Assembly (NCBI GenBank): GCA_021811325.1
Contig: JAJZPE010000005.1
Coordinates: forward strand, 1-55,050
DNA from: Bacillota bacterium
Lineage (GTDB): Bacteria > Bacillota > Sulfobacillia > JAJYWN01 > JAJZPE01
Length of the DNA: 55,050 nt
Direction of reading: 5' to 3'
Position 1 is the stretch's first letter. Every line of letters begins with the position of its first letter. Below are positions 1-55,050 of the stretch, in pieces. A program made the translations under genes and the position numbers. Under the pieces are notes generated by a model. That model was not told where the DNA came from, did not search any database, and worked only from the letters and a program-made list of their open reading frames with translations.

Positions 1-233
1 TTCACGGATTCTTCGAGCCGCGCGGCACGGCCCCAGCGGCTGCCGCAAAACTGGCCAATAGCTGCATAGACGGTTCAAAATCCCTTTTGTTGCGCGCCCC
101 AAGGATGTGTTAGAGTAGATTAATTGAAGTCGAGCTGTGTCGAATCCGGCCGGTCGAACGAGGGCCGGTTCGCAATGCCCCAAGTGAAGCCGAAACGCTG
201 TTTTTGTGCGGGTTCCGGGGGGAGGGTTGGGCC

Positions 234-2969
234 ATGTGCGGCGTCTACGGTTTTTCCGGTAAACCTGATAAGGAACTGCTCGACCGGATGGGGGCGGTCC
301 TCATCCATCGCGGACCCGACGACTGCGGCTCGCTCGAGCTGCCGTCGGTCAGCCTGGGCCACCGCCGGCTGTCCATCATCGACCTCGAGACCGGCCACCA
401 GCCGCTCGCCAATGAGGATGGCACGGTCTGGCTCGTTTTCAACGGCGAGGTCTACAATTATCGCGAGCTGCGGGCTGAACTCGTCCAGCACGGCCATGCT
501 TTCAAGACCAACAGCGACACCGAGGTCATCATCCACGCCTACGAGGAGTATGGCCCGGAGTGCTTCGCGCGGTTCAACGGGATGTGGGCCGTGGCCATCG
601 CCGACACGCGCCGTGGCCGGCTGGTCCTCGCCCGTGACCACTTCGGCATCAAGCCGCTCTACTACGCCCGCTCGGGCGGGCGTCTTCTCTTCGCTTCGGA
701 GATCAAGGCCCTCCTGCAGGACCCGTCCCTGCCGGCCCGGGCCAACGACCAGATGGTCTACGAATACTTGGTCCACGGCCTGCACGACCACCGGCCGGAG
801 ACCTTCTTCGAAGGCATCTATCACCTGCCGGCGGCGACGTACATGGAGGTCGCCCTCGGCGACGCAATGGCCGACGACGCGAAAGTCGGCGACGCCGCGG
901 CCTTCGAATCGGCCCGGCCCGTCGCCTACTGGACGCCCCGCCTCAGCGAGGACGGCTCCGGCGACCCGGACGAGTTCCGCGAGCTGTTCCGCAAGGCCGT
1001 GGAGCGGCGGCTGGTGGCCGACGTCCCGGTCGGCTCGTGCCTTTCGGGTGGTCTCGACTCGACGACCATCGTCAGCTTCATGAGCGGCCTCTTGAAGGAC
1101 AAGGCCCCCGACGCGAGCTCGATGCGCGGGCAGCTGAAGACCTTCTCGGCCGTCTTCGACAACGACCCCATCGACGAGCGCGACTACATCGAGGTGGCCG
1201 TGCGGGCCACGGGCGCCGACACCACCTACATCCGGCCGCTCTCCGAGACCTTCGTCGACGAACTGCGCGACCTCATCTGGCATCAGGAGGAGCCGTTCAT
1301 CAGCACGGGTCCTTACGCCCAGTGGTGCGTCCTGCGCGAGGCCCGGAAGCACGTGACGGTCGTCCTCGACGGCCAGGGCGGCGACGAGCTGCTCGCCGGC
1401 TACGTCCCCTACCAGTTCGTCTACCTGAACCAGCTCTGGAAGCGGCGGCAGTACGGACGGTTCCTGCGCGAGGCCTGGGCGGCCCGCGACGTCCTCCGGC
1501 CGCTCGTGACGCGGCGCCTCCGCGACCGCAACCAGGGCTTCCCGCTCAAGAGCCTGCTGCGGGCGGACTTTGTGAGCCGGGCCAAAGACCCGGGTTACAC
1601 CCGTTCGCGCGACGACCTGAAGCGGCGCCTGTTGCAGGACCTGACCACCTACAGCCTGCCGTGCTTGCTCCGTTATGAGGACAAGAACTCGATGGCTCAC
1701 TCGCTGGAGTCGCGGGTGCCCTACCTCGACCAGGAACTGGTCGAGTGGATCCTGCGCCAGCCGTCGGACGCGATCATCCGCAACGGGTGGAGCCGGTGGC
1801 TTCTGCGGCAGGGCCTGAAGGGCATCCTGCCCGAGAAGATCCGGCAGCGCCGGTGGAAGGTCGGGTTCACCACGCCCGAGTTCCGCTGGATCAGGGCCCG
1901 GCGGGTGGCCTTCCTCAGCCTCTTCAACTCGCCGACCTTCGCCGGCCGCCCGTACTGGGACGGTCCGGCGGTGGCCCGGGCGTTCCTCGACGCCAACCGC
2001 GGCCGGATCGACCAGTCCATGTTCTTCTGGCGGGCCATCAACGTCGAGTTGTGGCTCCGCGAGTTCATCGACGGGCGGGACGGCGTGGTGAGCGACGGCG
2101 CGGACGCCCGCGTCAAGGGTGCCATCCCGGGACCCAGGCACCGCGGCAGCCTGGCCGACCTGGGCGACGCCTTGGGTGTGGCCCGCACCCGCTCGGACGA
2201 GGCCGCGCGGCTGGCCGCCGCCTACCGGCCGAACCCGCCCAAGCATCTCTTGGCCGTGGCCGGGGGGCGGACTTACGCCCGTCTGCCCATCCACACCGGG
2301 GTCGTCCGCAAGGGCGACGACCTGGCGGCCTTCTTCAAGGAATCGGTCGGCGCCCACGCCAAACCCGGCGACATCATCGTCATCGCTGAGAAGCCCGTGG
2401 CCATCAGCCAGGGCCGCTCGTGGCCCATCGAGGAGGTCAAGGTCACGTGGCTGGCCCGCCTGCTGACCCAGGCGGTCACCAAAACGCCGCACGGCATCGG
2501 GGTGGGCCTCCCCCAGACGATGCAACTGGCCCTGAACGAGGACGGCGCGCCGCGCATCCTCCTGGCCACGGTGGTCTCCGCCCTCGGGCGGCTGGTCGGG
2601 CGGCGCGGCCTGTTCTACCGCATCGCCGGTCCGGCCGTGGAAGCCATCGACGGCCCCACGCCGGGCACCCTGCCTCCTTACAACCGCCAGGCCAAGCTCG
2701 GTCCGAAGGACCCCATGGGCGTGGCCGAAAAGTTGTCCGCGGCCCTCGGGCACGGCGTCGGCGTGGCCATCATCGACTCGAGCGACCTGTCGACCAAAGT
2801 CCTCGGCTGGTCCCACGGGGTCGACCCCGAACTGGTCACCTGGCTGATGCGGGACAACCCCCTCGGTCAGGGACACCAGCAGACGCCGATCGCCGTCCTG
2901 CGCCAGGTGGGCGCGCCCGACGGGCGGGTGGCCGGCACCGGCAACCGTCCAGGTGGGAATGGAAGATAA
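234..2969 (+). CDS. asnB: Glutamine-hydrolysing asparagine synthase (AsnB family) fused to a C-terminal coenzyme F420-0:L-glutamate ligase (CofE)-like domain
   Basis: ATG at 234 gives the Ntn start MCG after GGGAGG. AsnB motifs: HRGPD, GHRRLSIID, FNGEVYNY, RDHFGIKPLYY, LSGGLDS, GQGGDELLAGY, SLESRVPYLD. From about nt 2274 the sequence PIHTGVV..GDDL..PGDIIVIAEKPVAISQGR..IDGP..GVAIIDSSDL..DNPLGQGHQQTPI resembles the F420 ligase family. Confidence 0.85.
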   Translation: MCGVYGFSGKPDKELLDRMGAVLIHRGPDDCGSLELPSVSLGHRRLSIIDLETGHQPLANEDGTVWLVFNGEVYNYRELRAELVQHGHAFKTNSDTEVIIHAYEEYGPECFARFNGMWAVAIADTRRGRLVLARDHFGIKPLYYARSGGRLLFASEIKALLQDPSLPARANDQMVYEYLVHGLHDHRPETFFEGIYHLPAATYMEVALGDAMADDAKVGDAAAFESARPVAYWTPRLSEDGSGDPDEFRELFRKAVERRLVADVPVGSCLSGGLDSTTIVSFMSGLLKDKAPDASSMRGQLKTFSAVFDNDPIDERDYIEVAVRATGADTTYIRPLSETFVDELRDLIWHQEEPFISTGPYAQWCVLREARKHVTVVLDGQGGDELLAGYVPYQFVYLNQLWKRRQYGRFLREAWAARDVLRPLVTRRLRDRNQGFPLKSLLRADFVSRAKDPGYTRSRDDLKRRLLQDLTTYSLPCLLRYEDKNSMAHSLESRVPYLDQELVEWILRQPSDAIIRNGWSRWLLRQGLKGILPEKIRQRRWKVGFTTPEFRWIRARRVAFLSLFNSPTFAGRPYWDGPAVARAFLDANRGRIDQSMFFWRAINVELWLREFIDGRDGVVSDGADARVKGAIPGPRHRGSLADLGDALGVARTRSDEAARLAAAYRPNPPKHLLAVAGGRTYARLPIHTGVVRKGDDLAAFFKESVGAHAKPGDIIVIAEKPVAISQGRSWPIEEVKVTWLARLLTQAVTKTPHGIGVGLPQTMQLALNEDGAPRILLATVVSALGRLVGRRGLFYRIAGPAVEAIDGPTPGTLPPYNRQAKLGPKDPMGVAEKLSAALGHGVGVAIIDSSDLSTKVLGWSHGVDPELVTWLMRDNPLGQGHQQTPIAVLRQVGAPDGRVAGTGNRPGGNGR

Positions 2970-2976
2970 GACAGAC

Positions 2977-3018
2977 AAGGCCCGGAGAGGCTTGAAGCCT
3001 CCCCGGGCCTTTTTGTTT
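2977..3018 (+). terminator. Intrinsic terminator between convergent asnB fusion and arsR
   Basis: AAGGCCCGGagAGGC-ttgaa-GCCTccCCGGGCCTT followed by TTTGTTT. Confidence 0.8.
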
Positions 3019-3021
3019 CCA

Positions 3022-3390
3022 TCAGCCGTCCAGGAATTCCCCGAGCAGCCCGCCGAGCTCACGGGCCGTCTTCTTGTTCAGCGAGTAGAAGGTCCACTTG
3101 CCCTTGGTCTCCTCGTCGACGAGGCCGCTCTCCTTGAGGACTCTCAGGTGATAAGACACTCGGGACTGCCCCAGGCCAAAGACATACTGGAACTCACAGA
3201 CGCAGATGCCCGTGGTGGAAGCGTCCGCGGGGACGGATGGCGCGCAGGTGGCGCCCTCGCAGCAGGGCCGCCCGACGACCATCATCTTCAGCATGCGCAG
3301 CCGGGTCGGGTCGGACAGGGCCTTGGCCAGGAGGCTCAGGCGCTCGGCGGCCTGGTCGCCGGCGGTGGCCGTGGGTGTCGTCTTGACCAT
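3022..3390 (-). CDS. arsR: ArsR/SmtB family metalloregulator
   Basis: KALSDPTRL, Cys-rich PCCEG..GICVCEF, SRVSYHLRVLKESGLV..GKWTFYSL. ATG at 3390 follows a GGAGGG RBS. Divergent from arsM. Confidence 0.88.
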   Translation of the reverse strand: MVKTTPTATAGDQAAERLSLLAKALSDPTRLRMLKMMVVGRPCCEGATCAPSVPADASTTGICVCEFQYVFGLGQSRVSYHLRVLKESGLVDEETKGKWTFYSLNKKTARELGGLLGEFLDG

Positions 3391-3409
3391 GGACAATCCC
3401 TCCATCCAC

Positions 3410-3438
3410 AGTATAGCGTGGATGGATGCCCATCTCAA
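3410..3438 (-). promoter_or_regulatory. sigA-type promoter of arsR
   Basis: TTGAGA(3438-3433)-N17-TATACT(3415-3410). Confidence 0.6.
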
Positions 3439-3479
3439 GAAATTTTGATTTGGGCCTTGTCAAATCAATCCAATTTGAT
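3434..3479. promoter_or_regulatory. Two ArsR operator palindromes
   Basis: CTCAA-gaaatt-TTGAT (3434-3449) and ATCAA-tccaat-TTGAT (3464-3479), 30 bp apart. They match the ATCAA-N6-TTGAT ArsR-type operator and overlap the divergent promoter region. Confidence 0.7.
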
Positions 3480-3520
3480 ATATCCTATTCTTGGATAGGA
3501 TCTTCTGGGAGGTGACGAGT

Positions 3521-4768
3521 TTGAGCGGGGAAGTGAAGGAACACGTCCGTCGCAGATACGCGGCCGCGGCGCGGGCGGTCAGGGCGAGCGGTTGTTGTGG
3601 CGCCGAGCCCCCGGGCATCGGCGGCGAGCTGTACTCGGCGGGTGACCGGAAGGGACTGCCCGCCCAGGCGGTCCAGGCCAGCCTGGGCTGTGGCGTGCCG
3701 ACGGCGATGGTCGACATCGTCCCCGGCGAGACCGTGCTTGACCTAGGCAGCGGCGGAGGCCTCGATGTGCTGCTGTCCGCGAAGCGGGTCGGGCCGAACG
3801 GCCGGGTCTATGGTCTGGACATGACCGATGAGATGCTCGCCCTGGCCCGCGAGAACCAGGCGCGCGCCGGGGCCACCAACGTCGAGTTCCTGAAGGGCGA
3901 CATCGAGGCCATCCCGCTGCCGGACGCGACGGTCGACGTCATCATCAGCAACTGCGTCATCAACCTGGCGGCCGACAAGGACAAGGTCTTCCGTGAGGCC
4001 TTCCGCGTGCTGAAGCCGGGTGGCCGCTTCGCCGTGTCCGACATGGCTTTCCAGGGGGACCTGTCCCTGCTGCCGGAGAGGCTGCGGCAGTCGACCGAGG
4101 CTTGGTGCGAGTGCGTCTCCGGGGCCCTCGAGGAGCGCGACTACCTCGCCCGCCTGCGGGCGGCCGGGTTTGTCGACGCGTCCCTGGAGGTGACCCAGGT
4201 CTACGCCGGCACGACCGAGCAGAGCTGTTGCGAACCCGCGGGCGCCACCGCATCGTGCTGCGAGTCAGTCCTGCCCTCCGGCGTCCGCCTGGTGAGCGGC
4301 TTCATCCGCGGCCGGAAACCTGGCGATGGCAGGTTCAGCGTGAGGGAGGCGACCCCCGCCGACCTGCCCGCGGTGCGTCGGCTGCTGAGCGAGACCGGCC
4401 TGGCCGATGGGAAGTTCGAGGTCCAGTTCGGACCGAAGTTCGCGGTGGCGACGGCCACGGATGGCCGGGTCATCGGGGTCGCCGGGGTCGAGGTCCACGG
4501 GGACGACGGGTTGCTGCGGTCGGTGGCCACGGATGCCGCCTGGCGGGGACGCGGGGTCGGGGATGCCCTCACCCGTGACCGCCTCGCCTGGGCTCGCGGG
4601 CGCGGCTTGCGCTCGGTCTGGCTGCTGACGACCACCGCCCAGGACTACTTCCCCCGCTTCGGCTTCGCCCGCGCCGACCGGTCCGCGGCGCCGCCCGAGT
4701 TGCAGCGGTCCGAAGAGTTCGCCGGCGCCTGCCCGGCCACGGCCACGGCGATGAGGGCGCAGCTCTAG
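3521..4768 (+). CDS. arsM: Arsenite S-adenosylmethionine methyltransferase fused to an ArsN2-type GNAT acetyltransferase
   Basis: TTG at 3521 after GGAGG. ArsM motifs: [48 protein letters not shown]-terminal GNAT from about 4330: [37 protein letters not shown]. Confidence 0.88.
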
Positions 4769-4789
4769 AGCCCTTGCGGAGCCCCGGGC

Positions 4790-5824
4790 TCACGCGCGGG
4801 GCAGCATCGCCTCGACTTCAGGGATGGCCACGCCGCACCGGTCCAGAAGCAGCTGGTAGATCCGGCCCATCTGGCCCATGGCCTGCCTCATGTTCGCCTC
4901 GGCCCCGGGGCGCATGCCGAGCTTGTCGGCCCCGTGGGTGAGCGACACGGAGACGCTGAAGAGCCGCCTCAGGCACGCGAAGACCTCGAAGAAGTCGAAG
5001 TCCGTGATGGCGTAACCGGCCTTCCGCTCATAGTCCGCGCGGACCAGCGACCAGACCTCGTCCCCGCCCATCAGCAGGGAAGTCCAGGCCAGGTCGACCC
5101 GCGGGTCCGAAAGGCCGGCCGAGGTCCAGTCGATGACGTGGGGCCGGCCATCTTGCATCAGGATGTTGTTGGCGTGGAAGTCGAGGTGGATGAGCGCGGG
5201 CGGGCGGCGCCCGACGGAGACGGCCCGGCGTTCGAGCCAATCGATGACCGGGCCGAAACCCGGCTGGCTGAAGCGCTCAGTCCAGCCCCTGAGGGGCCCG
5301 GACCAGCCCGCGTCGAGGTTGCTCAGCGCGAAGAGCGGCGCTTCGGGCTCGAAGTGGCGCGCGTCCAAGGCATGCAGGTCGGCCAGGAGTTCGGCGAACA
5401 TGGTCACCAGGCCGCGCCGGGCTTCGGGGGCCGAACAAAGGAAGAGGGCGTCGGCCGTCGGGCCGTTGATCTTCTCCATGACGAAGGAGGGGCGGCCGAG
5501 ACCGGAGCCGCCGGCATCGATGGCGTAGACCCGGGGCACCGGGTAGCCCAGTCGGCCGAGCTTTTCGAGGATGCGGTACTCCCTGGCGCATTTGCCCGCC
5601 GGGTCCGACTCGACCGACCCGGGGAACATCCTCAGGATGAGGTCCCGCCGCTCGCGGCCGTCCGCGGATTCGACGGTGAAGGAGTAGACTTCAGACTCCC
5701 ACCCATCGGTGAGCCGGGTCAGGCCCGTGACCTGGCCGCCGCCCCCCCAGGGGAGGGCCGACCGGCAGAAGCGGGTCAGTTGGGTGGACAAAACGGTCGT
5801 CTCTGGCTCCATGCGAATCTTCAT
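4790..5824 (-). CDS. Aminoglycoside phosphotransferase (APH)/choline kinase-like family protein
   Basis: GWESEVY, LILR, EYRIL..LGYPVP, Brenner motif HLDFHANNIL, IDW, DPRVDLAW. The start could be 5812. Confidence 0.8.
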   Translation of the reverse strand: MKIRMEPETTVLSTQLTRFCRSALPWGGGGQVTGLTRLTDGWESEVYSFTVESADGRERRDLILRMFPGSVESDPAGKCAREYRILEKLGRLGYPVPRVYAIDAGGSGLGRPSFVMEKINGPTADALFLCSAPEARRGLVTMFAELLADLHALDARHFEPEAPLFALSNLDAGWSGPLRGWTERFSQPGFGPVIDWLERRAVSVGRRPPALIHLDFHANNILMQDGRPHVIDWTSAGLSDPRVDLAWTSLLMGGDEVWSLVRADYERKAGYAITDFDFFEVFACLRRLFSVSVSLTHGADKLGMRPGAEANMRQAMGQMGRIYQLLLDRCGVAIPEVEAMLPRA

Positions 5825-5942
5825 CCCCTTGCCCCGGCCACGCCAAGCCGGATCCGAATGAACCTCTATTCGACCGTCCCCGTGCGGCTGCCTCCTTTAG
5901 CGCCGAGGACGCAAGCCTCGGAGGGAACCCCGCCCAGCAAAT

Positions 5943-5984
5943 CAAGAGACCCCGGAGTCCGGGGTCTCCGGAGTCCGGGGTCTC
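5943..5984 (-). terminator. Hairpin/terminator with a 16-bp tandem duplication
   Basis: GAGACCCCGGA-c-TCCGGGGTCTC then TTGATTT on the minus strand. CGGAGTCCGGGGTCTC occurs at both 5953-5968 and 5969-5984. Confidence 0.55.
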
Positions 5985-6036
5985 GCTTCGTCTCAAAGGT
6001 CATGGGGCCCCATGAGCCGTGCCTCGCACCTCGACC

Positions 6037-6447
6037 TTAGCACAGCTCAACGGCCGGATAGCCCACCTTGGGCTGCAGGCGCGACATGTACGGGTCGGCG
6101 TTGGTCCGGGCCTCGATGCCGCAGCCGCGGACGCTGTATTCGCGATAGAGCCGGCCTTCCGGGGACTGTTTCGCGAGGTCGGGGTACCACTCCCAGACGA
6201 CCCGGCTGGCATGGGCGATGACGAAGGAGTTGTGACCCACGTCGGGCCCGGAGGGGTCCCACACCCGGAGGATTTCTCCGGTCTCGAAGCGGAGCACAAG
6301 GCACTCGTCCTCCAGGTCGACGTCGGCGATGGTCCGAGTCTCGCCGGCCGGCAGGTCCAACGTGTCCCCGAAGAAGCTGGGCCTCCCGCGCTTGATGCGG
6401 GGCAGCGATTGGCGGGCGTGGCCGGCGATGCGGCTTGCTACTGACAT
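6037..6447 (-). CDS. Hypothetical protein (136 aa)
   Basis: ATG at 6447 with AAGGAG RBS, a globular-looking sequence and a downstream hairpin. No family recognised. Confidence 0.6.
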   Translation of the reverse strand: MSVASRIAGHARQSLPRIKRGRPSFFGDTLDLPAGETRTIADVDLEDECLVLRFETGEILRVWDPSGPDVGHNSFVIAHASRVVWEWYPDLAKQSPEGRLYREYSVRGCGIEARTNADPYMSRLQPKVGYPAVELC

Positions 6448-6687
6448 GGTCACACTCCTTGGTTGGTCCAAGTTTTGTCTGGTAGAGCTTCAGAGCTTGC
6501 CGTTGGTTCTACTTCCTAGGTCGAATGGAAGGGGCTGCCACTTAAGGGCAATCGTCTGACGGGATTCGGCACAATTCGACAAACCGGCCCTCGCGCCTGG
6601 CGGCCGGGCGGGCGGCGGAGCCTCCGTGGAATGGCCGGCTTCAAGCGCCGAGGCCGGGCAGATGCGGCCTCTTGGTCAGGCTGTGGG

Positions 6688-6716
6688 TTGCCCAGGGCGT
6701 CTTCTTCGGGTATAAT
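6688..6716 (+). promoter_or_regulatory. sigA-type promoter upstream of the yybP-ykoY riboswitch
   Basis: TTGCCC-N17-TATAAT. Confidence 0.75.
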
Positions 6717-6727
6717 CAGGGTTACAG

Positions 6728-6850
6728 TGAAGGGGAGTAGCTGATCCTTTGGCGGGGTCAACATGACGGCCGACAGGCCTGGCCCAGCCTGCCGTGGAAA
6801 CGGCAAGCGAGACCTTTGCGCCCATGTGGGTGAATCGGTCTCGCTTTTCC
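6728..6850 (+). ncRNA. yybP-ykoY (Mn2+) riboswitch with overlapping terminator
   Basis: AAGGGGAGTAGC...GGTCAACATGA...GCGAGACCTTTG signature. The expression platform AAGCGAGACC...GGTCTCGCTTTT competes with P1. Confidence 0.85.
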
Positions 6851-6893
6851 TTTGCCAAACGGGCGGTTAGACCAACTGGAGGTGCTCTCAGCA

Positions 6894-8003
6894 GTGACCG
6901 ACGTCGTAGTCCTCGTCCTCAGCTTTGGCTTTATCCTACTCGCGGCCGAGTTCTTCACCAACGCGGTCGAATGGTTGGGGAAGATCCTGCGGCTCGGCGA
7001 AGGCGCCATTGGCAGCGTTATCGCGGCGGTCGGCACGGCCATGCCCGAGACGATGATTTCGCTCCTCGCCATCCTCGCCGGTCACGGTGAGGAGGCGGCC
7101 AGGGATGTTGGGATTGGCGCCATTCTTGGCGCCCCGTTCATGCTGGCGACCCTGGCCCTTTGCCTGGTGGGTATCGCCGCCGTCAGCTTCCCGGCAGGGG
7201 GACGGCCGCGCCGGACAATGCTCATCGATTCCGAAGTCATGAAGCGAGACTTGCGCTTCTTCCTCGTCGTCTACACCGTCGCCATCGGGGCCGCGTTCAT
7301 TCGTCCCCAGCCCGTGCGGATCGTCCTGGCGCTTGGGTTATGGGCGGCCTACGCCATCTACGTGGCCCAGACCTTTCGCAACGGACGCCGTCCGGCTGAC
7401 GAGCCCGAGCACCTGCGGGCTCTGTACCTGTGGCGCCGCCCAGGGGGCCCGCCCACCGCAGCCGTCGTTACCCAGGTGGTTCTGGCGCTGGCCGGCATCG
7501 TCGTCGGGGCCCGCTATTTCGTCCTGGCCACCCAGGGCCTCGCTGAGGCCCTGGCCATGCCGGCCTTCGTCCTGTCGCTCCTGGTCGCGCCGGTGGCCAC
7601 CGAGCTGCCGGAGAAGCTGAACAGCCTCATCTGGGTCAGCCGGGGCCAGGATACTCTGGCCCTCGGGAACATCACCGGGGCGATGGTCTTTCAGGGCTCC
7701 GTCATCCCGGCCATCGGCATCCTCCTGACGCCGTGGGTCCTCAACGGGTTCGCCCTCTTGAGCGCGGCCTTGGCCATCGGCTCGGCGCTTCTCGTCTATC
7801 TTGGCCTCCGGCGGTCGGGGACCTTGGCCCCCACCCTCCTCTTGACCGGCGGCGTCTGGTACTCGGTCTTTCTCTCGACCATCCTGGCGACTGGGTCGGG
7901 CAACGCCAGGTGGTACCTCCTGATGGTTCCTGTGGGTCTGGCCCTTTACGCCGTCGGCGCGAGGCACACGGCCAGGCACCGCGCCGTCAGTGGCGGCGAG
8001 TAG
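6894..8003 (+). CDS. Ca2+/cation antiporter (CaCA, sodium:calcium antiporter family)
   Basis: Alpha repeats AVGTAMPE and PVATELPE, LALGNITGA and many TM segments. GTG at 6894 follows GGAGG. Confidence 0.85.
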   Translation: MTDVVVLVLSFGFILLAAEFFTNAVEWLGKILRLGEGAIGSVIAAVGTAMPETMISLLAILAGHGEEAARDVGIGAILGAPFMLATLALCLVGIAAVSFPAGGRPRRTMLIDSEVMKRDLRFFLVVYTVAIGAAFIRPQPVRIVLALGLWAAYAIYVAQTFRNGRRPADEPEHLRALYLWRRPGGPPTAAVVTQVVLALAGIVVGARYFVLATQGLAEALAMPAFVLSLLVAPVATELPEKLNSLIWVSRGQDTLALGNITGAMVFQGSVIPAIGILLTPWVLNGFALLSAALAIGSALLVYLGLRRSGTLAPTLLLTGGVWYSVFLSTILATGSGNARWYLLMVPVGLALYAVGARHTARHRAVSGGE

Positions 8004-8126
8004 CTGCGGGCCCGTCGGTGGCCCCCGAGCCTCGGGTGGAAAAGGGGGCCGGCCCGCACCTGTAGAATGAATCGGAGGGGAACGGCCCGGCGAGGAAAGG
8101 CCGGGACCGCCGGGAGGTTATGAACG

Positions 8127-9089
8127 TTGAACGGATCAGACAAGACCGCGAAGAAGGAACTCTTGAGTGCCGGAGAGCGCTGGTTTGAGAAGCCGACCTC
8201 CATGCGGGAGGACCTGGCCGAGCTTTGGGGGGATTGGGGGGTCGACTCCGAGGTCGGGCGGCTGCGAGCAGTGCTGATGCGGCGCCCGGGGAAGGAGATC
8301 GAGGCGGTCGCCGACCCGGCCGGCCCGAGGTGGCTCGAGGTGATGGACCCCGAAAGGGCCCGGGCCCAACACGATGCGCTGGCCGCGATATACCGCGACA
8401 ACGGGGTCGCCGTGCACTACATCGAGGAGATGCGTCCGGACCGGCCTAACGCCTTCTTTGTCCGAGACCTCGTCCTGATGACCCCCGAGGGGGCCATCCT
8501 GGCCAGGCCGGCCATGGCCGAGCGGCGGGGCGAGGAGGCCTATGCGGCGAGGGCGCTGGCGAAGCTCGGCGTTCCTATCATCAAGACGGTCTGCGGGCGG
8601 GGGACCTTCGAAGGCGCCAACGTCCTGTGGATCGACCGCCAGACCGTCTTCCTCGGGGTTGGCAACCGGACCAACGCTGAGGGCGCCCGCCAGGTTGAAG
8701 AGGAACTCCGGAATGTGGGCGTTGAAGAGGTCATCATCTTCCAGGTCCCCTTCGGGCAAGCCCACATCGACGGCATCTGCAACCTTGCTGCCCCGGATGT
8801 GGCGGTGGTCTTCCCCTGGCAGGTGCCTCACGTCGCCGCCCAGGCCCTCCTGAACCGGGGGTACCGGATCCTGGAGGTCGCCTGGCCCGAAGAAGCGAAA
8901 CTGGGCATGGCCATCAACTTCGTCGCCCTCGAGCCGGGGAGGATCGTCATCCCCATGGGTTGCCCACGGACCCGCGACATGTATGAAAAAGCCGGCCTGA
9001 CGGTGGTCGAGGCCGACATCAGCGAGCTCAGGAAGGGCTGGGGTTCGATCCACTGCATGACCGGGTTCCTCAAGAGGGACCCTGTCTGA
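8127..9089 (+). CDS. Arginine deiminase/dimethylarginine dimethylaminohydrolase (amidinotransferase) family protein
   Basis: GVDSEVGRLRAVLMRRPG, FVRD, RRGEE, FEG, RTN..G, HIDG, and C-terminal catalytic Cys in GSIHCMT. Confidence 0.85.
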   Translation: MNGSDKTAKKELLSAGERWFEKPTSMREDLAELWGDWGVDSEVGRLRAVLMRRPGKEIEAVADPAGPRWLEVMDPERARAQHDALAAIYRDNGVAVHYIEEMRPDRPNAFFVRDLVLMTPEGAILARPAMAERRGEEAYAARALAKLGVPIIKTVCGRGTFEGANVLWIDRQTVFLGVGNRTNAEGARQVEEELRNVGVEEVIIFQVPFGQAHIDGICNLAAPDVAVVFPWQVPHVAAQALLNRGYRILEVAWPEEAKLGMAINFVALEPGRIVIPMGCPRTRDMYEKAGLTVVEADISELRKGWGSIHCMTGFLKRDPV

Positions 9090-9165
9090 TGAGGGAAACC
9101 GTCAATCCGACCGGCTGAGATCAGGGGAGCCGATGCGGGCCGGCGGTGAAGGAGCGCACGGGAAG

Positions 9166-9199
9166 TCAGAGGGCGGCCGGATGACCCCGGCCGCCCTGA
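9166..9199. terminator. Stem-loop between the convergent amidinotransferase and sigA genes
   Basis: AGGGCGGCCGG-atgacc-CCGGCCGCCCT, with only a weak U-tract. Confidence 0.5.
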
Positions 9200-9204
9200 A
9201 CGTC

Positions 9205-10326
9205 TCACTCCAGATAATCCTTCAGCTTCTTGCTCCGGCTCGGGTGCCGCAGCTTGCGCAGGGCCTTGGCTTCGATCTGCCGGATGCGCTCGCGGGTGAC
9301 CTTGAAGACGTGGCCGACCTCTTCGAGGGTCCGGGCCCGGCCGTCGTCCAGCCCGAAGCGCAGCCGCAGGACATCGCGCTCGCGCGGGGTGAGGGTCGCC
9401 AGGACCTCCTCGAGCTGCTCCTTGAGGAGCATGAAGCTGGCGGCCTCGGCCGGCGCCGGGGCGTCCTCGTCTTCGATGAAGTCGCCGAGGTGGCTGTCCT
9501 CTTCCTCGCCGATGGGCGTCTCGAGGGACACCGGCTCCTGGGCGATCTTCAATATCTCGCGGACACGGTCGACGGAAATCTCCATCTCGGCCGCGATCTC
9601 CTCGGGCAACGGCTCGCGCCCGAGCTTCTGGAGGAGCTGCCGCTGGATGCGGATGAGTTTGTTGATGGTCTCGACCATGTGCACCGGGATGCGGATCGTC
9701 CGGGCCTGGTCGGCGATGGCGCGGGTGATCGCCTGGCGGATCCACCAGGTCGCGTAGGTGCTGAACTTATAGCCCTTGCGATAGTCGAACTTCTCGACCG
9801 CCTTGAGCAAGCCGAGGTTGCCCTCCTGGATGAGGTCCAGGAAGAGCATGCCGCGGCCGACGTACTTCTTGGCGATGGACACGACCAGCCGGAGGTTGGC
9901 TTCGGTCAGGCGGCGCTTGGCCTCTTGGTCCCCGGCCTCGATCCGCTTGGCCAGCTCGACCTCTTCTTCGGCGCTGAGGAGGGGCACCCGGCCGATTTCC
10001 TTGAGGTACATCCGAACGGGGTCGTCGATGGCGACCCCTTCGGGCACGTTCAAATCGACCTCTTCGGGTGCCGCGGCTTCGGCCTCGACCGCCGGTTCGG
10101 CGGTCTCATCGCGCTCGAGAGGCTCCACCGGGCTGCCCTCGGGAACCTCGCCGACGACCTCGATGCCGTCTTCCTCCAGCATTTTGTAGATGTCGTCGAT
10201 CTGGTCGGGGGACAGCTCCTCGTCCTGCAGGGCATCCATGACCTCGTTATAGGTCAGGACGCCCCGCTTCTTGCCTTTGACGAGTAGCTCGCGCACCCCC
10301 GCGCTCTTAGGTTCCTGGCTCTTCAT
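9205..10326 (-). CDS. sigA: Primary RNA polymerase sigma factor
   Basis: [69 protein letters not shown]. It follows dnaG, and ATG 10326 follows AAAGGGG. Confidence 0.97.
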
Positions 10327-12211
10327 CCGGTTTCCCCTTTCGAACATCAGGCCGTTGGGCCGGCGGGGCGGCCGTGCCCGAGGCTGAACGTAATTGCTGG
10401 AGTCCCAGGTATTCCCGCAGCATGGCTTCGGGAATCGGCCGGCCTTCGCGCTCCAGGCGCCCCATTTCCGCCCGGACGCGTTCGGCCTTGGTCTTGACCG
10501 AGTCTTCGCGGATCCGCTTGAGATAGCCCTGCACCAGTTTATCAGGTTCGCCCGGCGGAGGTTCGGCCATCAGCAGTTCGGCCGCCGCCTCGGCGTGCTC
10601 TTTGTCTTGCAGACGGGCCAGGACCTGCGACGGTTCCAGGGCCGCGGTGGCCGCGGTCTCCTCGCCCAGGATGACCTTGGCCAGGGCTCGCTCGGCCTCG
10701 CCGGAGAAGTCCTCCGGCGCGATGCCCTCGCTCACGAGCGGTCTGAGGTGGGCGTGGTCCACAGCCAACCGCAGGAGTCCCCGCTCAGCCAGCAGGCGGG
10801 CCGAAGGCCGCGCCTTGCCCGCTTTTCCCAGGTCATGCCCATTATTATTCCTGGCCCCGGCTGGAATATACTGGCTGCCGGTCCCGGCCGTGGGGTCTCG
10901 GGTCTGGCGGGTCTTGGCCGCCTTGCGCACCTCTGTCCGTAGCGCTTCCACAGTCAGGCCTAGCTTGGTCGCAAGTTCCTGAATGTATGCCTCTCGCTCG
11001 ACGGCGTTGTCCAGTCCGGCCAGGACGGGAGCCATGGTCGCGGCAATCCCGACCTTGCCCTCCACCGTGGCCGGGTCGCCGGCCTTCATGGCCAGGGCGA
11101 AGCGGTAATCCACGAGGGGCAGGGCCTTGGCCGCCGCCTCCCGGAAGGCCTCCGGGCCGCGCCGGCGGATGAGTTCGTCGGGGTCCTTGCCCTCTTCGAG
11201 GACGGCCACCTTGACCCGGCAGCCGGCCTCGCCGAGAATCTCCAGGCCGCGCAGAGTGGCGCTCTGCCCGGCGGTGTCGGCGTCGTAGGCGATGACCGTC
11301 TCGGGCGCCAGCCGCGAGAGGATGGCCCCCTGGTCGCGGGTGAGGGCCGTCCCTAGGGTGGCCACGACGTTGGTCACGCCGGCCTGGTGGCAGGCGATCG
11401 CGTCCATGTACCCTTCCACCAGGATGGCCCGGCCGTTCTCGCGGATGGCCGGGCGGGCTAGGTTCAAGGCGTAGAGGTTGCGCCCCTTGGCGAAGACCGC
11501 GGTCTCCGGCGAGTTCAGGTACTTGGGGAGGCTGTCGTCGAGGACCCGCCCGCCGAAGGCGATGACCCGCCCGCGGACGTCGAAGATCGGGAAGACCACG
11601 CGGTTGCGGAGGCGGTCGTAGTAGGAGTCGCGCTCGCGGTTCCGGAGGACCAGGCCGGCCCCCTCCATAACCTTCGGCGAAAAGCCCTTGCGAGTTAAGG
11701 CATTGAGCAACAAATCCCAAGCGTCGGGGGCATATCCCAGGCGGAAGCGCTCGACCGTCTCGGCGGTCAGGCCGCGCCCCTTGAGGTACTCCCGGGCGGC
11801 CGCCCCCTGGCGGGACCTCAGCAGGGCCAGGCGGTAGAACTCCGCCGCCAGCTCGAGGGCATTAAGATAGGCCTCGCGTTCCTGGCGCCTCTGGGCTTCC
11901 TCGGGCGAAAGCTCCGGCTCCGGGAGCGGGAGAGCCACGCGTTCCGCCAGCTTGGCCACTGCCTCGGGAAAGGTGAGGTTGTCCCGCTTGATCAGGAAAT
12001 GAAAAACGTTGCCCCCGGCGTGGCAGCCAAAGCAGTAGAACATCTGTTTGTCCGGGGCAACCGAGAACGACGGCGTCTTCTCGTGGTGAAAGGGGCAGAG
12101 CCCGACGAAGTTCTTACCCGTCTTGCGCAGCGCTACATATTCGCCGATAACGTCGACTATGTCGTTGCGCGAGCGGACCTCTTCGATGAACTCGTCGGAG
12201 AGCCCTCTCAC
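10307..12211 (-). CDS. dnaG: DNA primase
   Basis: Zn finger [46 protein letters not shown]. Start is 12211 or 12220. Confidence 0.96.
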
Positions 12212-12294
12212 CGTCCCCACATCCTCGCAGCCGTCCTAAGCGCCACGGCGCTCGGACTTTATTACGCTTTCGCGATGACTTCTGTTTTTCCTCC

Positions 12295-13386
12295 CTAGGC
12301 TTCGGACTTCCATGGTGATGGGAAAAAGTGCTTGCTGTGCTGGGAGATGGCATAGCGGTCGGTCATCCCGGCGACGTAATCGCAGGCCAGCCGCCAGGCC
12401 GGGCCGGAACCGGCGTCGGCGTCCTCGGCCCCGGGGATCTCCTCGGGGCGGTCGCGGTAGAACCGGTACAGATTCTGGACCAGTCCCTTGGCCTTCTCCT
12501 CCTCGGCCTTGGCCCCCGAGCCGACGTAGACGTGGCTGAAGAGGAAGGCGCGGAGCTCGTCCAGGGCCGCCGTCACCGGCTCGCTCATGGCGATGGCCGG
12601 GCGGTCGCGGCTGCTCTCGATGACGTCGACGACGAGGCTGTTGATGCGGCGGGCGCGGGTGTCCCCGAGGGCGGCCACCGGGCCGCGCGGGAGGTCGTCC
12701 GGGGTGATTATCCCGCCCCGAACGGCGTCATCGATGTCGTGGTTGACATAAGCAATGCGGTCCGACAGCTTGACCAGCTGGCCCTCGAGGGTGGAGGGCT
12801 GGGGGCCGTCGTCGCGCAGGTCGCCGGTGTGGTGGCGGATGCCGTCGCGGACCTCCCAGGTGAGATTGAGCCCGGACCCCGCCGGGTGGCCGGGTTCGAG
12901 GCGCTCGAGGACGGAGACCACGCGCAGGCTCTGCTCGTTGTGGCGGAAGCGGCCACGCCCGTCGGCCCGCAGGCACTCGTCAAGGACGGCCTCCCCGGTG
13001 TGCCCGAAGGGCGTGTGGCCGAGGTCGTGGCCGAGGGCGATGGCCTCGGTCAGGTCCTCGTTCAGGCGCAGGGCCCGAGCCATGGTCCGGGCGATCTGGG
13101 CGACCTCCAGGGTGTGCGTCAGGCGCGTCCGGTAGTGGTCGCCGGCCACGGCGATGAAGACCTGGGTCTTGTCCTTGAGCCGGCGGAAGGCCTTGGAGTG
13201 GATGATCCGGTCGCGGTCACGCTGAAAGGCCGTGCGGATGGGGCACGGCTCCTCCGGCCGTTCGCGGCCGCGCGAGCGGGCGCTCAGGACGGCGTGGGGC
13301 GACAGGGTCTTCTCCTCGATCTCCTCAGTCGTCAATCGAGGTGCGACGGGCGGTTGTCCGCCCGCTTTGTCGTTCCAGTGGCCCAT
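12295..13386 (-). CDS. dgt: Deoxyguanosinetriphosphate triphosphohydrolase-like protein
   Basis: FQRDRDRIIHSKAFRRLKDKTQVF, RTRLTHTLEV, GHDLGHTPFGH, DYVAGMTD. Confidence 0.92.
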   Translation of the reverse strand: MGHWNDKAGGQPPVAPRLTTEEIEEKTLSPHAVLSARSRGRERPEEPCPIRTAFQRDRDRIIHSKAFRRLKDKTQVFIAVAGDHYRTRLTHTLEVAQIARTMARALRLNEDLTEAIALGHDLGHTPFGHTGEAVLDECLRADGRGRFRHNEQSLRVVSVLERLEPGHPAGSGLNLTWEVRDGIRHHTGDLRDDGPQPSTLEGQLVKLSDRIAYVNHDIDDAVRGGIITPDDLPRGPVAALGDTRARRINSLVVDVIESSRDRPAIAMSEPVTAALDELRAFLFSHVYVGSGAKAEEEKAKGLVQNLYRFYRDRPEEIPGAEDADAGSGPAWRLACDYVAGMTDRYAISQHSKHFFPSPWKSEA

Positions 13387-13519
13387 CTTTCGTTCCCCCG
13401 CATGGACACGTCTGTTCTTAATACTAGCCGCAGGCCCACATTCCTTCCGCGGCTCGAAATTTTGTCCCCGGCGGCCCTTGGCCGCCGCCTTTTCGGGCCA
13501 GCCAGCTGCTCAGATGCAG

Positions 13520-13560
13520 GAAAACCCGGGACCGCATCAAGCGGCCCCGGGGCCTTTTTC
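13520..13560 (-). terminator. Intrinsic terminator after ppdK
   Basis: CCCGGGGCCGC-ttgat-GCGGTCCCGGG followed by TTTT. A T-run on the other side suggests it is bidirectional. Confidence 0.7.
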
Positions 13561-13596
13561 GTCAGCGAGGGTCGGGCGGCTACTCCGCGCGGGGCA

Positions 13597-16281
13597 TCAC
13601 TTGTCTTTCTCCACCTTCGTCCGCTCGGCGATGTTGGCCTGGGCGGCCGCCAGGCGGGCGATGGGCACGCGGAAGGGCGAGCAAGAGACGTAGTCGAGGC
13701 CGGCCCGGTGGCAGAAGTCGATGGACTGCGGGTCACCGCCGTGCTCGCCGCAGATGCCGACCTGCAGGCCCGGGCGGGTGGCCCGGCCGAGCTTGACAGC
13801 CATCTCGACCAGCTTGCCGACGCCGCCCTCGTCGAGGGTGGCGAAGGGATTCGCCGGCAGGATGCCCTTCTGGGTGTAGACCGGGAGGAACTTGGCCTCG
13901 GCGTCGTCGCGCGAGAAGCCGAAGGTCATCTGGGTCAGGTCGTTGGTGCCAAAACTGAAGAACTCGGCCTCGGTGGCGATCTCGTCGGCGGTCAGGGCGG
14001 CCCGCGGGACCTCGATCATCGTCCCAATCATGACGTGCTCGAGGGTCACCCCGGTAGCCTTCTGGACCTCGTCAAGGACCCGTTCGACCATCCCGCGCAG
14101 CAGCTTCAGCTCCTTCACATGGCCGACGAGCGGGATCATCACCTCGGGCCGGGCGTCGACGCCTTCCTTGACGAGCTGCGCCGCGGCCTGGAAGATGGCC
14201 CGGCACTGCATCTCGTAGATCTCCGGATAGACCACGCCGAGGCGGCAGCCGCGGAAGCCCATCATCGGGTTGAACTCGGCCAGGGCGCGGACCTTCTTGA
14301 GCAACTCGTCCTTGCGGGCGATCTCGGCCTCGCCGCCCTTCTCGCCCTTCTCGGCCAGCGTCCGTAGGCGGGCCAGGTCGACGGCAAGCTCCTCGCCGTC
14401 CGGGAGGAACTCGTGGAGCGGGGGATCGAGCAGGCGGATGGTCACCGGCAGCCCCTGCATGGCCTGGAGGATGCCGGAGAAGTCGCCCTGCTGCATCGGC
14501 AGGAGCTTGTCGAGGGCCGTCCGGCGGTCTTTCTCGTTCATGGCCAGGATCATCTCCTGGACCACCGGGAGGCGCTCGGAGGCCATGAACATGTGCTCGG
14601 TCCGGCAGAGGCCGATGCCGCGGGCTCCGAAGTCGCGGGCTTTCTGGGCGTCGCCCGGGGTGTCGGCGTTGGCCCAGACGCCGATCTTCCTGAGCTCGTC
14701 GCACCAGCCGAGGATTTCCCTGAACTCCCCGGACAGCTTCGGGTCGACCAGGGGCACCTCGCCCATGATGACCTGGCCGGTGGCGCCGTCGATGGAGATG
14801 GTGTCGCCCTCGCGGATGGTGGTCCCGCCGACCAGGACCTCCTTGCGGTTGAGGTCGATGCGCAGGGCCTCGCACCCGACCACGCACGGCTTGCCCATGT
14901 GACGGGCGACGATGGCGGCGTGGCAGGTCATCCCGCCGCGGCTGGTCAGGATGCCCTGGGCGGCGATGATCCCGTGGATGTCGTCGGGGGTGGTCTCCGG
15001 TCGGACGAGGAGGACCCGCTGCCCCTTGTCCCCGCGGGCCTGGGCTTCATCGGCGTCGAAGACGACGGCGCCGGAGGCCGCGCCGGGCGAGGCCGGCAGG
15101 CCCTGGGCCATCACCTTCAGCTTGGCCTGGGAGTCGATGCCCCGGTGGAGGAGCTTGGTCAGCTGGTCGGGCTCGATCCGCATGACCGCCTCGGGCTTGC
15201 TTATCTTGCCTTCGTGGACGAGGTCGGCGGCGATCTTCACCGCCGCGGCCGCGGTCCGCTTGCCGGTGCGGGTCTGCAGGGTATAGAGCTTACCGTGCTC
15301 GACGGTGAACTCGATGTCCTGCATGTCGGCGTAATGCCGCTCGAGCAGCTCGCCGACCTCGACCAGGCGCCGATAGGCCTCGGGCAGGTCCTTGGCCAGC
15401 TCGGCGACGGGCTTCGGGGTGCGGATGCCGGCGACGACGTCCTCGCCCTGGGCGTTGGTCAGGTATTCGCCGTAGAGGCCCTTCTCGCCGGTGGCCGGGT
15501 TGCGGGTGAAGATGACGCCCGTGCCCGAGTCGAAGCCGGTGTTCCCGAAGACCATCGCCTGGACGTTGACGGCCGTACCGAGGTCGGCCGGGATGTTGTT
15601 CTGCCTGCGGTAGACGATGGCCCGCTGGTTGTTCCAGGAGGAAAAGACAGCGATGATGGCCATCTCCAGCTGCTCCTTGGGGTCCTGCGGGAAAGGCCGG
15701 CCGGTCTCGCGGAGGACCACGTCCTTGTACTCGCGGACGACGCTCTTCAAGCTGTTGGGAGAGAGCTCGTGGTCGTAGCGGACGCGCTGGTCTTCCTTGT
15801 AGCCCTCGAGGATGCGCTCGAAGTTGTGGATGTCGACCTTGAGGACGACGTTCGAGAACATCTGGATGAAGCGGCGGTAGCAGTCGTAGGCGAAGCGCTC
15901 GTCGTTGGTGTCCCTGGCCACCGCCTGCACCGTCTGGTCGTTGAGGCCGAGGTTGAGGATGGTGTCCATCATGCCGGGCATGGAGAACTTGGCCCCGGAG
16001 CGGACCGAGACCAGGAGCGGGTCCTTCTCCCCGCCGAGCTCTTTGCCCGCCTTCTTCTCGAGGCGGGCCAGCTCCTCGAGGGCGGCCGGCCAGAGTCCCT
16101 CGGGCAGCTTCTCGCCCTGGGCGTAGAAGGCCGTGCAGGCCTCGGTGCTGATGGTGAACCCGGGCGGCACGGGCAACCCGATGTGGGTCATCTCCGCCAG
16201 GTTGGCCCCTTTGCCGCCGAGGAGGTCACGCATCGAAGACCGACCTTCCTCGAAGGGGTAGATGTACTTAACCGCGCTCAT
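13597..16281 (-). CDS. ppdK: Pyruvate, phosphate dikinase
   Basis: LLGGKGANLAEM, SVRSGA..SMPGMMDT, AQGEDVVAG, GGMTCHAAIVAR, GIGLCRTEHMF, FGTNDLTQ, GICGEHGG; 894 aa. Confidence 0.96.
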   Translation of the reverse strand: MSAVKYIYPFEEGRSSMRDLLGGKGANLAEMTHIGLPVPPGFTISTEACTAFYAQGEKLPEGLWPAALEELARLEKKAGKELGGEKDPLLVSVRSGAKFSMPGMMDTILNLGLNDQTVQAVARDTNDERFAYDCYRRFIQMFSNVVLKVDIHNFERILEGYKEDQRVRYDHELSPNSLKSVVREYKDVVLRETGRPFPQDPKEQLEMAIIAVFSSWNNQRAIVYRRQNNIPADLGTAVNVQAMVFGNTGFDSGTGVIFTRNPATGEKGLYGEYLTNAQGEDVVAGIRTPKPVAELAKDLPEAYRRLVEVGELLERHYADMQDIEFTVEHGKLYTLQTRTGKRTAAAAVKIAADLVHEGKISKPEAVMRIEPDQLTKLLHRGIDSQAKLKVMAQGLPASPGAASGAVVFDADEAQARGDKGQRVLLVRPETTPDDIHGIIAAQGILTSRGGMTCHAAIVARHMGKPCVVGCEALRIDLNRKEVLVGGTTIREGDTISIDGATGQVIMGEVPLVDPKLSGEFREILGWCDELRKIGVWANADTPGDAQKARDFGARGIGLCRTEHMFMASERLPVVQEMILAMNEKDRRTALDKLLPMQQGDFSGILQAMQGLPVTIRLLDPPLHEFLPDGEELAVDLARLRTLAEKGEKGGEAEIARKDELLKKVRALAEFNPMMGFRGCRLGVVYPEIYEMQCRAIFQAAAQLVKEGVDARPEVMIPLVGHVKELKLLRGMVERVLDEVQKATGVTLEHVMIGTMIEVPRAALTADEIATEAEFFSFGTNDLTQMTFGFSRDDAEAKFLPVYTQKGILPANPFATLDEGGVGKLVEMAVKLGRATRPGLQVGICGEHGGDPQSIDFCHRAGLDYVSCSPFRVPIARLAAAQANIAERTKVEKDK

Positions 16282-17092
16282 GAGTCTCCCTCCCGTTGAT
16301 CATCTGTAAGATAGCGCCGGCCGTCTCCTCGACGGCCTTGTTGGTGATGTCGATGACCGGGCAGCCGAGCTTCCTCATGATGCCCTTGGCGTACTCGAGT
16401 TCCTCCAGGATACGCTCCCGGCTGGCGTAGGTCGCCCGGTCCGGCAGGCCGAGGGTCTCGAGCCGCACTTCGCGGATGTCGTTGAGGGCGTCTGGGTCGA
16501 TGACCAGCCCGATGACCTTGCCCCGGGGGAGCGCGAAAAGCTCCGGAGGCGGCGGCACCTCGGGTACCAACGGGACGTTGGCCACCTTCAGGCGCTTGTT
16601 GGCCAGGTACATACTGACCGGGGTCTTGGATGTCCGCGAGATGCCGACCAGGACCACGTCGGCCTTCTCCAGACCGCGCGGGTCCAGGCCGTCGTCGTGG
16701 GACACGGCGTACTCGACGGCCTCGATGCGCTGGTAGTAGTCCTCGTCGACGCGGCGGAAGAGCCCGGGCTCCATCCGCGGCAGGCCCCCGGCGACCTCGG
16801 ACAGGGCGGCGAGGGTCGGCCCGAAGAGGTCGACCTGAGGCACGTCCCTGGCCGCGGCCTCGGCCGCGAGGGTCTCGCGCAGCTCCGGGAGGAGCAGGGT
16901 ATGGACGATGGCGCTCCGGCCCCGGGCGGCGGCGCGGGCGACGACCTCGACGATGTGGGCCTTGTCGCCCACGTAAGGCACCCTGATGACCTCGAAGTCC
17001 TCGTTGAACTGGCTCAGGGCGCCCCTGGCGACGAGCTCGGCGGTCTCGCCGATGGAGTCCGAGACGACGAAGACGGCCGCGGATGGGCTCAC
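16268..17092 (-). CDS. PPDK regulatory kinase/pyrophosphorylase (YqfL/PpsR, DUF299)
   Basis: SDSIGETAE, YYQRIEAVEYAVSHDDG, GISRTSKTP, NKAVEETA; coupled to ppdK. Confidence 0.92.
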   Translation of the reverse strand: MSPSAAVFVVSDSIGETAELVARGALSQFNEDFEVIRVPYVGDKAHIVEVVARAAARGRSAIVHTLLLPELRETLAAEAAARDVPQVDLFGPTLAALSEVAGGLPRMEPGLFRRVDEDYYQRIEAVEYAVSHDDGLDPRGLEKADVVLVGISRTSKTPVSMYLANKRLKVANVPLVPEVPPPPELFALPRGKVIGLVIDPDALNDIREVRLETLGLPDRATYASRERILEELEYAKGIMRKLGCPVIDITNKAVEETAGAILQMINGRETHERG

Positions 17093-17149
17093 CTGGTCAC
17101 CCCCCAGTATATACGCCTGATGCTTTAGAATTCCCTCCCAGCTGAGGCC

Positions 17150-19333
17150 TTAGGCCTTGGCCGAAGGTGCCGCGACGAGCTTGGACAGGTCGGCGACGCG
17201 GGTCGCCAGGCCGGACACGGACCGCAGCAGGTTCAGCCGGTTCTCCCTGACCCGCCGGTCGTCGACCATGACCATGACCGCCTCGAAGAAGGCGTCGACG
17301 GCCGGACGGAGCTTGGACAGGCTGCGGAGGAAATCAGTGTAGCGGCCTTCCTTCTCCATGGCCAGGGCTTCGGCGGCCACGGCTTGGTATGCTTCGAGCA
17401 GGCGCGACTCGGCGTCGTGCTCGAAGAGGGCCGGGTCCACCGGGCGCCCGGCCGGGGCCTTGCCGGCCAGGTTGGCCGCGCGGGTGAAGGCCGTGACCAC
17501 GTCGGCGAAGGCTTCCTCGTCGCGGACGACGGCCAGGGCGCGGGCCCGCTCGCCGGCCCCGGCCGGGTCGTCGAACCCGGCCGCCAGGGTCGCCTCGACG
17601 ACGTCGTAGCGCAGGCCGGTCTCGGCCATGGCGTTGGCGACGCGCCCGCGGAGGAAGTCCATCAGGGCCTCGCGCCCTTCGGCGGCCTTCGTGGCCATCT
17701 GGCCGAGGTGCGAGAAGGCCCGGTCGACCAGTTGCCCGAGGGACAGGCGGAAATCGGCGGCCAGGAGGATGGCAACCACGCCCTGGGCCGCGCGGCGCAG
17801 GCCATAAGGGTCCTGCGAGCCGGTCGGGACGAGGCCGATGCCGAAGGCGGCGGCGAGGGTGTCGGTCTTGTCGGCGAGGGCCAGGACCTTGCCGGCCGTC
17901 GTCGCCGGGACCTCGTCGCCGGCAAAGGCCGGGCGGTACTGCTCGCCGATGGCCCGAGCGACGTCCGGGGACTCGCCCGACTTCTCCGCGTAGACCTGGC
18001 CCATGCGGCCCTGCAGTTCGGTGAACTCCTTGACCAGGTTGGTGACGAGGTCGGCCTTGGCCAGGTGGGCCGCCCGGCGGGCCGTCTCGACCAGGCGCGG
18101 GTCGGCTTCGGACAGGGTCCGCACGGCTCCGCCGCCACGGGCCTCCTTGCCGCCCTGGGCAGGCGCCTGGGCGAGTCGGAGGATGTCCGTCACGAGGGCC
18201 TCGAGGCGGCGGGTCTTGTCGCCCATGGTCCCCAGGCGCTCCTGGAAGGCCACGCCGTCGAGCTCGGTGACCCGGTCGGCGAGGGTCCGCCGGAGGTCAT
18301 CGTCGTAGAAGAACTTGGCGTCGGCCAGCCGGGCACGGAGGACCTTCTCGTTGCCTGTCCGGACGACGTCGAGGGCAAAGTCGTCGCCGTTGCGGACGGT
18401 GATGAACAGGGGCGCCAGGTGGCCCTGGTCGTCGAGGACCGGGAAGTAGCGCTGGTGGCGCTTCATCGTCGTCACCAGGACGTCCGCCGGGAGCTGCAGG
18501 TACTCGGGGGCGAAGCGGCCGAGGAGGACCGTCGGGTACTCGACGAGGAAGGTGACCTCGGTCAGGAGGTCCGGGTCCTCGACGACCCGTCCGCCGGCCT
18601 TCGCCGTGACCGCGCGAATCTGGGACAGGATCTGGGCCCGCCGCTCGGCCGGGTCGACGATGACCTGCCCGAGCCGGACGACCGGCAGGTAGTCGGCGGC
18701 CGTCGCCACGCTGAGCGCCCCGGGATGGAGGAAGCGGTGGCCGAAGGTCTCGCGGCCCGAGGTCACGCCGTCGATGCTGAGCTGGACCACGGTCCCGCGG
18801 TAGAGGGCGAGGAGCCACTTGATCGGCCGGACGAAGCGCAGGTCGTGGTCGCCCCAGCGCATCAGCTTCGGCCACTCGAGCGAGGTGAGCAGGCCGGTCA
18901 GGGCCTCGCCGAGGACGTCCTCGGCGGCGCGGCCGGTCACGTGCCTGTGGGCGAAGACGTACTCGCCGCCGGACGCGGCCTTGACGACGAGGTCGGCCGG
19001 GGTCACGCCCTGCGAGCGGGCGAAGCCTTCGGCGGCCCTGGTCGGACGGCCCTCGGGGTCGAAGGCGGCCTTCTTGGCCGGGCCCTTGGCCTCGACCTCG
19101 CGGTCGGCCTGGCGTCCGGCGACCCCGGTGGCCAAGAGGACCAGTCGCCGCGGGGTGGCGTAGGCGAAGACTTCGTGAGCCCCAAGGAGGGTCTCGTCGA
19201 AGAGGGCGCGGCCGCGGGTCTCCAGTTGCTCAACGGCCGCGGGGAGAAAGCGGGCCGGCATCTCCTCGGTCCCGACCTCGAAGACAAAGTCGGCCGGTCC
19301 GCTCGGGACGCGGCGCACGTTGTTCTCAGCCAC
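17150..19333 (-). CDS. glyS: Glycine-tRNA ligase beta subunit
   Basis: [53 protein letters not shown]. Confidence 0.95.
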
Positions 19334-20294
19334 GGGCCTTCCCTCCCTTGTCCTCAGTGGCGGCCGCGGCGGGCGCCGTGACGCTCGCCGCGGCGCTCCC
19401 GCCGAACTTGCCGATGAGCGGGAAGCCCATCTCCTCGCGCTTCTTGAGCCACGCCTGGGCGCAGGCGCGGGCCAGGGCCCGGATTCGCCCCAGGTACCCG
19501 GTGCGCTCGGTGACGCTGATGGCCCCCCGGGCCTCGAGGACGTTGAACGTGTGCGAGCACTTCAGGACAAAGTCATAGGTCGGCAGGATGAGGCCGCGCT
19601 CCAGGGTCCGCTTGGCCTCCTGCTCGTAGAGGTCGTACAGAGTGACCAGCGTCTTGACGTCGGCGACCTCGAAGCTATAGACCGAATGCTCGTACTCGGC
19701 CCGCTTGAAGACGTCGCCGTAGGTCAGGTCGTCGACCCAGACGATGTCGAAGAGGTTCTCCTTGTCCTGCAGGTAGCCGGTGAGGCGCTCGAGGCCGTAG
19801 GTCATCTCCACCGAGACCGGCCGGGTCTCGAACCCGCCGACCTGCTGGAAGTAGGTGAACTGGCTTATCTCCAGGCCGTCGAGCCAGACCTCCCAGCCCG
19901 TACCGGCCGCGCCGAGGGTCGGGGCCTCCCAGTTGTCCTCGACGAAGCGGATGTCGTGCCGGCGGGCGTCAATGCCCAGGGCGGTCAGGCTCTGCAGGTA
20001 GACCTCCTGGACGTCGTCGGGCGACGGCTTGAGGATGACCTGGAACTGGTGATGCTGGTAGAACCGGTTGGGGTTCTCGCCGTAGCGGGCGTCGGCCGGG
20101 CGGCGCGACGGCTCGACGTAGGCCACCCGCCAGGGCTCGGGGCCGATGGCCCGGAAGAAGCTCATCGGGTTCATCGTCCCGGCCCCCTTCTCGACGTCGT
20201 ACGGCTGCCCGACGAGGCAACCCCGGTCCTGCCAGAACTGACTGAGGGTCAGGAAGACCTCTTGAAAGGTCAGGGCGTGTTGTTTTCTTGACAC
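19326..20294 (-). CDS. glyQ: Glycine-tRNA ligase alpha subunit
   Basis: [49 protein letters not shown]. Confidence 0.97.
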
Positions 20295-20354
20295 GGTTTT
20301 CTCCCCTCGCGCGCGGATTGTGGCCAGATGTGGCCGGTACGTTGCGGCCCCGGG

Positions 20355-20572
20355 CCCACAGAGACGAATCCCGTCTCCGGGCGGCGGCTTCGCTGCCCAG
20401 GGACGGGATTAGTGTTCCCGCGGTTCCACCCTGGTTGGCCGGGGCTGAGCCCCGACCCCCTCTTCTTGCCCGAGCTACCGAGCGCCTCCCCGGGGGCGCC
20501 GCGCCGGTTCGCACCGACCACCGGCTCTCTTCGAGCGGCCCGCTCCGGGTACCCTTCTCGGTCATCGCCCGA
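20355..20572 (-). ncRNA. Glycine T-box leader
   Basis: Stem I start GCGATGACCGAGAAGGGTA, then GAGAGCCGGTGGTCGGTGCGAACCGG. GGC (Gly) specifier at 20486-20484, T-box AACCAGGGTGGAACCGCG (20436-20419) and terminator stem TCCCGTC..GACGGGA. Confidence 0.9.
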
Positions 20573-20595
20573 TTGGTCTTTCCAAGCACGCTTTT

Positions 20596-20624
20596 AATCT
20601 ACCAGATTCGCCGGGGGTTGTCAA
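20596..20624 (-). promoter_or_regulatory. sigA-type promoter of the glyQS leader
   Basis: TTGACA-N17-TAGATT with extended TG. Confidence 0.8.
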
Positions 20625-20649
20625 AAGCGCGAGGGCTGTGGCCCTTCGC

Positions 20650-22050
20650 CTAGGTCGTCCAGACCCGCGGCAGGTGCCCCATCTTGAAGAGCACCTGGCG
20701 GATGGTCATCATCCCCGTGTAGTTGCAGAGGGCGAAGACGAACGCGCCCGGTGGCGTCGTGGCCAGGGCCAGCTCGATGGCCTGGCGGTAGTCGGGTTCG
20801 CGGCGGATGGGGGGGCCGCCCGGGGTGGCGTACTTAAGGCGCACGGCCAGGTCGTCGGCCCAGGTCCCGGAGACGATGGCCCGGTCGAAGCGGTTCGGCC
20901 CCTCGAAGAGGGTCTCGAAACCGACGTCCCAGATCCAACCGACGTCGATGCCCCGCACCAGCGGGTCGTTCATGGCCACGAGGAGCGATTTCGGCCGCGG
21001 GTGACCAACGATGGTCTTGATCATCTCGTTGCCCCCGACCGGGTTCTTGACCATGCCAATGAAGAACTTGCGGCCGCGGACCCGGACCACCTCGCCGCGA
21101 CCGAAGGCCGGGCGGCAACGCTCGAGCCCTAGGCGGACCTGCTGGAGGTCGACGCCGAGGCAGAGGCCGGCGGTCAGGGCAGACAGGGCGTTGTAGGCGT
21201 TGAAGAGGCCCGGGAAGGGGATCTTGAACTGGTGCATCGCCCCGGCGATCTCGATGCTCAGCTCCGAGCCCTCGGCGCCGCGGGGCTTGAACTTGCGGAG
21301 GATGACCGACGCCTCCGGGCGCCTGTAGTCGCAGCCGGGGCAACGGTAGATGCCGGCGTGGGCGAAGTACTCGACCTTGTACTCGAGCCGTGAGCCGCAG
21401 CGCGGGCAACGCCGCCCCTCGCTGAGGTGACCCTCCAGGCGCTGGTCCTCGAAGCCGTTCTCGGCCCCGAAGAAGCGGATGACGCGGCCTGAGTGCGAGT
21501 CGAGGCTGGCCACCAGCGGGTCGTCGGCGTTGAGGGCGCAGAAGCCGTTGGGGATGGAGGCCAGGCCGCGCCCGACCTTCTGGACGACCGCCTCGATCTG
21601 GCCGTAGCGGTCGACCTGGTCGCGCGAGAAGTTGGTGACCACGAGGCCGGTGCAGCGCAGGTCGTTGACGACGAGGGGCAGCCACCCCTCGTCGACCTCG
21701 AAGACGGCGTAGTCGGCGTTGATGCGGCCCCAGCAATCCGAGGCGTTGATGAAGGCCGCCGCCACGCCGTAGCGGAGGTTGGCCCCGGACGGGTTGTGGA
21801 CCACGCGGTGGCCGGCGGTCCTCAGGATGGAGGTCAGCATCCGGGCGGTGGTCGTCTTGCCGTTGGTCCCGGTGACCACGATGGTGCCTCGCTTGACCCG
21901 CGTGGCCAGGGCCTTGAGCAAGGACGGGTCGAGGGTCAGGGCGACCTTACCGGGGAGGTTCGAACCCCCCCGGCCGAAGGCGCGACTCGTGTAGAAGGAG
22001 AGCTTGGCGGCGGTCAGGGCCAACCGCCCCCGCACACCGTAACGGCTCAA
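20650..22050 (-). CDS. MurT-like Mur ligase family protein (DUF1727)
   Basis: GSNLPGK, TGTNGKTTT, EVDEG, NFSRDQVDRYG, CPRC..CPGC zinc insert, FGRGE, KNPVG, WIWDVGFE, NYTGM. Confidence 0.85.
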   Translation of the reverse strand: MSRYGVRGRLALTAAKLSFYTSRAFGRGGSNLPGKVALTLDPSLLKALATRVKRGTIVVTGTNGKTTTARMLTSILRTAGHRVVHNPSGANLRYGVAAAFINASDCWGRINADYAVFEVDEGWLPLVVNDLRCTGLVVTNFSRDQVDRYGQIEAVVQKVGRGLASIPNGFCALNADDPLVASLDSHSGRVIRFFGAENGFEDQRLEGHLSEGRRCPRCGSRLEYKVEYFAHAGIYRCPGCDYRRPEASVILRKFKPRGAEGSELSIEIAGAMHQFKIPFPGLFNAYNALSALTAGLCLGVDLQQVRLGLERCRPAFGRGEVVRVRGRKFFIGMVKNPVGGNEMIKTIVGHPRPKSLLVAMNDPLVRGIDVGWIWDVGFETLFEGPNRFDRAIVSGTWADDLAVRLKYATPGGPPIRREPDYRQAIELALATTPPGAFVFALCNYTGMMTIRQVLFKMGHLPRVWTT

Positions 22051-22086
22051 GCGCCAGAACCCCCTCCGCGCGTCTAAGGCGCGCTA

Positions 22087-22115
22087 TAGTTTATGGGAGG
22101 GGGTCGGGCGGTGCC
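22087..22115 (-). promoter_or_regulatory. sigK/sigE-like sporulation promoter upstream of the murT-like gene
   Basis: GGCAC-N15-CATAAACTA. Confidence 0.45.
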
Positions 22116-22141
22116 AATAGTTGACAGAATGGGGCGTGCGA

Positions 22142-22930
22142 TCAGCCCCCCCGCACCTCGCGCAGGAAGCTCAACGATTTCAGCGGCTTCTCCAGGTGGT
22201 GCAGGATGTAGGCGCTGAGCATGTCCTCGAGGGCCCGGGCCACCGGCGCCGAGAGCTTGAGGGCAGCGGCCCTGCGCAGGTCGGCGGCGAGCAGGAACCG
22301 GGCCGACTCGACCGCTCCGGGCGGGACCGCCAGGGCCGTCGGGTCCGAGGCCGCGCAATCGGGGCAGAGCACGCCGCCGGCGGCGACCGAGAACCCGCCC
22401 AGGTTCCAGGCGCCCGCGCCCCGCCCCTCGGCGCCCGTGCCGCCCGGCGCCACCGCCCGCCCGCAGCCCGCGCACCGCTCAAGCTCCGGCCGCAGGCCGG
22501 CCAGGGTCAGCAGGCGCAGCTCGAACAACCTGGTGACGACCTCCGCGTCGCTGCCCGCCTGGAGCATGTGCTGGGCGGCCAACAACGCCAGGAAGACATC
22601 CGGGTTGCGGTCCCTCTCCCGGGTGAACTCGTCGGTCAGCTCGGAGAAGTAGGTCGCGTAGGCCGACTTGGCGAGGTCCCCGCGGATGCCGGCGAACGGC
22701 TCACGAATCTCGAACTGGCTCAGTCGGTCGAGGCCGCGGCCCCGGAAACAAAGCATGAACCCGTGGGTGAACGGCTGGGTCGCCGCGGCCAGCGGGCTCC
22801 GGGAGCGTCTCGCCCCGACCGCGGCCACCTGGACCTTGCCTTCCTCACGGGTGTAAAGGGTCAGGGCCTTGTCCGCCTCGCCCAGGTTCCGCGCGCGGAG
22901 GACGATGCCCTCGGTCTTGTAGAGGGACAC
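22142..22930 (-). CDS. recO: DNA repair protein RecO
   Basis: EGIVLR..GEADK, G.RR..S, CAGC..CPDC, LKSLSFL; era-deoC-recO synteny. Confidence 0.92.
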   Translation of the reverse strand: MSLYKTEGIVLRARNLGEADKALTLYTREEGKVQVAAVGARRSRSPLAAATQPFTHGFMLCFRGRGLDRLSQFEIREPFAGIRGDLAKSAYATYFSELTDEFTRERDRNPDVFLALLAAQHMLQAGSDAEVVTRLFELRLLTLAGLRPELERCAGCGRAVAPGGTGAEGRGAGAWNLGGFSVAAGGVLCPDCAASDPTALAVPPGAVESARFLLAADLRRAAALKLSAPVARALEDMLSAYILHHLEKPLKSLSFLREVRGG

Positions 22931-22933
22931 CGG

Positions 22934-23701
22934 CTACTCCCCGGCCCCGTCGGGCCCCTTGCCTCCGGTCGCGCCCTCGGCCCGCGCCGCCTCGAACTCC
23001 TTGAGGATGGCCGCGCCGGCACTGGCCCCGATGCGGTTCGCCCCGGCCTCGATCATCGCCTGGGCGTCGCGCAGGGTGCGCACACCACCGGCGGCTTTGA
23101 CCCCGATGTTCGGCCCGACCGTCCGCCGCATCAGCCTGACGTCCTCGACGGTGGCCCCGCTGGGGCCGAAGCCGGTCGAGGTCTTGACGAAGTCGGCCCC
23201 GGCGCGGACGGCGGCCTGGCAAGCCCGGACCTTCTCCTCGTCCGTAAGGTAGCAGGCCTCGATGATGACCTTGACGATGACCCCGGCCCCGGTCCGGGCC
23301 GGGCGCGCCAGGCTGGCCGCCCGCTTGCCGTAGGCTTCGCGGCCGGCCTCGACGACGGCCTTGACGTCGTTCTCGACGAGGTCGTCGCGGCCGCCCTTGA
23401 GGGCGCCGACGTTGATCACCATGTCGACCTCATCGGCCCCGGCCAGTACGGCCTCAGCGGCCTCGGCGGCCTTGGTGGCGGTGGTCGTCGCCCCGAGGGG
23501 GAAGCCGACGACGGTGCAGACCTTGACCCCCGACCCGTCGAGGTTCGACGCCGCCAGGGGCACGTGGCCGGCGTTGACGCAGACGGAGATGAAGCCGTTC
23601 TCCTTGGCCTCCTCGCAAAGGCTGAGGATGTCACGGGCGGTCGCCTGGGCCTTCAGGAGCGTGTGGTCGATCATCCCAGCCAGGGCCTTCCTGGTGAGCA
23701 T
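22934..23701 (-). CDS. deoC: Deoxyribose-phosphate aldolase
   Basis: [47 protein letters not shown]. Confidence 0.95.
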
Positions 23702-23728
23702 GGTGTGGTCTCCTCCCCCGCGGCCGTC

Positions 23729-24661
23729 TCAGCGGCCGGTCTGCTCTGAGTAACCCAACAGGCGCAGGACTTCCTGGCTGTTCCGCCAGTCTTTGTTGAC
23801 TTTCACCCACAGGTCCAGGTACACCGGCGAGCCGAGGAGGCTCTCGACCTCCTGCCGGGCCTCCTTGCCGATCTCCTTGAGCATCCGCCCACCCTCGCCG
23901 ATGATGATGCCCTTCTGTGAGTCGCGCTCGACGAAGATGACCGCCTTGACGTAGACCATGTTGTTGGGCCGCGGCGACATCTCCTCGACGACGACGGCCA
24001 CCGAGTGCGGCACTTCCTCGCGGGTCAGCCGCAATATCTGCTCGCGCACGAGTTCGGCAACGATGAACCGCTCGGGCTGGTCGGTGACCGTGTCCTCGGG
24101 ATAGTACTTGGGCCCCGGCTCGAGGTGGTCGATGATCTCGCGCAGGAGGACGTCGAGGTTCTCGCCCATGGAGGCGGAGATGGGGACGACCGCCGCGTAG
24201 GGGTGGAGCCGCCCATACTGCGCGGCGATCCGGTCGACGTCGTCCCGTTTGACCAGGTCGATCTTGTTGACGGCGAGGATGGCCGGGGTCCGGACCTCAC
24301 CGAGTTTGCGGGCGATGAGCTGGTCCCCCGGCCCGATCTCGGCCTGGGCCTCGATGACGTGGACGATCAGGTCGACGTCGCTCAGCGTCCGCTGGGCCAG
24401 GTTGACCATGTACTCACCGAGCTTGTGCCGCGGCTTGTGGATGCCCGGCGTGTCGAGGAAGATGACCTGATAGTCGTCGCCGGTGAGGACGGAGAGGATC
24501 TTGTTCCGCGTCGTCTGCGGCTTATCCGAGACGATGGCCAGCTTCTGGCCGGACATCTGGTTGAGCAAGGTCGACTTGCCGACATTGGGGCGGCCGATGA
24601 GGGCGGCGAACCCGGAGCGGAATGGAGCCGCCCCGACCTGGTTGTCCTCAGCCAAACTCAC
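23729..24661 (-). CDS. era: GTPase Era
   Basis: GRPNVGKST, PQTTR, DTPG, NKID and KH domain. GTG 24661 overlaps the cdd stop (GTGA). Confidence 0.96.
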   Translation of the reverse strand: MSLAEDNQVGAAPFRSGFAALIGRPNVGKSTLLNQMSGQKLAIVSDKPQTTRNKILSVLTGDDYQVIFLDTPGIHKPRHKLGEYMVNLAQRTLSDVDLIVHVIEAQAEIGPGDQLIARKLGEVRTPAILAVNKIDLVKRDDVDRIAAQYGRLHPYAAVVPISASMGENLDVLLREIIDHLEPGPKYYPEDTVTDQPERFIVAELVREQILRLTREEVPHSVAVVVEEMSPRPNNMVYVKAVIFVERDSQKGIIIGEGGRMLKEIGKEARQEVESLLGSPVYLDLWVKVNKDWRNSQEVLRLLGYSEQTGR

Positions 24662-25098
24662 TTTCCCCCCTTCTCGAGAGTGAACGAGAAGGGCAAGAGG
24701 TCGGCCAGGGTGGCGATGACGGCTTCTCCGGTGTCGACGTTGGCCATGACGACGCGCAGGTCGGGCCGGGCGAACTCGGACAACACCTGCCGGCAGACCC
24801 CGCACGGATAGGGGAAGCCTTCTCCCCCGCCGGTCACGGCGATGGCCGAGAACTCGCGGTCGCCCTCGGAGACGGCCTTGAAGACGGCCGTCCGCTCGGC
24901 GCAGTTGGTGGGACCATAAGCGGCGTTCTCGATGTTGCACCCGCCATATGTCTTGCCCCCGGGCGTCCGCAGGGCGGCCCCGACCTTATACCCCGAGTAG
25001 GGCGAATAGGCCCGCCGGCGGTACGTGGCGGCCAGGTCCAGGAGCCGGCGGTCGTCCGGATTGAGCTTATCCACGCGCCGCTTCTCGACGGAACTCAC
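24658..25098 (-). CDS. cdd: Cytidine deaminase
   Basis: AYSPYS..VGAAL, NIENAAY, CAERTA, PCGVCRQ; GTGA overlap with the upstream gene. Confidence 0.94.
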   Translation of the reverse strand: MSSVEKRRVDKLNPDDRRLLDLAATYRRRAYSPYSGYKVGAALRTPGGKTYGGCNIENAAYGPTNCAERTAVFKAVSEGDREFSAIAVTGGGEGFPYPCGVCRQVLSEFARPDLRVVMANVDTGEAVIATLADLLPFSFTLEKGGK

Positions 25099-26141
25099 TT
25101 CGTGTCCACCTTCGTTTCCAGAGGAACGACTTCGATCCAGGTCTGCCCGGGCACGAGGACCAGCGGGTGACCCTGGGCGTCGGTGAAGACGGTCGGGGCC
25201 TCGCGGGAGGCCTTCTTCCATTTGGCCTCGATGGCCACGCCCTTGACGAAAAGCTGCGCCCGCCCTTCACCGACGAAGTAGACGTTTATCCGCAGCTTGG
25301 GATCTTTCGGGATGGCCTCGGACCGGACGTACTGGACGATGATGTTCGGCGTGGTCAGTTGCCTGCCGGTCGGCTTGTCCAGGTACGGCCGGCCCTTGAC
25401 GAAACGGGAGTACAGCCCGGTGGCCGGGTCATGCTTCCACGACACGACATAGCCCTCGTAGCCCTTGGGGTACGGGATGGTGACCTCGGTCGCCGCGGCG
25501 CCCGTCGGGGCCAGGGCGGGGTCGCGCTTGAAGAGCTCGCGCGGCTGGCCGCTCGTGGTCGTCCGGTACTTCTTCTCCGCCGCGGCCCCCATTGTCCGTT
25601 CGTAGCTCGTGTAGAGATTGTGGGGTGACTGCCGGTCGGAAGCCCGCCAAGAGAAACGGGCGGGGACGTTGAACTCGAGGTTGATGTCGTTGATGTTGAA
25701 GGCCGGGATCTCCTCCTCGGCCTGGGGACTCTGACCGCAATGGACATAGAGGGCGTCGAGCTCCATGGCCAGGTCGAGGAAGTAATCGCGGGCGCTCCGC
25801 ACCGGGCCGACCTCGGGCACGGCCTGGTCGAGGTAGACGGCGAAGTAACGGGTGATACCGCCCTCGGCCAGCACCTCATAGACCAGGCCGGCCTGGTCGA
25901 GGCCCGACTGCGGACGGGCGTCCGGATGGTTGTCGATCATCACCGCCACCGGCCGGCGCTTGGTCAGCTCCTCGGTGGTCAGTTCGCCGGTGAGCGGCGA
26001 GTAGAACTTGGGCGGCTCGGGCGGGGGCGGCGGCGGCCGGCGGGCGAGGTGAGCGCGGTAGGCGGCCGCTCCTCCAAGGGCTCCGAAGGCGACGAAAATG
26101 GCGATGAGGTACCAGAGGAGATGACGGGGAGCACGGGGCAT
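25095..26141 (-). CDS. DUF3048 (YerB-like) membrane-anchored protein
   Basis: N-terminal TM and Pro linker, SPLTG, RPVAVMIDN..ARPQSGL, EGGITR, GPVRSAR, PHNLY, PGQTWI. Confidence 0.85.
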   Translation of the reverse strand: MPRAPRHLLWYLIAIFVAFGALGGAAAYRAHLARRPPPPPPEPPKFYSPLTGELTTEELTKRRPVAVMIDNHPDARPQSGLDQAGLVYEVLAEGGITRYFAVYLDQAVPEVGPVRSARDYFLDLAMELDALYVHCGQSPQAEEEIPAFNINDINLEFNVPARFSWRASDRQSPHNLYTSYERTMGAAAEKKYRTTTSGQPRELFKRDPALAPTGAAATEVTIPYPKGYEGYVVSWKHDPATGLYSRFVKGRPYLDKPTGRQLTTPNIIVQYVRSEAIPKDPKLRINVYFVGEGRAQLFVKGVAIEAKWKKASREAPTVFTDAQGHPLVLVPGQTWIEVVPLETKVDTK

Positions 26142-26186
26142 GTCCGAAAGAGCCCTCCAATGATCAAGTTCTGGAAGGTGGCAGGT

Positions 26187-26789
26187 TCAGGAATGGCGCG
26201 GCCACGGGCTGATGACCCCGCCCGAGATGACCAGCTTCATGCCTTCCTCGACGGTGATGTCGGTGTGGATGATCTGGCTCTCGGGGACGAGCATCAAAAA
26301 GCCCGAGGTCGGGTTGGGCGTCGTGGCCACGAAGACGTTGATGAGCTTCTCGCCATTCTCCTGACCGGCCGAGCGCGGGGTTTCGCCGGTGACGAAGGCC
26401 ACGGTGTAGATCCCCTTGCGGGGCCACTCGACCATGGCCACCCGCTTGAACGCGGTCTGATTGGGCTTGGCGAAGGCATCGACGATCTGCTTCATGGTCC
26501 CGTAGACGCCCCGCACCAGCGGCGTCCGCAAGAACAGCGACTCGGCCCAGCTCAGGAGGCGCCGGCCGAGCCAGATGTTGGCCAGGAGGCCGACCGCGAG
26601 GACCACGGCCAGGGTCGCCAGGACCCCCAGCCCGGGCACCTTGAAGCCGAAGAACCTCACGTTCTCGACCAGGCCGCCGGAGAGTTGGTTCAGGAACGAG
26701 AAGACCGCGCGGAGGACGTAGAAGGTCCCCATGACCGGGAGAAGGACGATGACTCCGGCGATGAAGTGGTTACGCAATTTCTTCCACAT
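26187..26789 (-). CDS. DUF502 membrane protein
   Basis: FIAGVIVLLP, P.VRGVY..KQI, VEWPR, VFVATTPNPTSG, MKLVISGG. Confidence 0.88.
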   Translation of the reverse strand: MWKKLRNHFIAGVIVLLPVMGTFYVLRAVFSFLNQLSGGLVENVRFFGFKVPGLGVLATLAVVLAVGLLANIWLGRRLLSWAESLFLRTPLVRGVYGTMKQIVDAFAKPNQTAFKRVAMVEWPRKGIYTVAFVTGETPRSAGQENGEKLINVFVATTPNPTSGFLMLVPESQIIHTDITVEEGMKLVISGGVISPWPRHS

Positions 26790-26825
26790 TGGATGGACTC
26801 TCCCCTTCCTCTGAGCAGGCGTCGA

Positions 26826-27380
26826 CTAACATTTTTTCCCAAACCGGTGACCGGCGAGGACGGCCCAGGTGAGGAGGGCCACAAGACCGGCCGCCAGAGC
26901 GATGGCCAATCCGGGCCGCTCGGCGACCCGGCGGAAGACGAGAGAGGGGTCGGGGTTCCGGGCCACGATGACCAGCCCGGCGACGACGAGGCTGAAGACG
27001 GAGGCCACCAACACCGCCCCGGCCGCAGCGTCCTTGGCCAACCTGGCCGCGGGGTCCGGGCGGTCGCCGGCCGAGTCGACGGCGGCCTCGACGGCCGTGT
27101 TGATGAGCTCAGTCACCAGGACCAGGCTGATGGCCAGGGTGACCCAGAGCCAGTCGGTCCGCAGGAAGTCCAAAAAAAGCCCGGCGGCGAGGACCAGGTA
27201 GGCAACCAGCCAGTGGATGCGGAGGTTGCGCTCGCGCCTGGTGGCCTCGGCCACGCCGGAGGAGGCCCAGGACAGGGAGCGGATGAACGGCGCGTGGCGC
27301 CGCCTCTGCCCCTGCGGTGAGTCTGTTCCGGGGTCAGCGGGGTAAACCGAGTCGTTCGAGGATGGCCTCCTGTCGCTCAT
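26826..27380 (-). CDS. dgkA: Diacylglycerol/undecaprenol kinase family protein
   Basis: ERNLRIH, ELINTAVEAAVD, AKDAAAGAVL; follows ybeY. The start is uncertain (47-bp overlap). Confidence 0.85.
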   Translation of the reverse strand: MSDRRPSSNDSVYPADPGTDSPQGQRRRHAPFIRSLSWASSGVAEATRRERNLRIHWLVAYLVLAAGLFLDFLRTDWLWVTLAISLVLVTELINTAVEAAVDSAGDRPDPAARLAKDAAAGAVLVASVFSLVVAGLVIVARNPDPSLVFRRVAERPGLAIALAAGLVALLTWAVLAGHRFGKKC

Positions 27381-27819
27381 TCATCTCGGCCTCCCGCTCG
27401 GAGGTCTGATGGTCGTGACCCAAAAGGTGAAACAGCCCGTGCAAGGTCAGGAAGGCCACTTCGCGCTCGAAGCTGTGGCCATAGTCTTCGGCCTGCTTGC
27501 TGGCCCGTTCGAGGGAGACGACGATGTCCCCGAGGAGCAGCGGGCCTTCGCTTTCGTCTTCACCGGCGCCCTCGGGTTCACGGGCGCCCTCGAGCATGGC
27601 GAAGGACAGGACGTCGGTGGCGCAGTCGGTCTCGCGGTACTTCCGGTTCAGCTCGTGAATGTGTTCATCGTCGACGAGGGCCACGCTGACCTCGGCGCGG
27701 TCCCTGTCGGCCGGCGCCAGTTCGTCGGCCAGTCCGGCCTCGACCGCACGCCTGACGAGGTCCTCGAGCCGACCGTCCACCGGCACCTTATCCTGAAGAT
27801 TGCTTATCAGTACGGCCAT
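27334..27819 (-). CDS. ybeY: rRNA maturation endoribonuclease YbeY
   Basis: LNRKYR..TDVLSF, LGDIVVS, HGLFHLLGHDH. ATG 27819 follows GGGGAGGG. Confidence 0.94.
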   Translation of the reverse strand: MAVLISNLQDKVPVDGRLEDLVRRAVEAGLADELAPADRDRAEVSVALVDDEHIHELNRKYRETDCATDVLSFAMLEGAREPEGAGEDESEGPLLLGDIVVSLERASKQAEDYGHSFEREVAFLTLHGLFHLLGHDHQTSEREAEMNERQEAILERLGLPR

Positions 27820-30001
27820 CGGCGGCACCCTCCCCGTTCGTCTGCTCGGCCCCATTCTGGGCTTCCTTCCCGCTATCCTTCCCGCTTTCCCGGCCGTTCT
27901 TGCCGTTCTTGGCGTCTTTGCGCAGCTCGGCCAGCATGGTGTCGGGGTACTCGATGCGCGGGTGGAAGATACCGGAGAGGACGCGGACGAACGAGGAAGC
28001 GATGATGTCAAGGTCGCGGAGGGTCAGGTCGGACGAGTTCAACTGCCCGTCGTCAAGGCGGTCCTTGATGATCTTGCGGACCAGCGTCTCGATTCGGAGC
28101 GGGGTCGGCTTGGAGAGCGAGCGGACGGCGGCTTCGACCGAGTCGGCCAGCATGACCACGGCGCCTTCGCGGGTCTGCGGGCGCGGGCCTTCGTAGCGGA
28201 AGTCCTCTTCGACGACCTCCTCGGCCCGGCCGTTCTCAGTCGCCCGCGAGAAGAAGTAGGACACCAGCGAGGTCCCGTGGTGCTGGCGGACGATGTCGAC
28301 GATGGCCGGCGGCAGGTGATACTGCTGGGCCAGTTCGACCCCGTCCTTGACGTGCGAGGTGATGATCAGCGTGGACAGCGACGGGGAGATCTTGTCGTGC
28401 GGGTTCTCCACGCCGAACTGGTTATCGATGAAGAAGTAGGGCCGCTTGGTCTTGCCGACGTCGTGGTAGTACGCGCCGACGCGGGCCAGGAGCGGGTCCC
28501 CGCCGATGGCCTCGGTGGCCGCCTCGGCCAGGTTGGCCACCATGATGCTGTGGTGATAGGTGCCCGGGGCCTCGACCAGCAGCTTTTGCAGGAGGGGCTG
28601 GCCCGGGTGGGAAATCTCGAGCAGCTTGACCGAGGTGATGACGCCGAAGAAGTTCTCGAAGAAGGGCAGCGAGCCGATGGTCAGAATGGAGGCGACGAGG
28701 CCGTTGACCATCCCCCAGAGGTAAGACCGCCAGGTCTCGACCTCGTACAGGGAACGGGCCCCGATGAGCGACAGGGCAAGGATGCCCGCCAGGTTGGCCA
28801 GGCCGACCAGGAAGCCGGCCCGCATCACGTCGGAGCGCTGGCCCACGCGGGCCACCGAGAAGACCCCGGCCAGGCCGCCGAGGAGGGCGACGGTCACGTA
28901 ACGGAAGTCGTTGGCGTTGACCAGGCCGGTCACGACGGCCAGGACGAGGGCGAAGACGACGGCCGTCTGGCGGTCGATGAGGATGGCCACGAGGATCGTC
29001 CCGAAGGCCACCGGGACCAGGTAGCCGGAGATGGTGTTGACCGCGCCGGCCAGGAAGGCCGTGACGACCAGAATGATGCCCATCATGACCAGGGCGGCCT
29101 CGTTGTCATAGACCTTGCGGGCCATGGTCCTGAGGTAGAGGGCGATGGCGGCGATGAGGATGGCGGCCATGGCCGCCGCGCCGGCGAAGTAAGCCACGTC
29201 GAAGCCCTGGCGGAGGAGGCCGAGGTCCTGGAGGACGGCCAGGTCGGGAGCGGTGACGATGGCCCCCTTGCGGACGATCCGTTGGCCCTTGAGGATCTTC
29301 ACCGGCTCGACCGAGTCCATGGCCTCCTGGCGCCTGGCCCTGGTGGCCGCGTCGTTGAGGGCCATGTTCGGTCGGACCATCGCCTTGGCCAGCGCCAAGA
29401 CGAAGGTGCGGTCGGCCCCGGTCAGCTGGAGGGCCCCGACCTCGTTGTCAGTCTGCTGCTTGGCGGCATCCAGGGTGTCCTGGCGGATGCCGACCTGCAT
29501 CACCCGCTCGATGACCCCGGTCGTCCAGTTCTCGAGGCTGGCCAGGCCGGCCGCGCTGGCCCTGAGGACGAGGGACAGGTTCGGGTCGCCGAGGTCGACC
29601 TCGGTCACGCTCTTGAGCTTGGCCAGCTTCTGTTGATAGGTCAGGGAGCCGTTGCCCCGGACCTCCTTGGCCTGGCCGAAGAAGCGAGCCAGGTCGGCCA
29701 CGGCCTCTTTGGCCACCGCCGGGTTCAGTTCGTAGACCTCGGGGACCGCGGCCGCCTGCTCCTGCCGCAACCGGTCGGTCTCCGGCCGGTTGACGATGGT
29801 CCGGGGGGCGTCGATGTCCCGCGGGGCGGGTTGTCCAACCTGCACCGAAACCTTCTCTGGCCGCGAGTAGCCGGCAATAATCACCGTCAGGAGCACAAAG
29901 AAGATAACCGCCCATACGACGCGCCGTTGGGCGGGGTCCGGCAGCAGGCGTTGGTTAAGGAAGCGGGTCCATCTCTTGCCGAGGTCCTCGAAAGACACCA
30001 A
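27788..30001 (-). CDS. pgpH: 7TM-HDIG c-di-AMP phosphodiesterase (PgpH/YqfF)
   Basis: Extracellular domain, TM block, APGTYHHS, YYHDVGK, HVKDG, QHHGT, MLADSVEAA, HPRIEYP. Confidence 0.9.
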   Translation of the reverse strand: MVSFEDLGKRWTRFLNQRLLPDPAQRRVVWAVIFFVLLTVIIAGYSRPEKVSVQVGQPAPRDIDAPRTIVNRPETDRLRQEQAAAVPEVYELNPAVAKEAVADLARFFGQAKEVRGNGSLTYQQKLAKLKSVTEVDLGDPNLSLVLRASAAGLASLENWTTGVIERVMQVGIRQDTLDAAKQQTDNEVGALQLTGADRTFVLALAKAMVRPNMALNDAATRARRQEAMDSVEPVKILKGQRIVRKGAIVTAPDLAVLQDLGLLRQGFDVAYFAGAAAMAAILIAAIALYLRTMARKVYDNEAALVMMGIILVVTAFLAGAVNTISGYLVPVAFGTILVAILIDRQTAVVFALVLAVVTGLVNANDFRYVTVALLGGLAGVFSVARVGQRSDVMRAGFLVGLANLAGILALSLIGARSLYEVETWRSYLWGMVNGLVASILTIGSLPFFENFFGVITSVKLLEISHPGQPLLQKLLVEAPGTYHHSIMVANLAEAATEAIGGDPLLARVGAYYHDVGKTKRPYFFIDNQFGVENPHDKISPSLSTLIITSHVKDGVELAQQYHLPPAIVDIVRQHHGTSLVSYFFSRATENGRAEEVVEEDFRYEGPRPQTREGAVVMLADSVEAAVRSLSKPTPLRIETLVRKIIKDRLDDGQLNSSDLTLRDLDIIASSFVRVLSGIFHPRIEYPDTMLAELRKDAKNGKNGRESGKDSGKEAQNGAEQTNGEGAADGRTDKQSSG

Positions 30002-30006
30002 CCGAC

Positions 30007-31008
30007 TCAGCTCGTTTCCTCTTGGCCGGTTTCTGTTTTCTTGCGAGTCAGGTCAAAGCGTTCGTAGGCCTTGATTATCTTCTGGACCAGCTCGTGGCGG
30101 ACCACGTCGCGGTCGCTGAGATAGACGAAGGCGATGCCCTCGACGTCGTGGAGGACGGTGCGGACCTCCTCGAGCCCGGAGAACTTCCCCCGCGGCAGGT
30201 CGACCTGGGTGATGTCGCCGGTGACGACGGCCTTCGAGCCGAAGCCGAGGCGGGTCAGGAACATCTTCATTTGCTCGGCCGTGGTGTTCTGGGCCTCGTC
30301 GAGGATGATGAAGGAGTCGTCGAGGGTCCGGCCGCGCATGTAGGCCAGGGGCGCGACCTCGATCATCCCGCGCTCCATGAACCGCTGGAACGAATCAATG
30401 CCGAGGATGTCGTAGAGGGCGTCATAGAGCGGGCGCAGGTACGGGTCGACCTTCTCCTGCAGGTCCCCGGGGAGGAAGCCGAGCTTCTCACCGGCCTCGA
30501 CGGCCGGCCGGGTCAGGATGATCCGGTTGACCTCCTTGTTCTTGAAGGCCTGGATGGCCATGGCCATGGCAAGGTAGGTCTTGCCGGTGCCGGCCGGACC
30601 GATGCCGAAGACGAGGCCGTTCTGGCGGATGGCCTCGACGTATTCCTTCTGCCCGAGGGTCTTCGGTTTGATCGGCTTTCCGCGGGTGGTCACGCAGACC
30701 ACGTCGGAGAAGACATCGCCCAGGTCGGCGTCTTTCCCCTCCTGGGCAAGTCGGATGGCGTACTTGACCTCCCGCCCGGAGACGGTCACGCCCGAGCGGA
30801 GCAGGTCCAACAGTTGTTGCACGAGGGTGGAGACCTTGTCGACGTCCTCCGGCGCACCGGTGACAACGACCTCGTCGCCTCGGCTGACTATCTTCACCGG
30901 GAAGCTCTCCTCGACCAGCTTCAGGTGCTGGTCGAAGCGGCCGAAGAGGTTCTGGGCTTCATCGTTGCTGAGGATCGGGACCCTGGTCTCCGTCTCTTTG
31001 TGCGCCAA
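30007..31008 (-). CDS. phoH: PhoH family ATPase
   Basis: [42 protein letters not shown]. Confidence 0.95.
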
Positions 31009-31062
31009 AACGGGGTTTGATGACCTCCCTGTCGCCGCGGGCCGGGCCCGCGGTCCAGCGGT

Positions 31063-32298
31063 TCAGCGACCAACCGGTTCGGACACGCCGATGTTCTCGA
31101 GGGTTTCGATGACCACGTCAACGCTGACTTTTTCATCTTTCGCCGTTGCGGTCGGGTTCACGCCGAGAATCCTCACGCCGGGCGGCACCTTCGTCATGGC
31201 TTGGACGATGGCGTTCTCTCGGGCTTCCTGCTCGGCGACCTCCGGCCCGACTGCCTCTTCGACCAGTTTAACCTGGTGAAACGTCGTCACAATCACTTCG
31301 ACAGGAATCTGTATATTCCTCCACACGGGCAGGGAGCGGCGAACGACCTCCGTGTCGAACTCCTCGAAGGGGACGTCGCCCTGGCCTTTGATTATTATTT
31401 CCTGCCCCCCGATTTTGATGAGGATTCGGGTCGCGGTCTGCCCGGTGGGCTTACGGAGTTGGCGGTTAAGGAGGGCCTCACCGTGGCCGCGATACCACAC
31501 GCGGGCCCGGATGACCCCCATGGCGTGGACCAGCGCCGTCTGAGGGGGTAGCCCCCCGGGGAGCTTCCTCGGCTCGACCAGCCCGAGTTGCTCTTCGGCC
31601 GACAGCCCGATGAGCCCGGAGATGAGGATCTGGCCCTGGCTGACGGTCTGCCCCCGGCGCACCAGAGCCACCCCCTTGAGGGCCATGACCTCGGTGAGCA
31701 GCCCGTTCTTGGCCGCCACGACGTGAGACGGGGTGCCCGCCGGGGGCTCGGCCGGCGGCAAGGTCTTTTCGACGACCTTGATGATCGCCCGCGTGCCGTG
31801 GATTTCCAGGCCGGCCCAGGACACCTCGCGGACCTCGATGACCAGCCCGTTCTGGATGCGCTGGTAGTCGACCGACCGCTTGAGCACCCCGGGCCTGAGC
31901 CCGAGCCTGGCCGCGCCCTGCAGGACGACGTCGGCCGGGAGGGTCTCCAGGCCGCTGACCTCGACCGTCCAGATGAACGAGGACAGGACGTACAGGCCGG
32001 CAAGAAACAAAAAAAACCCTATCACCAGACCCTGGCGCCGGAGGACCAGGTGGGCCCCGAAGGGCAGGCCGTGGCGGCGCTCGATGTGGACCATCACCCG
32101 GGCCTTGCGGGCCAGGTGGTGAAGGTCGCGGAAATAGCGCGCCGGGACGCACATCCGCAGGAGATGGCGCCCCGCCTCGACCTGCCAGACCGGAAGGCCC
32201 TCGTGGATGGCCAGGTTGACCAGCCGTTCGGGGTTCTGCCCCTCGACCCGGAGGGTGAGGTAGCCAATGAGGTAGGCGATGAGCCGGGAGACCAGCAT
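31063..32298 (-). CDS. yqfD: Sporulation protein YqfD
   Basis: GY..LRVEG..PERLVN, GLPF, TM, SSFIW, WAG..I.GT, GQILISG, ENIG; lies between yqfC and phoH. Confidence 0.88.
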   Translation of the reverse strand: MLVSRLIAYLIGYLTLRVEGQNPERLVNLAIHEGLPVWQVEAGRHLLRMCVPARYFRDLHHLARKARVMVHIERRHGLPFGAHLVLRRQGLVIGFFLFLAGLYVLSSFIWTVEVSGLETLPADVVLQGAARLGLRPGVLKRSVDYQRIQNGLVIEVREVSWAGLEIHGTRAIIKVVEKTLPPAEPPAGTPSHVVAAKNGLLTEVMALKGVALVRRGQTVSQGQILISGLIGLSAEEQLGLVEPRKLPGGLPPQTALVHAMGVIRARVWYRGHGEALLNRQLRKPTGQTATRILIKIGGQEIIIKGQGDVPFEEFDTEVVRRSLPVWRNIQIPVEVIVTTFHQVKLVEEAVGPEVAEQEARENAIVQAMTKVPPGVRILGVNPTATAKDEKVSVDVVIETLENIGVSEPVGR

Positions 32299-32345
32299 GG
32301 TCAGGGAGTCCCCCCGGTCGGGCGGCGGGCCGCTCGGCGGCCGCG

Positions 32346-32684
32346 CTACGCCCGGTACTCCAGGCCGGTGAGGCGGCCGAGGATGATCATGTCCTCGGCC
32401 CCCACGGTGCCGATGACCAGGCTTTCCCCGGTGAGCACGAGCTGACCGGCGTCGAGACCGACGCGGACCCGGCCGGGCGAGTACTCGATGAGCCCCCGGT
32501 GGTTCTCGATGACCGCCTGGACGTTGCCGACAAGGACGACGCGGGGCAGGTCGAGGACGACGTCGCTGGGCAGTTCGAGCAGGTTGGCCAGGCGCTGCCG
32601 CACCCGGCGACTGCGGACGCGGTAGCGGGTCAACCTCTCCTCGATGGCCCGGTTCAGCCGCGGCTTCTGCGCCTTGCTCGCCAT
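32346..32684 (-). CDS. yqfC: Sporulation protein YqfC (YabP family)
   Basis: LELPSDVVLDLPRV..G..IENHRGLIEY; directly upstream of yqfD. Confidence 0.88.
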   Translation of the reverse strand: MASKAQKPRLNRAIEERLTRYRVRSRRVRQRLANLLELPSDVVLDLPRVVLVGNVQAVIENHRGLIEYSPGRVRVGLDAGQLVLTGESLVIGTVGAEDMIILGRLTGLEYRA

Positions 32685-32734
32685 CTTCGTACCCCCGCGT
32701 GGGTGACGCCCCTCCGCACGGCCTGGTTCTCTAG

Positions 32735-32764
32735 AGCTTATGCCGGGCCGGGCCGGGCAATGAC
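32735..32764 (-). promoter_or_regulatory. sigE-type promoter of yqfCD
   Basis: GTCATT-N16-CATAAGCT. Confidence 0.6.
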
Positions 32765-32831
32765 CGGGCCGCCTGGGAGGCCTGGGGGGACGGCCCGCCC
32801 CCGGCCGGCGCCGGCGGGCGGCGCCCCACGG

Positions 32832-33281
32832 TCAGGGCAGGAGTTCGCGGACGATCTGGTTGACCAGCTTGCCGTCGGCCCGGCCCTTGACCTTGGGCAT
32901 CAGCGCCCCCATCACCTTGCCCATGTCCTTGCCGTCCCTCGCCCCGACCTGGGCGACGACCTCTCTGGCCAGGGCCCTGATCTCGTCGGCCGACATCTGC
33001 CGGGGCAGGTAGCCGAGGACGATGTTCATCTCCCGCTCGAGGGCGGCCACGGCCTCGGGCCGGTTGGCCTTCTGGTACTCGAGGATGGCGTCGCGGCGCT
33101 GCTTGACCTCGCGCGCCAAGACCTCCAGGACCTCCTCGTCGGACAGCTCGTGACGGCGGTCGATCTCGGCGTACTTGATGGCCGCGCGGGCCAGACGGAT
33201 GACCGACAGCCTCTCCTTGCCGGCCTCGCGGGCCTTCATGGCCTGCTTCATGTCCTCGTTGAGCCGTTCTTTCAAGGTCAC
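32832..33281 (-). CDS. yqeY: GatB/YqeY domain protein
   Basis: LKERLNEDMKQAMKA, KQRRDA, YLPRQMS, DMGKVMG..KGRADG. GTG 33281 follows GGAGG. Confidence 0.93.
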   Translation of the reverse strand: MTLKERLNEDMKQAMKAREAGKERLSVIRLARAAIKYAEIDRRHELSDEEVLEVLAREVKQRRDAILEYQKANRPEAVAALEREMNIVLGYLPRQMSADEIRALAREVVAQVGARDGKDMGKVMGALMPKVKGRADGKLVNQIVRELLP

Positions 33282-33314
33282 CGACGGCACCTCCGTTCTG
33301 CTGATTGTGGTCAT

Positions 33315-33342
33315 AACAAAAGCTGGGCCCGATGGGCCCAGC
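33315..33342 (-). terminator. Intrinsic terminator after rpsU
   Basis: GCTGGGCCC-atc-GGGCCCAGC-TTTTGTT. Confidence 0.8.
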
Positions 33343-33348
33343 CGACGT

Positions 33349-33522
33349 TCAACGGAACCGGCGTTTCCGCGCCGCCTCGGACTTCTTCTTCCGGCGGACG
33401 CTAGGCTTGTCGTAGTGCTCCCTTCGACGGGCCTCAGCGATGACACCAGACTTCTGGCACTGACGCTTGAAGCGACGAAGTGCGCTTTCGAGAGTTTCGT
33501 TTTTGCCAATCTTGACTTCCAC
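33349..33522 (-). CDS. rpsU: 30S ribosomal protein bS21 (not in the supplied ORF track)
   Basis: Hand translation gives [57 protein letters not shown], with a GGAGG RBS. Confidence 0.96.
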
Positions 33523-33616
33523 GATTATCCCTCCCCTCGCCTAAGAGGGTGGGCCTTATTGGCCGGTTTAGAAAATGGTCGTCCGTCTGGGCCAGAGACC
33601 GCGGACAGACAGAAAG

Positions 33617-33646
33617 ATTATACTATGCCGTATTTCGTTATGTCAA
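33617..33646 (-). promoter_or_regulatory. Consensus sigA promoter of rpsU
   Basis: TTGACA-N18-TATAAT. Confidence 0.85.
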
Positions 33647-33699
33647 TCAATAACAGAGAGTCCCTCCGGCGGTCGCGGTGCCGCTCGACGCGCCCCGGT

Positions 33700-34044
33700 C
33701 TAGCCCGGCGGCCAGGCCAGTTTTCGGCCGCCAAGGACGTGGAAATGCAAGTGCTGCACGCTTTGCCCGGCGTCCGGGCCGTAATTGACGACGACGCGAT
33801 AACCGTTCGGCACCAGTCCGACCTTCTTGGCCTGCGTGTTCAGGACGTCGAAGATGTGCCCAAGGAGGTCGGCGTCCCGTTCGGCCAGGTCGCGAAGGGA
33901 AGCGATGTGCTCCTTGGGAATGACCAAGAAATGGATTGGAGCGCCCGGGTTGATGTCCTTGAAGACCTTCACCCGGTCGTCCTCGTATAGCGTGTCGCTC
34001 GGGATTTCCCCCCCCGCCAAGCGGCAGAAGAGACAGTTCTCCAT
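33700..34044 (-). CDS. Histidine triad nucleotide-binding protein
   Basis: CLFC, FKDINPGAPIH.LVIPKEH, GQSVQHLHFH, WPPG. Confidence 0.93.
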   Translation of the reverse strand: MENCLFCRLAGGEIPSDTLYEDDRVKVFKDINPGAPIHFLVIPKEHIASLRDLAERDADLLGHIFDVLNTQAKKVGLVPNGYRVVVNYGPDAGQSVQHLHFHVLGGRKLAWPPG

Positions 34045-34189
34045 GACTTCACCCGTCCTTCGAAGGTGTCCGTTTGTGGGACGGCGGTCGGCCTGTGTCA
34101 GATAGAGTATCGGAAAGGGCCGCCCTATTTATTCGATTCCCGGTGGAACATCCCTCTCTTGGAAGTTTCAAGGGCCGGCGGGTCCGGAT

Positions 34190-35767
34190 TCAGCGGTGGA
34201 CGACCTTGCCGCCGACCACGGTCATCAACACGCGGGTCTCCGGGATGACCTCGGGCGGCTCGCGGAAGATGTCGCGCGAGAGGACCACGACGTCGGCCAG
34301 CTTGCCGGGGGCCAGCGTGCCCCGCAGGCGCTCTTCATACGACGCGTAGGCGGCCCCTTCGGTATAGGCGCGGACGGCCTCCTCGACGGTCAGGCGCTCC
34401 TCGGGGTACCAGGGCCGGCCGGCCGGCTCCTCCTCACGCCGCCGGGTCACGGCCGCGTAGATGCCCTTCAGTGGGTCGATGGACTCGACCGGGGCGTCGG
34501 AGCCGAAGCAGACGTGGGCCCCCGAAGCCAGCAGCGACCGGAAAGGATAGGCCAGGCGCGCGCGGGCGCCCCAGTAACGGTCGGCGATGTAGCGGTCGGA
34601 GGTGGCGTGGATGGGCTGGACCGAGGCGATGACCCCGAGACGGGCGAAGCGCGGCAGGTCTTCGGGGTGCAGGAGCTGGGCGTGCTCGATGCGGTGCCGC
34701 AGCCTGCGGGCGCGGGTGTCGTCGGCCACGGCCTCGTAGGCGTCGAGGACGAGGCGGTTGGCCAGGTCGCCGATGGCGTGGACGGCCATCGACAGACCGT
34801 TTTGGGCGGCCCTGGCCACCAGTTCCCGCATGGCCTCGGGGGTGGTCGTCGGGATGCCGCGGTAACCGGGGCGGTCCTCGTAGTCCGCCATCATGTAGGC
34901 CGTCTGCGAGCCCAGGGCGCCGTCGGCGAAGGCCTTGACCGGCCCCACGCGCAGGTACTCGTCGCCGAACCCGGTCCGCAGGCCGAGGGCGGCCGCCGCC
35001 GGAAGGGCCTCGGCCGGCACCATCATAAAGACGCGGAAGTCGAGCCCGCCAGCCGCCTTCAGCTCCTGGAAGGCGCGGAAGGACTCGGCCCCCTCGGGGC
35101 AGTGGACGCCGACGAGCCCAAGGGTCTGAGCTTCGTGGACGCCTCGCCTCAGGAGTCGCCCATGGTCTTCGGGGGTGCGCGCCGGGACATGGCGGTAGAC
35201 CAGCCCCTGGGCGAACTCGAAGAGGATGCCCGCGGGCTCGCCGTCCTCGCCGCGCTGGAGGGCGCCGTTGGGTGGGTCCTCGGTCGCGCCGGTCACGCCG
35301 GCGATGGCCAGCGCCTTCGAGTTGACCCACAGGGCGTGCCCGTCCTTGCTGCTGAGGGCGACGGGCCGGTCGGACACGGCGCGGTCGAGGTCGTGGCGGG
35401 TCGGGAAGCCGCCCCAGAGGTTCTTGTTCCAACCGCCCCCGGTGACCCAGCCACCGGGCGCCGCCGCGGCCGCCCCGTCCTTCACGCGGCGCAAGGCCTC
35501 CTCGAGGGTCGCCACGCCCTCCAGGTCGACCTCCTCGAAGCGCTCGCAGAAGGACAGGAAGTGGGCGTGGCAGTCGGTGAAGCCGGGTAGCGCCGTCCGG
35601 CCTTCGAGGTCGATGACCTCGTCGGCCGCGCCCTTGAGCCCGAGGACCTCGTGGTCCTCGCCGGCGACGACGACCCGGCCGCCGGCCGCGGCGAGGGCCG
35701 TCACCACTGGTTTGTGCGTATCCAGCGTGTGAATCCGGCCGTTGACGAAGAGGGTCTTCTTGGGCAT
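34190..35767 (-). CDS. Amidohydrolase (YtcJ-like, amidohydrolase_3)
   Basis: PGFTDCHAH, DGH..WVNS, K.FADGALGS.TA, HAIGD.AN, RHRIEHAQ, GSDAPV, G.L.PGKLAD. ATG 35767 follows AGGAGG. Confidence 0.9.
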   Translation of the reverse strand: MPKKTLFVNGRIHTLDTHKPVVTALAAAGGRVVVAGEDHEVLGLKGAADEVIDLEGRTALPGFTDCHAHFLSFCERFEEVDLEGVATLEEALRRVKDGAAAAAPGGWVTGGGWNKNLWGGFPTRHDLDRAVSDRPVALSSKDGHALWVNSKALAIAGVTGATEDPPNGALQRGEDGEPAGILFEFAQGLVYRHVPARTPEDHGRLLRRGVHEAQTLGLVGVHCPEGAESFRAFQELKAAGGLDFRVFMMVPAEALPAAAALGLRTGFGDEYLRVGPVKAFADGALGSQTAYMMADYEDRPGYRGIPTTTPEAMRELVARAAQNGLSMAVHAIGDLANRLVLDAYEAVADDTRARRLRHRIEHAQLLHPEDLPRFARLGVIASVQPIHATSDRYIADRYWGARARLAYPFRSLLASGAHVCFGSDAPVESIDPLKGIYAAVTRRREEEPAGRPWYPEERLTVEEAVRAYTEGAAYASYEERLRGTLAPGKLADVVVLSRDIFREPPEVIPETRVLMTVVGGKVVHR

Positions 35768-35778
35768 CCGACGGCCTC

Positions 35779-36906
35779 CTAGGGGGCCTGCGGTCGGGGT
35801 GTCTTTGACGGCGGGGGACACCCGCGCTCGTGGTGGATGCAGTCGCGGCAACCGGAGCAGACCCTGATCTCGTCCTCGAGCCCGGCCGCGGCCTTGCGAA
35901 CCCAGAGCGGGTCGGCCAGGAGGGCACGGCCGATGGCGACCAGGTCGGCCGTCCCGGTCTCGATTATCTTCCGGGCGACGGCGGGGCGAAGGACGTGGCC
36001 GACGGCGATGACCGGCGCCCTCAGGCCGTTGACCGTCAGCACTTGCTTGACGCCGCGGGCCAGGAGGACGGTGGAACTCGGGTCGTCGCCGGGGCCCTCG
36101 GGCGGGGCGTGGCCGCCGGGGACGCCGGCCGAGACGTGGATGAAGTCGGCCCCGCTCTCGACCAGGCGGCGGGCGATGACGGCGCTCTCGGCCAGGGTGT
36201 GGCCCCCAGGGACGTGCTCGTCGGCGCTAATCCTCAGGCCCACCGGGAAGTCGGGTCCGACGGCCTCACGCACGGCCGCCAGGACTTCCAGGGGGAAGCG
36301 CAGGCGGCCCTCGAGGCTTCCGCCGTATTCATCGGCGCGGTAGTTGGAGAACGGCGAGAGGAACTGGTTCAGCAGGTAGCCATGGGCCGCGTGGAGTTCG
36401 ACGGCGTCGAAGCCCGCGGCCACGGCCCGCCGGGCGGCCCGGGCGAAGTCCTGGACGAGGGCGCGGATCTCGGCCGCGGCCAGTTCGCGCGGCTTCGAGA
36501 GGGGCAGGGTCGGAGAGGGGATGGGCGACGGGGCGACGAGGTCGGCGCCGGTCCGCGCCCCGAAGGACGACTGGCGGCCGGCGTGATGGAGCTGGACGGC
36601 GACCTTGGCGCCGGTCCCGTGGACCCGCTCGGTCAGGTAGCGCAGGCCGTGGAGCTGTCCGTCGTCCCAGATCCCGAGTTGGTTCGCCCCCAGGCGGCCG
36701 TTCCTGGTGATGGCCGTGGCCTCGATGGTGATCAGCCCCACGCCGCCGTCGGCCCGCTCACCGTAGTAGCTGATGAGCCGTAGGGTGACCTCCCCGTCTT
36801 CGGTGGCGTAGTCGCTGACCATCGGCGCCATGACCACGCGGTTCCTCAACCTGACCCCGCGGAGCTGGAATGGATCGAACAGCGACGGCAACGACAACGG
36901 CTCCAC
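35779..36906 (-). CDS. NADH:flavin oxidoreductase (OYE-like TIM barrel) with C-terminal Cys cluster
   Basis: LRNRVVMAPM, QLHHAGR, GFDAVELHAAHGYLLNQFLSP, DEYGGS, GRALLADP, CSGCRDC..C. Confidence 0.9.
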   Translation of the reverse strand: MEPLSLPSLFDPFQLRGVRLRNRVVMAPMVSDYATEDGEVTLRLISYYGERADGGVGLITIEATAITRNGRLGANQLGIWDDGQLHGLRYLTERVHGTGAKVAVQLHHAGRQSSFGARTGADLVAPSPIPSPTLPLSKPRELAAAEIRALVQDFARAARRAVAAGFDAVELHAAHGYLLNQFLSPFSNYRADEYGGSLEGRLRFPLEVLAAVREAVGPDFPVGLRISADEHVPGGHTLAESAVIARRLVESGADFIHVSAGVPGGHAPPEGPGDDPSSTVLLARGVKQVLTVNGLRAPVIAVGHVLRPAVARKIIETGTADLVAIGRALLADPLWVRKAAAGLEDEIRVCSGCRDCIHHERGCPPPSKTPRPQAP

Positions 36907-37055
36907 CTCGCCTTGATGATTCGCGGTCAGGACGGGCGCGCCCTGCCGGTAGTGCCACTTTGCGGTCGGCTGAAGACGCCCCCGAAACGGGAAGGATAGG
37001 AGCGGACGCGACCGGACGAGGCCGGCCGCGAGTCGGCGAGATAAGGGGTGGAGAG

Positions 37056-37526
37056 ATGGAGATGGAGACGGCGACTGTCGAGCCGCTCAAACTGGATGTC
37101 CGCGCGCATTGGGAAGGGCAGGCCAAGACGGCCGTGTATGTCCGCGACTTCCCGCCGCTCTTCATGGACGAACCACCGGCCATGGGCGGCGGGGACGCCG
37201 GGCCGAGCCCCATGGAATACGTCCTGGCGGCCCTCTGCGGCTGTACCGCCATCATCATCAAGATGGTCGCCGGGGAGATCGGGGTGGCCGTCACGGGTAT
37301 CGAGATATCCGCCAAGGGCACCATCGACCCCCGCGGCTTCAAGGGCAGCCCCAGGGTCAGCGAGCATTTCCAGCAGGTCATCGAACGGGTGAGCCTGACC
37401 ACCGACGCCCCGCCGGAACGCCTCGAAGCGCTCCGTGAGGCCTGGAGGGACCGCTGCCCGGCCTACAACCTCTTGAAGGACGCGGGCATCCGGATGGACG
37501 TCGAATGGGACATCCGTCGGCCGTGA
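37056..37526 (+). CDS. OsmC/Ohr family protein
   Basis: DEPPAMGG.DAGPSPMEYVLAALCGC ... RCPAYN (two-Cys pattern). Confidence 0.88.
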   Translation: MEMETATVEPLKLDVRAHWEGQAKTAVYVRDFPPLFMDEPPAMGGGDAGPSPMEYVLAALCGCTAIIIKMVAGEIGVAVTGIEISAKGTIDPRGFKGSPRVSEHFQQVIERVSLTTDAPPERLEALREAWRDRCPAYNLLKDAGIRMDVEWDIRRP

Positions 37527-37599
37527 CAGGACAGCCGCCCCTGGGACCAGCAGTTCCCTGAGGCGGCCGGAGACGAACGGGCTTGGGAAGCATATCGCG

Positions 37600-38766
37600 T
37601 CACTCCGCCCGGTACGCCGTCTCGCTGCGGTTCTTGTCGGCGTGCCGGTCGACGGCCAACTCGATGAGACGGTTGATGAGGTCGGGGTAGGACAGGCCGC
37701 TGGCCTCCCAGAGCTTCGGGTACATGCTTATCTTGGTGAACCCGGGGATGGTGTTGACCTCGTTGATGTAGAGCACGTCGGTGCCGCGTTCCAGGAAGAA
37801 GTCGGCCCGGGCCATGCCCGCCCCGTCGATGGCCTTGAAGGCCTCGACGGCCAGCCGTCTGACCTCGGCGGCGACACCCGGCGGCAGGTCGGCCGGGATC
37901 TTCAGCTCCGAACGTTCATCGATGTACTTGGCGTCGTAGTCGTAGAACTCGTTGCAAGGGACGATCTCGCCGGGGATCGAGGCCACGGGGTCGTCGTTGC
38001 CGAGGACGCTGCACTCGATCTCGCGGGCGTCGACGGCCTTCTCGGCCAGGATCCGCCGGTCGTAACGGGCGGCCAGGGCCATGGCCCGATACAGCTCGTC
38101 GTGGTCGTGCGCCTTGCTTATCCCGACGCTCGACCCCAGGTTGGCGGGCTTGACGAAGACCGGGTAGCCGAACTTGACCTCGATTTCCCGGACCACCGCG
38201 TCCGGCCGCTGCTCCCACTCGCGGCGAAGACAGACCAGATAGTCGACGATGGGCAGGCCGCGTTCGCGCCAGATGGCCTTGGCCATCGCCTTGTCCATGC
38301 CGACCGCCGAGGCCAGGACGCCCGCCCCGACATAGGGGAGGTTGGCCAGTTCGAGCAGGCCCTGTACCGTGCCGTCTTCGCCATAGGGCCCGTGGAGGAC
38401 CGGGAAGACCACGTCGACGGACACCGAGACCGTGCCGGCACCCGCCGCGCCTTCGACCGCTCCGCCCGGGCCGGCCGCAGCGGGGACCATGGCCCCGCCC
38501 GTCTCGGACAGCTTGACCAGGGCCGGTTTCCCGGGGTCGGTGAGGAAGGCCAGGGGCGTCCCCGGCGCCTCTTCGATGCCGGCCCGCAGGGCCTTCAACG
38601 GGTCCCCGGAAAGGAGCCACCTGCCGGAGCGGGTAATCCCGATGGGGACCACCTCGTACTTGCTCTTGTCGATGGCGCTGATGATCGAAGAAGCCGACAT
38701 CAGTGAGACCTCGTGCTCCCCTGAACGGCCTCCGAAGATGACGCCGACCCTGATCTTTCTGCTCAA
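37600..38766 (-). CDS. ddl: D-alanine-D-alanine ligase
   Basis: [51 protein letters not shown]. Confidence 0.95.
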
Positions 38767-38909
38767 AAGGGTTTACCTCCCCATCCAAGCGCAAAAAACA
38801 GTACTAGACTATTCAACGGGGAAAAAGCTTATCCCTTTAGGGCAGCGCGGGAGACAGCGAAGCGCCGGGGCATCGCGCCCCGGCGCCGTCGTTCCTGCTC
38901 CCATCCCGG

Positions 38910-40796
38910 TCAGAGCTTGAACCGGCCGACCAGGCCCTGCAGGCGCGTGGCCATGTTGGCCAACGATTGGACCGAGGCCACGATCTCCTCCACCGAGGCG
39001 TTCATCTCTTCGGTCGAGGCTGAGACTTCCTCGGAGGCCGCGGCGTTCTCCTGGGAGACGGCGGCAGCCTTGGCCACGGCGTCCGCGGCCCGGCTCGAGG
39101 AGGCCGCCATCTGTTCGGTCGCGGCGCTGTTCTCCTCGGTCACCGAGGCCACCTTGTCGACCGACCTGACCACTTCCAGGCTGCTGTTGCCGGCCTGGGC
39201 GGCGGCCTCGACGATGCCCTTGATGCGGGAGACGGTCTCGTCGACGGTCGAGAAGATGAGGTCAAGTGCCTGGCCGGCCTGGGCGGCGAGGGTGACGCCC
39301 TTCTCGACGTCGGCGGTCCCGGCGTTCATCGCTTTGATCGCGCCCTCGGTGCCTTGCTGCATGTGGCCGATGAGGTCGCCGATCTCGCGGGTCGCCCGCG
39401 AGGAACGCTCAGCAAGCTTGCGCACTTCCTCGGCGACGACGGCGAAGCCCTTGCCGGCCTCGCCCGCCCGGGCCGCCTCGATCGCCGCGTTCAGGGCCAG
39501 GAGGTTGGTCTGGCCGGCGATGTCGTCGATGACCTGGATGATCTGGCCGATCTGGCTGGAGTTGTGGCCGAGTTCCTTGATCCGTTCGGCGGTCTCGAAG
39601 ACCGTCTTCTTGATCTGCTCCATCCCGCCGATGGCCGCCCGGACGGTCTCCCCGCCGGTCTGCGCCGACTCGGCGGTGGCCCGGGCCGACTGCTCCAATT
39701 CACCGGCCGTGTGCCGGATATGCTCGACCGCGTCGGCCATGCGCTGGACGTCCACCGAGGCGTCGCTGGTCGCCCTGGCCTGTTCCTGGGCACCCTTGGC
39801 GATCTGGTCGATGGTCTCTTTCAATTGAGTGACGCCGGTCGCTGTGTCGCTCAGGTTCCGCGCTTGCTCGGCGGCCCCGCCGGCGATGCCGGTGACGGCC
39901 GTCGTGACCTGTCCGACCGCCTGTCCGACCTGGGCGCTCGAGGCCGACAGCTCCTCGCCCGTCGACGCGACCTCCTCGGCCGTGCGGGCGATTTCGGCGA
40001 CGACCTCCCCCAGGCTCTGGGCCATGTTGTTGAAGGCCCGGGCGAGGTCGGAGAGCTCGTCCCCGCCCCCCGCCTTGAGCTCCTTGACGGTGAGGTCCCC
40101 GTCGGCCAGCCGGAGCACGTTCGAGGCGATGGCGACCACCGGCCGGCTGATGCCCCTGGAGATGTTCAGGGCCAGGACCAGGCCGATGATGATGGCCGCG
40201 GCGCCGGCCCCCACGGAGACGGCCACGGCCTCGCCGTATGAACGCGCGGCCACCAGCCGGTCGCCGGTGGCCTCCTGGTCATGCATCGACAGGAGCTTCT
40301 CGACATCCTGGTCGGCCCCGGCGAAAGCCCGGGCGCCCTCGGTGTTGAGGTAGGCCGTCGCCTGGGCGGCGGTGCGCCCCTGGCGGGCCAGCTCCATGAA
40401 CCGGTCGTGGACCGTCAGGTAAGCGCTCACGCTGCCGCTGAGGTCCTTGAAGGCCGCCCGTTCCGGGCCGTCTTTCGGCAGCCCCTGGTCGACGGCGGCG
40501 AGGGCGGCGGCCAGATCGGCCGTGGCCTGGTCGATGGCCTCGGCCTCCCGGGCCCGGCCGGCGGCGTCCGGGCTGAGGGCGTAGGCGAGTTCATGGCGGT
40601 TGAGATCGGCCAGGCCGGCGTTGACCTGCCCCAGGTGTTGCCCACTCGGCAGCAGGTCGTCACTGAAGTTGACGACCTCCCGGTTGACCTTGTTGAGCAT
40701 GCCGAGGCCGATGGCCACGACCACCGCCATGAGGACAAGGACCACCCCGAAGCCTCCGGTTATCTTGGCCCCGAGCTTAAGTCGCAGCTTGAACAT
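38910..40796 (-). CDS. Methyl-accepting chemotaxis protein (two TM, four-helix sensor, HAMP)
   Basis: [51 protein letters not shown]. Confidence 0.95.
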
Positions 40797-40886
40797 CTTT
40801 CCTTCACCTTTCCTCCAGATCTGACCTCGTTGGGTTCGGCGGGACGGGTGTTGGGAATGACGGTCTTGGTGGCTCTCATACCCTGA

Positions 40887-40915
40887 TTATCGGAGCGTGG
40901 GGCGCTTTTCTATAG
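40887..40915 (-). promoter_or_regulatory. sigD (sigma28)-type promoter of the MCP gene
   Basis: CTATA-N16-TCCGATAA. Confidence 0.7.
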
Positions 40916-40940
40916 ACCGAAACGCAAATCAGGCCCTAAA

Positions 40941-40975
40941 TAAAAAAGAAGCCCCGGGGAAACCCTGAGGCTTTT
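40941..40975 (-). terminator. Intrinsic terminator ending the hrcA operon
   Basis: AAGCCTCAGGG-ttt-CCCCGGGGCTT-CTTTTTTA. Confidence 0.8.
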
Positions 40976-40983
40976 GGGGTGGT

Positions 40984-44483
<3,500 letters not shown>

Positions 44484-44500
44484 TCAAGTGGTGGCCGCCG

Positions 44501-44749
44501 TCACAGGCCGGCCAGGACCCGCCGGGTCACGGTCACGTCGAGGTGGCGCGGCCCCGCGGCGTCGGAGATGATGCAGGGGAGGTTGACGTTGGTCACCGGC
44601 CGCCGTTCGAGGTCGGCCAGCACCCGCCGGGCGGCGTCGAGCAGCTGGCCCCAGGCGCGCCGGTCGCCCCGCAGGTCGATGCCCTCGCGGGCCTGGAACT
44701 CGCCGGCCAGGTAGGCGGCGACCGCCTCGAGGCTGGGCCCCTCGCTCAC
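44501..44749 (-). CDS. 82-aa protein equivalent to DnaK/Hsp70 nucleotide-binding subdomain IIB only
   Basis: GAGGAGGT-N7-GTG start. YLAGEFQAREGIDLRGD..LLDAA..NVNLPCI..DAAGPRHLDVTVTR aligns by eye with the DnaK pattern L..EFK...GIDL..D..L..AA..INLP.I..D..GP.HL...LTR. Located between the chaperonin and dnaJ. Confidence 0.75.
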   Translation of the reverse strand: MSEGPSLEAVAAYLAGEFQAREGIDLRGDRRAWGQLLDAARRVLADLERRPVTNVNLPCIISDAAGPRHLDVTVTRRVLAGL

Positions 44750-44780
44750 ACCCAAGACCTCCTCGAGCCCTTCGCCGGTG

Positions 44781-44824
44781 ATTCCCCGCCGGGGATTCCA
44801 CCGCCGGGGATTCCACCGCCGGGG
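44781..44824. repeat. Three tandem copies of ATTCC(A)CCGCCGGGG
   Basis: 44781-44794 (14 bp), 44795-44809 and 44810-44824. Confidence 0.85.
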
Positions 44825-44828
44825 CGGT

Positions 44829-46424
44829 CTAGAAGCTCTTCGAGAAGTCCTCGCCGGATGCGCCCGAGGAGCCCGCGGCGGCCAGGTCCTTCTGCTCCTT
44901 CATCTTGATGATCGTATCGATCCTCAGGATGGCCTCGGCGATCTCGCCGGCGGCCTTGAGGGCGTGGATCTTGACCAGGGCCGGGTCGACCACGCCGAGG
45001 TCGAGCATGTCGGCGATGTCCCCGGTGTCGCAGTTGACGGCCAGCGAGTCGCGCTTGCGGCGGGTCTGCGCGGCGATGACGTCGCCGACCTTCTCCAACG
45101 GGTTGAAGCCGGCGTTGCCGACGATCTGGGCCAGCGGCTTCTTGAGGGCCTCGACGACGCAGTCGAGGCCGTAGACGCTCATCCCCTTGGCCCCGTCGCG
45201 GTGCTTGGCCAGCTCGCGCCCGACGGCCAGCTCGATGGCCCCGCCGCCGGGGACCACCCCGGCTTTGAAGGCCACTTGGACCGACGAGGCGGCGTCTTTG
45301 GCGATGCGCTCACGCTCGCCGACGACTTCTTCGGTGGCCGCGCCGACGAGGATGGTGGCCATCGGCTTCCCTTTGCCGCCGACGATGCGGACCTGCTCGA
45401 GTTTCTCATCCTCGTAGACCCGGTCGGCCCGGCCAAGGTAGCGCTCAATCTCGTCGGGCTCCTTCTTGAGGGCCGTCCGCTTGACCATCCTGGCCCCGCT
45501 GTGCTCGGCCGCCTTGCGGAGCTCGCGTGACGAGACACGGCTGAGGACCAGGACGCCGGCGTCGGTGAGCAGTTCATCGGCCGCGTCGTCGACCCCGCGG
45601 TCGACCAGGACGACGGTGACCCCGAGGCCCACGAGCTTCCTCAGGTTCTTCCGGAACTCGTCCTGGAGTTCCATGTAACGGGCGAAACCGGCTTCGGTCG
45701 AGAGGGCCTCGTCCTCGATCTCCTCAGGCTCAAGGGCGTCGTCGACGATGAGGACGCGGGCGTCCCGGATGTCCTTCGGCATCTGCTTGTTGAGGCGTTC
45801 CTTGTCGATGATCACCCCGAGGAAGACCTCGTTCTCCGCGCCCTCCTCGGAGATGACCGTGTCGGCCAGTTTGAAATGGGTCTCGACGAGCTTCTCGGGC
45901 CCGATCATCCGGGCCGCGCCGACCACCAGGTCGGCGATGTCCTCGTGCTCGCGGCCGGCGATGAGGGCCACCCGCCGGAGGAGCGGGTCGTCGAGGCCGT
46001 TGACCTTGATGGCCTTTTCCTTGATGAGGTCGACGGCCTTCTTGATACCGTAGCGGACGCCGTCGATGACCCGGGTCACCGGGACGCCGCGGGACACCTG
46101 GTTGACCCCCTCTCCGAGGAGCGCGCCGGCCATGATCGTGGCCGTGGTCGTCCCGTCGCCGACCTCCTCCTCCTGGGCCTTGGCGGTGTTGATGACCATC
46201 CGGGCGGCCGGGTGGTTGACCTCCATGCGGGTCAGGATGGTGATGCCGTCGTTGGTGATGACCACCTCGCCGAAGCGGTCGACGAGCATCGTGTCGAGGC
46301 CCTTCGGCCCGATGGTGCCCTCGACCGCCGAGGCGATGGCCCGCACGGCGTTGGCGTTGGTGAACAGCGCGGCCAACCGCTCGTCGACTTCAGAGCCGCT
46401 GGAGATCTGCTTGACGTTGGACAA
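44829..46424 (-). CDS. Thermosome-like (group III) TCP-1/Cpn60 chaperonin
   Basis: GTIGPKGLDTMLVD, ITNDGITIL, HPAA, EVGDGTTT, PGGGAIE, GVVDP..VK..A..ILRID. These are archaeal-type rather than GroEL-type motifs, and the gene sits directly after hrcA with an AAGGAGG RBS. Confidence 0.9.
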   Translation of the reverse strand: MSNVKQISSGSEVDERLAALFTNANAVRAIASAVEGTIGPKGLDTMLVDRFGEVVITNDGITILTRMEVNHPAARMVINTAKAQEEEVGDGTTTATIMAGALLGEGVNQVSRGVPVTRVIDGVRYGIKKAVDLIKEKAIKVNGLDDPLLRRVALIAGREHEDIADLVVGAARMIGPEKLVETHFKLADTVISEEGAENEVFLGVIIDKERLNKQMPKDIRDARVLIVDDALEPEEIEDEALSTEAGFARYMELQDEFRKNLRKLVGLGVTVVLVDRGVDDAADELLTDAGVLVLSRVSSRELRKAAEHSGARMVKRTALKKEPDEIERYLGRADRVYEDEKLEQVRIVGGKGKPMATILVGAATEEVVGERERIAKDAASSVQVAFKAGVVPGGGAIELAVGRELAKHRDGAKGMSVYGLDCVVEALKKPLAQIVGNAGFNPLEKVGDVIAAQTRRKRDSLAVNCDTGDIADMLDLGVVDPALVKIHALKAAGEIAEAILRIDTIIKMKEQKDLAAAGSSGASGEDFSKSF

Positions 46425-46464
46425 TCAGGGCCCTCCTTGATGGACACCGCGTGGGAAACGCCCG

Positions 46465-47511
46465 TCACCGCCGCATCTGGCGGGTGAGGACGTCGGTCAA
46501 TTGCCCGGAGACGTAGCTGACGACGGACATGACATGGCCATAGCGCATGCGGGTCGGGCCGAGGACGCCGACGGCCCCCATGACCCGCTCGCCGGCCCCA
46601 TAGGCGGCCATGACCAGGCTGCAGCTCTGCAGCTCCTGATAGGGATTCTCCTCGCCGATGTAGACCTGCACGGGGCCGGCTTGGGGTTCGCTGAGCAGCG
46701 CCGACACCAGGTGCTCGCGCTCCAGGAAGCCGAGCAGGTCGCGGACGACGTCAAGGTCGCCGAAGTCCGGCTGGCTCAGGATGTTGGCCGTGCCGCCGAG
46801 GTAGACCTTGTCCTCCGCGTCGGCCTGCCCGGCGCGGCCGAGGGCGTCGAAAATGGTGCTGATGAGGCTCCGCCGGCCCGTCGACCCGGCGTTCAGCGAG
46901 CGGACGAAGCCGCGGGTCAGCTTGCCGAGGATCATCCCGCGCAGAATCTCGTTGAGGCTGCGGGAGACCCCGGTGAGGTCCTCGTCGGTGAGGCCTTCGG
47001 GGAGGTCGATGACCCGGTGCTCGACCAGGCCGACGTCGGTCGAGAGGACCATCAACAGGCGGTCGCCGGGCAGCCGGACCAGCTTGAGGTCGCGGAAGAC
47101 GGCCCTGGCGTAACGCGGCCCGAGGACCATCGCCGTGTAGCTGGTGGCCTCCGAGACCAGCCGGGCCGTCTGCTGGATGAGGGTCTCAGCGTCGCGCGGG
47201 CTGTCGTAGGCCTCCCTTATCCAGCGGGCCTCGACGTCCTCGAGGTCCTCGGGGTGGGTGAGGGAGTCGACGTAAAAGCGGTAACCCCGGCTGGACGGGA
47301 CGCGCCCGGCCGAGGTGTGCGGCTGCTGCAGGTAGCCCAGGGTGTCCAGCTCGGCCGTCTCGTTGCGGATGGTGGCCGGGCTGACCCCCAGGTCGTGGCG
47401 GGCGAGCAGAGCCAGGGAACCGACCGGCTCACCCGTCCGGATGTAGTCCTCGACCAGGGCCATGAGGATGGCCCGTTTCCTGGGGTCCAGGCGTTGCGCC
47501 GTCTCAGGCAT
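46465..47511 (-). CDS. hrcA: Heat-inducible transcription repressor HrcA
   Basis: RKRAIL..YIRTGEPVGS, SPATIRNE, QPHTSAGRVPS..GYRFYVD, IGEEN, GPTRMRY. Confidence 0.95.
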   Translation of the reverse strand: MPETAQRLDPRKRAILMALVEDYIRTGEPVGSLALLARHDLGVSPATIRNETAELDTLGYLQQPHTSAGRVPSSRGYRFYVDSLTHPEDLEDVEARWIREAYDSPRDAETLIQQTARLVSEATSYTAMVLGPRYARAVFRDLKLVRLPGDRLLMVLSTDVGLVEHRVIDLPEGLTDEDLTGVSRSLNEILRGMILGKLTRGFVRSLNAGSTGRRSLISTIFDALGRAGQADAEDKVYLGGTANILSQPDFGDLDVVRDLLGFLEREHLVSALLSEPQAGPVQVYIGEENPYQELQSCSLVMAAYGAGERVMGAVGVLGPTRMRYGHVMSVVSYVSGQLTDVLTRQMRR

Positions 47512-47602
47512 CCTCTTCCCTCCCGCGGGGCTCGGGTGAGCCGTTCGTCGCGCAAACCTTAGTGGAGCCTGCATTTGGCAAATCGTCGGACGGTTCTTCA
47601 CT

Positions 47603-47629
47603 CTAGCACTCCCGCCCGGCGAGTGCCAA
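47603..47629 (-). promoter_or_regulatory. CIRCE operator
   Basis: TTGGCACTC-N9-GAGTGCTAG on the minus strand. Confidence 0.92.
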
Positions 47630-47640
47630 CCCTAAGATAG

Positions 47641-47669
47641 AACATAGCATCACCAGGAAACCCTGTCAA
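47641..47669 (-). promoter_or_regulatory. sigA promoter of the hrcA operon
   Basis: TTGACA-N17-TATGTT with extended TG, just upstream of CIRCE. Confidence 0.8.
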
Positions 47670-47866
47670 GGCACGACCACGGCGATCAAGCTGGCCACGT
47701 TTTCAGCCACTGGGGGCTGGACTTCATCACCGTGATCCACGTCCGTGGTAACGCCGCGCGTAAACGGCTGGCCGGGCAAGACGAGAAGTCATCGCTGCGT
47801 CCGTCAGCTTAGCGGGCCCCGGCGATCACCAAGGCGCGCGCGGCCACCCTTACCGGAGAGTCGGCG

Positions 47867-49039
47867 TCAGTCAACGAACTCCTGAAAGACCTGATTGGCC
47901 AGGAGCAGCCCGCGCCCGGTCAGGCGCAGCCGGTCGCCCTCACGGGCGGCCAGGCCCGACGCCGTGGCCCGGCCGATGGCCCCGGGGAAGAGGTCTTCGA
48001 GGCTCCGGCCGTGCTCAGCGGCGAACTCGGCCAGCGACAGCCCCTCGATGAGCCGCAGGGCCAAGAAGGCGGCCTCACCGGCGGCCCGGCGCGGGTCCAG
48101 TTCCTCGGCCTCGCCGACGGGGTCGGCCCCGGCCTCGACGAGGTGGATATAGCCGGCGACGTCGCCGACGTTGCCGCGGCGGCGCGCCCCCAGGTGGGAC
48201 CAGGCCGCTGCGCCGAGGCCGGCGTAGTCGCGGTTGCGCCAGTAGAGGAGGTTGTGCCGGGAGCGGCTCCCGGGGCGCGCCCAGTTGGATAGCTCGTAGT
48301 GCTCGTAGCCCGCGACGGCCATGGCCTCCCGGGCGTCCTCGTACATGGCCGCCTCGGCGTCCTCGCCCGGGAGGTCCAGGCGGCCGGCGGCCTGGTCGCG
48401 GTGGAACGGCGTCCCCGGCTCGACCTTGAGGGCGTAGGCGGCGAGATGTTCCGGTTCAAGGGCGACGGCGGCCCGCAGGGTCGCGCGCCAGTCGTCGGCG
48501 GTCTGACCGGGCAGGCCGTAGATGAGGTCGAGGTTCAGGTCGGTGAAGCCGGCGGCGCGGGCGGCGGCCACGGCGGCCTTGATGGCCGCGGCGTCGTGGG
48601 CCCGCCCGAGGCGGGCCAGGAGGCGGTCCTGGAAGGCCTGCGCCCCAAGGCTAAGGCGGTTGAAGCCGGCCGCCCGCAGGTCTCCCAGGCGGGCGGCGTC
48701 GACCGTCCCGGGGTTGGCCTCGACGGTCACCTCGGCCCGGGGCTCGACGGCGTAGCGCGCGGACAGGTGCTCGAGGAGGCCGGCCAACTCACGAGGTTCG
48801 ATGGTCGTCGGCGTGCCGCCGCCGAAGTAGACGCCCTCGATGGCGCGGCCGGCAAGCTCCGGGGCGCGCCGGTCGGCCTCGCGGCGCACGGCCGCGAAGT
48901 AGGGCCTGACCAGTCCCGCCGCTCCGGCCCGGCCGATGGGCAGCGAGACGAAGTCGCAGTAGTTGCACTTTCGGAGGCAAAAGGGGACGTGGACGTAGAG
49001 GCCGGCGGGAGCGGCCCCACCGCCGATGGTCTGGCTCAC
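47867..49039 (-). CDS. hemW: Radical SAM heme chaperone HemW
   Basis: [40 protein letters not shown]; GTGA overlap with lepA. Confidence 0.92.
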
Positions 49040-50850
49040 TCGATCTTCAGGACGGCCATGAAGGCCTCCTGCGGCAGGTCGACCTGGCCGACCCGCTTCA
49101 TCCGTTTCTTGCCTTCCTTCTGCTTTTCGAGGAGCTTGCGCTTGCGGGTGACGTCGCCGCCGTAGCACTTGGCCAGGACGTCCTTGCGCATGGCCTTGAC
49201 CGTCTCCCGGGCGATGATTGTCCGGCCGATGGCCGCCTGGACCGGGATCTCGAAGAGGTGCCTGGGGATGACCTCCTTGAGCTTCTCGGTCAGGGCCCGC
49301 GCCCGGACCAGCGCCTTGTCCCGATGGAGGATGACCGACAGGGCGTCGACCGGCTCCTCGTTGATGAGGAGGTCCATCCGGACCAGGTCGCCGGAGCGGT
49401 AGGCGAGGAAGTCGTAGTCGAGCGAGGCGTAGCCGCGGCTCCTCGACTTCAACTGGTCGAAGAAATCGAACATGATCTCCCCGAGGGGGAGTTCGTAGGT
49501 CAGCTCGACCCGCGCCGTATCGATGTACTCCATGGTCACGAAGACCCCGCGCCGCTCGCGGCACAGGTCCATCAGCGGGCCGAGGTAGTCGGTCGGGGTT
49601 ATCAGGCTGGCCTTGACGTATGGCTCCTGGATCTCGACGAGGCGGTCGGGGGTGGGCATGTCCACCGGGTTGTCGATCATCCGGACCGTCCCGTCGGTCA
49701 TGATCACCCGGTAGACCACGTTCGGGGCGGTGGTCACCAGGTCCAGCCCGTACTCGCGTTCCAGCCGCTCCTGGACGATCTCCATGTGGAGCAGCCCGAG
49801 GAAGCCCCCGCGGAAGCCGAAGCCGAGGGCGGCCGAGGTCTCCGGCTCATACACCAGGGCGGCGTCGTTGAGCTGCAATTTCTCCAGGGCCTCACGCAAA
49901 GGCTCGTAGTCGGTCGGCTCGACCGGGTAGAGCCCGCAGTAGACCATCGGCGTCGCCTTGCGGTAGCCGGGCAACGGGGCCGCGGCCGGGCGGTCGGCGG
50001 TGGTGATGGTGTCGCCGACCCGGGTGTCGGCCACGTTCTTGACGCCGGCGGCGATGTAGCCGACGTGGCCCGTGGGGAGCTCGTCGACCTGGGTCATGGC
50101 CGGCCTGAAGACCCCGACCTCGCTGACCTCGAAGTCCTTGCCGGTGGACATCATCTTCATCCGGAGGCCCTTCCGCACGCTCCCGTTGAAGACCCTGACG
50201 TAACTGATGGCGCCCTTATAGGAGTCGTAGTGCGAATCGAAGATGAGGGCCTGCAAGGGCGCCTCCCGGCCGCCGGCCGGCGGCGGGATGCGCTTGACGA
50301 CAGCCTCGAGGACCTCGTCGATGCCCCGGCCTGCCTTGGCCGAAACGGCGATGGCCTCCGCCGGGTCGAGGCCGAGGACATCCTTGATTTGGCCCTTCAC
50401 ACGCTCTACGTCGGCGCTGGGCAGGTCGATCTTGTTGATGACCGGGACGAGGACCAGGTCGTGCTCCATGGCCAGGTAAGCGTTGGCCAGGGTCTGGGCC
50501 TCGATGCCCTGGGTGGCGTCGACCACCAGGAGCGCTCCCTCGCAGGCGGCGAGGCTGCGCGAGACCTCGTACGAGAAATCGACGTGGCCCGGGGTGTCGA
50601 TGAGGTTGAGGACATAGGCCTGCCCGTCGCGGGCGTGGTAGGTCAGGTTCACGGCGGTCGCCTTGATGGTGATGCCGCGCTCACGCTCCAGGTCCATCTG
50701 GTCGAGGACCTGGTCCTGCATCTCGCGGGCGGCGATGGCCCCGGTCACCTCGAGGATGCGGTCGGCCAGGGTCGACTTGCCGTGATCGATGTGGGCGATG
50801 ATGCAGAAGTTCCTCAAGTGGTCCTGGGGGACGGGACGGTCATTGGGCAT
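49036..50850 (-). CDS. lepA: Elongation factor 4
   Basis: [55 protein letters not shown]. Confidence 0.97.
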
Positions 50851-50892
50851 AAAGAAAATCCCTTTCTCTCGGGATTAGCAAAATACAGCTAG

Positions 50893-50922
50893 ATTATACA
50901 CCGGAGCCGGAAACGCAAGCAA
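50893..50922 (-). promoter_or_regulatory. sigA-type promoter of lepA
   Basis: TTGCTT-N18-TATAAT. Confidence 0.65.
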
Positions 50923-51352
50923 GGCCGGGGCTCGGCAGGCGAGCCGGCGGGTCCGTCCCCGGCCCGCCACCAAGGGCCCGGCGCAAGGCTTCGAGGCAAC
51001 GGCCGACGGCTTCGCGCCAGGCCTCGACCGAGCCGAGCCAGACGCGGCCGGTGAAGAAGCTCCGGCTCGCACCTCCGGCCGGTCCGTGGCCCGGGATGAA
51101 CAGGGCCAGGCCGGGCCGGTCGCCGGCGCCGGCCTCGAAACCGAGCCCCGCCAACCGCTCGGACCAGCGATAATCGTGCCCGAAGAGGGACAAAGCGTAA
51201 TGGCCCGGCGCCGGCCGGGCGAGACTGAGGGCTCGTCCGACCTGACGGCGGCCGGTCAGGGCGGTTATCCCGTCTTCGGCCGTGCCCAGGCCGACCTGCA
51301 GGAGAAGGATGACGGCCAGCAGGATGACCGCGGTCTTGGGACGATCGGGCAT
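50894..51352 (-). CDS. Hypothetical protein with N-terminal TM/signal segment (yqxA position)
   Basis: MPDRPKTAVILLAVILLLQVGLG. It lies between spoIIP and lepA behind a sigF/G-like promoter. Confidence 0.5.
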   Translation of the reverse strand: MPDRPKTAVILLAVILLLQVGLGTAEDGITALTGRRQVGRALSLARPAPGHYALSLFGHDYRWSERLAGLGFEAGAGDRPGLALFIPGHGPAGGASRSFFTGRVWLGSVEAWREAVGRCLEALRRALGGGPGTDPPARLPSPGLACVSGSGV

Positions 51353-51360
51353 ACTAGGGA

Positions 51361-51390
51361 TAAAGTGCCAATCCCCGGCCGGGACTATGC
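51361..51390 (-). promoter_or_regulatory. sigF/sigG-like promoter
   Basis: GCATA-N15-TGGCACTTTA. Confidence 0.5.
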
Positions 51391-51442
51391 GTGAAAAGCA
51401 AGGGGGCACTTCCGGCGAGGCGCCCACCCGACGAAGGGGCCC

Positions 51443-52681
51443 TCACCGGCCGCCCTGGGCGGTCTGGCCGCTCTGGCCCTTGAGCAACCCGGCGACGGCC
51501 CTGGCCATCAACTTGGCCGTCCGCAGCTCCTCGTCGAGGGAGTTCTCCGGCCCGCCTATCTCGATGAGGACGGCGTTGGGCGAGAGGTGCTGGTTATAGC
51601 GGTCGGCCTTGACCGCAATCCCCCGCGAGAGGCCGGGATACAGCCGCTCGACCTCCGCCACCAGGTTCTTGGCGACGGCGTAGTTCTTCTGCCAGTTGGG
51701 TTGACGAAGCGACCGCCCGCCGCTCCCGATGATCAGCATCACCCGGGCCACGTCCCGCCCGTCGACCCGTAGGACCGTGTCCTTGCGCGCCGAGGAGTCG
51801 CGGTGCAAGTCGATGATCAGCCTGAGGGTGGGGTAGTCTTTCAGGAGGCTCTGGACGGTGGTCGCCGAACGGGTGTAGGCGCCGAGGTAGCCGTCCGCGT
51901 CGTGGGGCACGCGGACCTGCACGACGCCCAGGCCGTACCGCGAATACAGCTCGCGGGCCAGTTCCTCGCCGACCCGGATCACGTTCAACCGCTGGTCGCT
52001 GGTGTAGGCGTTGGGCTGGTAAGGCCGTCCCGAGGCCACCAGGTCGGGCAGGAACGACTCCGAGGAGTGCGTGCTGTAGATGGCCACCTCGACCTTCTGC
52101 CCCAGGACCAGCGGGTCGGTCCCATTCGCCGCCGGCGGCCCGGGCGTGGTCGAAGTGGCCGGCGCGACCACCGGGGGGACCACCTCTTCGCCGCTGTCGG
52201 CGCTGACCAGTTCGACCTGTTCGAGCAGGGGCACGCCGGCCCTTAGGAGTGACAGAGGGTCGGTCGGTTCGAAGCCCAGGAAGTAACTCGCCGCCTGGGC
52301 GAGCAGCCCGCGGTTCTGCGCCGGTGCCCGGCCCGATTGGTCCAGGCCGATGAGGGGGATGGTGTTGTCGATGATCTCCCGGAAGACTCGTTTCTGCAGG
52401 CGGTGCCAGACATCGTCCTCCGGTTGCGCCGCCGGGGCTGGGGCTTCGCTCTTGCCGGCGGAAGCCATGGCCGGAACGGCCTCTTCGCCGATGACCGCCC
52501 CGTGAAGGCCGGCGGGCCCGTCCGTCGCCGGCGGCCGGCCAACGGCGAGCAGCCGCGGTTCATCGACGAGCAACCCGACGGTAGCCACGCAAACGAGGAC
52601 GTAGACCAAGAGCCATCCGGGGTGGATGCGGCCCAGCCCGGGAACATCCACCCGGGCCTTTTTCCACGCGCCGTGGGCCAA
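51443..52681 (-). CDS. spoIIP: Stage II sporulation protein P
   Basis: N-terminal TM, IYSTHSSESF, V..VG..L, AYTRS, IDLHRDS, G.SRG, RYNQHL, LIEIGG..N. Confidence 0.9.
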   Translation of the reverse strand: MAHGAWKKARVDVPGLGRIHPGWLLVYVLVCVATVGLLVDEPRLLAVGRPPATDGPAGLHGAVIGEEAVPAMASAGKSEAPAPAAQPEDDVWHRLQKRVFREIIDNTIPLIGLDQSGRAPAQNRGLLAQAASYFLGFEPTDPLSLLRAGVPLLEQVELVSADSGEEVVPPVVAPATSTTPGPPAANGTDPLVLGQKVEVAIYSTHSSESFLPDLVASGRPYQPNAYTSDQRLNVIRVGEELARELYSRYGLGVVQVRVPHDADGYLGAYTRSATTVQSLLKDYPTLRLIIDLHRDSSARKDTVLRVDGRDVARVMLIIGSGGRSLRQPNWQKNYAVAKNLVAEVERLYPGLSRGIAVKADRYNQHLSPNAVLIEIGGPENSLDEELRTAKLMARAVAGLLKGQSGQTAQGGR

Positions 52682-52704
52682 GCCCCGTCACCCCCATGTA
52701 GCCT

Positions 52705-52733
52705 ATCCTATGAGGGACGAAGCCCGATATGAC
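52705..52733 (-). promoter_or_regulatory. sigE-type promoter of spoIIP
   Basis: GTCATAT-N14-CATAGGAT. Confidence 0.7.
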
Positions 52734-52759
52734 CCGGCAGGGACGACCCCCGGCGACAA

Positions 52760-52801
52760 GAACCCCGGACGGCCTGGCGGTTCGGCCAGGCGCCGGGGTT
52801 T
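52760..52801 (-). terminator. Probable terminator after the holin-family gene
   Basis: AACCCCGG..GCCTGGC / GCCAGGC..CCGGGGTT followed by CTTGT. Confidence 0.5.
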
Positions 52802-52843
52802 GAAGGCGGTAGCGTCGGTCGCTCGGGTTACTCGGGCCGCGCG

Positions 52844-53173
52844 TCAGCCACGGAGTTCCGTAGGTACCAGGGCATCGATGACCCCGATGACCAGGGCCGC
52901 CAGCAGCGCTCCGATGATGCTCACCCGCATCGTCGGAACCAGGAACTGCGCCAGGTAGATGACTACGGCGGAGACCACGAAGCCCACCAGGCCGCGGCTT
53001 TGTGGCGAGACACGGCGGCCGAGGATGGCTTCGATGACCCAACCGATGGCCGCGATGACCAAGGCGGCCAACAGCGCGTTCCAAAATCCGGCGATCCGGA
53101 AACCAGGGACGATGTACTGCACGAACAAGAGCACCAGGGCCGAGACAACGAACCGTACAATCGCTCCAAGCAC
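52844..53173 (-). CDS. Four-TM phage holin family (superfamily IV, YvlD-like) membrane protein
   Basis: Two repeats of VSA.V....Q..VP......ALLAALVI; GGGGGTG RBS. Confidence 0.8.
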   Translation of the reverse strand: MLGAIVRFVVSALVLLFVQYIVPGFRIAGFWNALLAALVIAAIGWVIEAILGRRVSPQSRGLVGFVVSAVVIYLAQFLVPTMRVSIIGALLAALVIGVIDALVPTELRG

Positions 53174-53222
53174 CGGCTTTCACCCCCTCTAGGCTGGACT
53201 GACAGTCATGCTTTTCCAGCTC

Positions 53223-53252
53223 TAGGCTGCCCTCGGTGGGCCCGGTTTATGC
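53223..53252 (-). promoter_or_regulatory. sigF-type promoter
   Basis: GCATA-N15-GGGCAGCCTA. Confidence 0.6.
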
Positions 53253-53295
53253 GTCCGCGCTCGCCGACGGTCCCGGCGCCGAGGCCGGCCGAAAC

Positions 53296-53325
53296 TTGCG
53301 CCCACCCAGTCCAGCATGGTAAAAT
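53296..53325 (+). promoter_or_regulatory. sigA-type promoter of rpsT
   Basis: TTGCGC-N18-TAAAAT with extended TG. Confidence 0.65.
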
Positions 53326-53346
53326 CTACAAGGGGGTGAAACGGAT

Positions 53347-53712
53347 TTGGCCAACATCAAGTCGGCGTCCAAGAGAGCCCGGACATCCGAGAGAAAGAGA
53401 AACACCAACGTTGGGGTCCGTAGCCGGATTCGTGGTCTGGTCCAGCAGTATGGGGCGGCCGTAGCCCAGAAAGACCTGCCCAAGGCCCAGGGGCTACTGC
53501 TCCAGGCCCAAAGCGCGATGGACAACGCCGTCGGGCGGGGGGTCATCCACAAGAACGCCGGCTCCAGGCATAAGTCGCGGTTGGCCAAGGCCCTCGTCCC
53601 ACTGACCAAGACAAAGCCGAAACGGGCCGCCCGCACGCGCAAGAAGACCGCGCCGGCGCCGGAGCCGCCCGTGGAGAAGAAGATCGCCGAGGAGAAGGTC
53701 GCCGCGCCCTGA
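53347..53712 (+). CDS. rpsT: 30S ribosomal protein bS20 with C-terminal extension
   Basis: MANIKSASKR...G.IHKNAGSRHKSRL; convergent with holA. Confidence 0.93.
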   Translation: MANIKSASKRARTSERKRNTNVGVRSRIRGLVQQYGAAVAQKDLPKAQGLLLQAQSAMDNAVGRGVIHKNAGSRHKSRLAKALVPLTKTKPKRAARTRKKTAPAPEPPVEKKIAEEKVAAP

Positions 53713-53760
53713 GACGGGTGGGCCCTCGACCCTCGACCCGTCCCGGTCCCGAGGGACAAC

Positions 53761-53793
53761 AAGCCCCGGGGGGTTCGAACCCCCGGGGCTTTT
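53761..53793 (+). terminator. Intrinsic terminator after rpsT (may also serve holA)
   Basis: AAGCCCCGGGGG-gttcgaa-CCCCCGGGGCTTTT. Confidence 0.85.
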
Positions 53794-53818
53794 CCGCCGT
53801 CGGCGCCGGGCCGGCGGG

Positions 53819-54988
53819 TCAGACCAGTTCCAGCAGGAGCAACTCGACGGCCAGGGCCGGATCGACCTCGGTCGTCTTTATCTTCAGGTCGGTCTCGAAG
53901 ACGCGGGTCAGGGCGGCCGTCAGTTCGGCCGTCGTGAAGCCGCGGGCCTGTTCGACGAGGCGCGAGGCCAGGAACGGCTGGAGCCCCAGGGCGGCGGTCA
54001 CGGCGGCCGGGTCCTTCCCCGCGTCCATCAAGGCGCGCGCCCTCAACAGGCGCCGCAGCTGCATGGTGACGAGACCCATCACGGCCAGCGGGTAGACGCC
54101 CTGCCGGTGGAGGGCCCGGAGGAGGTCCAGGGCCTCGCCGCGCCGGCGGTAGCCGAGGGCGTCGAGGAGGTCCCACACGCGGCGCTCGGCCGTCGGCGAG
54201 GCCACGGCGGCGATGTCCCCGGCGGTGATGGCCGGGCCGTCTCCGGCATAGAGGGCCAGCTTCTGCAGCTCCGAGGCGACCGTCCGGAGGTCTTCGCCGA
54301 CCGTGTGGACCAGTTCCAGGGCCACGTTCTGGTCGAGCTTCTTCCCCAGCCGCTTGGCCCGGTCGGCGGCCCAGCGGGCGGCCTGCCAATCCTTGAGTCT
54401 GGCGCACTGGACGAGGGCGCCGGCCTTCTCCACGGCCTTGGTGACCTTGCGGCGCCGGTCGGGGTCGGGAAGCCGCCGCTCGCGGTCGCTGGTCAGGGTG
54501 AAGATGAGACAGGTGGTCGGGGACGGGTTGGCCAGGTAATTAAGGAGGGCGTGATCGCCGGCACCTTCGTCGCCGGCGTCCTCCCCGTCGCCTGAGCCCC
54601 GGGCATCGGCGCGGTCCGCGCTTTGGCCCTCCCCCGCCTCATCGGCGGCCTCGGCGGCGTCGCCCTCGTCGTCGGCCGCGCCGCGGGCGGCCGAGGCCTT
54701 GCGGCGTCCGGGGCGGAAGAAGCGGGCCTCGATGACCAGCACGAGGCGCCGGTCGGCCATGAACGGCAGGGTCTCGGCGGCGGCGGCGATGTCCCGCCCG
54801 TCGGCCGCGGCCCCGTCGAGCTTGTTGAGGTTGAAATCCTCGAGCCCGGGCGGCGTCAACTTCTGCCGGGCCAGGCCAATCAACTCGTCGAAGAGGAAGG
54901 TCTCCTCGCCGTAGAGCAGGTAGACCGGGCGGAACTGCCCGCGCTCGAATTCTTTGAGGGCTTCTTCGGCCTTCAGCGGCTGGCTCAT
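53819..54988 (-). CDS. holA: DNA polymerase III delta subunit
   Basis: PVYLLYGEE.FL, DFN, ETLPFMADRRLV, ELQKL.LY, VWDLLDA, D.KIK. Start is 54988 or 55036. Confidence 0.92.
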   Translation of the reverse strand: MSQPLKAEEALKEFERGQFRPVYLLYGEETFLFDELIGLARQKLTPPGLEDFNLNKLDGAAADGRDIAAAAETLPFMADRRLVLVIEARFFRPGRRKASAARGAADDEGDAAEAADEAGEGQSADRADARGSGDGEDAGDEGAGDHALLNYLANPSPTTCLIFTLTSDRERRLPDPDRRRKVTKAVEKAGALVQCARLKDWQAARWAADRAKRLGKKLDQNVALELVHTVGEDLRTVASELQKLALYAGDGPAITAGDIAAVASPTAERRVWDLLDALGYRRRGEALDLLRALHRQGVYPLAVMGLVTMQLRRLLRARALMDAGKDPAAVTAALGLQPFLASRLVEQARGFTTAELTAALTRVFETDLKIKTTEVDPALAVELLLLELV

Positions 54989-55050
54989 GGGGACTGGTTT
55001 CGACCCCCGCGGCGGAAAAACCTCCGCGCCCTTCATCCCCGCCGCCGCGG

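What the first reader, a model, noticed from the sequence alone, without database searches (positions are those of the whole stretch)
44501..44764. Free-standing DnaK subdomain-IIB mini-protein in the dnaK slot of the heat-shock operon
Seen: an 82-codon ORF with a near-perfect RBS (GAGGAGGT-N7-GTG), no frameshift and its own stop, lying between the chaperonin and dnaJ. By eye it matches the Hsp70 NBD segment from the helix before 'EF...GIDL' to 'GP.HL...TR', which is subdomain IIB and essentially nothing else. Established: IIB is the mobile lobe engaged by GrpE, and its AEKAKIELS helix contacts the nucleotide. Seen: that helix reads ARRVLADLE here while the core residues are kept. Inference: domain-boundary ends plus a dedicated RBS suggest an exapted protein rather than random dnaK debris. 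It could be a GrpE decoy, a DnaK regulator, or a cofactor linking DnaJ to the group III chaperonin. I know of no described protein like this.
Basis: partly seen in the sequence, partly recalled or inferred. Interest (0 to 1): 0.85.

Follow-up and report, generated by a model that had tools for sequence, protein, structure and literature searches.

The report
Free-standing Hsp70 lobe-IIB mini-protein gene
A small, conserved gene that encodes only one lobe (IIB) of the Hsp70 chaperone sits where the full dnaK gene used to be in a heat-shock operon, so a fragment of a major chaperone has been kept as a protein of its own, with its job still unknown.

Summary
Window 44501-44749 (-) is an 82-codon ORF (GTG start, GAGGAGGT 7 nt upstream) between a group III chaperonin gene and dnaJ, in an operon with a CIRCE element upstream. 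It matches only Hsp70 subdomain IIB (E. coli DnaK 237-306) and is predicted to fold like it (pLDDT 92.6; TM 0.87-0.90).

It is not debris. The order hrcA-cpn-mini-dnaJ recurs in 16 of 210 genomes of the class, in 7 families. All copies have intact frames. dN/dS is 0.14-0.32 in five independent pairs.

Two other operon states exist. The widespread one is hrcA-cpn-grpE-dnaK-dnaJ. In the third, cpn abuts dnaJ directly. Genomes with the mini, or with nothing in that slot, carry a second locus, merR-dnaK-grpE(-dnaJ). All 14 minis resemble the operon-type DnaK more than this second one.

The mini therefore looks like the retained IIB lobe of the operon's lost dnaK. It evolves about ten times faster than IIB inside DnaK. 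It has lost DnaK's invariant cleft residues (R261 in 0 of 14), which weakens the GrpE-decoy idea. Its partner and function remain unknown, no RNA evidence was found, and three literature searches found no description.

The parts
44501..44749 (-). Mini-protein CDS: 82 codons plus TGA, GTG start. Homolog of Hsp70/DnaK NBD subdomain IIB only.
   Evidence: ORF and start. Pfam HSP70 profile 229-298. E. coli DnaK 237-306. AF2 pLDDT 92.6. Foldseek DnaK lobe II, TMq 0.87-0.90. dN/dS 0.14-0.32.
44757..44764 (-). Shine-Dalgarno sequence GAGGAGGT, 7 nt before the GTG start.
   Evidence: Sequence. Start-codon and SD scan.
44773..44824 (.). 15-nt tandem repeat (3.5 copies) in the cpn-mini spacer. One unit is missing in contigs of two other runs.
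   Evidence: TRF. 15-nt deletion at 44782 in runs X5 and X6.
44829..46424 (-). Group III (bacterial thermosome-like) chaperonin gene, 531 aa.
   Evidence: Pfam Cpn60_TCP1 E 4.9e-111. PDB hits: 5x9u/5x9v at E 1e-144 (recalled as the C. hydrogenoformans group III chaperonin) against 1.6e-72 or weaker for archaeal thermosomes. Lies after hrcA as in 67 other bacterial loci.
43323..44474 (-). dnaJ, type I with zinc-finger domain. The likely ATG is at 44462 ([13 protein letters not shown]), 38 nt after the mini's stop.
   Evidence: Pfam DnaJ, DnaJ_CXXCXGXG and DnaJ_C. Junction analysis.
46465..47601 (-). hrcA. This is the longest ORF; the true start is probably further downstream.
   Evidence: Pfam HrcA E 5.4e-59.
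47603..47629 (.). CIRCE-like inverted repeat (the HrcA operator), 2 mismatches to the consensus.
   Evidence: One match, 0 expected in 100 shuffles.
47641..47669 (-). Sigma-70-type promoter-like site, TTGACA-17-TATGTT, upstream of CIRCE and hrcA.
   Evidence: Consensus scan: 10 of 12 matches; 2 sites found against 0.1 expected.

Best explanation
The ORF is a real protein-coding gene. It is the surviving IIB lobe of the DnaK once encoded in this hrcA-cpn-grpE-dnaK-dnaJ operon.

Proposed history: in a set of uncultured Bacillota, a second locus (merR-dnaK-grpE-dnaJ2) supplies the working Hsp70 system. The operon's grpE and all of dnaK except codons for about residues 229-310 were deleted. The remaining 80-110-aa piece gained its own start and ribosome-binding site. 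It has since been kept under purifying selection as an autonomously folding small protein.

Expression (inferred from sequence): it is co-transcribed with the group III chaperonin and dnaJ from a CIRCE/HrcA-controlled promoter. In many relatives it is translationally coupled to dnaJ.

Mechanism (inferred, not shown): it no longer works through nucleotide or GrpE contacts, because those DnaK-invariant residues have decayed. It acts as a small protein-protein docking module of the heat-shock network. My best single guess is an accessory of the co-encoded chaperonin/DnaJ pair that keeps a contact the operon's DnaK once made.

It is helpful but dispensable, since sister lineages have deleted it cleanly.
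For: IDENTITY
- Only IIB is matched.
- The predicted fold superposes on DnaK lobe II at 0.8-1.0 A over 75 columns.

CONSERVATION
- 13 of 14 fetched loci with short IIB-like frames show hrcA-cpn-mini-dnaJ.
- A search of all 210 class genomes adds two more genomes, both with the same order.
- Presence by family: f1 3/3, f2 1/1, f29 3/3, f14 2/2, f15 3/3, f24 2/2, f18 2/4.
- 18 short homologs (79-107 aa) are in the 5.8-billion-protein set.
- I read 16 mini-type representatives at the 50% identity level.

SELECTION
- NG86 dN/dS is 0.24, 0.17, 0.32, 0.14 and 0.25 in five independent pairs.
- No bootstrap replicate reached 1.
- Columns conserved in other families give 0.13; variable columns give 0.49.

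ORIGIN
- 67 of 78 chaperonin loci in named genomes have cpn-grpE(-dnaK-dnaJ). Seven genomes of this class do too.
- All B-state genomes (with the mini) and C-state genomes (cpn directly before dnaJ) have a separate dnaK locus. A MerR gene lies upstream in 22 of 25 such loci, and grpE downstream in 23 of 25.
- Their DnaKs form a clade with support 100 that excludes the operon DnaKs.
- All 14 minis score higher against the operon-type IIB profile than the second-locus type, by 0.9-10.4 bits. They share D297 and T299 with the operon type.

EXPRESSION SIGNALS
- SD plus GTG; CIRCE and a promoter-like site.
- The mini's stop is within 5 nt of, or overlaps, the dnaJ start in 7 of 12 readable junctions.

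IIB AS A PORTABLE MODULE
- IIB-only segments also occur fused to TIR, FHA and surface-protein domains.
Against: - No expression evidence: no RNA run holds the stretch, and all genomes are metagenome bins.
- The gene is dispensable. 11 of 33 chaperonin-bearing relatives have cpn directly before dnaJ. Within one family, genomes with the mini (G019, G099) group at support 100 with one that lacks it (G043).
- Across families, the invariant or nearly invariant columns are the start Met plus G249, A258, L273, P284, P293 and H295 (E. coli DnaK numbering), which I take to be fold-keeping (a reading of residue types). No conserved surface patch that would mark a shared partner was seen.
- Branches are 10 or more times longer than for IIB inside DnaK.
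- dN/dS is higher than for cpn in the same pairs (0.06-0.19).
- The number of origins is unsettled. Minis form one side of a branch with only 53% support. On an HrcA+Cpn+DnaJ tree, grouping all full-operon genomes together is marginally rejected (p-AU 0.028).
- The AF2 model may lean on memorised DnaK structures.
Confidence: 0.7

Rival explanations
1. Relic ORF with no function of its own. The frame stays open because its translation helps express dnaJ through translational coupling. Its sequence is constrained only so that the expressed peptide folds and does not aggregate.
For: Tight or overlapping stop/start junctions with dnaJ occur in 7 of 12 loci, and the variable C-terminal tails encode the dnaJ Shine-Dalgarno sequence. 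Conserved positions look mostly like fold core. Evolution is fast. The gene was repeatedly and cleanly lost.
Against: cpn-dnaJ works without any intervening ORF in 11 genomes, so coupling through the mini is not needed. In G001 a TnpB-type insertion of about 1.4 kb separates the mini from dnaJ, yet the mini is intact. Variable columns still show dN/dS 0.49. Own SD-like motifs precede 9 of 14 chosen starts. A useless 250-nt insert should be deleted, not kept through whole families.
Confidence: 0.15
2. GrpE decoy or DnaK-cycle regulator. The free IIB lobe binds GrpE (or ClpB's middle domain) as DnaK's IIB does, and so titrates or tunes nucleotide exchange or disaggregase coupling after heat shock.
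For: IIB is the main contact surface of all four nucleotide-exchange-factor classes (passages of PMC2940730). The mini keeps the IIB fold. GrpE and two Clp-type ATPases are present in the genome.
Against: R261 contacts GrpE M174 and is R in 47 of 47 DnaKs, but in 0 of 14 minis. E264, E267, K268, K270, E272, S274 and K294 are invariant or nearly so in DnaK and variable in minis. The GrpE in these genomes belongs to the second-locus DnaK, while the mini descends from the other DnaK type. IIB alone lacks the IB and IA contacts of the DnaK-GrpE complex (recalled from the 1DKG structure).
Confidence: 0.1
3. Decaying pseudogene fragment, or an assembly or binning artefact.
For: It is a fragment of a larger gene. 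The genome is GC-rich, so long chance ORFs are common. The genome is a 248-contig bin.
Against: 16 of 16 copies have intact frames. dN/dS is well below 1. Contigs from three studies reproduce the junctions. There are no decayed intermediates: the slot holds either an intact mini or nothing.
Confidence: 0.03

Closest known systems
Subdomain IIB of the DnaK/Hsp70 nucleotide-binding domain (E. coli DnaK about 228-310; PDB 1DKG, 5OOW)
   Same: Sequence homology: 40% identity to E. coli DnaK over 75 aligned columns. Same helix-helix-hairpin-helix fold, TMq 0.87-0.90, rmsd 0.8-1.0 A. Core residues F244, G249, D251, A258, L273, P284, H295 and L296 are kept.
   Different: It stands alone, without lobes IA, IB and IIA and without the substrate-binding domain. 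Cleft-facing residues that are invariant in DnaK (R261, E264, E267, K270, S274) are not conserved. It is less acidic, with net charge 0 to -4 against -3 to -6. It evolves about ten times faster.
Group III chaperonin inside the hsp70 operon (hrcA-cpn-grpE-dnaK-dnaJ), as in Carboxydothermus hydrogenoformans (PMC5635000 and PMC5220055, passages read; the original 2010 description is recalled)
   Same: Same operon frame: hrcA, then a group III chaperonin, ending in dnaJ, with a CIRCE element upstream. The papers propose that the chaperonin works with DnaK.
   Different: grpE and dnaK are replaced here by an 82-aa IIB-only gene. The working dnaK-grpE lies in a second, MerR-associated locus. Neither paper's passages mention such a variant.
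Other proteins that carry IIB-only modules, found here: TIR + 2 IIB (P0025), 2 IIB (P0026), FHA + 1-3 IIB + membrane helix (P0033, P0034, P0036, P0040, P0042), a surface protein with 2 IIB (P0027), and a single IIB of 91 aa (P0044)
   Same: Hsp70 profile positions of about 213-304 are used as a separate module outside a full Hsp70.
   Different: By my reading of the printed sequences, the TIR (P0025), double-IIB (P0026) and single-IIB (P0044) forms keep DnaK-like surface motifs (KEAxEKA..EL, NLPFITAD..GPKHL), while the FHA-linked forms are more diverged. All are fused or duplicated, or lie in unknown contexts. The window's family is single, diverged on its surface, and tied to the cpn-dnaJ operon.
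HspR/MerR-controlled dnaK-grpE-dnaJ loci of actinobacteria (recalled)
   Same: The second Hsp70 locus of these genomes has a MerR-family gene next to dnaK-grpE-dnaJ2.
   Different: Here the MerR gene lies upstream of dnaK rather than at the end of the operon. Calling it HspR is my inference, and no operator was sought.

Membership tests
Hsp70 family (Pfam PF00012) | Sequence match above the family's gathering score | tested here: met
   33.7 bits against a cut-off of 20.6, but only profile positions 229-298 of 599. 13 of 24 database homologs also carry PF00012.
Hsp70 family (functional chaperone) | Complete actin-like ATPase domain (lobes IA, IB, IIA, IIB) with phosphate-binding loops | tested here: not met
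   The protein is 82 aa and covers only DnaK 237-306. No further Hsp70 sequence flanks it: the chaperonin ends 79 nt upstream and dnaJ starts 26-38 nt downstream.
Hsp70 family (functional chaperone) | Substrate-binding domain and interdomain linker | tested here: not met
   Absent, for the same reasons.
Hsp70 subdomain IIB (structural unit) | Two helices, a beta-hairpin and a closing helix that superpose on IIB of solved DnaK structures | tested here: met
   AF2 pLDDT 92.6 with elements H7-22, H30-47, E52-63, E66-75, H76-81. Foldseek 5oow_A E 1.9e-7, TMq 0.87, rmsd 0.9 A; the best 26 listed rows are all DnaK or mortalin. This is a prediction, not a solved structure.
IIB as nucleotide- and GrpE-contacting element | Conservation of cleft residues R261, E264, E267, K270 and S274 (E. 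coli numbering) | tested here: not met
   All five are invariant in 47 of 47 DnaKs of the class. In 14 minis: R261 is L6 K4 Q3 T1; E264 is R5 Q4 K2 D1 plus others; E267 is R6 A3 E3 K1 plus one other; K270 is L7 R4 plus others; S274 is variable. The R261-GrpE M174 contact comes from PMC2940730. The roles of the other residues are recalled.
Pseudogene or gene remnant | Frameshifts, internal stops, loss of start, dN/dS near 1, variable ends | tested here: not met
   No internal stop in 16 of 16 copies; every one of the 14 aligned copies has a start codon. dN/dS is 0.14-0.32. The homologous part starts and ends at the same DnaK positions in all families, with short variable tails.
Group III chaperonin (the neighbouring gene) | Closer to bacterial thermosome-like chaperonins than to archaeal group II, and encoded after hrcA in the hsp70 operon | tested here: met
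   5x9u E 1e-144 against 1.6e-72 or weaker for archaeal thermosomes. 49-91% identity to chaperonins in 73 bacterial loci of the genome-contig scan, each with hrcA upstream. Its oligomeric state and activity are not testable here.
HrcA/CIRCE regulon | CIRCE inverted repeat between promoter and first gene | tested here: met
   One match with 2 mismatches at 47603-47629, 0 expected. A promoter-like site lies just upstream. Regulation itself is not testable here.

The most novel reading that the evidence does not exclude
The IIB lobe is the part of the operon-encoded DnaK that touched the group III chaperonin. After a second dnaK locus took over Hsp70 work, this lobe alone was kept as a dedicated small cofactor of the bacterial thermosome-like chaperonin. 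In that role it would be a lid- or apical-domain-docking piece, functionally comparable to a minimal prefoldin or Hsp70 hand-over adaptor.

More broadly, Hsp70 IIB would be a portable interaction module that evolution has reused several times: alone, in tandem, and fused to TIR, FHA and surface-protein domains.
Probability: 0.15. Interest if true: 0.85.

Novelty: new variant of a known kind. Interest (0 to 1): 0.6.

Why it matters
Hsp70 is one of the best-studied protein machines, and its lobes are normally thought of only as parts of the whole ATPase. A single lobe kept for a long time as a separate, selected, heat-shock-operon protein shows that IIB can be an independent evolutionary and probably functional unit.

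It also gives a concrete handle on an open question raised in the group III chaperonin papers: whether and how the bacterial thermosome-like chaperonin talks to the DnaK system. If the mini keeps that contact, it marks the interface.

The three operon states form a natural series for studying how a redundant chaperone gene is dismantled. The states are the full grpE-dnaK, the IIB-only gene, and nothing in the slot.

The side finding of IIB-only modules fused to TIR and FHA domains suggests that the lobe is used as a recognition module elsewhere too.

Tried and rejected
- Complex prediction of chaperonin (alignment A3) with the mini (alignment A1). No verdict: ipSAE 0.00 and 0.00, and controls were not run. 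This counts neither for nor against binding. It used the single job, so GrpE, DnaJ, ClpB and homodimer models could not be tried.
- RNA evidence. No RNA holder is listed. One metatranscriptome run, laid anyway, gave only two short partial pieces at 90-95% likeness outside the mini. Nothing can be said on expression.
- Protein Atlas. It returned only clusters of about 77-aa Hsp70 fragments with no context. Not informative.
- Chaperonin-only tree for mapping operon states. The backbone was unresolved. The HrcA+Cpn+DnaJ tree is also weak in its backbone. The minis' genomes are not one clade (p-AU 7e-30), and full-operon genomes as one clade is marginally rejected (p 0.028). I therefore do not claim one origin or a number of losses.
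- IIB-segment tree. It has too few columns (87), and minis sit on very long branches.
- The paper on CCT-Hsc70 contacts (PMC4449276) is not held. Two searches did not give the subdomain involved. That lead rests only on the citing passages.
- Supplementary tables of PMC2940730, which list all GrpE-contacting residues, are closed. Only R261 could be tied to GrpE from the text.
- The PrmA_MtaB query was cut out of frame by my slip, and its hits were ignored. The HemW query was cut at an approximate start.
- A 43833-to-44695 joint with 10 extra letters in three runs (table 5c) has no repeat to explain it. It is left unexplained.
- Literature. Searches (terms listed there) found no description of a stand-alone IIB protein or of a cpn-mini-dnaJ operon. 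Subscription journals are not covered.
Full report
WHAT IS THERE. On the minus strand the window carries lepA, hemW, hrcA (46465-47601), a 531-aa Cpn60_TCP1 chaperonin (44829-46424), a short ORF, dnaJ (43323-44474) and a prmA-mtaB fusion. The short ORF runs from a GTG at 44749 to a TGA at 44501-44503, which is 82 codons. GAGGAGGT lies exactly 7 nt before the GTG. A CIRCE-like inverted repeat lies just upstream of hrcA at 47603-47629 (2 mismatches, 0 expected by chance). A TTGACA-17-TATGTT promoter-like site lies before it. No terminator-like site was found on the minus strand between hrcA and dnaJ. By sequence signals the ORF is therefore an internal gene of an HrcA-type heat-shock operon.

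WHAT THE ORF ENCODES. Pfam HSP70 matches residues 11-81 to profile positions 229-298 of 599 (E 1.6e-8, above the gathering score). Against PDB sequences the protein aligns to E. coli DnaK 237-306 (E 5e-12). AlphaFold2 with a 33-row alignment gives pLDDT 92.6 and a helix-helix-hairpin-helix fold. Foldseek places this on DnaK lobe II / subdomain IIB (TMq 0.87-0.90, rmsd 0.8-1.0 A over 75 columns). One caveat is that a model of a DnaK-like sequence may lean on what the predictor has learned from DnaK.

IT IS NOT AN ASSEMBLY ARTEFACT. The genome is a 248-contig bin. Even so, the stretch 43300-47700 is held by runs of at least three studies. A 5181-bp contig of another sample covers 43300-47486 with 6 differences plus one missing 15-nt repeat unit. 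Contigs of two other studies bridge dnaJ-mini and mini-cpn.

FULL dnaK AND grpE LIE ELSEWHERE. The genome has a full-length dnaK at the edge of contig C166. Its C-terminal end, followed by grpE and a second dnaJ, is on contig C196. A MerR-family gene lies directly upstream of this dnaK.

CONSERVATION. A search of 61 genomes of the same class with the mini found short open frames (85-144 aa) in 13 other genomes, besides the DnaK of nearly every genome. Of 14 such loci fetched, 13 show hrcA-cpn-mini-dnaJ. The 14th is a second, unrelated short copy in G051. Searching all 210 genomes held for the class with a profile of 14 minis added G099 and G101, both with the same gene order. The mini is thus seen in 16 of 210 genomes, in 7 families. 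It is present in every sampled member of six families (3/3, 1/1, 3/3, 2/2, 3/3, 2/2) and in 2 of 4 of the seventh. 81 weaker matches were not listed, so 16 is a lower bound. In the large protein sets there are 18 short homologs of 79-107 aa. Some are named 'Hsp70 family protein [Bacillota bacterium]', 'molecular chaperone DnaK' or 'hypothetical protein' by their sources. I read 16 mini-type representatives at 50% identity among the top 150 hits. The other listed hits were not inspected individually.

SELECTION. Nei-Gojobori dN/dS in five phylogenetically independent within-family pairs is 0.24, 0.17, 0.32, 0.14 and 0.25. Bootstrap 95% upper bounds are 0.32-0.54, and no replicate reached 1. The flanking cpn gives 0.06-0.19 and dnaJ 0.06-0.43 in the same pairs. 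Columns were then classed by their variability in the other families, to avoid circularity. Conserved columns give 0.13 and variable columns 0.49. By my own hand estimate from the call's counts (pN 0.27 against pS 0.46, z about 3.4), the latter is still below 1. Caveats: this is a simple counting method, the codon usage is GC-rich, and dS is saturated in one pair.

THREE OPERON STATES AND THE ORIGIN OF THE MINI. Of the 61 relatives, 33 carry the chaperonin. Fetching the loci shows three states.
- State A: hrcA-cpn-grpE-dnaK-dnaJ. Seven genomes, one of them with two copies. An eighth, G042, is cut right after cpn and was grouped with A.
- State B: hrcA-cpn-mini-dnaJ.
- State C: hrcA-cpn-dnaJ with cpn and dnaJ abutting. 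Eleven genomes.

In a scan of named genomes with the window's chaperonin, 78 loci were returned.
- 67 have grpE(-dnaK-dnaJ) after cpn. They include heliobacteria, Pelosinus, Tepidibacillus, Syntrophomonas, Thermosyntropha and a Paenibacillus.
- 1 is state B and 1 is state C.
- 4 are cut right after cpn.
- 5 are archaeal thermosomes.

State A is therefore the common form, as the literature on group III chaperonins says (passages of PMC5635000 and PMC5220055).

All B and C genomes have their DnaK in a second locus. A MerR-family gene lies upstream in 22 of 25 such loci, and grpE lies downstream in 23 of 25; the other 2 are cut by contig ends. A-state genomes show only the operon DnaK. In a DnaK tree, the B and C genomes' DnaKs, plus those of six genomes without the chaperonin, form a clade with support 100. 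That clade excludes all eight A-state operon DnaKs.

All 14 minis score higher against a profile of operon-type IIB segments than against second-locus-type IIB segments, by 0.9-10.4 bits. They share D297 and T299 with the operon type. The window's mini is 37% identical to its own genome's DnaK but up to 50% identical to operon-type DnaKs elsewhere. The simplest reading is that the mini is what is left of the operon's own dnaK after a second Hsp70 locus made it redundant.

Whether this happened once is not settled. The minis form one side of a branch with only 53% support. The operon-gene tree does not place the full-operon genomes together (p-AU 0.028). It clearly intermixes B and C (p-AU 7e-30 against B as one clade). 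The shared start and end of the homologous part in all families favour one origin followed by several losses. One loss is visible within family f18.

HOW IT HAS CHANGED. Minis sit on branches of 2-4 substitutions per site. IIB inside DnaK shows 0.1-0.3. The columns that stay conserved are F244, G249, I250, D251, L252, D255, A258, L262, A265, A266, L273, V281, L283, P284, F/C285, I286, G292, P293, H295, L296, D297 and T301 (E. coli numbering). Residues invariant in all 47 DnaKs compared but free in the minis are Q260, R261, E264, E267, K270, E272, S274 and A303; K268, K294 and K304 are nearly invariant in DnaK and also free. R261 contacts GrpE M174, and IIB helices 8-9 and the hairpin are the main contact of all exchange factors (PMC2940730, passages). 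R261 is present in 0 of 14 minis. E267, K270 and S274 are, from recall, nucleotide contacts. Several of these positions are Leu in about half of the minis. The minis are also less acidic than DnaK IIB. I read this as loss of the nucleotide- and GrpE-related constraints, with the fold retained.

LINK TO dnaJ. In 7 of 12 readable junctions the mini's stop is 0-5 nt from, or overlaps, the dnaJ start. The variable Glu/Gly/Arg-rich tails of the minis encode the dnaJ Shine-Dalgarno sequence. For one of the seven, L038, I read the spacing from the printed junction. In the window the spacer is 26-38 nt and has its own SD. In G001 a TnpB/IS605-type gene sits between the mini and dnaJ, and the mini is still intact.

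MECHANISM. Shown: homology, predicted fold, conserved position, purifying selection, derivation from the operon-type DnaK, loss of DnaK's cleft residues, and heat-shock operon signals. Inferred: that it is expressed, and that it acts by binding another protein. My preferred reading is a small docking module for the co-encoded chaperonin/DnaJ pair. The authors of the group III chaperonin papers proposed a DnaK-chaperonin contact. The one complex prediction gave no verdict, so this stays a guess at roughly 0.15-0.2. The chief rival is a relic kept for coupling and foldability. It is weakened by state C, by the G001 insertion and by the constraint on variable columns. The GrpE-decoy rival is weakened by the residue pattern.

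COMPARISON AND NOVELTY. The protein is a homolog of Hsp70 but fails the defining features of a working Hsp70: it has no complete ATPase domain and no substrate-binding domain. It is annotated automatically in databases but, in three searches, not described in print. I rate it a new variant of a known kind. The gene is real and its function is open. It is restricted to uncultured Bacillota and is evidently dispensable.

SIDE FINDING. The profile search also found IIB-only segments in quite different proteins. These are a TIR domain with two IIB copies, a 163-aa double IIB, FHA-domain proteins with one to three IIB copies, most with a hydrophobic stretch that I read as a membrane helix, a large surface protein with two copies, and a 91-aa single IIB with a DnaK-like surface. 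This suggests that IIB is a reusable module and deserves its own look.

Noticed in passing
Proteins P0025, P0026, P0027, P0033, P0034, P0036, P0040, P0042 and P0044: Hsp70 IIB-only segments (Pfam HSP70 positions of about 213-304) occur as modules in unrelated architectures. Seen: TIR + 2 IIB; a 163-aa tandem double IIB; FHA + 1-3 IIB, most with a hydrophobic stretch I read as a membrane helix; an InlB-repeat/Fib_succ_major surface protein with 2 IIB; and a 91-aa single IIB. The TIR, double and single forms keep a DnaK-like surface. Context and taxonomy are unknown.
   Followed up: partly
window 44773-44824: A 15-nt tandem repeat (CGCCGGGGATTCCAC, 3.5 copies) lies in the cpn-mini spacer. Contigs of two other runs lack one unit. 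The unit is partly self-complementary.
   Followed up: partly
window 44493-44526 and 44598-44631: A 34-nt direct repeat (85% identical) lies inside the mini. By my hand translation, the last codons (TRRVLAGL, stop, then RRP) mirror the internal helix ARRVLADLERRP. The similarity runs on past the stop codon, as if the 3' end in this family was rebuilt from an internal copy.
   Followed up: no
window 40984-43323 (-): PrmA (L11 methyltransferase) and an MtaB-like UPF0004 + radical-SAM protein are in one uninterrupted reading frame (Pfam). The first ~215 aa of the 994-aa ORF overlap dnaJ in another frame and are probably not translated.
   Followed up: partly
G000 contigs C166:1-1900 and C196:1-2600 (L001, L097): The genome's working Hsp70 locus, merR-dnaK-grpE-dnaJ2, is split over two contig ends. 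The same locus type is present in all genomes with the mini or with cpn directly before dnaJ.
   Followed up: yes
L037 6717-7859 (-) (G001): A TnpB/IS605 OrfB-type gene (OrfB_IS605, Cas12f1-like TNB, HTH_OrfB_IS605) is inserted between the mini and dnaJ in the same-genus genome.
   Followed up: partly
L048 6273-6617 (-) (G051 contig C1): A second short IIB-like frame has no chaperone genes nearby. It includes the GGEDFD motif that precedes IIB. It may be a fragment of a different, divergent Hsp70 paralog.
   Followed up: no
L075 (G030:C51) and L098 (G047:C3): Very divergent extra Hsp70 paralogs (629 and 577 aa) sit on long branches of the DnaK tree.
   Followed up: no
L178 4680-4853 (MAG Bacillota bacterium Bin_42): In one named genome only a 58-aa remnant of the chaperonin lies between hrcA and grpE-dnaK-dnaJ. 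This is the reverse case: there the chaperonin, not dnaK, is reduced.
   Followed up: no
window 43833 / 44695: Contigs of three runs join 43833 to 44695 with the same 10 extra letters between the two sides (table 5c). No repeat explains it. It may come from another organism's contig.
   Followed up: partly
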